Assembly (NCBI GenBank): GCA_951406725.2
Contig: OX597839.1
Coordinates: forward strand, 27,652,001-27,716,000
Reading direction: 5' to 3'
Origin: Octopus vulgaris
Lineage: Eukaryota
DNA length: 64,000 bases
The translations under genes and the position numbers were made by a program. The notes beneath the pieces were generated by a model. It was not told the DNA's origin, did not search any database, and was given only the letters and a program-made list of their open reading frames with translations. Below, piece by piece: positions 1-64,000 of this stretch. Positions within the stretch are counted from its first letter, which is position 1, and each line of letters opens with the position of its first letter.

Positions 1-229
1 GAACCGTCAGAATGGTCGGTTTCTGTCCTACTGCGTAGCACTTTAGGAAACTGCCTTTTTCTATAGCCCCGGACCGACCAAAGTCTTGCAAGTGGAGAAA
101 CTTGGAATCAAGTACCCCTACCAACCGGATAACCTTCAACTTTATCTATCCAAAGGGTTTTTCAACCCGATATCTACATGTTATTATTTATAGCTTTAAT
201 GTGTGCTTCGAGATCCAGTTTCAAAATAA

Positions 230-846
230 TTATAATTTCTACTCTAGGCACAAGGCCTGCCTTGAAAATCTTTTGGAGAAGGGGGCTAGTCAATTATATC
301 GACCCCGGGGTGTAACTGGTACTTATTTCATTGACTCCGAAAGGATGAAGGGCAAAGTCGACCTCGGCGGAATTTGAGCTCAGAACGTAGCGGCAGACGA
401 AATACCGCTAAGCATTTCGCCCGACATGCTAACGATTCTGCCAGCCCCTCGCCGCCTTCCGGTTCCAAAATAATTACCTTTTCTACTGTATGCACAAGGC
501 CTCAAATTTGGGGGAAAGGATTAAGTCGATTACATCGACCCCAGTACGTAACTGGTACTTTATTTATCGACCCCGAAAGGATGAAAGGCAAAGTCGACCT
601 TGGCAGAATTTGAACTCAGAACGTAGCGACGGGTGAAATACCTATTTCTTTACTGCCCACAAGGGGCTACACACAGAGGGGACAAACAAGGACATACATA
701 GGTATTAAGTCGATTACATCGACCCCAGTGCGTAACTGGTACTTAATTTATCGACCCCGAAAGGATGAAAGGCAAAGTCGACCTCGGCGGAATTTGAACT
801 CACAACGTAACGCAGACGAAATACCGCTAAGCATTTCGCCCGCCTT
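230..846 (-). mobile_element. Cluster of SINE family B copies (tRNA-like head, GACTTTGCCTTTCATCCTTTCGGGGTCGAT body)
   Basis: Reverse complement of the AAGGCGGCGAGCTGGCAGAA...GAGTTCAAATTCCGCCGAGGTCGACTTTGCC repeat that recurs throughout the window. A target-like motif TCC(A/G)GTT(T/C)CAA(A/C)ATAAT occurs at about 214, 458 and 846. Confidence 0.85.
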
Positions 847-1149
847 CCAGTTCCAACATAATCACGCAACGTTCTCTTGGAAGTTTCTAAATTCTTATAA
901 CGTCAACAACACACAATTCTCACTGATAAGAAAAAAGTTTCTGAAACAAATTAAAAAATTCAAAGCATTGTTTTGGTATAATGGGAGAACGGCTCTCATG
1001 CTTACAGGAGATATGGGTTCCAGTCTCGGGGACAACCTTTGACTTTTTCTATCCAAAATGTGTTTTTCACCCCAATATTTACATCCTGTGATTTATAACT
1101 TTATGCCTGCTTCGAGATCCAGTTAGAATTTTTAAAAAATAAGACAATT

Positions 1150-1210
1150 AAATGGCGGTGCCCCAGCATGGCCACAGCTCAAGAGCTAAAACTGGAAAAC
1201 ATAAAATAAT
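1150..1210 (+). mobile_element. Short retroposon 3' tail (GGCGGTGCCCCAGCATGGCCACAGCTC...)
   Basis: Near-identical to the tail fused to the tRNA-iMet (54743-54802, minus strand) and similar to the SINE A 3' end. Confidence 0.7.
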
Positions 1211-2491
1211 TATATTCCACGTTCTTTCGAAAGTTTGTAAATTCTTTTGACGTCAACTTTGGGTGCGCGCGCGCGTGTGTACGTATATATGTATGTTTGT
1301 GTGTGTATGTGTGCGTATGTGTGTGTATTTGCTTGTATTGGTACTGGGGTGTGTATGTGTTTTTGTGTTTGTATTGGTATTAGTGTGTGTGCATGTATGC
1401 ATGTACGTAGATATGCATGTGTATGCGTGTGTATATTTGTTTGCTTGTATTCGTATTGGTGTGTGTATGTATGTATTCGTGTATGTGTATGTGTATGTGT
1501 GTATGGGTATGTGTGTGTGTGTGAATGTCTGTGCTTGTAGTGGTATTGGGGGCGGTGTATGTGTGTTTTTGTGTTTGTAATGATATTGTGGGCGGTGTGC
1601 GTGCGTGTGCACGTGTGTGTGTGTGTATGTGTACACCCTTTTGTTTGTGTGCCTTCGGTGTGGATGTGTCTGTGTATCTATATAAATGTTTGTATAGTAT
1701 TATATTTTGAAGTAATCGATACCGAAAAAGTAAAGAACACTTCGCGTTTTGAAGTAACATTTTACTTTCACTTTCACATTGCGTCTAAGCTTGGGATTAT
1801 GCATGTACATATGCTTGTATATGCGTATGCATACATATATGTATGATATGTATGTATATATTTTTCTGTGTTAGTATACGTACAGATATATATGTGGTTA
1901 TTTTAGCTGTCGTTTTTCACGTTGTGGCCGCCATTGTTGTATGCGTGTATGTGTGCGTGTATGTATGTTTATATGTAAATATACATGGGTAAGTAACCAT
2001 GCATGTATGCAAGTAAGATTATATGCATGAATGTACGTAGGCATGCATATATGCCTGTATTTATTTATGTAATAATGCATGCATTTATGTATGTATATAC
2101 GTATATATACACTGATGTATATGTATATATATGTGTGTGTATGTGTGTAACATATATATATATATATGTGTAACATATATGTAGTATATAACATATATGT
2201 AAGATGCTTCATATATATGCGCATATATATAAACATATGTGCTTGTGTTTGTGTGTATATATATGTGTGTATATATATGTGTGTATATATATGTGTGTAT
2301 ATGTATGTACGTATATATGCATGTATGTACATACGTACGTATAAATGTATATATGTACGTGTGTATTATGTATATACGTACGTATATATTATGTATATGT
2401 ATGTATTATTTATTTATGTATGTATGTATCTATGTATGTTTGTATATATGTACCTATGTATGTAATTATGTACTATGTATATGCATGTATC

Positions 2492-2523
<32 letters not shown>

Positions 2524-2880
2524 CAAAAAGCAATAAAGATTCAAGTTAATTTAAATGAATTTACTTGAATATGGTACCTAACTTAGATGCACCATATATA
2601 TATATGTTTGTATGTATGTATGTACGTATGTATGTATGTATGTGTGTGTATGTATGTCTGTATGTATGTCTGTATATATGTATGTATGTATGTATGTGTA
2701 TGTATGTATGTATGTATGTAGGTATGTGTGTGTGTATGTATGTATGTGTGTGTGTGTATGTATGTATGTATATATGTATGTATGTATATATGTATGTATG
2801 TGTATGTATGTATGTATGTATGTATGTATGTATGTATGTATGTATATATGTATGTATGTATGTATGTGTATATACGTATG

Positions 2881-2913
<33 letters not shown>

Positions 2914-3599
2914 CTGTCTGTATGTCTACAAATCATTCTTTCTGAACAACAACAACAACCTCTCCAAACATCTGCGTGTTTTCCATTCCAGTTTTGTTGT
3001 ATTCCTGAAGAAGTCAGTGAAATGTAGCTTCTTCCCATTGTATTTGGCAGACGATGCTCAGAACGGACCAATGAACGCTCACTAACCACCGCACAATACA
3101 CACACAATACAGACAGACTCTGTAGTAAACTGGTGGTGATTGTTAGTTGTTGTTGTGTTGCTCTTACTGTCGTTGTTGCCGTCGTCGTCGTCGTCGTTTT
3201 TGTTGTTCTTGTTTTTTCTGTTGCTCTTCATCATCGTCATCACCACCACCACCACCACCACCACCATCATCCTCCTCCTCCTCCTCTTCTTCTTCTTCTT
3301 CTTCTTCTTCTTTTTCTTTTTCTTCTTCTTTTTCTTCTTCTTCTTTTTCTTCTTCTTCTTCTTTTTTCTTCTTCTTCTTCTCCTCCTTCTCCATCTTCAT
3401 CCTCTTCCTCTTCTTCTTCGTTTTCTTCGTTTTCAGCTTCTTCTTCTTTTCCTCCTCCTCTTCCCCTTCTTTTCTCTTTTCTCTCTTCAACCTCTTCCTC
3501 CTCCTCTACCTCCTCCTCTACCTCCTCCTCTTTTTTCTTCTTTCTCTTCTTCTTCATCTTCCTTCTCCTCTCCCTTCTCCTCTCCTTCCTCTTCTGTCC

Positions 3600-4630
3600 T
3601 AAAATTCATCGAGGACAAAGTATCTTATAGGATCTCATCCCTATTCCGCCAGTAAAGAATTATTCGAACAACATGCTGAATATTACAACTGCGCCTTACA
3701 ACGCACCGGATATAAAAAAAAATCCGATTGAATACCTCCCTATATGGTGTGACCCTGCCTCCACTGAACCTTGCACAACAGATACATCTGCCCCTTTAAA
3801 TAAAACACGGCGTATTCCCCGTATTACATCGTCCCCTACCCCCACTCAAAACTAATAGACAATCCTCCCACCATGTGATCCTGGATCCCAAACCTGCCGT
3901 TGCTCATCGAAATCCACACCAACGTGCACCATCATACTCCAAGCGTTGCTCGAGTAGCCCCCTAAACCGAAATAAGCAAACCAGGACACGAGACGTTATC
4001 TGGTTCCATCTCACCCCCCCCCCCCTTTGCTATTAATATTCAGTACCCAAGCTCTTCTTTGCTCTACTTGAAAAACATTTCCCTAAGTCCAGTTCCCTTG
4101 GCAAAATCTTCAACCCCCAAACGATCAAATTTTCCTACTCCACTACAACTAACAGTGCTGGTATAATTCGACGCCGGAACAATAAGGAACTTGAGAATAT
4201 TATATACAGATGCATGGTATCAACTGAGAATTCTAATTATGTATTCATCGGCTCGTACAACATCACCTTCAAGGTCAGAGTAGGTAACCACTATTCTAGC
4301 TTCAAATTCAAGGTCAGAGTAGGTAACCACTATTCTAGCTTCAAATTCAAGGTCAGAGTAGGTAACCACTATTCTAGCTTCAAATTCAAGGTCAGAGTAG
4401 GTAACCACTATTCTAGCTTCAAATTCCAAGGAAGAACTAACGATGTTTATTTTATCTCGGCTAATTCATAACCTAAAACAAAACTCAATTCTATATACTT
4501 AAAATGGTCCATTTTTACCCATGCCAAACCATATAACGATTACAACAACAAATGCGATCTATGCATCGCGGAAGTCTTTTCTATTATGCAATCCAACAAT
4601 TGTCTGAATGAAAGAAACAATTTAAATTTG
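3600..4630 (+). pseudogene. Penelope-like element remnant (RT thumb/linker and GIY-YIG endonuclease)
   Basis: Frameshifted translation gives SKELFEQHAEYYNCALQRTGY, RDVIWF..PPF, LLEKHFPKSSSLGKIFNPQTIKFSYS, NIIYRCMVSTENSNYVFIGSYNITFKVRVGNHYSSF and LKWSIFTHAKPYNDYNNKCDLCIAE...LNER. These match the PLE linker and GIY-YIG pattern. Confidence 0.85.
4268..4423 (+). repeat. Perfect 39-bp tandem repeat x4
   Basis: TTCAAGGTCAGAGTAGGTAACCACTATTCTAGCTTCAAA repeated four times in frame (FKVRVGNHYSSFK). Confidence 0.97.
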
Positions 4631-4635
4631 TGTAT

Positions 4636-5064
4636 AGGCGCAGGAGTGGCTGTGTGGTAAGTAGCTTGCTAACCAACCACATGGTTCCGGGTTCAATCCC
4701 ACTGCTTGGCATCTTGGGCAAGTGTCTTCTGCTATAGCCCCGGGCCGACCAATGCCTTGTGAGTGGATTTGGTAGACGGAAACTGAAAAAAGTCTGTCGT
4801 ATATATATGTATACATATATATGTATGTGTGTGTGTTTGTGTGTCTGTGTTTGTTCCCCTAGCATTGCTTGACAACCGATGCTGGTGTGTTTACGTTCCC
4901 GTCACTTAGCGGTTCGGCAAAAAGAGACCGATAGAATAAGTACTGGGCTTACAAAAAGAATAAGACCCGGGGCCGAGTTGCTCGATTAAAGGCGGTGCTC
5001 CAGCATGGCCGCAGTCAAATGACTGAAACAAGTAAAAGAGTAAAAGAGTAAAAGAGTAAAAGAG
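4636..5064 (+). mobile_element. SINE family A (tRNA-derived head, internal TA/TG microsatellite, GTAAAAGA tail)
   Basis: A box TGGCTGTGTGG, B box GGTTCAATCCC, CORE-like CTTGGGCAAGTGTCTT and repeated GTAAAAGA tail; about 11 copies in the window. Confidence 0.92.
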
Positions 5065-5585
5065 TATAGATTATGTAGCGCATTCTCAAAGTACATATAG
5101 TAGCGCCTCTTCCCTCTTCCCTACTATTCCCTAACTACTCCTCCGCGCCCACTTGCAGCTCTTCCATACATTTAAAGCAGACGACTTTCTAACTACCATC
5201 ATATTTTTTCTTAACTTCTCGATCTCTTTACATCTTTCTCTCTGCACATGAGAATATGCAGACGCGTGTGTGCACCCCGATAGGATACTACAGACGCACA
5301 GAGAAAATACAAACGGGTACGCGAATATGCGTATGTATAGTTTTACTATTAATTGATAAACCACCGATTTATCGAGAACTACTGTGTTCCCTTATTGACC
5401 GGAAACTTTATCTCCCACCTCCCTCTCTTTCTTCTTCTGTTCTAACAGATTCACCTTACAACTACGCCTAAACTTTCACTTTCTCTTCTTCTCCTGACAA
5501 TTTTACCGCCAAAATTCCTCCCTTTTATTTCCTTTGATTCCTTTTAAATATATAAACCCGGGGCCCACAATATATTTATTTATTT

Positions 5586-5849
5586 AGGGAAGCCAGCTGG
5601 CAGAATCGTTAGCACGTCGGCCGAAATGCATAGCGGTATTTCGTCTGCCGCTACGTTCTGTGTTCAAACTCTGCCGAGGTCGGCTTTGCCATTCATCCTT
5701 TCGGGATCGATTAAGTAAGTACCAGTTACGCACTGGGGTCGATATAATCGACTTAATCCGTTTGTCTGTCCTTGTTTGTCCCCTCTATGTTTAACCCCAG
5801 CATCGGAAGTCAAGCGATGGTGGTGGTGGGGAACAAACACAGACGCACG

Positions 5850-5928
<79 letters not shown>

Positions 5929-5979
5929 TTGTGCGCCATATAAGTGAATTTGGTAGACGGAAACTGAAAGAAGTCTGTC

Positions 5980-6011
<32 letters not shown>

Positions 6012-6135
6012 GATAGACTTCTTCCGTCTACCAAATCCGCTCACATGGCTTTGGTCGACCCGAGACTATAGTGGAAGACACTTGCCCAAGGTGCCACGCA
6101 GTGGGATTGAAACTGGAACTTACTACAAAGCCATG
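5586..6135. mobile_element. SINE B (+) joined tail-to-tail with a partial SINE A (-)
   Basis: SINE B sequence from 5586 to about 5795 runs directly into the reverse complement of the SINE A body. Confidence 0.8.
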
Positions 6136-6481
6136 TCTATATATATATATATATATTTGCGTTTGATGTATCTTTTTATCTACATACTTGTGTACTTTTC
6201 TCTTAGAACACGCATACTTGAATAATGTTTTATGTGTGTGTGTGTGTGTGTGTGTATGTGTGTGTGTGTGTGTGTATGTGTGTGTGTGTGTGTGTGTACA
6301 AGTACTATCTATTACTCCTGTATTACATTTGTTTGTGTATGTTAAATTGTGTATGCGTTGTACGCAATATATCGTAGCATCAATATATTAAGCGCCATCG
6401 TCAGAAGGAGGATAAATTACAATCTCAATGATATTTTAATCTTTATTCTCTGTTTCTCTAATTCTCTCTCACCCTCCCTCT

Positions 6482-6521
<40 letters not shown>

Positions 6522-6654
6522 CTCTCTTTATCTATCTATCTTTCTTTCTTTTTCTTTCTTTCTCCCTCTTCGAAAAGCTAATGATAGCTAAGTCGAACTT
6601 AATGTCCGCCATAACTCACGTCTCAGCTATCAGATGATCAGATGAATGAAACGA

Positions 6655-7592
<938 letters not shown>

Positions 7593-7849
7593 CGTTGGAT
7601 GGAGGTGGTGCTAATGGTAGAGACGGTCAGCTGTTGGCGGAGTGCTCCCACCAACGCCAACCTTTGTGGAGCTACGTTAGCAATAATATTTCAGTGCATC
7701 TAATTATAATCACAGCCTAAAAACACGGACGCATGCACGCACGCGCGCACACAGATACATACATGATGGCTGATCACTCATCATGGTGAAAGACCATCAC
7801 TGACCATTACCTACATGACCCTTAGCTAATTAGTATTGCACCTGCGGTC

Positions 7850-8473
7850 AAGGCGGCGAGCTGGCAGAAACGTTAGCACGCCGGACGAAATACTTAGCGG
7901 TATTTCGTCTGTCTTTATGTTCTGAGGTCAAATTCCGCCGAGGTCGACTTTGCCTTTCATCCTTTCGGGGTCGATAAATTAAGTACCAGTTACGCACTGG
8001 GGTCGATGTAATCGACTTAATCCGTTTGTCTGTCCTTGTTTGTCCCCTCTATGTTTAGCCCCTTGAAGGTAATAAAGAAATAGGTATTTCGTCTGTCTTT
8101 ACATTCTGAGTTCAAATTCCGCCGAGGTCGACTTTGCCTTTCATCTTTTCGAGGTCAATAAATTAAGTACCAGTTGCATACTGGAGTCAATCTAATCGAC
8201 TGCCCCCCCCTCCCCAAAATTTCGGGCCTGGTGCCTAGAGTAGAACAGATTATTGTTAAGAATGCAGCGAGCTGGCAGAGTCGTTAGCGCGCCGGGCGAA
8301 ATACTTAATGTTATTTCGTTTGCCGTCACGTTCCGAGTTCGAATTCCGCCGAGGTCGACTTTGCCTTTCATCCTTTTGGGGGTCGATAAACTAAGTACCA
8401 GTTGCGTACTGGAGTCGATCTAATCGACTGATCCCCTCCCTCAAAGTTTCAGTCCTTGTACCTACTGTAGAAA
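7850..8473 (+). mobile_element. Composite of three SINE B units inside one 18-bp target duplication
   Basis: AGTATTGCACCTGCGGTC at 7832-7849 and 8474-8491 brackets three SINE B bodies. Confidence 0.85.
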
Positions 8474-8879
8474 AGTATTGCACCTGCGGTCGGCTTCACC
8501 TGGGTTGACGCCCACGTTTCCCTCCTACACGGCCGAACATCGGAAAGTTTCTTCGCCGGTGATTACGCAACCTAAACTTTTAGGCCCAATAAGGATCATA
8601 CAATAACCTCACAGACTTTAAAATCGAACTGTACTCTTCAAAACTTGCACTAAGAATAAGGAAAAATTATTACCTGTTTTATAGCAAGTTGATGCAGGTA
8701 GTTTATCCCGTCCCCCTCCGACTTTTAGTTCATACAATTGAAAAAACCGCATTATTTATGGGATGACTTAATATCTTATATATGGTATTTATATATAAAG
8801 ATTTTACCTGTCTATTTTGTACCAACTACAGTTTTTTACCTCCACAAACTAAATAATATGGCTTTGTGCTAAAATTGAC

Positions 8880-9074
8880 GGGCAGAGTGAACTTATGGCA
8901 TCAGGTTCACGAAAATCTTGCAAAACGAATCGATCTTTGCATTACAAATGGTGGAAATCATATTGAAGATGTTATTTGGGAATATTCCAATTGAATAAAA
9001 TGTTGGAAATTTTACATGTATTTCTTGAAAATATACATTTTGCGTATATGCCGAGACTTTAAGAATATCCTGTA
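8880..9074 (+). mobile_element. Tc1/mariner-superfamily 3' end remnant
   Basis: Translates to VHENLAKRIDLCITNGGNHIEDVI (typical Tc transposase C-terminus) and ends ...TTAAGAATATCCTG|TA like a terminal repeat. Confidence 0.55.
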
Positions 9075-9189
9075 TATATAAGATGGGAGCTTGACGGGAT
9101 CATAAAATTTACGTTTAGAGCCTTCATATTATCATTACATATGTATATATAAATTAAATTGTTCATGTTTGTTCATATTTGTTAAATTG

Positions 9190-9562
9190 TTCATATTTCA
9201 AACTCCACCCGTCTAACACCCGTGGACATATTTACAAAGTAAGAAAACAGCACAGCTCCTTCCATGACTTCAGGAAACATTTTTTCAGGCTGAGAGTTGC
9301 TGAAGCATGGAACAAACTGCCGGCATCAGTTGTTGGTTGTCGGAGCACTGCATCCTTCAAAACTTCCATGCTTCCTGAGATTCGCCAACACTACACCTGA
9401 TTTTCTCCCCTCCATACACACACAAGCATGTATCTGACTCATATATTGTTCGCTTTCCAGACATTTTTACATTACTGCATGTGCTTTATATGCACTTTCT
9501 GACAAGTTGTGGTGCACTTGAGCACTGTATACAATAATTTCATTATTATATTATTATTATAT
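9190..9562 (+). mobile_element. CR1-type LINE 3' end
   Basis: FKLHPSNTRGHIYKVRKQ...RKHFFRLRVAEAWNKLPASVV...FK followed by a UTR and an (ATT)n tail. Confidence 0.85.
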
Positions 9563-10416
9563 TTTAAGTTCATTCTATGGCTGACAGTTTGGGTGAGCCA
9601 AGCCGAACTAAGCCGAGCTGAGCCGAGCCGAGCCGAACCGAGCCACGTCTCTTATGATACATTCAACGTTATTACAATATAATGAAATGTTATAAAGTAC
9701 GCTAACAGCGGAAGGCTGTTTGTATTGATGTCACCGACACACACACACACACACGCACACACACAATACACACACACACACGCACACACACGCACCCACA
9801 CACACAGATTCGCATAAAACTATACCTGCGGCAAGTGATATACAATTGCGTTTTCTGTATCGTGTTATTTATATTAAAAACGTGAAAAGACCTCCTGGTA
9901 ATTAACATGGCTGCCACCTTCTCTAATCAGCGTTCAAAACACGCTTCCGGGTTTGTTGTTAATAAGAAAAAAAACATAGTAAATTTTCTTTGTGTTTTTC
10001 TAATAAATCATTTATGCTAATTTATGATTGGATGTATTACTTACTGTGCTCTATTTTACACGGATTTCGTTGATAAGTGATTGAATGTAATATATATAAT
10101 ATGCTCTGTTTTATACGGATTTCAGTCATAAATTATTCATCCGTTATGTAATCAAAACGTTGCTGTTCCTTTCGTTATTGTTTGTTATATTTTTGTTTGT
10201 CTTGTTTTTAGCTTCAGGGTAGCACTGATAGGGCAAATCTATTATCAAACGCAGTCAACCGTGGCAAACCATTAATTCAATTTTTTTCCCTCTCTCTCAA
10301 TAGAGACTTATACCCAGATTTCCATCAATTAATTCGTATCCTTCACCTTTTTAAAACGTGATGCGTGATTTGAGGGAAACATATTTGCTACTTCGCGCAG
10401 GTTAACCTAACCTACC

Positions 10417-10649
10417 TATTTCTTTATTACCCACAAGGGGCTAAACACAGAGGGGACAAACAAGGACAGATATAGGTATTAAGTCGATTACATCGACCCC
10501 AGTGCGTAACTGGTACTTTATTTATCGACCCCGAGAGGATGAAAGGTAAAGTCGACCTCGGCGGAATTTGAACTCAGAACGTAACGACAGACGAAATACC
10601 GCTAAGCATTTCGCCCGGCGTGCTAACGTTTCTGCCAGCTCGCCGCCTT
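10417..10649 (-). mobile_element. SINE B with 18-bp TSD
   Basis: TSD AGGTTAACCTAACCTACC at 10399-10416 and 10650-10667. Confidence 0.92.
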
Positions 10650-10709
10650 AGGTTAACCTAACCTACCGCGTTACGATTCCCCATGTTGCTGCCACAGTAT
10701 AAACGTCTA

Positions 10710-11113
10710 TACTCTCTCTTTTACTCTTTTACTTGTTTCAGTCATTTGACTGTGGCCATGCTGGAGCACCGCCTTTAGTCGAGCAAATCGACCCCAGGAC
10801 TTATTCTTTGCAAGCCTAGTACTTATTCTATCGGTTTCTTTTCTCGAACCGCTAAGTGACGGGGACGTAAACACACCAGCATCGGTTGTCAAGCGATGTT
10901 GGGGTGACAAACACAAATACACAAGCATATATACACACGCATACATATATATACACATATATACGACGGGCTTATTTCATTTTCCGTCTACCAAGTCCAC
11001 TCACAAGGCTTTGGTCGGCCCGAGGCTATAGTAGAAGACACTTGAGCAAGGTGTCACACAGTGGGACTGAACCCGGAACCATGTGGTTGGGAAGCAAGCT
11101 ACTTACCACACAG

Positions 11114-11115
<2 letters not shown>
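10710..11115 (-). mobile_element. SINE A
   Basis: Reverse complement of the SINE A consensus. Confidence 0.9.
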
Positions 11116-11195
<80 letters not shown>

Positions 11196-11382
11196 TAAGC
11201 AATTAAGGGTTTAGCAACGAATTGCCTTACCACACACCGAATTTAGAAATAGCAGTCAAAGAGATTATAGCTATTTCTTCTACTAAAAGGGAGATCACAG
11301 TAAAGACACAGCATTTGAAAGGCAAATACAAACAGGTAAGAGAGAATGAATTAACGGCAATCTATCATACAGTTTTAAGTCA

Positions 11383-11474
11383 CCTACGGACGTACGTTTC
11401 GAGATCAAGTCTTAGGAAAGCATAAGAATTAGATAACTCTACCTTACCCAGACTTCTTCTTTCATCAGCGCAGG
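11383..11474 (-). ncRNA. Minimal type I hammerhead ribozyme
   Basis: Minus strand reads CCTGCG-CTGATGA-[long stem II with AAGTCT..AGACTT]-GAAAC-GTAC-GTC-CGTAGG. Stem I is CCUGCG/CGUAGG and loop 3 is palindromic. Confidence 0.8.
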
Positions 11475-12224
11475 ATACAAACAATCATGAATGATTGAAT
11501 ATTGAATTTTGAGATACTAGAAGGCACCAACTCAACTCAGTATCAGAGCGAGCTAGAAGCCACAGCTAGTATCACCAAATTCAAAGTATGAATGAAAGCT
11601 TGTGTCACCAGTCCCTTCCCACCCGCGTGCAGCCAAGACAAAGTGCTGTGGTCATTTACTGGGATGAATATGGTTATGAGTAACAATGAAGGGTGAAATT
11701 AATTAATTTGGAATAATTATCAATTACACCAAGTATCACCAAATTCAAAGTATGAATGAAAGCTTGTGTCACCAGTCCCTTCCCCCGACAAGTATAATAG
11801 ATTGACAGAGACAGACAGACTCGTAAAATACTGATTGAGCAGATATATTATCAATCACATTTAACCGTGGCCATCCCATTTATTGTTTTTTTCTCAGCTG
11901 AGAGAGAGGTATATCTAGATTTCCATCAATTCATATGTATCTTTCACCTTTAAAAAGTTGCGTAATTAGAGAGAAAATATTTCTCCTATTTCCGGTAGAT
12001 TAATCAACTGTGTTAAGATTCTCTACGCTACCATCAGGGTATATTTGGTTAATGAAAGAAAACACTATACATGGCTTGTGTGTCTTTGTTGAATTTTTGT
12101 AGTTTCTATTTAATTTGTTGCGTGTATTTTTGTTTGTTTCATAGTTTGTTCCACTAAATCTGTTTTAGGCGCAGATATGGCAGTGTGGTAAGAAGCTTGC
12201 TTCCCTGCGCATGCGTGTTGTCAG

Positions 12225-13170
12225 TGTTGTTTGTTCGTACCACTGATAGAAGTCGTCACGCTGGCTTGCAGCAGACGAAAATTGATTGTAAATGAAGCTC
12301 TACTGTAAGGTAAGACTTTTGTTTTTTGTTTGCAGTAATTATTTTTGTACAAACAAGAAGACCTCACTGAATTCTAAACTCTAGTCTGCCTGCAGTGGAG
12401 TGCATAGTTTTTCTCACTTAATTTTGAGAATTATTGGGGGGGGGGGGGCGTATCCCGCTTCCAAAACTTCTTCACTTTTAGTGAAGTGTTCTTCTCACTT
12501 AATTTTGAGAATAGCTGGGGCGTAATTCACTTGCAAAATTTGTTCACTTTTGGTGATAGTGGTTTTTGTGAGATTTCAAGCTGTGTTCCAAGTTGTGGCG
12601 TTCCAGGTTCAAATTGGAGTACCTAATAAGGTCTGGAGTACCGAGTACCCAGAAGACTTTTTGCTGTTTTTGAACTGTAGTTCTCTTTTCTTCTATCTTA
12701 TATTTGTGACTTTCTTTATTGAACTGTTTACTTTTTTCTTCCTTCCTTTTTGTTGAGACTTTCTTTTTTATTTCTTTCTTTTTCTTCCTTCATTGTTTGA
12801 ATTTTATTGCTTGAACTGTTTTTGGAGTTCTAATTTAAAAGAAAAATCACGGCAGAGAACATGGACAATATAGTGGAGTGGGAAATTGTACCACTCAAAC
12901 AATGGTTGAAGGACTTCGAAGAGAAGACGGTGGTGTTGAGGACTTACTCCAAGTCGCTCGATACCATCGCCATATTTGAAAAAACTATGATTGAAAAAGA
13001 GTTGGCGGAGTATCTGCCAACTATTAAATTCATTTCCAGAGTCGGGGTGGGGGTCAAATACGCAACGGTGTTGTTGCTATTTGACAACCCTGAAGAGGCT
13101 CGCAAATCCTGCATGAAACAGGTTGGTTCGGATGGATTGGAAAACAGAGCGGAAGCGAAATACAGAGAAA
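12225..13170 (+). mobile_element. Possible L1/Tx1-type LINE 5' end with truncated ORF1
   Basis: Pyrimidine-rich leader followed by a complex ATG-initiated ORF at 12861 (MDNIVEWEIVPLKQWLKDFEEKTVVLRTYS...), cut by a SINE A. Family assignment is inference only. Confidence 0.4.
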
Positions 13171-13176
13171 AAAACA

Positions 13177-13593
13177 TACTCTTTTACACTTTACTCTTTT
13201 ACTTGTTTCAGTCATTTGACTGCGGCCATGCTGGAGCACCGCCTTTAGTCGAGCAAATCGACCCGGGGACTTATTCTTTGTAAGCCCAGTACTTATTCTA
13301 TCGGTCTCTTTTGACGAACCGCTAAGTGACGGGGACGTAAACACACCAGCATCGGTTGTCAAGCAATGCTAGGGAGACAAACACAAACACACACACACAT
13401 ACATATATATACATATATATACATATATACGACAGGCTTCTTTCAGTTTCCGTCTACCAAATCCACTCACAAGGCATTGGTCGGCCCGGGGCTATAGCAG
13501 AAGACACTTGCCCAAGATGCCACGCAGTGGGAATGAACCCGGAACCATGTGGTTGGTTAGCAAGCTACTTACCACACAGCCACTCCTGCGCCT
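13177..13593 (-). mobile_element. SINE A
   Basis: Full-length reverse-complement copy. Confidence 0.92.
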
Positions 13594-13828
13594 ATGTTTA
13601 GTTATGTAACTGAACTGTTAGTTGCGTCTAATGAATGAAAGAAAGCCTCGTACGATGTTAACTAAAATTACCAACGGCGTTTCGGCACCGTTTATCGCGT
13701 GCGTATATATGTGTATGTGTGTGTATTTGTATGTGTATGTCGTGTGCAAATACATACATACACACTTACATATATATACATATATATGTATATATATTCA
13801 TATCCACACAGGCACACACATATATACG

Positions 13829-13876
<48 letters not shown>

Positions 13877-14077
13877 CAGATATATATATGCATATGTATA
13901 CACACATATTTACACATATATAGATATATATGTGTCTGTAGGAATGTGTGTGTACATCTATATTTTTTTACATGGATTGATATATATGTACATACATATA
14001 CCTAAGTATATGGTACACATGTGTGTATGTGTGTATATATATGCATACACGGATTATATATATATATATATATATTA

Positions 14078-14293
<216 letters not shown>

Positions 14294-15082
14294 TCCTAGT
14301 ATAGAAGAGAACAGGTAAAGGTTGCTCAACTTTCCTAAACACACATACACATACACGCACACACACACACACACACACCACCGCCTGCCCCACTACCACA
14401 TTAATAGCTCAGGGTGGTTTCTTTCGCATCACCTCTCCTCCTACTTCTCCTCCAATAAGTTACACAGAATTTTAAGGAAAAGTACTTGGTACGTTCTTCC
14501 TCCTATAATTAAGCGAAAGCAAGATTAGCTTGTTGGGAAGCGAAGCGTTGATTAAATTAGACATTTAGCCAATTCTGGAGCTAATAGACTAATTAAACAT
14601 GCTAATACTATCACACGCATTCTTTCATTCTCTCTTCCACCCTCTCTCTCTCTCTCTCCCTCAGTCCCTCCTTCTCTCTTTCTCTCTCTCTCTTCCTCTT
14701 TTATTCGCGATATATATATAAACATACATACAAAAATATACGTGTGTTTTTAAGCACTGGTGTATGCATGTATACGTCAAGAAATATCACCGTCTATACA
14801 TATATATATACATTGTATATACACATATGTGTGTGCGTCTGTGTGAGTGTACATACATACATGCATACATACATACATACATACAATATATATATACACA
14901 CACACATACACATAAATGTATGTGAACGCGCGCGCATGAGTGTGTTCCTTTGTGTGTGTGTGTGTGTGTTTGTGTGTGTGTGTATATGTGTGTGTGTGTA
15001 TGATTGCCCAAAGTGTCCTGTCAAAGGTCACCTCTTTCGTGTATAAATACTTAATTGTTTGTACACTATTATATATGAAAAG

Positions 15083-15410
15083 GCGTGAAGGCGCGTGGCT
15101 TAATGGTTAGGGGCATTCGGCTCATGATCTTAAGGTCGGGAGTTCATTTCCCGGCGTCGCGCTGTGTCCTGGAGCAAGACACTTTATTTCACGTTGCCCC
15201 AGTCCACTCAGCTGGCAAAAATGAGAAGTACATGTATTTCAAGGGGTCACCCTTGTCACACTCTGTGTCACGCTGAATCTTCCCGAGAACTATGTTAAGA
15301 GTACAGGTGTCGGTGGAGTGCTCGGCCACTTGCACGTTAATTTCACGAGCAAGCTGTTCCGTTGGTCGTATCAGCTGGGACTTTCGTCGTCGCAACCGAC
15401 GGAGTGCTCC
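15083..15410 (+). mobile_element. Mosaic SINE: different tRNA/CORE-like head on the SINE C tail
   Basis: Head GGCGCGTGGCTTAATGGTTAGG...GAGTTCATTTCC...GTGTCCTGGAGCAAGACACTT. The 3' half matches family C (GTCACGCTGAAT...CCGACGGAGTGCT). TATATGAAAAGGC flanks both sides. Confidence 0.85.
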
Positions 15411-15420
15411 TTTATATGAA

Positions 15421-15640
15421 AAGGCAGCGAGCTGGCAGAAACGTTAGCACACCGGGCAAAATGCTTAGCGGCATTTCATCTGTCTTTACATTCCGAGTTC
15501 AAATTCCGCAGAGGTCAACTTTGCCTTTCATCCTTTCGGGTTCGATAAATTAAATACCAGTTGCGTACTGGGAGGGTCAAGCTAATTGACTGGTCCCCTC
15601 CCCCAAAATTTCGGGCTTTGTGCCTAGATTAGAAAAGATT
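15421..15640 (+). mobile_element. SINE B
   Basis: Matches the SINE B consensus. Confidence 0.85.
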
Positions 15641-15715
15641 ATATATGAAAATATGTTGTCTACGGACCTTATTACGTATGCTGGCTACCAGTATGAAAAG
15701 CTTTCTAAATTTTCC

Positions 15716-15775
<60 letters not shown>

Positions 15776-16079
15776 AAATGGGTCAAGAACGCAAAACATC
15801 CAGAAGACGATACAAAAAACACGGACGGGTCATTCGAAGCCTTTAATCTTAAGTCAAGAACCGGATCATCCTCGCAATTTCGGCTGATTAATCTTGAGAT
15901 TGTTCCAATCTGGCCAGCCCCAAGGAAAAACTAAGCTAAGGGCATTAGATCCCATGGAAAAAAAGCTTCGAATGTATACGAAACAAGGACGGAAAAGCGG
16001 ATGATGTTACACGAACATATATATATATATATAAATATATATATGTATATATATATGTATATATACATACTAATAGACA

Positions 16080-16463
16080 GTGGAGGCGCAATGGCCCAGT
16101 GGTTAGGGCAGCGGACTCGCGGTCGTAGGATCGCGGTTTCGATTCCCAGACCGGGCGTTGTGAGTGTTTATTGAGCAAAAACACCTAAAAGCTCCACGAG
16201 GCTCCGACAGGGGATGGTGGTGATCCCTGCTGTACTCTTTCACCACAAATTTCTCTCACTCTTACTTCCTGTTTCTGCTGTACCTGTATTTCAAAGGGCC
16301 GGCCTTGTCACTCTCTGTATCACGCTGAATATCCCCGAGAACTACGTTAAGGGTGCACGTGTCTGTGGAGTGCTCAGCTACTTACATGTTAATTTCACGA
16401 GCAGGCTGTTCCGTTGATCGGATCAACCGGAACCCTCGTCGTCGTAACCGACGGAGTGCTTCC
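16080..16463 (+). mobile_element. SINE family C (tRNA-derived, resembles octopus OR-type SINEs)
   Basis: A box TGGCCCAGTGG, B-like GTTTCGATTCCC and TSD ACTAATAGACA; further copies at 42354, 60221 and 61987. Confidence 0.9.
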
Positions 16464-16489
16464 CTATCCACTAATAGACAGATATATAG

Positions 16490-17830
16490 ATGACTTTGAA
16501 TGAATGATGCTTTGTCCAAGAGTTCCTCAGTTAAAAAGCTGTATTTGGAAAGCTTTGAATTTAAAAAATTGTTTTATATGAAAAGTGTTTTTATATCAAC
16601 AATTTCTGGCTGTCAAGCACTAAAATCAATATGGCTGACTCGGAATTATTGTAGCAACATTTCCTCTTTTTTTTTCTTTTTTTCCTCTCTTTTCGCTTCT
16701 TCTTCGAAATCATTGATTCAATAATAATTCTTTGAAAAGCTTCTGAATCAATAAAGTCATGTTTGGAAAACGCTACATCAACAATAATGTAGAGAAAAAA
16801 AACACTAAACATCAATAATGGCTTTTTGTTAATAAACTTTTAATTCAATAATATTCTGTTTGCAAACACTTTGAATAAATATTTTTGTGGTCAAGAAATA
16901 TTTGAAACAATAATATTTGGAATACATCACAAAATAATGCTATGAAAAAACTAGGAAACGATAATGCTTGTTTGTTTGTTTGTTTTGTAATAATCCTTGG
17001 ATTTAATAATATTCTATTTGAAAACACTAGGACCTAATTTTTTGGTCAAGAAATTCCTGAATTAATACTATTTGGAAAGCAACATATTAGTTTGGTATCC
17101 ATGACGATTTGTTTTCCAATAAAATTTAAATGCAATAATATCGTGTTTCAGAACACTTTGACTTAATAATGCTTTTGGTTAAGTAGTCTTTGAATCGATA
17201 ATGATCTATTTGTTTGACAAACAATCTATGAATATGGTCTAACTCTAAAAGACGTTAATTCAAAATTTCTGGCTTTGTAAGACGTCGCTATTTTATCTGA
17301 AAATATAATCAATAGTTTGAGAAATTTCTTGAATTAATCATGTCGCATCTGAAGAAAAAAGAAGACCCTACACCAGTGAGTTGTTTGACAAAAACAAATG
17401 TTTGAATCAAAACCGTTTTGTTTGAATAAACTTTGAAGAAATAGTATTATGTTTGAAAATTCCGTGAATCGATTAAATTTTGTTTGAAAATATTCTGAAT
17501 TGAACGTAATTTCTTTGAACAGTTTCGAAATAAATAAGCTTCTCTTGACAAGACATTCAATGCAATCCTTAATTCTTTGAAAAGAACTTGAATGAAAAAT
17601 ATTCTGTTTGAAAAGTCAGTGAATCAAAAAGAAATTCTTTGTTAGAAAAATACTTTCTGTCGATAATGATTCTCACTGAAAAAATCTTCGGAGAAATAAT
17701 GCTGGGTTTTGATAAGTCTTTAAATCAATAAAGCTTTCTTTTGCATAAAAACGCTTCAAATCAATAAATTTCGTCATGAAAAGATTTCAAATTAATAACT
17801 TTGTTTGCGAATCTCTGAATTGGATGATGA
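16490..17830. repeat. Degenerate AT-rich minisatellite, period about 31 bp
   Basis: TGAA at 17403, 17434, 17465, 17496 and GTTTGAA at 17420, 17451, 17482; similar units recur across about 1.3 kb. Confidence 0.75.
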
Positions 17831-18383
17831 AAACAGCTCGATTTTATTGAATAAAACAGAATCCCATGAGATTGGTGGTGAGCTGCATCGGCAAGGCTTT
17901 ATTTGTTTGGAAAAAGTAACAGAAAGAGTTTAGAGAAATTGCTAGAGGGCATGGAATATCCGACGCTTCGGAATGAATCCTTTTTCGGGGTAAATATTAA
18001 AGATGACGGGAGGAAAATAAAAGAGAGAAAGCAGTTTTAAATCCTTTGAGTCTGAGCAACCGGCTTCAACTGATGGGGAACACACGACAACGTGTGCTTG
18101 CAGACGTAGATAAGCCGCCATAGAAGAAAAGAATTAAGATAAACACGTAGTTCTCGCGTACATGCCACCATTATTGTTGTTTGGGTCCCTGGATTGGTTG
18201 TTCCAAGTGCATTTGGATGCTAAACCAGAACGGATAACCAAGGAACACTTTATTTCTCTTAGTTTCTCCTAAATTTGTTCTGTATTTCATAACTAGTACA
18301 ACAACTCAGTATAGAAGTTACTTAACCACTATACAGGAAGCAGACTGGACGATCATAATCAACATGGAGCTCTAGAGGTAACA

Positions 18384-18445
<62 letters not shown>

Positions 18446-18573
18446 TTGTGTTCATATGAATGCTTGTGTGTGTGCGTGTTTGTGTTTGCGTATGTGTGTA
18501 TGTGTACGTGTTTGTGTGTATAAGTGCATGTTTGTGTGTGTGTGTGTGTGTGTATAAGTGCTTGTTTGTGTGT

Positions 18574-18614
<41 letters not shown>

Positions 18615-18771
18615 CGTGAGTGTGTGTCTACGTGAGTGAAAGTGTTTCTGAATTTACTCGAATATTTCAGATTGTTTGCGATAAATATTTTATTTACTAG
18701 GAAAATTTACTGGTACATCATTTATTTCTTCTCGGAATTGTCACAACTTCTCAAGAAAACTGTTTGGAAAT

Positions 18772-19449
<678 letters not shown>

Positions 19450-19458
19450 ATATATATA

Positions 19459-21064
19459 CAGTTGCGGCCAAAATGTTCAGAACGGCATTGTTTTCGTCAG
19501 AAAAGTAAGTATAAGTTTTTATCAAAGTAATTTTATATTCTATAATTTTCACAGACAATAAATACAGTATTTTGGTATAATTTGAGAGGATAATACAAAA
19601 GTTATGGATGATTTAGTGATTTACTGCAAAATCCATGGCGGCCAAAATTATCAGAACGGTTGAAAAAATAACAAAATAATCAAAAATGACAGAGAATACT
19701 GGAATTATTTAATATTTAGAGTGAAGCCCTTTTGCGTCAATCACACTCTGACATCTTTGACTGCATGAGGAAATTAAATTTTCAATTTCTTGCTGGGTGA
19801 TCTTATTCTATTCTTCCTGAAGGGCATTCCATAATTGCTCAGCTGTTTTAGGATTTCTGGCTTTCGAACGTTCTCCTAGAATATTCCATACATTTTCAAT
19901 AGGATTGAGATCTGGGCTTTGAGCAGGCCAATCCATAACAATAACCTTTTCAGCCTTAAGGAAGTTCATGACCACCTTAGCCTTGTGACATGGGGCATTG
20001 TCCTGCATGAATATGGGTGGTCGCTTAGTTGAATTTCTCAGCACAGGCAAGACATGATCTTTTACAAGTTTTTTATAAACTCCTGCATTTACCTTTCCAT
20101 GTAATCGTACCAAAGGGCCCACACCATCTCCAGATATCATTCCCCAAACCATGACACTTCCTCCACCGAATTTAACACTAGTCTTAAGGCATTTAGACGA
20201 CAATTTTTCACCTACTTTTCGACGAACGTACCTTTTCCCATCTGAGCCAAATAACATAAACTTAGATTCATCACTGAAATGTACCGTTTGCCATTTTCTT
20301 GAGACCACAACACATGTTTGGTTGCAAAGGTAAGACGACACTTTTTATTCTTGGAGCTGATCAGTGGCTTCACTGCAGGTGCTCTTGCTTGTAGATCATG
20401 TTCAACTAAACGACGAGACAGTTTTTCGAGATAAAGTTTTCTACAATACAATGCTCATTTTCCGAGAAACAGCAGCAGCAGTTTTAAATCTGTCCTTTTT
20501 AACCAACTTTACCATAGCACGATCTTCTCTCTTGGTTGTTTTTCTTGGCCTACCTGTAAACTTTCTTGCTTCACACGAACCACAATCATTGTAGACCTTA
20601 AGAATACCGTGAACAACACTTTTTGACTTGTTAACAATCTTTGCAATAGATCCAATACTTAAATTATCCTTCCTTCGAAGCTTAATAATCTGCTGACGAA
20701 TTGGTAACGGAGTAAGTGGCATTATATTAACAAAGTACACTGCAAATATTCTTACTTATGTTTAGTAAACGAACTGTCACGTAAACAAATTCAAAACATT
20801 AGAGTTCGCCGGTTAAATATACTAAAACACGGAGTAAAAGCGACCGTTCTGATCATTTTGGCCGCCGTGGGTTTTGCAGTAAATCACTAAATCATCCACA
20901 ACTTTTGTATTATCCTCTCAAATTACACCAAAATCTCAGGCAATAACAAATAATATCGTATTTATTGTCTGTGAAAATTACAGAATATAAAACAACTTCG
21001 ATAAAAAATAATATCTACTTTCCTGACGAAAACAATGCCGTTCTGAACATTTTGGCCGCCACTG
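19459..21064 (-). mobile_element. Full-length Tc1-family transposon with IR/DR-type terminal repeats
   Basis: TA|CAGTTGCGGCCAAAATGTTCAGAACGG ... CCGTTCTGAACATTTTGGCCGCCACTG|TA. Inverted repeats of about 200-220 bp each carry a second GCGGCCAAAAT..TCAGAACGG direct repeat. Confidence 0.95.
19709..20722 (-). pseudogene. Tc1 DD34E-type transposase, disrupted
   Basis: HTH N-terminus with GRPRKTT, FSDESKF, VMVWG, FMQDNAPCH and WPAQSPDLNPIENVW. Split by frameshifts and an in-frame TAG at 19808; ends GLHSKY*. Confidence 0.95.
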
Positions 21065-21319
21065 TATATATATTAAAGATGGCTTTCTTGGAAACCTTAT
21101 GCATTCTGTTAAGAAAATTAATAATTTTTTGTCATACAATGCATCTCACACACATTTTGGCGCTAAGCAATCGTACGCATCACACTTGCTGAGGAATATA
21201 ATGCAGATGTTACTCAAGAAGTCTCTCCCCGCTATCGTAAAACCGTTGCAGAACTCCTTTGCTCACTCAAGGAATTAGCGTTCTTTGAGCTTTGTTCTTC
21301 TTTTGCTTTATTTGATGCT

Positions 21320-21322
21320 TAC

Positions 21323-21407
<85 letters not shown>

Positions 21408-21411
21408 GCTA

Positions 21412-21461
<50 letters not shown>

Positions 21462-21513
21462 TTTACTATTATTATTATTATCATCATCATCATCATCATC
21501 ATTATTACTATTA

Positions 21514-21569
<56 letters not shown>

Positions 21570-21638
21570 GCTATTATTATTATTATTATTATTGCTATTA
21601 TTATTATTATTAATAATATTATTATCATTTTTTTTTAC

Positions 21639-21669
<31 letters not shown>

Positions 21670-21670
21670 G
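21320..21670. repeat. (ATT)n microsatellite
   Basis: Direct reading. Confidence 0.97.
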
Positions 21671-22253
21671 CTTTTTTTTTCCAAGCACTTATTGACTAGA
21701 AGTCGAAAAACTAAACTAAACAAAACTAAAAAGCAATAAAATAAAATTGAAAAAGAAACCAAAAATGAAAGGCATTCTACAAAAAAAACAAAAAAACAAA
21801 TACATCTGAAAGTGTTATAAGTAAAGAAAAGATGGCGGATATGTTGTTAATATTGTTGAGCGGAAAGCAAAATAGAAATTTTAAAAAGCATTTGTTAATA
21901 TATTTTCGCTGCTTATTTTTTTATTTTTCTGGTAGTTTTTGTAACTAGAATTTGTCTGGGAATTCTTTTCTATTTCTTCTTTTTCTGCCTTCCATTGTTT
22001 TAACGAAATTTATGTCGTTTCTTCCTGTGTTTTTTTTTCTTTCTTTTTTTTTTGTTGGAGGGTGTTGCGTGTGTTATTTTTCTTACGTGTTCTTTCCTTA
22101 TTCTGTCCTTGTTTTTTTTTTGTTTTCTTTCTCTCTCTTGCTCCTGTTGCGTTTCTTCGATTTCTGTTGCTTTTTCAAACTAATTCTGTTGAAAACAACC
22201 AGCTTGTACCTGTTCTCCATGTCTGTTGTCGGTTTTATCTCAAAGAAAAAGAA

Positions 22254-22294
<41 letters not shown>

Positions 22295-23129
22295 GGAAAA
22301 GAAAACAAAAGAAGAACGAATTAAAAAAACACGTAGTTTTCTGTTTATTTCCCAACGGTTCTCGCTTTCTCTCTCATCCCCTCTCTCTCTCTCTCTCTCT
22401 CTCTCTCATACTCTCCCTCTCTTCCTTTCTCTCCCGTTCTCTCGCTTTCTCGCTTCCTTCCTCTTTCCCTCTGTTTCCCTTTCTCTACCCCTCTTTCTCT
22501 CTCTTTTCTCTGACTATATCTACCCCTCTGCATCTCTCTCTCTCTCCCTCTCTCTCTCTCTCTGTTTACCCCCTCTCTCGCTCTCTCCTTCCTTCTCTTT
22601 CTTTGTATCTAAGACTATATCTCCCTCTTTGAATCTCTTCATCTCCCTTCCACTTCTACTCTGTCTTTCTTTCTGACTATATATGTCCCTTTGCGTCTCT
22701 CTCTCTCTTTCTTCCTCTCTCTCTCTCTCTCTCTCTCTCTTTGCATCTCTTCTTCCTCTCTCCATCTCTCTCTCCCCCTCTCTTCCTTTCTATCTCTGAC
22801 TATATCTCTCCCTATGCATTTCTCTCTCTCTTTTTTATCTCTGATTAGATCTCCTTCTTCGCAACACTTCCTTCCTTTCTCTCCCCCCCCCCACCGCTCT
22901 CACACCCACACCCACCCTATTCTGCTTCCATCATTTACATCAACAGCGAAGTGATGCAACGCTGATGACATGCCACTTGTGTGGGTGGCCATCTGCAATG
23001 GCTTCCCTCTGCAGCCAGTTCTACCTGCTGCGAAATTGCTAAATATCATCGCATTGTTTAATGGCAGAGAGATTGATTGAAATCGGGTGGGGAGGGCGTA
23101 GGTGGGGGTGTTACTAATACTGCTAATAC

Positions 23130-23825
23130 AGGTGGTGGTGGTGGTGGTGGTGGTGGTGGCGGTGGTGGAGGGATGTTGGTGATGATGGTAGTGGTGGTGG
23201 TGATGATGGTAGTGGTGGTGGTGATGATGGTAGTGGTGGTGGTGGTGGTAATGATGGTAGTGGTGGTGGTGATGATGGTAGTGGTGGTGGTTGTGGTGGT
23301 AGTGGTGGTGGTGGTGGTGGTGGTGGTGTTGATGGTGATGCTGGTAGTGGTGGTGGTTGTGGTGGTTGTGATGGTGGTGGTGATGATTGTAGTGGAAGTG
23401 GTGGTGATTGTGGTAGTGGTGGTGGAGATGGTGGCGGTGGTGGTAATGTTGATGGTGGCGGTGATGGTAATGTTGGTAGTGGTGGTGGTGGTGATGGTGG
23501 TGTTGACGTAGGTGATTGTGAAGAGATAACAATTTGATCGAAGTCCCCCTATACTGGGCTGGATTCGATCACCTCTACGTTTCCTCCCCAATGTAGAGAG
23601 ACCTTTGGGTCAATGAAATACGATCAATAAACCATCACCAATAAATCACGTCCTGATACAATCGATCTAATCGATCTAGGAAATGTGTGGCTATGTTACC
23701 ATCAAAGAAATTGTCATCATCATCATCATCAACATCATCACCATCCCCATCACCATCATCATCACCATTATCATCATCATCACCATCATCATCCTCATCA
23801 TCATCACCATCATCATCACCACCAC

Positions 23826-23893
<68 letters not shown>

Positions 23894-23935
23894 CCACCAT
23901 CATCCTCATCCTCATCATCATCATCATCATCATCA
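23130..23935. repeat. (GGT/GAT)n and (CAT)n microsatellites flanking a unique island
   Basis: Direct reading. Confidence 0.95.
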
Positions 23936-24049
23936 TGTGTGTGTGTGTGTAAATATGCAAGCATGTATGTATGTATACGTGCAGATTTGTATGTTTTGTT
24001 TTATGCATGCATTCTCATGCATATAGCTACATATCTAAACACGCTCATA

Positions 24050-24485
24050 AATACTTAAATGATAAACTTCTGAAAAGTTTCACAGACTTTTACAGTTCCA
24101 CTGATGGCTTGCATCTGTATTCTTCCAATCAGCTTTCTCCTTCCTGGTTTTCAGAAGCCCAATTTCTCAAGGTTGGTATTCTCAAGCAGTGTGTTACATA
24201 TCCCAGACCTCCAATAATTACAGGTATACAACTGAACTAGTAATCTGGGCAGAGTATCTACTGATTTCTCAATAGTTCAACGTAGGTATTCTCTCTTTCA
24301 CTGATCCGCAATACCCATGCATGGTCTTCTGTTCATATACGCTCGTCCTTTCATCGGACGAATTGTTCTGGTAGAGTCGTGCGACTTCTTTGGGCATGGA
24401 TTTAAGGTTATCAGACGAGGAATGCTGAGTCAAGCAGTTATCTTCCAAGTCTTATGATGTTAACCTCATCTATGCAGACTTGGTC
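24050..24485 (-). mobile_element. Decayed REL-endonuclease LINE 3' fragment
   Basis: Minus strand gives IPVIIGGLGYV...NLEKLGF...RKLIGRIQMQAISGTVKVCETFQKF, resembling the R4-type C-terminus. Confidence 0.55.
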
Positions 24486-24486
24486 A

Positions 24487-27120
24487 TGTATGTATGTATG
24501 TATGTATGTATGCATGTATGTATGTATGTATGTATGTATGTATGCATGTATGTATGTATGTATGTATGTATGTATGTATGTATGTATGTATGTATGTATG
24601 TATGTATGTATGTATGTATGTATGTATGTATGCATGTATGTATGTATGTATGTATGTATGTATGTATGTATGTATGTATGTATGTATGTATGTATGTATG
24701 TATGTATGTATGTATGTATGTATGTATGTATGTATGTATGTATGTATGTATGTATGTATGTATGTATGTATGTATGTATGTATGTATGTATGTATGTATG
24801 TATGTATGTATGTATGTATGTATGTATGTATGTATGTATGTATGTATGTATGTATGTATGTATGTATGTATGTATGTATGTATGTATGTATGTATGTATG
24901 TATGTATGTATGTATGTATGTATGTATGTATGTATGTATGTATGTATGTATGTATGTATGTATGTATGTATGTATGTATGTATGTATGTATGTATGTATG
25001 TATGTATGTATGTATGTATGTATGTATGTATGTATGTATGTATGTATGTATGTATGTATGTATGTATGTATGTATGTATGTATGTATGTATGTATGTATG
25101 TATGTATGTATGTATGTATGTATGTATGTATGTATGTATGTATGTATGTATGTATGTATGTATGTATGTATGTATGTATGTATGTATGTATGTATGTATG
25201 TATGTATGTATGTATGTATGTATGTATGTATGTATGTATGTATGCATGCATGCATGTATGTATGTATGTATGTATGTATGTATGTATGTACGCATGTATG
25301 TATGTATGTATGTATGTATGTATGTATGTATGTATGTATGTATGTATGTATGTATGTATGTATGTATGTATGTATGTATGTATGTATGTATGTATGTATG
25401 TATGTATGTGTGTGTGTATGTATGTATGTATGTATGTATGTATGTATGTGTGTATGTATGTATGTATGTATGTATGTATGTATGTATGTATGTATGTATG
25501 TGTGTGTATGTATGTATGTATGTATGTATGTATGTATGTATGTATGTATGTATGTATGTATGTATGTATGTATGTATGTATGTATGTATGTGTGTGTGTA
25601 TGTATGTATGTATGTATGTGTGTATGTATGTATGTATGTATGTATGTATGTATGTATGTATGTATGTATGCATGCATGTATGTATGTGTGTATGTATGTA
25701 TGTATGTATGTATGTATGTATGTATGTATGTATGTATGTATGTATGTATGTATGTATGTATGTATGTATGTATGTATGTATGTATGTATGTATGTATGTA
25801 TGTATGTATGTATGCATGCATGTATGTATGTATGTATGCATGCATGCATACATGTATGTATGTATGTATGTATGTATGTATGTATGTATGTATGTATGTA
25901 TGTATGTATGTATGTATGTATGTATGTATGTATGTATGTATGTATGTATGTATGTATGTACGTATGTATGTATGCATGCATGTATGTATGTATGTATGTA
26001 TGTATGTATGTATGCATGTATGTATGTATGTACGTATGTATGTATGTATGTATGTATGTATGCATGTATGTATGTATGTATGTATGATTGTATGTATGTA
26101 TGCATGCATGCATGTATGTATGTATGTATGTATGTATGTACGTATGTATGTATGTATGTATGTATGTATGTATGTATGTATGTATGTATGTATGTATGTA
26201 TGTATGTATGTATGTATGTATGTATGTATGCATGCAATATGTATGTACGTATGTATGTATGCATGCATGTATGTATGTATGTATGTATGTATGTATGCAT
26301 GTATGTATGTATGCATGTATGTATGTATGTATGTATGCATGCATGTATGTATGTATGTATGTATGTATGTATGTATGTATGCATGTATGTATGTATGTAT
26401 GTATGTATGCATGCAATATGTATGTACGTATGTATGCATGCATCTATGTATGTATGTATGTATGTATGTATGTATGTATGTATGTATGTATGTATGTATG
26501 TATGTATGTATGTATGTATGTATGTATGTATGTATGTATGTATGCATGCATGCAATATGTATGTATGTATGTATGCATGCAATATGTATGTATGTATGTA
26601 TGTATGCATACATGCATGTATGTATGTATGTATGTATGTATGTATGCATGCATGCAATATGTATGTATGTATGTATGCATGTATGTATGTATGTATGTAT
26701 GTATGTATGTATGTATGTATGTATGTTTGCATGTATGTATGTATGTATGTATGTATGCATGCATGTATGTATGTATGTATGTATGTATGTATGTATGTAT
26801 GCGTGTATGTATGTATGTATGCATGTATGCAATATGTATGTATGTATGTATGTATGTATGCATGTATGTATGTATGTATGTATGCAATATGTATGTATGT
26901 ATGTATGTATGTGTATGTATGTATGTATGTATGCATGCAATATGTATGTATGTATGTATGTTTGTATGTATGATGGTATGTATGTATGCATGTATGTATG
27001 TATGTATGTATGTATGTATGCATGTATGTATGTATGTATGTATGTATGTATGTATGTATGTATGTATGTATGTATGTATGTATGTATGTATGCAATATGT
27101 ATGTTTATTTGTATGTATGT
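24487..27120. repeat. 2.6-kb (TATG)n tetranucleotide array
   Basis: Direct reading; explains the 500-900 aa spurious ORFs. Confidence 0.99.
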
Positions 27121-27123
27121 ATA

Positions 27124-27590
27124 TGTTGTGAAGTGGGTTCCTCCCACTGGTGTGATGTGTGACTGCCGTTGTCCTGTAGTTGTTTTTTTACACTAGTAGC
27201 CACAATAGTTATTAGTCATCGGATACCGTTGAATCTCTTCGTACCGGAATAGTAATACACTAACATATTCTGTCTTACTATCACTGATAACTCCACAAGA
27301 CTCCAACTAGAACTGTCAACTGTCAACTCTTCGACTCTCGACCCATTCTTGACGACCAGCTACCGGTCTATTTATAATGGCTGTCTCCTACCACTTTTTA
27401 TCGGGAGGGTTATAAAGGTTCCTTATACGACAATATATTGGCTGGCCAATGAAACACCCAGTCTGAATTACTCTTATTAGTTGACCTTGGTACTATCGTC
27501 TGGCGTAAACACATTATCTGACCGCGCTACACTTGGTTAATCTAACTTAATTAAAGAGACAAATACAGGTATATAAAATGTCATACAACA
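27124..27590 (-). mobile_element. Probable solo LTR
   Basis: Begins TGTTGT and ends ACAACA; 467 bp; TATAAATAG on the minus strand near 27370; flanks TATA and TAGA fit an imperfect 4-bp TSD. Confidence 0.6.
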
Positions 27591-28554
27591 TAGATTCTTG
27601 AATTATTTAAATTATTTCCACCTCTAGAGGGTGCATCATAATCACCAAATGGCAAATTGAGACCAACTTCATTTGAGAAGGGGAGAGAATGTAAAGATTC
27701 AAGAATTCTCTAGAGTTAACATAGCCTTAAGCAAAAGGACAGGCGTATTGTCTGGAGATAAAAGGAGAGTCTTCCACACATGTTTCTGCCTCAGTAGCCA
27801 TCATCAGCACAACAATTGCCTGACCTTATCTCCAGTGGTCGAAGGTCTTAGGCGTATACAAAAGGAGTTGAACACATTCATGCCCAAAGTAATTTGCATA
27901 ACTTAAACAAAAACTAGCTAACGAAATAACTCAGACTGGCCGGTGGCCAGTAACGTAAAGAAATACACTTGTTAAGGTCATCTCTACAGATTTTCTATAG
28001 AAATTATCGCCAGCACTGCTTTCGTTACGATGTTTCGTATACGAGAAGCCAGATGCAAACAACAAGTGATTTAATGGCACTGCTAACACAGTAGAACACA
28101 ATATTGACTGATAAAAGTTTTTGATGCACTTTGTAGTATATTATGGTTGCATATTTAAATACGGTGTTCCAACAGGTCATTAGGCAATTACAGGTACATC
28201 AAATCGCATATAACATAAACTGTCGATTTATCAAAATTATTTCCACCGCGAGATGTAGAATAATTGCCAATTGGTTACTAACTCCACTCCATAGCCTCAA
28301 TAGCCAAGTCTTTTCCAAAACTGACATGCCATTAGGGAAAAGATGTTTATTGTCTAGAGCAGCGTTTCTCAATCTTTTTACCCTTGCGTAACCCTTAAAA
28401 TAAATTATATGACTCAAGAAACCCCTGCACACAAAAAAAATCACATACCATATCTTACTCATATTTTTTCATCATAGTTCATGTGGTAAATATCATATAC
28501 ATACATACATAAATATATATATATACTTTATTTAAAAGCAGCAGAAATTTAACA

Positions 28555-28600
28555 AAAACTGCTACTCGGAGTTTCACGTTCCCGTTCGTCGGACAGTTTT
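28555..28600 (-). ncRNA. Hammerhead-like motif with a CCGACGA core variant (inverted partner at 28915-28952)
   Basis: Minus strand reads AAAACTGT-CCGACGA-ACG-GGAA-CGT-GAAA-CTCCGA-GTA-GCAGTTTT; stems I, II and III can all form. Confidence 0.65.
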
Positions 28601-28636
28601 GTTAACCTATTATGTTTCATTGGCCAGCCAATATAT

Positions 28637-28868
28637 ATTTCTTTACTACCCAGAAGGGGCTAAACATTGAGGGGACAAACAAGGACAGACAAACGGATTA
28701 AGTCGATTACATCGACCCCAGTGCGTAACTGGTACTTAATTTGTCGACCCCGAAAGGATGAAAGGCAAAGTCGACCTCGGCGGAATTTGAACTCAGAACG
28801 TAACGGCAGACGAAATACGGCTACGCATTTCGCCCAACGTGCTAACGTTTCTGCCAGCTCGCCGCCTT
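28637..28868 (-). mobile_element. SINE B with 18-bp TSD
   Basis: TSD ATTGGCCAGCCAATATAT at 28619-28636 and 28869-28886. Confidence 0.92.
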
Positions 28869-29210
28869 ATTGGCCAGCCAATATATTGCTATATAGTGAA
28901 CCTATTATGTTATCCCGACGAACGGGAACGTGAAACTCCGAGTAACAGCTTTTGCTACATTTCTGCTGCTTTTAAATAAAGCATATTACTCTACCTCTGG
29001 TATTTGAGTACTCTTTTTTCCACCTTATTTCACATTTCTGTGTTTACTCCGATATATATCTATATATATAAAGAAGACACAGGAAGTGGAGATCGGGAAG
29101 ATAATAATTGATTATTAACAACAGCAGATCGATCATTCTCAATACAATAAACAATTATTATCTTCCCAAACTCCATTTTCTTTTTCTTCTTTTATATGAA
29201 TATAAACTAT

Positions 29211-29578
29211 ATAGACGCAGGAGTGGCTGTGTGGTAAGTAGCTTGCTAACCAGCCACATGGTTCTCGGGTTCAGTCCACTGCGTGGCATCTTGGGCAAGT
29301 GTCTTCTAAGAGTTATAGCCGACCAATGCCTTGTGAGTGGATTTGGTAGACGGAAACTGAAAGAAGCCTGTCGTATATATGTATATATATGTATATGTGT
29401 GTGTGTTTGTGTGTCTGTGTTGTCCCCTTAGCATTGCTTGACAACCGATGCTGGTGTGTTTACGTCCCCGTCACTTAGCGGTTCGCACTAAAAGAAGGGC
29501 CGATAGAATCAAGTACTAAAGGCGGTGCTCCAGCATGGCCGCAGTCAAAAGACTGAAACAGGTAAAAGAGTAAAGAGT
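29211..29578 (+). mobile_element. SINE A (internally deleted)
   Basis: Matches the SINE A consensus. Confidence 0.88.
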
Positions 29579-30021
29579 ACACAGAGTATATGGTTTTATT
29601 TATATAAGGATATACCTATTATTTTAAGGAAATCAATTCCCCCAAAATATTAGGTATTGAACCAGTATTTCCTTGGATGACCCATCTCTTCATGAGGCTA
29701 ACATAACCTCTAATCGAATTTATATATATATATATGGTTGTTATATCTTCATGATAACATAATAGGTTATTTTATCTCTATATTACAACATTACAATAAC
29801 CAATAGCATGTTGTGTATATTATGATAATGAAATTAGCATTGGCTTATCTCACTCTTTTTTGCAGAATCCCTGGGAGCCTTTTGTGGAACCCCGGTTGAG
29901 CAACGCTGGGCTAGAGATAAGAGGAGAGTCATAGATACGTGTTTCTGCCTCAAGAGCCGTTATCAGCTCGACAGTTGTCAAACTTTAATCCCTGTAACCG
30001 AGGTCATTTTGACATTCAATA

Positions 30022-30125
30022 CAGGATGCAACAAAAGACAAAAAAAAGATGAAAAACTCCCAGGTACATCATTCTTGATGTGTAAATACGAAAGGGTTAT
30101 TTTTTTTATTTTTTGTCACACCCTG
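30022..30125. mobile_element. Tc1-like MITE
   Basis: TA|CAGGATGCAACAAAA ... TTTTGTCACACCCTG|TA, with imperfect TIRs. Confidence 0.55.
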
Positions 30126-31113
30126 TATATCAGCTGACCAATAAAATATGGCGTGTTGCCTGACCTATACACGTCATCTGACCACTCTATAATTGGTCGA
30201 TCTGACCCCGCTTTAATCGGTCAGTCTGACTTAGATACAAATGAACACGCAACCGCGTCCTGCTCCATACGAACAACGGATATTTCCGTTGGGGAAAATT
30301 AAAAATAAAAGTCAACAGCCACAACGAAATGAAATGAAATGACCGTGTCCTGTAATTGGCACAACGTTTTAGTAACGACACCTCTCTCTCTCCCTCTCTC
30401 TCTCCTTCTCTCTCTCTCTCCCTTCCCCCTCTCTCTCTTTCTCTCTTGCACGTCCCACACGGGTAACTTGTTTGTTTAGTTGGGTTTCATAACAACATTA
30501 AGGGCTCATCTCCCATAAAACCTCTTTCTACGGTGTTTAGTAAAATAGCTACAATGAAGACGACGGCGGTGATTGCAGATGGAGTAGTAGTAGTAGTGGT
30601 GGTGGTAGTGGTGGTGGTGGTGGTGGTGGTGGTGGAATTGGTATTAGTGGTGGGGGTAGTGATGGTGGTGGCGATGATGGTGGCGGTGATCGCGGTACCG
30701 GATATAATAATGGAGGTTGTGGCGGTCGTAGTCATGGTGATGGTAGTGGAGGTGGAAGCGATATTGGTGGTGGTGGTGGTGGTGGTGGTGGTGGTGGTGG
30801 TGGTGGTGGTGATGATCGTAGCGGTGGTCATGGTGGTCATGATGGTCGTAGTCGTAGTTGTGATGATAGTGGTGGTGGTGGTGGTGGTGGTGATGGTGGT
30901 GGTGGTGGTGGGGTATGGTGGTTGGAGGGGGTGAGGTCGAAATGTTAATAGGAGACAGAGGGGATCTGGGAGGTGGCTGCTTTGAGGGGGGTGGAGTGCA
31001 GAGACTTGACCAATGAACGAGCAGAGAATGAAGAACTGTTGCCCTCGGAGGGTTTTCTTCGTTATTGCAGTTGTTGTTGTCGTTGATGATGACGACGACG
31101 ACGGTGGTGGTGC

Positions 31114-31428
31114 TACTCTTTTACTCTTTTACTCTTTTACTCTTTTACTTGTTTCAGTCATTTGACTGCGGCCATGCTGGAGCACCGCCTTTAGTCGAGC
31201 AAATCGACCCCAGAACTTATTCTTTGTAAGCCCAGTACTTATTCTATCGGTCTCTTTTGCCGAACCGCTAAGTTACGGAGATGTAAACACACCAGCATCA
31301 GTTAGCAAGTGATGTTGGGGGGAACAGACACAAACACACATATATATACATATATATATATACGACAGGCTTCTTTCAGTTTCCTTCTACTAAATCCACT
31401 CACAAGGCTTTGGTCGGCCCGGGGCTAG
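31114..31428 (-). mobile_element. 5'-truncated SINE A
   Basis: SINE A 3' part; GATGACGACG..GGTGGTGGTGCTAC is duplicated on both sides. Confidence 0.85.
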
Positions 31429-31680
31429 ATGATGATGATGATGATGACGACGGTGGTGGTGCTACGCCTATGCCTACTGTTGATGATGATGATGATAATG
31501 ATGACGATGATGGTGGTGGTGGTGGTGTAATTGTTACTGTTGTTGTTGTTAGTTTTGTAGTTGTTATGGTTGTTGTTTTTCTTTTATTTTTACTATTGTT
31601 TTTTTCTTCTTTCTCCTCCTCCTCCTTTCTTCCTCTTAACGTTGTTGTTGATGTTGCTGCTGTCGTTCTTCTTCTTCTTC

Positions 31681-31733
<53 letters not shown>

Positions 31734-32392
31734 GTTGTTGTTGTTGTTGTTGTTGTTATTGTTGTTATTGTTGTTGTGGTTATTGTTATTATTATCATTA
31801 TTATTATTGTTGTTGTTATTGTTGTTATTATTATTGTTATTATTATCATTATTATTATTATTATCATTATTATTATTATTATTATCATTATTATTATTAT
31901 TGTTGTTATTGTTGTTGTTATTGTTATTATTATTGCTATTATTATTATTGTTATTATTATTATTGTTGTTGTTATTATTCTTATTATTACTATTAATATT
32001 CCTCTTCTCATTTCCCTCTTCTCCCTCCTACTTCCTCTTGATGTTGATGCTGATATTGCTGTGGCTGGTGCTGCTGCGGTAGTTGTTGTTGTTGTTGTTG
32101 TCTGTGTTGCTGCAGAGTGCAGCGGAATGAGCCAGAAGTCTGCCAGAATCTGAGTGCGAACAGATGGAACGCTGCGTGGAACAAATCGACAATCGGAATT
32201 CTCTATTTTTTGTGTTTATAGCCAGGTGACTGGTTCTTGTGGGGTAGAAAAAGGAAGAGAGATTTGTGGTTAGGAAGAGCGGACGGGGGGAGGGAGGAGA
32301 AGAGGAATTGATGAGAGAGAGAGAGAGAGAGATGGGGGAGGAAAGGAAGTGGAGGATATTGAGAGGTAGACAGGATACAAGAGAGATGATAT

Positions 32393-32434
<42 letters not shown>

Positions 32435-32568
32435 CAAACAGTTATGAAGGTCGAGTAAATGGAGGGGTGGGAAACCAGGCAGAAAGAGACGGGGAGGACA
32501 GAGGTGTGGACAGGTAGACAGCCAGGTAAAACGAAGAGACATAACAGTAAGCAGACAGACAGACAGAC

Positions 32569-32606
<38 letters not shown>

Positions 32607-32708
32607 GTATATAGATAGATAGAGAGAGAGAGGGGTAGATAGATAGATAGAGAGAGAGAGGTAGCTAGATAGATAGAGAGAGAGAGAGAGGTAGATAGAT
32701 AGGTTGAC

Positions 32709-32786
<78 letters not shown>

Positions 32787-33176
32787 GTTGACAGATAGAA
32801 AGAGAGAAGGAGAGAGAGAGAGAAAGCGGGAGAGATAGATGGATGGGTGGATGGATGGATGGATGGATGGATGGATGGACGGACGGACGGACAGATGGAT
32901 GGATGGATGGATGGATAAATAGATGGATAGATAAGCGGATACATACATATATACAGAAAGACAGATAGACAGAACCCGAGAGATAAGAGTTAGATATACA
33001 GAGGGAAGTATCGAGACAGACAGACAGATACACAGACAGACAGATGCACAGGCGGCGGATGGAGCAATGACCGCTCGGTGGGAAGTTCGTAGCGAAACTT
33101 GATGTGATGCGATGCTGTGTAGAAATGCGTATAGAAATGTATATTTATACATACACACGTAGCGTTTATAAAGCTC

Positions 33177-33216
<40 letters not shown>

Positions 33217-33256
33217 TGTGTGTGTCTGTGTGTGTGTCTGTGTGTGTGTATGTGTG

Positions 33257-33287
<31 letters not shown>

Positions 33288-33533
33288 TGCGTATGTAAAT
33301 ATACTCATAATGTAATTAGGTAAAAATCAAAGCTCAGCTTCTCTGTAAACAATAACGGAAGTTGTTTTTTTCACCTCTCGCGCTCGCGTGTTTGAAATTG
33401 GCTGCAGATGTAAGGCAGGTTTATACCCCCACCCCCATCACAGCCACAGCCACCACCACCACCACCACCGCCGCTGCCGCCGCCACGACCATCATCATCA
33501 TCATAATCATCATTATTATCGTCATTGCCATCG

Positions 33534-33564
<31 letters not shown>

Positions 33565-33959
33565 CATCATCACCATCACCATCAACATCAACATCATCAT
33601 CATCATCATCATCACCATAATCATCATTATTATCATCATTGCCACCGTCATCGTCATCATCATCATCATCACCATCACCATCATCATCACCATCATCATC
33701 ATCATCATCATCATCATCGTCATCTATCTAGACGAACAACTACGTAGAATCTCTCTTGTTGATTCCATATTTCTATGGATGTTGTTGCTGTTTTTTTTTT
33801 TTGTTTTTTTTTTTGTGGGGGAGGACAGAGATGCTGAATTGATTCCATCTCTGAATTTCAACGAACACAAGCATCGTATAAAACCCAATATACCTCATTT
33901 TCAAAACCACCCATGGTCAACACTAAACAGGCCATTTCATTAAAAATCCAATGTAGAAA

Positions 33960-34230
33960 ATGTGATTTAGCTTCAAGGTTCATCCAAGACTGGGACCACG
34001 GGCCATACGTCGCCTGTCCAATTCAAGATCACAACATACATGTACACTGCAACATAATTTCTTTTCCTCAACAGGCCCTGCCCTATTTAACATTGTCCCG
34101 AGGGAGATCAAAGAGGAAAAGGATCCCATCAACTTTAAACGGAGTCTGGATAGATTCCTTCAAAGAATACCAGATAAGCCACCCATAATTGGATACAACT
34201 CACCCAACAAGAACTCACTACTTGAACAAA
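33960..34230 (+). mobile_element. CR1-type LINE ORF2 C-terminus
   Basis: FKVHPRLGPRA...GPALFNIVPREIKEEKDPINFKRSLDRFLQRIPDKPPIIGY...NSLLE. Confidence 0.75.
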
Positions 34231-34399
34231 ACTTGACTTAAACAAAACTTGACTTAAACAGGATTCAAAGTTAGACATGGCCTGGACCAATCTTTGGTCG
34301 AAACATATCTAAGTTATCTAAGTTATACGCAAGCAGCAACGTTAGATATTTTCCTTCTGGAAGTTTATGCATTTCTACAATAGCATTTATACTGTTAAT

Positions 34400-34694
34400 T
34401 TTTGTTGCTTGTTCCTTCTCGAGCCATGCCTGGCTCATAAGGGCCGGTTCTCCGGTTTCCTTGGCGTATAGGTTCCTCACCTGGTCCGTCGCAGGTGAGC
34501 TGCAAGATGCAGGAGGAAAGAGTGAGAGAAATGTTGTGGCGAAAGAGTCAGAAGTTCGCCATTACCTTCTGCCGGAGCCGCGTGGAGCTTAGGTGTTTCG
34601 CTCATAAACACACACATCGCCCGTTCTGAGATTCGAACCCGCGATCCCACGACCGCGAGTCCGCTGCTCTAACCACTAGGCCATATACCTCCAC
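34400..34694 (-). mobile_element. SINE with family C head and an alternative tail
   Basis: Head GTGGAGGTATATGGCCTAGTGGTTAGAGCAGCGGACTCGCGG matches family C; the tail GGAAACCGG...GGCATGGCTCGAGAAGGAAC differs. Confidence 0.85.
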
Positions 34695-35112
34695 TTTAGA
34701 GGGTTAATAGATCTCTAAAGCATTGATTGTGACCGGAGGTAGACCCTAGAGTGAGGTTAATCCCATCGAGGTTAATTTTGCCTTTTATCCTTCTGAGGTC
34801 AGTAAAATAAAGTACCAGTCAACTATCAGGGTCGGTATAGTCGACCATTCACTTCTTCAAAATTTCTACGTATGTTTCAAACAATTATTAGAGTGGTGGG
34901 GTGACAGAATAGGCAGCGCGCCGAACAAAATGTTTTGCGATATTTGCTCCTGCTTTATGTTCTGAGCTCAAATTCGACCGAGGCCTAATTTGCCTTACAT
35001 TATTTCGGGGTCGATAAAATAAGAACCAGCTGAACACTGGGGTCGATGTAATCGACAAGCCCTCTCCCTCAAATTTCAGGCCTTGTGCCTACAGTAGAAA
35101 GGATTATTATCC

Positions 35113-35144
<32 letters not shown>

Positions 35145-35659
35145 GAGTGAGAGAGCAGTTCATGCCATCAAAGTGACACTGGAGTACAAATATACGAAGC
35201 CCAGTATACCCATCATGATTACCCGTCTGATAAGGACACACCAGGCATATGCATCACAACCATATGTGCGTGACATAGTCGTCTCATATCAAGATAAACA
35301 GCACATGACCTTGCAGGAGGGGCCCAGTCGAAAATATCCTGAATTAAGTTTGTTTTAAGAATAAGGAACAAAACACCCATGTTTCCAGAGGTGAATTATT
35401 CAAACCCCAAAGAGTTCCTCTCAACACATGGCTATGATGCTCGCCCACTACTTCTGCTCGTGATCAGAGATGCACATATCGTCAGCCACTAAGGGACATG
35501 CTCAACTGGTTAAGGTCAAACAACTGACAAGCAAATCCGTGGTATTGAGCAGAATATTTGCTGTAGGCCATCTTTTATACCAAGACAAATTAATGCACAT
35601 CATAACACTTCCAATCAGTTAAGATCAGAAGCCACGGGCCACTAACTACATCAGGGTAT

Positions 35660-35660
<1 letters not shown>
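35145..35660. mobile_element. Family D element inserted in (ATT)n
   Basis: Same sequence as 37457-38012 with small deletions; flanked by (ATT)n on both sides. Confidence 0.88.
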
Positions 35661-35738
<78 letters not shown>

Positions 35739-36037
35739 CATTATTGGCGAGCTGATAGCATGCCGATCAAAATGCTTAGGGACACTTCGTCCGTCTTTAC
35801 GTTCTTAGTTCAAATTCCGCTGAGTCCAAATGCCGTTGAGGTCGACATGGCCTTTCATCGATTCGGGGGGTCGATAAAATAAGTACCAGTTGAACACTGG
35901 AGTCGATGCAATCGACTTAAACCCACCCCTGAAATTGCTGGCCTCGTGCCAAAATTTGAAACCAATATTGTAATTACTACCACTACTACTGCAAATCGTA
36001 ACGTTGCCTCTACTACTACAATAACTACTACTACTAT

Positions 36038-36085
<48 letters not shown>

Positions 36086-36156
36086 CACAACAATAACTAC
36101 TACTACTACTGCTACTACTACTACTACTACTACTACTGCTACTGCTACTACTACTA

Positions 36157-36191
<35 letters not shown>

Positions 36192-36704
36192 ACTGCTACT
36201 ACTACAATCGCTGTTTTTTTTATTAATATCCATTGGTGAGCTTTTCGTCTTCGTTCCATTTTGTTTGTGTGTGTATGCGTGTTTGTGTGAGTGTACCTGT
36301 GTGTATGTATGTGTTCAGTAAGTGTATATGTGTACGCATGTTTCTGATTTCTTTGTTTATTCGTTTGTGAGTATTTTGTTGTTGTTTTTCTTTTCTTTTT
36401 TCTTTCTTTCTCCATTTTCCACCTGGTTTTTCTTCTATTTTTAAAGAATAATAACCGTGACGGCATCTCCAATTTTCCACTGGGCTACCTTTTCTCAATC
36501 TCAAACAAATAAATTATCTCTTATCCAGAAACAAACCTTTGATCACTCTTATATCATTATTATTATTTCCGAGTTACAATTTACGTTATAATAACCGATC
36601 GTCTGCTCCTCATTCATTTTATTTTTTTTACTCTACCTCCTCATCCACCTTCTTCTTTCCCCCCTCTTCCTTTTCTTCATTTTCCTCACAACAAAATCAA
36701 CAGC

Positions 36705-37017
36705 AATAATAATAATAATAATAATAATGATAATAATAATAATAATAATAATAATGATAATAATAATGATAATAATAATAATAATGATAATAATAATAAT
36801 AATGATAATAATAATGATAATAATAATGATAATAATAATAATAATGATAATAATAATGATAATAATAATAATAATGATGATAATAATAATGATAATAATA
36901 ATAATAATAATAATGATAATAATAATAATGATAATAATAATAATAATAATGATAATAATAATAATAATAATGATAATAATAATAATAATAATAATGATAA
37001 TAATAATAATAATAGTA

Positions 37018-37058
<41 letters not shown>

Positions 37059-37113
37059 AATAATGATAATAATAATAATAATAATAATGATAATAATAAT
37101 GATAATAATAATG

Positions 37114-37160
<47 letters not shown>

Positions 37161-37232
37161 GATAATAATAATAATAATGATAATAATAATAATAATGATA
37201 ATAATAATGATAATAATAATGATAATAATAAT
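36705..37232. repeat. (AAT/GAT)n microsatellite
   Basis: Direct reading. Confidence 0.97.
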
Positions 37233-37369
37233 ATATTTTCTTTGTGCTCGCTTCTTCTTTTCTTGTGTTCTTTTCCTCCTCCACCTCCTCTTCATCTTTC
37301 TATATCCCTTCTTCCTCTGCCTCATGATTCATCTGTCGTCTACTTTTTGTCATCATCAGGAACATTATA

Positions 37370-37428
<59 letters not shown>

Positions 37429-37456
37429 CATTATTACTATTATTATTATTATTATT

Positions 37457-38010
37457 GAGTGAGCAAGCAGAGCATGCCATCAAAGTGACACTGGGGTAAA
37501 ATATACGAAGCCCAGTATACCCATCATGATTACCCGTCTGATAAGGGTACACCAGGCACATGCATCACAACCATATGTGCGCGACATGGTGATCTCATAT
37601 CAAGATAAACAGCACATGACCTTGCAGGTGGAGCCCAGTTAGAATTTTCTTCAGATCGAGTAACCCATCCCGCTCGAAAGGTCCCTGAATAAGGGTTGTT
37701 TAAGGATGTTGAACGAAACACCCATGTTTCCAGAGGTGAATTATTCAAACCCCAAAGAATCCTTCTCAACACATGGCTATGATGCTCCTCCACTACTTCT
37801 GCTCGTGATCAGAGATGCACATATCGTCAGCCACTAAGGGGCATGCTCAACTGGTTAAGGTCAAACAACTGACAAACAAATCTGTGGTATTGAGCAGAAT
37901 ATTTGCTGTAGCCCATCTTTTATACCAAGACAAAACAATGTACATGATAACACTTCCAATCAGTTAAGATCAGAAGCCATGAGAGCCACTGCCTGGTACT
38001 GCATCAGGGC

Positions 38011-38012
<2 letters not shown>
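37457..38012. mobile_element. Family D element (about 556 bp, non-coding) inserted in (ATT)n
   Basis: GAGTGAGCAAGCAG...GTACTGCATCAGGGCAT; four copies in the window. Confidence 0.9.
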
Positions 38013-38054
<42 letters not shown>

Positions 38055-38056
38055 TA

Positions 38057-38089
<33 letters not shown>

Positions 38090-38223
38090 GCGGTATTTCG
38101 TCCAAGATTTTGCCCTTCATTCTTTCGGGGTCGATAAAATAAGTACCAGTTGAACACTGGGGTTGATATAATCGACTCATCCCCCACCTTCCCCAAGCTG
38201 CCCTTGCGGCAAAGAAATATTAC

Positions 38224-38224
<1 letters not shown>

Positions 38225-38263
<39 letters not shown>

Positions 38264-38319
38264 CATTATTATCATTATTATTATTATTATTATTATCATT
38301 ACTTTTATTATTATTATTA

Positions 38320-38355
<36 letters not shown>

Positions 38356-38392
38356 CATTATATTATTATTATTATTTTCATTTTTATTATTA

Positions 38393-38430
<38 letters not shown>

Positions 38431-38435
38431 TATTC

Positions 38436-38471
<36 letters not shown>

Positions 38472-38570
38472 CATTATTATTATCATTATCATTATTATTA
38501 TTATTTTCATTTTTATTATTATCATTATTATTATTATTTTTATTATTATTATTATTATTATTATCATTAC

Positions 38571-38611
<41 letters not shown>

Positions 38612-38658
38612 TATTATTATCATTATTATTATTATTATTATCATTATTATTATTATTT

Positions 38659-38704
<46 letters not shown>

Positions 38705-38876
38705 CATTATTATTATTATTATCATTATTATTATTATTTTCATTTTTATTATTATCATTATTATTATTATTTTTATTATTATTATTATTATTATCATTAC
38801 TTTTATTATTATTATTATTATTATTATCATTATTATTATTATTTCATTATTATTATTATTTTCATTATTATTATTA

Positions 38877-38922
<46 letters not shown>

Positions 38923-39082
38923 CATTATTATTATTATTATCATTATTATTATTATTTTCATTTTTATTATTATCATTATTATTATTATTTTTATTATTAT
39001 TATTATTATCATTACTTTTATTATTATTATTATTATTATTATTATCATTATTATTATTATTTTCATTATTATTATTATTTTT

Positions 39083-39144
<62 letters not shown>

Positions 39145-39233
39145 CATTATTATTTTTATTATTATTATTATTATTATCATTATTATTATTATTATTATCA
39201 TTATTATTATTTTTATTATTATTATTATTATTA

Positions 39234-39309
<76 letters not shown>

Positions 39310-39323
39310 TTTTATTATTATTA

Positions 39324-39354
<31 letters not shown>

Positions 39355-39692
39355 CATTATTATTATTACTTTTATTATCATTATTATTATTATCATTATT
39401 ATTATTACTTTTATTATTATTATTATTATTTTCATTGTTATTATTATTATCATTATTATTATTATTATTTTTATTATTATCATTATTATTATTATTATTA
39501 TTACTTTTATTATTATCATTATTATTATTATTATTATTATTGTTATTACTTTTATTATTATTATTATTATTATCATTATTATTATTATCATTATTATCAT
39601 TATTATTATTATTTTTATTATTATCATTATTATTATTATTATCATTGTTATTACTTTTATTATTATTATTATTATTATTATTATCATTATTA

Positions 39693-39735
<43 letters not shown>

Positions 39736-39855
39736 CCTTATCATCATCATCATCATTATTATCATTATTACTATTATTTTTTTTATTATTATCATTATTA
39801 TTATTATCATTATTATTTTCATTATTACTATTATTATTATTATTATCATCATTAT
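38225..39855. repeat. 1.6-kb degenerate (ATT)n array
   Basis: Direct reading. Confidence 0.98.
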
Positions 39856-40262
39856 TTAGTAGTAGTAGTTGTAATAGTAGTTCTGGTTTTTCTTTTTTCT
39901 TTCCGTCGTTTCTTTTATTTTGCATCATTTTGTATTAAAGAAAAAAATTGTGTATTATTTTTAGATTTATAAACTTAGAAGAATGCAATCAACGGAAGGG
40001 AAAATGGTGGAAACTTACTGAAGGATGTAAGAGAATTGGTGAAACGAAAGTCCGTCATGCGCGAAAGAAGAAGAAGAAGAACGACAACAACAACGAATTA
40101 GCGGCAACAAAAAGAGAAACAGAAACAAAACAAAAAGGAAATAAGGAAAGGAAAGAATTAGAAGAAAAAGAAGAAGAAGAAGAAGAAGAAGAAGGAGAAG
40201 GAGGAGGAGAAGAAGAAGAAGAAGAAGAAGAAGAAGAAGAAGAAGAAGAAAAAGTAGAAGAA

Positions 40263-40294
<32 letters not shown>

Positions 40295-40392
40295 AGATTA
40301 ACAACAACTACAGCAATGACGACGGCGACAGCGACGTAGAAAATATTGATATGAAAATTCTGAATGTGTCTAACCTGTATCACAATGTATAT

Positions 40393-40461
<69 letters not shown>

Positions 40462-40719
40462 GACACCCACACAAGAACGAATTCTAAGACAGTGGACAGA
40501 TAGAATTGCTGAAAGGAAAGTATTTGTTTCTGTTTGGTGGTGTAACGTAACCTTATGGTTAATAACTAGGTTGGGTGGTAGCGAGGATTAAGACAGGCCT
40601 CGACCGAAACGGGACAGGTTCGGATCCTTGGAGTGTAATCAGTCGTGAGATGAGAACGATGGATGTTGGACGGTGTGGTCCTTAACACCTGGATGGGGAA
40701 AATGTAATAATATTACTTA

Positions 40720-41128
40720 AGGCGTAGGAGTGGCTGTGTGGTAAGTAGCTTGCTAACCAACCGCATGGTTCCGGGTTCAGTCCCACTGCGTGGCACCTTG
40801 GGCAAGCGTCTTCTGCTATAGCCCCGGGCCGACCAATACCTTGTGAGTGGATTTGGTAGACGGAAACTGAAAGAAGCCTGTCGTATATATGTATATATAT
40901 GTATGTGTGTGTGTATATGTTTGTGTGTCTGTGTTTGTCCCCCTAGCATTGCTTGACAACTGATGCTGGTGTGTTTACGTCCCCGTCACTTAGCGGTTCG
41001 GCAAAAGAGACCGATAGAATAAGTACTGGGCTTACAAAGAATAATTCCCGGGGTCGATTTGCTCGACTAAAGGCGGTGCTCCAGCATGGCCGCAGTCAAA
41101 TGACTGAAATAAGTAAAAGAGTAAAAGT
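40720..41128 (+). mobile_element. SINE A
   Basis: Full-length copy. Confidence 0.92.
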
Positions 41129-41144
41129 GTAAGGAGTTCGTTTT

Positions 41145-41970
41145 ATTATTATTATATCTTCGACTTTTGTTTTGTATTTGTACAAGTTGACTCCAAGACT
41201 CACCCAGAGACTTCAAGAGACAGCAAGTTAGAACTTCATGTTGGTGTTGTGCCTGGGGTGTCATATATTTGGTTTTGCACATAGTATTGTTCTAGAGAAT
41301 GTTTAAGAAAACATAAGAAAATTATGAGTCTGTTTTAAAATTTGGGATTACATAGACACTATTTTCCATTTTTGTGTTTCCTGGTATCTGAGCAAGGTAA
41401 CAATCAGCCCCTTTTGCTATCATTCCTAGGGCACCCATGACAACAGGTATTGTTTTAGTCTTGAGGTTCCACATTTCGCCAATTTCTATTTCAAGATCTT
41501 TGTACTTGCTCAGTTTTTGTAGGTTTCGACTGATACATTTATGTCGATAGAGACAGACATATCGATAAGGAGGCATAATTTTTGTTTGAAGTCCTTCAAT
41601 ATAATGTCTCGCCCATTCGCATCTACTTTCTGTCAGTTTGAACGGTGAAGTTCCAGAGGAGTGAAACGTGGTCATTTTCAAGAACTGGTGGTGGTTTGTG
41701 TTCCCACTAGTTTTTATCATGGGGCAGGTCCAATTCTTTGAAAATTACCCAATGAATATACTGTGCTGCTCTATGATACCTTTTGAGATACTCTGTAGGC
41801 GCAAGAAGACAGCACATGAAGACAACATGATTTTGTTGTTTACATACACGATATGGTTGGGTTACTGCTGTTCTTTAATATGTTGGTCTGGTAGTTCCTT
41901 ATAATTAGGCATTGATCTTTGGCTGCTATGATAAATCCTTCTGTCTCTGATTTTAAGCCAGAAGACACTA
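41145..41970 (-). pseudogene. R4/Dong-clade LINE 3' fragment (zinc knuckle and REL endonuclease)
   Basis: SGLKSETEGFIIAAKDQCL..RNYQ, YIHW, DIILKD..KLCLLIDMSV and KLSKYKDLEIEIGEMWNLKTKTIPVVMGALG; short (TAA)n at both ends. Confidence 0.85.
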
Positions 41971-42039
41971 TTATTATTATCACGAAATTGCTGGTCTTGT
42001 GCTAAGATTCGAAACCATTATCATTATTATTATCAAGTA

Positions 42040-42260
42040 GGATGGCGAGCTGGCAGAATCGTTAGCACGTCGTCATAATGCTCGGCGGCATTTTGTCCGT
42101 TTATACATTCTGAGTTCAAATGCCTCCGAGATCGATTTTGCCTTTCTTCCTTTCGGGTTCAATAAAATAAGTACCGGTTGATCACTGGGGTCGATGTAAA
42201 CAACTTATTCGTTCCCCCGAAATTGCTGGCCTTGTGCTAAAATTTGAAGCCGTTGTTATT
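42040..42260 (+). mobile_element. Diverged SINE B
   Basis: GGCGAGCTGGCAGAATCGTTAGCAC...TTTGCCTTTCTTCCTTTCGGG. Confidence 0.8.
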
Positions 42261-42353
42261 ATTATTGTTATTATAATTTTCCGATTGCTTTGCATTTTAT
42301 TTCATCATTTGACCAGGTTTCAATCAGAGACCTGGGGTACGTATATATTAGAT

Positions 42354-42735
42354 GTGGAGGCGCAATGGCCCAGTGGTTAGGGCAGCGGACTCGCGGTCGT
42401 AGGATCGCGGTTTCGATTCCCAGACCGGGCATTGTGAGTATTTATTGAGCGAAAACACCTAAAGCTCCACGAGGCTCCGGCAGGGGATGGTGGTGATCCC
42501 TGCTGTACTCTTTCACCACAACTTTCTCTCTTCTTACTTCCTGTTTCTGTTGTACCTGTATTTCAAGGGGCCGGCCTTGTCACTCTCTGGGTCACGCTGA
42601 ATATCCCCGAGAACTACGTTAAGGGTACACGTGTCTGTGGAGTGCTCAGCCACTTACACGTTAATTTCACGAGCAGGCTGTTCCGTTGATCGGATCAACC
42701 GGAACCCTCATCGTCGTAACCGACGGAGTGCTTCC
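42354..42735 (+). mobile_element. SINE C
   Basis: Full-length copy. Confidence 0.92.
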
Positions 42736-43043
42736 CCTAGTCTGATAGTTCCGAGTGAGGTGACTGATCTTGTGCCGCTGGGATAATTTTTTGTTTCGGC
42801 TTTCAACCCAGCTCTCGACAGCCACCGATGGGTTCTTCACACATCTGCATCAACTCCACCGGATCGTTTCGAGTATTGTTCATACAATGGTTTTTCTTGT
42901 CGCAGTCTCCATATTACCTTCAAGCATTAACAGTCTGACTTTTACATCATTTTTATATTCGACGGATATTTGTCCTCACCTTATTTGTTGTTAACACAAC
43001 GTTTCGGCTTAGGAATGAGAACCCAGGTTCGAAATTTCCACAA

Positions 43044-55807: not shown

Positions 55808-56220
55808 AGGAGTGGCTGTGTGGTAAGTAGCTTGCTAACCAACCACATGGTTCCGGGTTCAGTCCCACTGCGTGGCATCTTGGCCAAGTGTCTTCTGCTA
55901 TAGCCCCGGGCCGACCAATGCCTTGTGAGTGGATTTGGTAGACGGAAACTGAAAGAAGCCTGTCGTATATATCTATATATATATATTAGTGTGTGTGTAT
56001 ATGTTTGTGTGTCTGTGTTTGTCCCCCTAGCATGGCTCGACAACCGATGCTGGTGTGTTTACGTCCCCGTCACTTAGCGGTTCGGCAAAAGAGACCGATA
56101 GAATAAGTACTGGGCTTACAAAGAATAAGTCCCGGGGTCGATTTGCTCGACTAAAGGCGGTGCTCCAGCATGGCCGCAGTCAATAGACTGAAACAAGTAA
56201 AAGAGAAAAAGAGTAAAGAG
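55808..56220 (+). mobile_element. SINE A
   Basis: Nearly full-length copy. Confidence 0.92.
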
Positions 56221-56224
56221 AGAG

Positions 56225-56640
56225 TTCATGAGCAGGCTGCGATTATAGGCGTAAAAGAATATATTCTCATCAATTCGCCTGCTGTTGTAACACCTGGAAG
56301 TCAATGTGGGGCAATAGAAGTGGGTTGTCAAGGTATTGTGGCACATTCATTCTGCAAAACTCTGACAAGGTTTGCAGTTATTGGCGCAACAAAGAGGAAG
56401 GCCATAAATTTCATCACTGAGGTTGCAGAGAAGACACGTGAGATGGCTTTGGTCAATGAGGACTGACTGGTGGCTTAGCTGTTGTTGAGGTGCAAGCATG
56501 GATTTGATCAGCCCCAGCTGGAACAACTGGGTGAGAGAGTCTTATGGCGAAAGACCTGAAACCCCTTCTCGAAACCCCAGAAACATCACTGGCATTGCAT
56601 CACACAACATCTGCAAGGTGTACCTTAAATGAAGATCTAT
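56225..56640 (+). mobile_element. HERO-like (REL) LINE 3' end
   Basis: AIEVGCQGIVAHSFCKTL...KRKAINFITEVAEKT..RWLW resembles the HERO-clade C-terminus and is followed by a structured UTR. Confidence 0.65.
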
Positions 56641-56711
56641 GTGAATGTATGTATATGATGCATTTATATATATATACATGTCTTCGTATATACACATATA
56701 TCTATAAATAC

Positions 56712-56849
<138 letters not shown>

Positions 56850-56872
56850 CTGTATATGTATATACATATCTG

Positions 56873-56900
<28 letters not shown>

Positions 56901-56909
<9 letters not shown>

Positions 56910-57258
56910 TTAATAAGGGTGAGAGAATTAGATACTAATTTAATAGTATATTTATTCCACACCAAGTGGCCTAGTGCTACGAGAAACCTGGATTATTATA
57001 ATATTTTATAACATATTATAATATTTTCACAAAATAAATATAAGAGAGTGGTCACTATATTGATCACTCTAGCACCAGTTAATCCAAAAGGTTTCAACCA
57101 CGAAAATACATGTTTCCCATGAAAGCCAGTACGACTGTTAGCTCACACGGACAGGGCAAATAAAAAATAACAAAAATACAGATTATTTTGGGACAATTGT
57201 TTCGCTATTAATGAATTAAATGTAATATTACTTACAATAATCCATTTGTAGCTCTTCA
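56901..57258 (-). repeat. Inverted partial copy (about 358 bp) of the 533-bp unit
   Basis: Reverse complement of about 57453-57810. Confidence 0.95.
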
Positions 57259-57438
57259 CCCTTATTAATTAATTATAATTATGCTGCATTTATTTCTAAA
57301 TGCTGTATTTGTTTTCCGTGTGAGTTTGGCGCGCTGTTGGTTGGGGCATTTGAATTATAACGTCCGATGTAATCAATTGAACCGCACGCGTATTTATCGT
57401 TATGGTAAAATCTGGCGTGTGATTGAGTGGATTTCATC

Positions 57439-57532
57439 CAGATAGTCTTGGCTGAAGAGCTACAAATGGATTATTGTAAGTAATATTACATTTAATTCAT
57501 TAATAGCGAAACAATTGTCCCAAAATAATCTG
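57439..57532 (+). ncRNA. Minimal type I hammerhead ribozyme, copy 1
   Basis: CAGATAGTCTTGG-CTGAAGA-GCTA...TAGC-GAAAC-AATT-GTC^CCAAAATAATCTG; predicted cut after 57519. Confidence 0.88.
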
Positions 57533-57971
57533 TATTTTTGTTATTTTTTATTTGCCCTGTCCGTGTGAGCTAACAGTCGTACTGGCTTTCATGGGAAACA
57601 TGTATTTTCGTGGTTGAAACCTTTTGGATTAACTGGTGCTAGAGTGATCAATATAGTGACCACTCTCTTATATTTATTTTGTGAAAATATTATAATATGT
57701 TATAAAATATTATAATAATCCAGGTTTCTCGTAGCACTAGGCCACTTGGTGTGGAATAAATATACTATTAAATTAGTATCTAATTCTCTCACCCTTATTA
57801 ATTAATTATAATTATGCTGCATTTATTTCTAAATGCTGTATTTGTTTTCCGTGTGAGTTTGGCGCGCTGTTGGTTGGGGCATTTGAATTATAACGTCCGA
57901 TGTAATCAATTGAACCGCACGCGTATTTATCGTTATGGTAAAATCTGGCGTGTGATTGAGTGGATTTCATC

Positions 57972-58065
57972 CAGATAGTCTTGGCTGAAGAGCTACAAAT
58001 GGATTATTGTAAGTAATATTACATTTAATTCATTAATAGCGAAACAATTGTCCCAAAATAATCTG
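57972..58065 (+). ncRNA. Minimal type I hammerhead ribozyme, copy 2
   Basis: Identical to copy 1; predicted cut after 58052. Confidence 0.88.
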
Positions 58066-58504
58066 TATTTTTGTTATTTTTTATTTGCCCTGTCCGTGTG
58101 AGCTAACAGTCGTACTGGCTTTCATGGGAAACATGTATTTTCGTGGTTGAAACCTTTTGGATTAACTGGTGCTAGAGTGATCAATATAGTGACCACTCTC
58201 TTATATTTATTTTGTGAAAATATTATAATATGTTATAAAATATTATAATAATCCAGGTTTCTCGTAGCACTAGGCCACTTGGTGTGGAATAAATATACTA
58301 TTAAATTAGTATCTAATTCTCTCACCCTTATTAATTAATTATAATTATGCTGCATTTATTTCTAAATGCTGTATTTGTTTTCCGTGTGAGTTTGGCGCGC
58401 TGTTGGTTGGGGCATTTGAATTATAACGTCCGATGTAATCAATTGAACCGCACGCGTATTTATCGTTATGGTAAAATCTGGCGTGTGATTGAGTGGATTT
58501 CATC

Positions 58505-58598
58505 CAGATAGTCTTGGCTGAAGAGCTACAAATGGATTATTGTAAGTAATATTACATTTAATTCATTAATAGCGAAACAATTGTCCCAAAATAATCTG
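58505..58598 (+). ncRNA. Minimal type I hammerhead ribozyme, copy 3
   Basis: Identical to copy 1; predicted cut after 58585. Confidence 0.88.
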
Positions 58599-58736
58599 TA
58601 TTTTTGTTATTTTTTATTTGCCCTGTCCGTGTGAGCTAACAGTCGTACTGGCTTTCATGGGAAACATGTATTTTCGTGGTTGAAACCTTTTGGATTAACT
58701 GGTGCTAGAGTGATCAATATAGTGACCACTCTCTTA

Positions 58737-58773
<37 letters not shown>

Positions 58774-58774
58774 T

Positions 58775-58877
58775 ACAATCAGTAAGTCGTCATAATACTC
58801 AGAATTTCAAATGCCAGAGCTGAGAGCTTCTCTGGAACTTGAAACTCTGAGTATTATTGTGACAACTTACTGATTGT
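58775..58877. repeat. About 100-bp fold-back element between (TA)n tracts
   Basis: ACAATCAGTAAGTCGTCATAATACTCAGAATTTCAA..CCAGAG pairs with CTCTGG..TTGAAACTCTGAGTATTATTGTGACAACTTACTGATTGT. Confidence 0.9.
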
Positions 58878-58878
58878 C

Positions 58879-58939
<61 letters not shown>

Positions 58940-58986
58940 TCCTCTATTTACATAATATCGAGGTTTCATTCATCTTCTTTTGTCAG

Positions 58987-59028
<42 letters not shown>

Positions 59029-59481
59029 TGTGTGTTCAACGATACAAATTAGATGATATTTTTCGAACACAAAATTGGATAAATTACCCTTTGTAACTGC
59101 AGATGGACTGTTGGCCATTTTTCTTTATTTTTCCTTCTCTCTCTCTGAACTTTCGTGTTTCCGACGAGGAGCTATGCTCGAAATGTTAACAATAACTCTC
59201 TCCCTTCACCGAGCGTCAAATTAATATATTTCTTGTGCACGTCCTCACGTTCGTTTTATTTTTATTTTTTCGCTGTTTTTTTAATTGTTCGTTTTTTTAA
59301 TTGTTCATTTAGTTGCTAGCAGAAAAACTGCCCTCCGGACGGTTTTCTGCTAGCAACTGGCTAATATTTCCATATTTGATTCCCAATTCTAATAATTTTT
59401 ATGATATTTTAAGTCTAATTATTTTCTTGTATTATAGTGCTCACTTGCTTAGTAAATATTGCTTTCATTATTTTATCACAG

Positions 59482-59539
<58 letters not shown>

Positions 59540-59542
<3 letters not shown>

Positions 59543-59930
59543 CGCAGGAGTGGCTGTGTGGTAAGTAGCTTGCTAACCAACCACATGGTTCCGGGTTCAG
59601 TCCCACTGCGTGGCATCTTGGGCAAGTGTCTTCTGCTATAGCCCCGGGCCGACCAATGCCTTGTGAGTGGATTTGATAGACGGAAACTGAAAGAAGCCTG
59701 TCGTATATATGTATATATATATATATGTGTGTATGTGTGTGTGTTTGTCCCCCTAGCATTGCTTGACAACCGATGCTGGTGTGTTTACGTCCCCGTCACT
59801 TAGCGGTTCGGCAAAAGAGACCGATAGAATAAGTACTGGCCTTACAAAGAATAAATCCCGGGGTCGAGTTGCTCGACTAAAGGTGGTGCTCCAGCATGGC
59901 CGCAGTTAATAGACTGAAACAAGTAAAAGA

Positions 59931-59933
<3 letters not shown>
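59540..59933 (+). mobile_element. SINE A
   Basis: Full-length copy in (TA)n. Confidence 0.92.
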
Positions 59934-59972
<39 letters not shown>

Positions 59973-60220
59973 CCCACTCTCACACTCTCTTTTTTAAACA
60001 AACATCAAGGTAATCCAACTACGTTTAATGTGCCAAAAAATAGCAGTGATCACATAGAGATATTTTAATACCTATAGCGTATCTAATAACTCTAGCAACA
60101 AATTCACTTGATAATTCTTAGACAACGACACAAAGGAAATAAGTCACCTGGAGTCGAAGCTTCGGTACCTGTAATAAGTTGCCCAATATAATTTATTTTC
60201 AGTGTGTATAAACAATGGAA

Positions 60221-60559
60221 GGAAGCACTCCGTCGGTTACGACGACGAGGGTTCCGGTTGATCCGAATCAACGGAACAGCCTGCTCGTGAAATTAACGTG
60301 TAAGTGGCTGAGCACTCCACAGACACGTGTACCCTTAATGTAGTTCTCGGGGATATTCAGCGTGACACAGAGAGTGACAAGGCCGGCCCCTTGAAATACA
60401 GGTACAACAGAAACAGGAAGTAAGAGTGAGAGAAAGTTGTGGTGAAAGAGTACAGCAGGGATCACCACCATCCCCTGCCGGAGCCTCGTGGAGCTTTAGG
60501 TGTTTTCGCTTAATAAACACTCACAACGCCCTGTCTGGGAATCGAGACCGCGATCCTAT
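60221..60559 (-). mobile_element. 5'-truncated SINE C
   Basis: Reverse complement of family C; TGTATAAACAAT duplicated on both sides. Confidence 0.9.
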
Positions 60560-60806
60560 GTATAAACAATAATCTGATAGTATTTACACAGCGAATTTAA
60601 GTCAACAAAATACCTGATTTCCTCATCTGAAATAACGAAATAAAACTTGAAATGAAGAAATTGCAATGAATATATATTAAGTAGATTATTATTAATGAAT
60701 CAATTAGAGGCAGAAGTGAGGGAATGTGGGAGACTGTGTTGCAAATGAAATTGAAAAATTTTGCAAAAACATATTAATATTATTAAATCTCAGAATGAGG
60801 TTTTTT

Positions 60807-60843
60807 CTAGTGACGTATGCCACTGATTTCGAAGTGGCATACG
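60807..60843 (-). mobile_element. Helitron-like 3' terminus (hairpin followed by CTAG)
   Basis: Minus strand reads CGTATGCCACT-TCGAAATC-AGTGGCATACG-TCA-CTAG, downstream of a same-strand helicase remnant. Confidence 0.55.
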
Positions 60844-61270
60844 AAGCCAGCTGGAGACAACGATCTCTTGGGGCTATAAAGCTACAGTAACACCCCCTCC
60901 CCTATGTGGTGTAGCCATGTTAAGATGGCTTCTATACTTTGCATATTAATATTGTTTATCAAAAATTAAAACCTATTCAGCAGTGAACTAAAGCTTGGCA
61001 ACAAATATTTAAATTTGTGATAGTAAATAATTACAGCCGCTTCGAAAATGCTTTTTTAGCGATATATATTAACAGAGGAATTTATAAAAATTTTCCAAAG
61101 AGTGAAACCTGTAATATGGCTGTTATGGAGTGTGTGACTGACTGACTGACGGACATCACAGAAATTTATGTGCAGATATATAACTGAGTCAATCTGTTAT
61201 GTGTATTTATCATTAATAATTGATAGAACTTACATAGGTGTGCATAGATAGATAGATAGATAGGTAGATG

Positions 61271-61340
<70 letters not shown>

Positions 61341-61341
61341 A

Positions 61342-61438
<97 letters not shown>

Positions 61439-61489
61439 CGTAGGTAAGTAGGTAGGTAGGTAGGTAGGTAGATAGGTAGGTAGGTAGAC

Positions 61490-61568
<79 letters not shown>

Positions 61569-61589
61569 TAGACAGACAGACAGACAGAC

Positions 61590-61660
<71 letters not shown>

Positions 61661-61986
61661 GACAGACAGACGGACGGACGGATGGATTGATACACACACA
61701 CACACAAACTCCCACACAAAAGTCTGGTGCTGTGAGAACACATGGTAATGGTGTTTCTTTACTTTCTTCAAATATATCCAAATTTAAAATGATTTTTATA
61801 TAACGATATCCTTCATCCGAGATGTGTTGAAATATGCCAAAACAATTTACTTCCTCGCAAATCTATGTTACTTTACATATAATTTATGTGTTTATTCTAT
61901 TCACTGAAACTTGCTAAAAAGCATATTTTGCTTTAAAGTAGTATCTTCTTGTAGACACAATTGACAGTAATCATACTGTTTCGATT

Positions 61987-62370
61987 GGAGGCGCAATGGC
62001 CCATTGGTTAGGGCAGCGGACTCGCGGTCATAGGATCGCGGTTTCGATTCCCAGACCGGGCGTTGTGAGTGTTTATTGAGCGAAAACACCTAAAAGCTCC
62101 ACGAGGCTCCGGCAGGGGGTGGTGGTGATCCCTGCTGTACTCTTTCACCACAACTTTCTCTCACTCTTACTTCCTATTTCTGTTGTACCTGTATTTCAAG
62201 GGGCCGGCCTTGTCACTCTCTGTGTCACGCTAAATATCCCCGAGAACTACGTTAAGTGTACACGTGTCTGTGGAGTGTTCAGCCACTTACACGTTAATTT
62301 CACGAGCAGGCTGTTCCGTTGATTCGGATCAACCGGAACCCTCGTCGTCGTAACCGACGGAGTGCTTCCA
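61987..62370 (+). mobile_element. SINE C inserted in the Helitron ORF end
   Basis: Full-length copy; CATACTGTTT duplicated on both sides. Confidence 0.92.
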
Positions 62371-63081
62371 TATCCATACTGTTTTGATTGCTTTTAGCCA
62401 AGATTTTTACATTAGCCTTCTTTCGAACTCTAGATTATACAACATGCAGCTGACCATGTGAGAAGAATTGTGTCGGAAGATATGTTCCAATTTGTTCAAG
62501 AGTCTGTCCCTGTGTCTTGTTGCACGTCGAGGCAAAAGCTGGCTTGACAGGAAATTGTTTGTGTGTAAATGTGAATGGAACTTTCATTTCTTGAGATACA
62601 TGTAGCATTCTTGGGATTAGCAGTGTTGATCCTGCATAAGGACCAGAAGCAATCTCAGCCTCAGTAACTGGCAATGATGTGGCGTGTGCCACTGCAATGT
62701 CCATTAATAGCATCTAAATTACTCCGAAGCATTATGCAGCCATTTTTCTTCAATTTGAGAATTTGTGGTGGAAATCCTGATGGCGTAAGTTTATTGATGA
62801 ACTCGACTGGGTACAGAGTTTCATTATCAACTGTATCTGAGATTCTGTATATTTTTAATTCACCAGGGATCCTGGTCAACAGAAAACCATTCACAGATTG
62901 GTGCTGCTTCATTTGTTGGAGTAACAAGGGTTGTATTTGCAAACCACGCAGGGTTTGTGAAGTTGTTTTGAGGTCAGCATATAGAAAATGATATAGATCT
63001 GAGAGTACCACTTTCAAGGCAAGGGTCATTGGGGAGATTGATTTTGAATTCACCTAGGCTTTCTTCAACAGAAATGTTACC

Positions 63082-63530
63082 TATTTCTTTACTACCCACA
63101 AGGGGCTAAACATAGAGGGAGACAAACAAGGTCAGACACACGGATTAAGTCGATTATATCGACCCCAGTGAGTAACTGGTACTTATTTAATCGACCCCCG
63201 AAAGGATGAAAGGCAAAGACGACCTCGGCGGAATTTGAACTCAGAACATAACGGCAGACGAAATACCACTAAGCATTTCGCCCGGCGTGCTAACGTTTCT
63301 CAATTCTTTATTGCCCACAAGGGGCTAAACATAGAGGGGACAAACAAGAACAGACAAAGGGATTAGGTCGATTACATCGACCCCAGTGCGTAACTGGTAC
63401 TTAACTTATCGACCCCGAAAGGATGAAAGGCAAAGTCGACCTCGGCGGAATTTGAACTCAGAACATAACGGCAGACGAAATACCACTAAGCATTTCGCCC
63501 GGCGTGCTAACCACTCTGCTAGCTCGCCGC
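63082..63530 (-). mobile_element. SINE B dimer with TSD
   Basis: CTTCAACAGAAATGTTACC at 63063-63081 and 63531-63549. Confidence 0.9.
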
Positions 63531-64000
63531 CTTCAACAGAAATGTTACCATTTCCTACATCAAGAAGGTAATTGCCAAACTCTCTTTCATCAGAATGACC
63601 TTCTGTAAGTCTTGGATTGATTATCAACTCCACTGTTTCTACGTAATCTCAAAGAAAGATTCCTTTAGTGTTGCATCAACAATTTGTGATCTGACATCAT
63701 TATTCTGAAGTAGAATGTTCTCTTCTCGTGATACCCTAATCAGTCGGCCATGTTTAACGGAAACAGAATCATGTCGATGTCTCCGTGCATATTCAAAGAT
63801 CTCTTTCAGTCGCCGCTTTGCTCTGGTTTCATCTGATTCAGTTGCCTGCCTTTCTCTCTGATGTTTTTTTCCTTTGATGCTAAATTTTCTTTTTCCGTCG
63901 CATATTTTTTTGGATGCCCGATTTTGAATTGCAAAATTCGAATATGATATTTGTGTGATAACGAAATCAAACATGGAGTGTGTTGTGTGTGTGTGTGTGT

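Follow-up and report, generated by a model that had tools for sequence, protein, structure and literature searches.

A young family of hammerhead-motif repeats in Octopus vulgaris, probably retrozymes, with the two-ended insertion footprint of Penelope-like elements

Metazoan non-LTR retrozymes (Cervera and de la Pena 2020, PMC7229834; Li, Clavereau and Pollet 2026, bioRxiv 10.64898/2026.07.22.740005; hereafter Li et al. 2026) are described as low-GC, ORF-less tandem units with one type I hammerhead each, dispersed as dimers to multimers, with a self-paired predicted circle and with Penelope-like elements (PLEs) in the same genome. Reverse transcription (RT) of the retrozyme circle by a PLE has already been proposed in these studies, where mobilisation via circular RNA has so far been argued from ribozyme type, co-occurrence and pLTR homology; target-site duplications, where present, exceed 4 bp. 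Endonuclease-bearing PLEs (PMC8557442, PMC3846280, PMC11167929) insert into AT-rich or (TA)n targets as a head-to-head, 5'-truncated inverted copy that has a tail on one side; RT starts internally, downstream of a hammerhead, and the junctions show microhomology. Craig et al. (PMC8557442) give the inverted truncated copy, a 30–40-bp tail at one end and a microsatellite bias as the PLE signature, and describe the origin of tandem and inverted insertions with a one-sided tail as undefined. The Poseidon PLE protein of Anolis nicks AT-rich DNA in vitro and extends both target strands (Frangieh et al., PMC11167929); it is predicted to be a dimer, RT starts at two internal RNA sites, which define the tail, and ribozyme cleavage is dispensable, with uncut RNA as the main template. 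Non-autonomous Chlamys PLEs such as MRC1 (PMC8557442) are non-coding passengers with multicopy head-to-tail insertions, match an autonomous family at their 3' end, and belong to a clade with hammerheads in only two subclades.

The element analysed here lies in a 64,000-nt stretch of Octopus vulgaris DNA (the window, to which all unprefixed positions refer) and shares with the retrozymes the make-up of the unit, its dispersal, the self-paired predicted circle and the presence of PLEs in the genome, and with the endonuclease-bearing PLEs the architecture, targets, internal RT starts and junctions of the insertions. The first-pass annotation had reported about 2.8 identical head-to-tail units of 533 bp at 56901..58742, embedded in (TA)n and without an ORF. 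Unit bases were numbered from the base after the predicted cut (57520), over a length of 533 nt. Period-533 identity is 100% over 955 bases (57256–58210 versus 57789–58743), which bears out the repeat number, as do the microsatellites on both flanks the setting; the tandem, however, is confined to the plus strand from 57256, and the first 358 bp form an exact reverse-complement arm outside it, so that the insertion reads (TA)n, minus arm, plus arm, (TA)n (Table 1). The BLAST self-match of the inverted arm covers 56901–57261, with a single mismatch at the junction, and the ribozyme in this arm is incomplete, the 5' strand of stem I being absent. At its 3' end the inverted arm stops at unit base ~291 and the plus arm at ~158, which are the fixed long (L) and short (S) ends of the family. 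This head-to-head two-armed insertion with two fixed ends, absent from the earlier annotation, is the most informative feature of the locus. Non-coding status was likewise upheld: the longest ATG-started ORF in the unit has 54 aa and the longest stop-to-stop stretch 63 aa, and no ORF with RT and GIY-YIG domains was found within or adjoining the element.

Table 1. Features of the two-armed insertion and its flanks (window coordinates; unit bases count from 57520).
Feature	Position	Strand	Basis or remark
Left target microsatellite, interrupted (TA)n	56727..56900	.	sequence
Inverted arm, 358 bp, unit bases 467–533 + 1–291	56901..57258	-	BLAST self-match
133-nt 'tail', unit bases 159–291, terminal on inverted arm only	56901..57033	-	
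Head-to-head arm junction	57256..57261	.	3-nt exact overlap (5/6 with one mismatch)
Plus arm, 2.79 identical 533-bp units, unit base 270 to 158	57256..58743	+	
Type I hammerhead motif, copy 1	57439..57532	+	predicted cut after 57519
Predicted 533-nt monomer	57520..58052	+	33% GC
Type I hammerhead motif, copy 2	57972..58065	+	predicted cut after 58052
Second predicted 533-nt monomer	58053..58585	+	
Type I hammerhead motif, copy 3	58505..58598	+	predicted cut after 58585
Right target microsatellite, (TA)n	58744..58772	.	sequence

Each plus-arm unit carries a complete type I hammerhead motif, as the first-pass annotation had stated, with all core bases, a stem I of 11 of 13 pairs, also as stated, and a stem III of 2 bp capped by a palindromic loop. 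Stem II, which had been drawn as GCUA/UAGC with a large loop, is replaced by an extended helix of 18 predicted pairs, longer than in the minimal pLTR form of PLEs (PMC8557442, PMC3846280, PMC11167929). The CUGAAGA boxes start at 57452, 57985 and 58518, and the GUC triplets end exactly at the three cut positions that had been predicted from sequence (Table 1). The hammerhead fold (−19.8 kcal/mol) lies 1.3 kcal/mol above the minimum-energy fold (−21.1 kcal/mol), and the 106-nt hammerhead fragment has a folding z of −2.7. Across the family, 188 of 196 copies retain an intact core and intact stems, the single common core variant falling at N7, a free position, and comparison with an older sister family (see below) shows stem I and stem II pairs changed on both sides with pairing kept. 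Rfam gave no hammerhead match at E ≤ 10 in 57256–57900 and none in a separate scan, and the ribozyme call therefore rests on motif, fold and covariation. The circular fold of the plus-strand unit has a z of −7.0, and strand-specific folding was rejected for this family, since the minus strand is as well folded against its own shuffles (z −7.9). Self-cleavage had been expected of dimers; a dimer is not required according to PMC7229834, where a 2-bp stem III with a tetraloop is likened to the efficient invertebrate forms, the dimer requirement is kept for amphibian ones, and most invertebrate retrozyme ribozymes are said to cleave efficiently. In Xenopus, 8 of 9 predicted retrozymes did not cleave in vitro (Li et al. 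2026). For the 533-bp family, these failures, the absent Rfam match and the equally good minus-strand fold score count against a model with a ribozyme-made circle. Unit bases ~92–102 (window ~57611–57621), which are present in the sister family too, bear what we take to be a loose likeness to a polymerase III B box, and several T runs speak against Pol III transcription of the unit.

A genome search with the unit returned 787 candidates, of which 40 were scored. An exact 24-mer of the unit matches the genome 574 times, 87 of them on contig 1 in 27 loci, which extrapolates from that contig to ~180 loci genome-wide as a rough lower bound. Sixty loci were analysed: that of the window, the 39 with the top scores, a set biased towards long arrays, and the 20 contig-1 loci not already included. 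All 60 consist of unit sequence only and are bounded mostly by (TA)n, translation having covered part of the flanks; the family is less than 1% diverged, lacks an ORF and is dispersed in multiple copies as dimers to multimers. The copy number that had been left to be checked is put at ~180 loci, and among the copies examined none has a PLE ORF with the unit as its pLTR, contrary to the reservation in the earlier annotation that every other copy might be an ordinary pLTR attached to a full PLE. Such a pLTR, or an assembly artefact, would account for an architecture that is of PLE type, and the 100% identity of the window units could also be obtained by mis-assembly; with 60 of 60 loci made of unit sequence only, (TA)n at 94 of 100 3' ends, unit-specific singletons in other arrays and the head-to-tail joint present in three of four public sequencing runs, this explanation is hardly credible.

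We assign the 533-bp element to the non-LTR retrozymes, as a very young family whose insertions bear the footprint of a PLE, and its identity as a retrozyme, proposed at first reading, is supported by family-wide motif retention and by the ORF-less dispersed multimers. The class is already described, and the family is therefore an added member of it rather than a new class. Its unit is longer than the 170–400 nt of PMC7229834 and falls within the 51–972 bp of Li et al. 2026, and its circle is a predicted one, whereas circles have been shown in the published systems. The main texts of both studies, as distinct from their supplements, make no mention of octopus, and no cephalopod retrozyme was found in the literature searched, which consisted mostly of non-subscription papers and included the same main texts. 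A cephalopod source fits the presence of a SINE of octopus type. Inverted arms are not described in the relevant passages of either study, nor is a tail in those of Li et al. 2026.

Two arms are present at 42 of the 60 loci, or at 17 of 27 when the contig-1 census is taken by itself, and the arms of all 42 are divergent. On their 3' side the arms stop at unit base ~158 (S) or ~291 (L), away from the ribozyme cleavage site; because the alignments run on into (TA)n, BLAST ends at 154–200 were binned to S and those at 284–316 to L. Every two-armed locus with both ends classifiable combined one S with one L end (39/39), none pairing like with like, which has a p of about 2e-12 under independent ends. 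Two further loci (L054 and L205) join S to an alternative long end at unit base 272 rather than 291, and the remaining two-armed locus has one end outside the fetched sequence. Single-armed loci end at S in nine cases and at L in eight, with one end outside the fetched sequence. A target-site duplication is not recognisable in these flanks, which are (TA)n. Arms measure 31 to 4293 nt, corresponding to 0.06 to 8 turns of the unit, without correlation between the two arms of a locus; the S arm is the longer in 21 of 39 loci. In 34 of 39, the L arm exceeds 140 nt and thus runs through the S site, so that strand displacement would be needed if both arms use one RNA. Arm junctions overlap by at least 3 nt in 17 of 39 loci, against 7% by chance, and by 15–26 nt at four. 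The pairing of S with L ends is not described for retrozymes in the published passages, main texts only, and this strict two-site pairing, together with the monomer-bottleneck variants reported below, is what is new here.

In L1 twin priming, two cDNAs primed from both target strands give a 5' inversion joined by microhomology. The octopus insertions differ in that neither priming site varies and the L arm continues beyond the S site, its 5' end lying near the second primer in 4 of 39 loci (3 expected), i.e. without stopping there. Alternatively, only one end might be target-primed, with a single cDNA or antisense template folding back or priming itself to give the inverted arm and the endonuclease resolving the second end; head-to-head repeats have been explained by self-priming (Arkhipova et al. 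2013, PMC3846280). Geometrically, one arm could be contained in the other at 34 of 39 loci, no more than 30 nt separates the 5' ends of the two arms at 9 of the 39 (p 0.05–0.10, permutation), the four junctions with long overlaps also fit, and the shared haplotype described below is likewise predicted. Yet containment is impossible at 5 of 39 loci, close to the 6.7–8.1 expected for independent arms, and the variable order of arm lengths, which are uncorrelated, would make either end the primary one while the other always stopped at the opposite site. Fold-back alone does not explain multimers either, and we regard this route as quite improbable.

The pattern of two fixed ends matches both the PLE inverted-copy-plus-tail footprint and a control from the same genome, and for this reason a PLE enzyme is inferred. 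The control, an autonomous family with a GIY-YIG match (PLE-3, 16 loci), showed one short and one long divergent end in all six two-armed insertions and a 63-nt tail, with only a degenerate hammerhead-like fold before its ends; long two-armed insertions were also observed in this family. Compared with endonuclease-bearing PLEs (PMC8557442, PMC3846280, PMC11167929), the 533-bp family has no ORF, its tail has 133 nt where theirs has 30–40, and both of its arms may be multimers of up to 8 units. PLE-driven mobilisation, which the first-pass annotation had considered plausible, draws support from the fixed S and L ends, the (TA)n targets and the control, and PLE machinery very probably made these insertions.

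Three protein queries and the Pfam GIY-YIG model served to collect PLE loci, one query source being a broken C-terminal PLE fragment in the window (4037–4471, plus strand; thumb and GIY-YIG-like region), in which a 39-bp unit is repeated 4.2 times. The genome holds at least six autonomous PLE families, and near-identical copies are numerous in three of them. Very young autonomous families, at least three in number, were noted at L130–L141, L142–L153, L172 and L177, with open frames of up to ~1200, 1025 and 781 aa. The fetched PLE loci, which comprised elements other than the Naiad type, showed no terminal homology to the 533-bp unit. Unit matches beside ORFs at three loci (L084, L129, L155) were discarded as evidence of a PLE partner, being separate retrozyme insertions, and those at L164 and L182 as AT-rich noise. 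The unit resembles the Chlamys PLEs (PMC8557442) as a non-coding passenger with multicopy head-to-tail insertions, but those match an autonomous family at the 3' end and no such partner was found for the unit among the loci fetched.

For divergence, substitutions only were counted, and the error-rich locus L069 was left out. Per kb, units of the same arm differ by 1.1, the two arms of a locus by 1.7 and separate loci by 7.5. At their shared variant sites the arms have the same haplotype in 34 of 36 informative loci (2 of 36 discordant), whereas 71% disagreement would be expected for arms taken from different loci. This identifies one haplotype rather than strictly one molecule, because the outcome would be no different in a cell that expressed only one source locus; both arms were probably copied from one RNA. 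Ten locus-private substitutions, in 8 loci, are fixed in every covering unit, and four of them span both arms (e.g. in 7/7 and 6/6 units). No A-to-I signature was seen among the fixed variants, A>G accounting for 3 of the 10. The other substitutions comprise 61 singletons, and at 3 loci two neighbouring units have a substitution in common. Some local duplication or conversion is thereby indicated, which contributes without dominating, given that duplication after insertion predicts neighbour sharing and this was found only at those 3 loci.

A variant fixed over 5–7 units implies repeated copying of one monomer. Together with cleavage-site crossings that are exact in 201 of 206 cases, the fixed private variants favour rolling-circle copying of one monomer as the best fit, in keeping with the recent rolling-circle RT that the first-pass annotation had read from the multimer; we hold a circular template to be fairly likely. 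The rival with most in its favour is a non-autonomous PLE derivative copied from linear, uncut multimers, with arrays grown or homogenised by unequal crossing-over and a ribozyme incidental to mobility. Uncut RNA is the dominant template of the Anolis PLE (PMC11167929), multicopy non-autonomous Chlamys elements are known (PMC8557442), local satellite-type amplification is favoured in the preprint of Li et al. 2026, and the three adjacent-unit shared variants fit. By analogy, the dispensable cleavage in Anolis would count against a circular template, and the Chlamys multicopy PLEs against a circle that depends on a ribozyme. Linear read-through is disfavoured, nevertheless, because a new variant would stay in one unit and arrays would only shorten, while arms reach 8 units; private variants fixed across both inverted multimeric arms require a template at the monomer stage, singletons far outnumber adjacent-shared variants, and the ribozyme core is kept in nearly all copies. 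We consider copying from linear multimers unlikely. Multimers could also be built by RT jumps between cleaved linear monomers, unit-length RNAs coming from the ribozyme, and template jumps have been proposed for PLEs (PMC3846280). Such jumps predict scars where the crossings are exact, arrays that are haplotype mosaics, which they are not, and 5' ends piled up at the cleavage site, within 3 nt of which 1 of 101 lies (1.3 expected); the exact junctions largely refute this very improbable route.

On balance, and with moderate confidence, we favour the reading that the protein-free 533-bp family is a non-LTR retrozyme whose monomer, predicted to cut itself out and be circularised, serves in trans as the template of a Penelope-like RT/endonuclease. 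A multimeric arm would first be transcribed, a step to which the evidence lends slight weight, and its hammerheads would release 533-nt monomers to be circularised by a host ligase, as in the described retrozymes. A PLE protein, probably a dimer, would then bind one RNA and nick both (TA)n strands, each of which would prime at its own site, unit base ~291 or ~158, as the observed ends suggest. Each RT would circle the putative circular template with strand displacement for the 0.06 to 8 turns seen in the arm lengths, and the two cDNA ends would anneal by short microhomology, consistent with the excess of overlaps, and complete each other's second strand. The more specific version, double rolling-circle target priming by a PLE dimer on one ribozyme-made circle, with sites 133 nt apart and both RTs circling together, is put forward tentatively, at somewhat less than even chances. 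If true, it would explain together the retrozyme multimers and the long-unexplained inverted-copy-plus-tail structure of PLEs.

Because the family is less than 1% diverged, occupies ~180 loci and carries no ORF, its ends, junctions and variants can be read almost as an experiment, and as judged from the genome it appears to give unusually direct evidence on the mechanism of retrozyme insertion. Two priming sites are located exactly, the ends follow a strict pairing rule, and the variants bear the mark of a monomer bottleneck. The 533-nt unit is a defined template for testing rolling-circle RT by a telomerase-related RT in vitro, and the end-and-variant analysis is a simple genomic test applicable to any other retrozyme family.

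The unit is present in 20 of 24 listed public sequencing runs, none of which is on record as RNA, and the contigs of four runs, whose RNA status is a guess, were compared with it. One run (X1) yielded a single 563-nt contig of one haplotype whose ends overlap into a closed ring (533 + 30); since a tandem array can likewise yield a cyclic contig, the run contigs do not separate a circle from a tandem transcript. Another run (X3) has a dominant haplotype at a depth of ~990, with variants absent from the loci analysed. In a third (X4), one contig end over window 57484–57513, compared by eye in one contig of depth 3, has G at 8 of 13 A positions, GAAA core included, plus one T>A. This cluster resembles what ADAR hyper-editing would leave on the ribozyme strand of a double-stranded RNA; by editing the hairpins of inverted arms, ADAR could inactivate ribozymes.

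The sister family (L095–L114, L084 and L129, e.g. L113:1069–1948) has a 534-nt unit 63% identical to the 533-bp unit, and is more numerous (2807 candidates) and older, its copies being ~90% alike. Its S and L ends are homologous to those of the 533-bp family and its tail has ~110 nt; four second arms end at other AT-rich sites. Arms are mostly about one unit long, two units being the most observed. The activity of this family is uncertain because most copies carry C at core position 4; a U-U also stands at the base of stem II, and weaker cleavage might lie behind the shorter arrays. Strand-specific folding holds for the sister family in the folding model (z −6.7 for the ribozyme strand versus −1.0 for the minus strand). 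Over the whole unit, 127 of 161 ungapped pairs are kept between the families, against 67–75 in slid controls, and 56 of 180 pairs are predicted identically; two-sided changes (23) show no excess over slid controls (20–26), whole-unit covariation was accordingly rejected, and covariation is claimed for the ribozyme stems alone.

Canonical-looking hammerheads also occur in other small elements, at L156:~8760–8860 (minus strand) and L164:6142–6613, one of which is a 470-bp head-to-head pair in (TA)n; from these motifs, further retrozyme-like families are likely present in the genome. Within the window, another repeat contains at 59160–59200 a degenerate motif resembling a hammerhead, in which the core reads CCGACGA, stem II is short and loop III is palindromic, and similar motifs are found in the flanks of L100 and L182. 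Rfam identifies a tRNA gene on the minus strand at 54816–54887 (56 bits), its anticodon being CAU. Directly to the right of the element, between two (TA)n runs, an isolated 103-bp near-perfect hairpin (58775–58877; −51.8 kcal/mol) is possibly a tiny two-armed insertion of another family.
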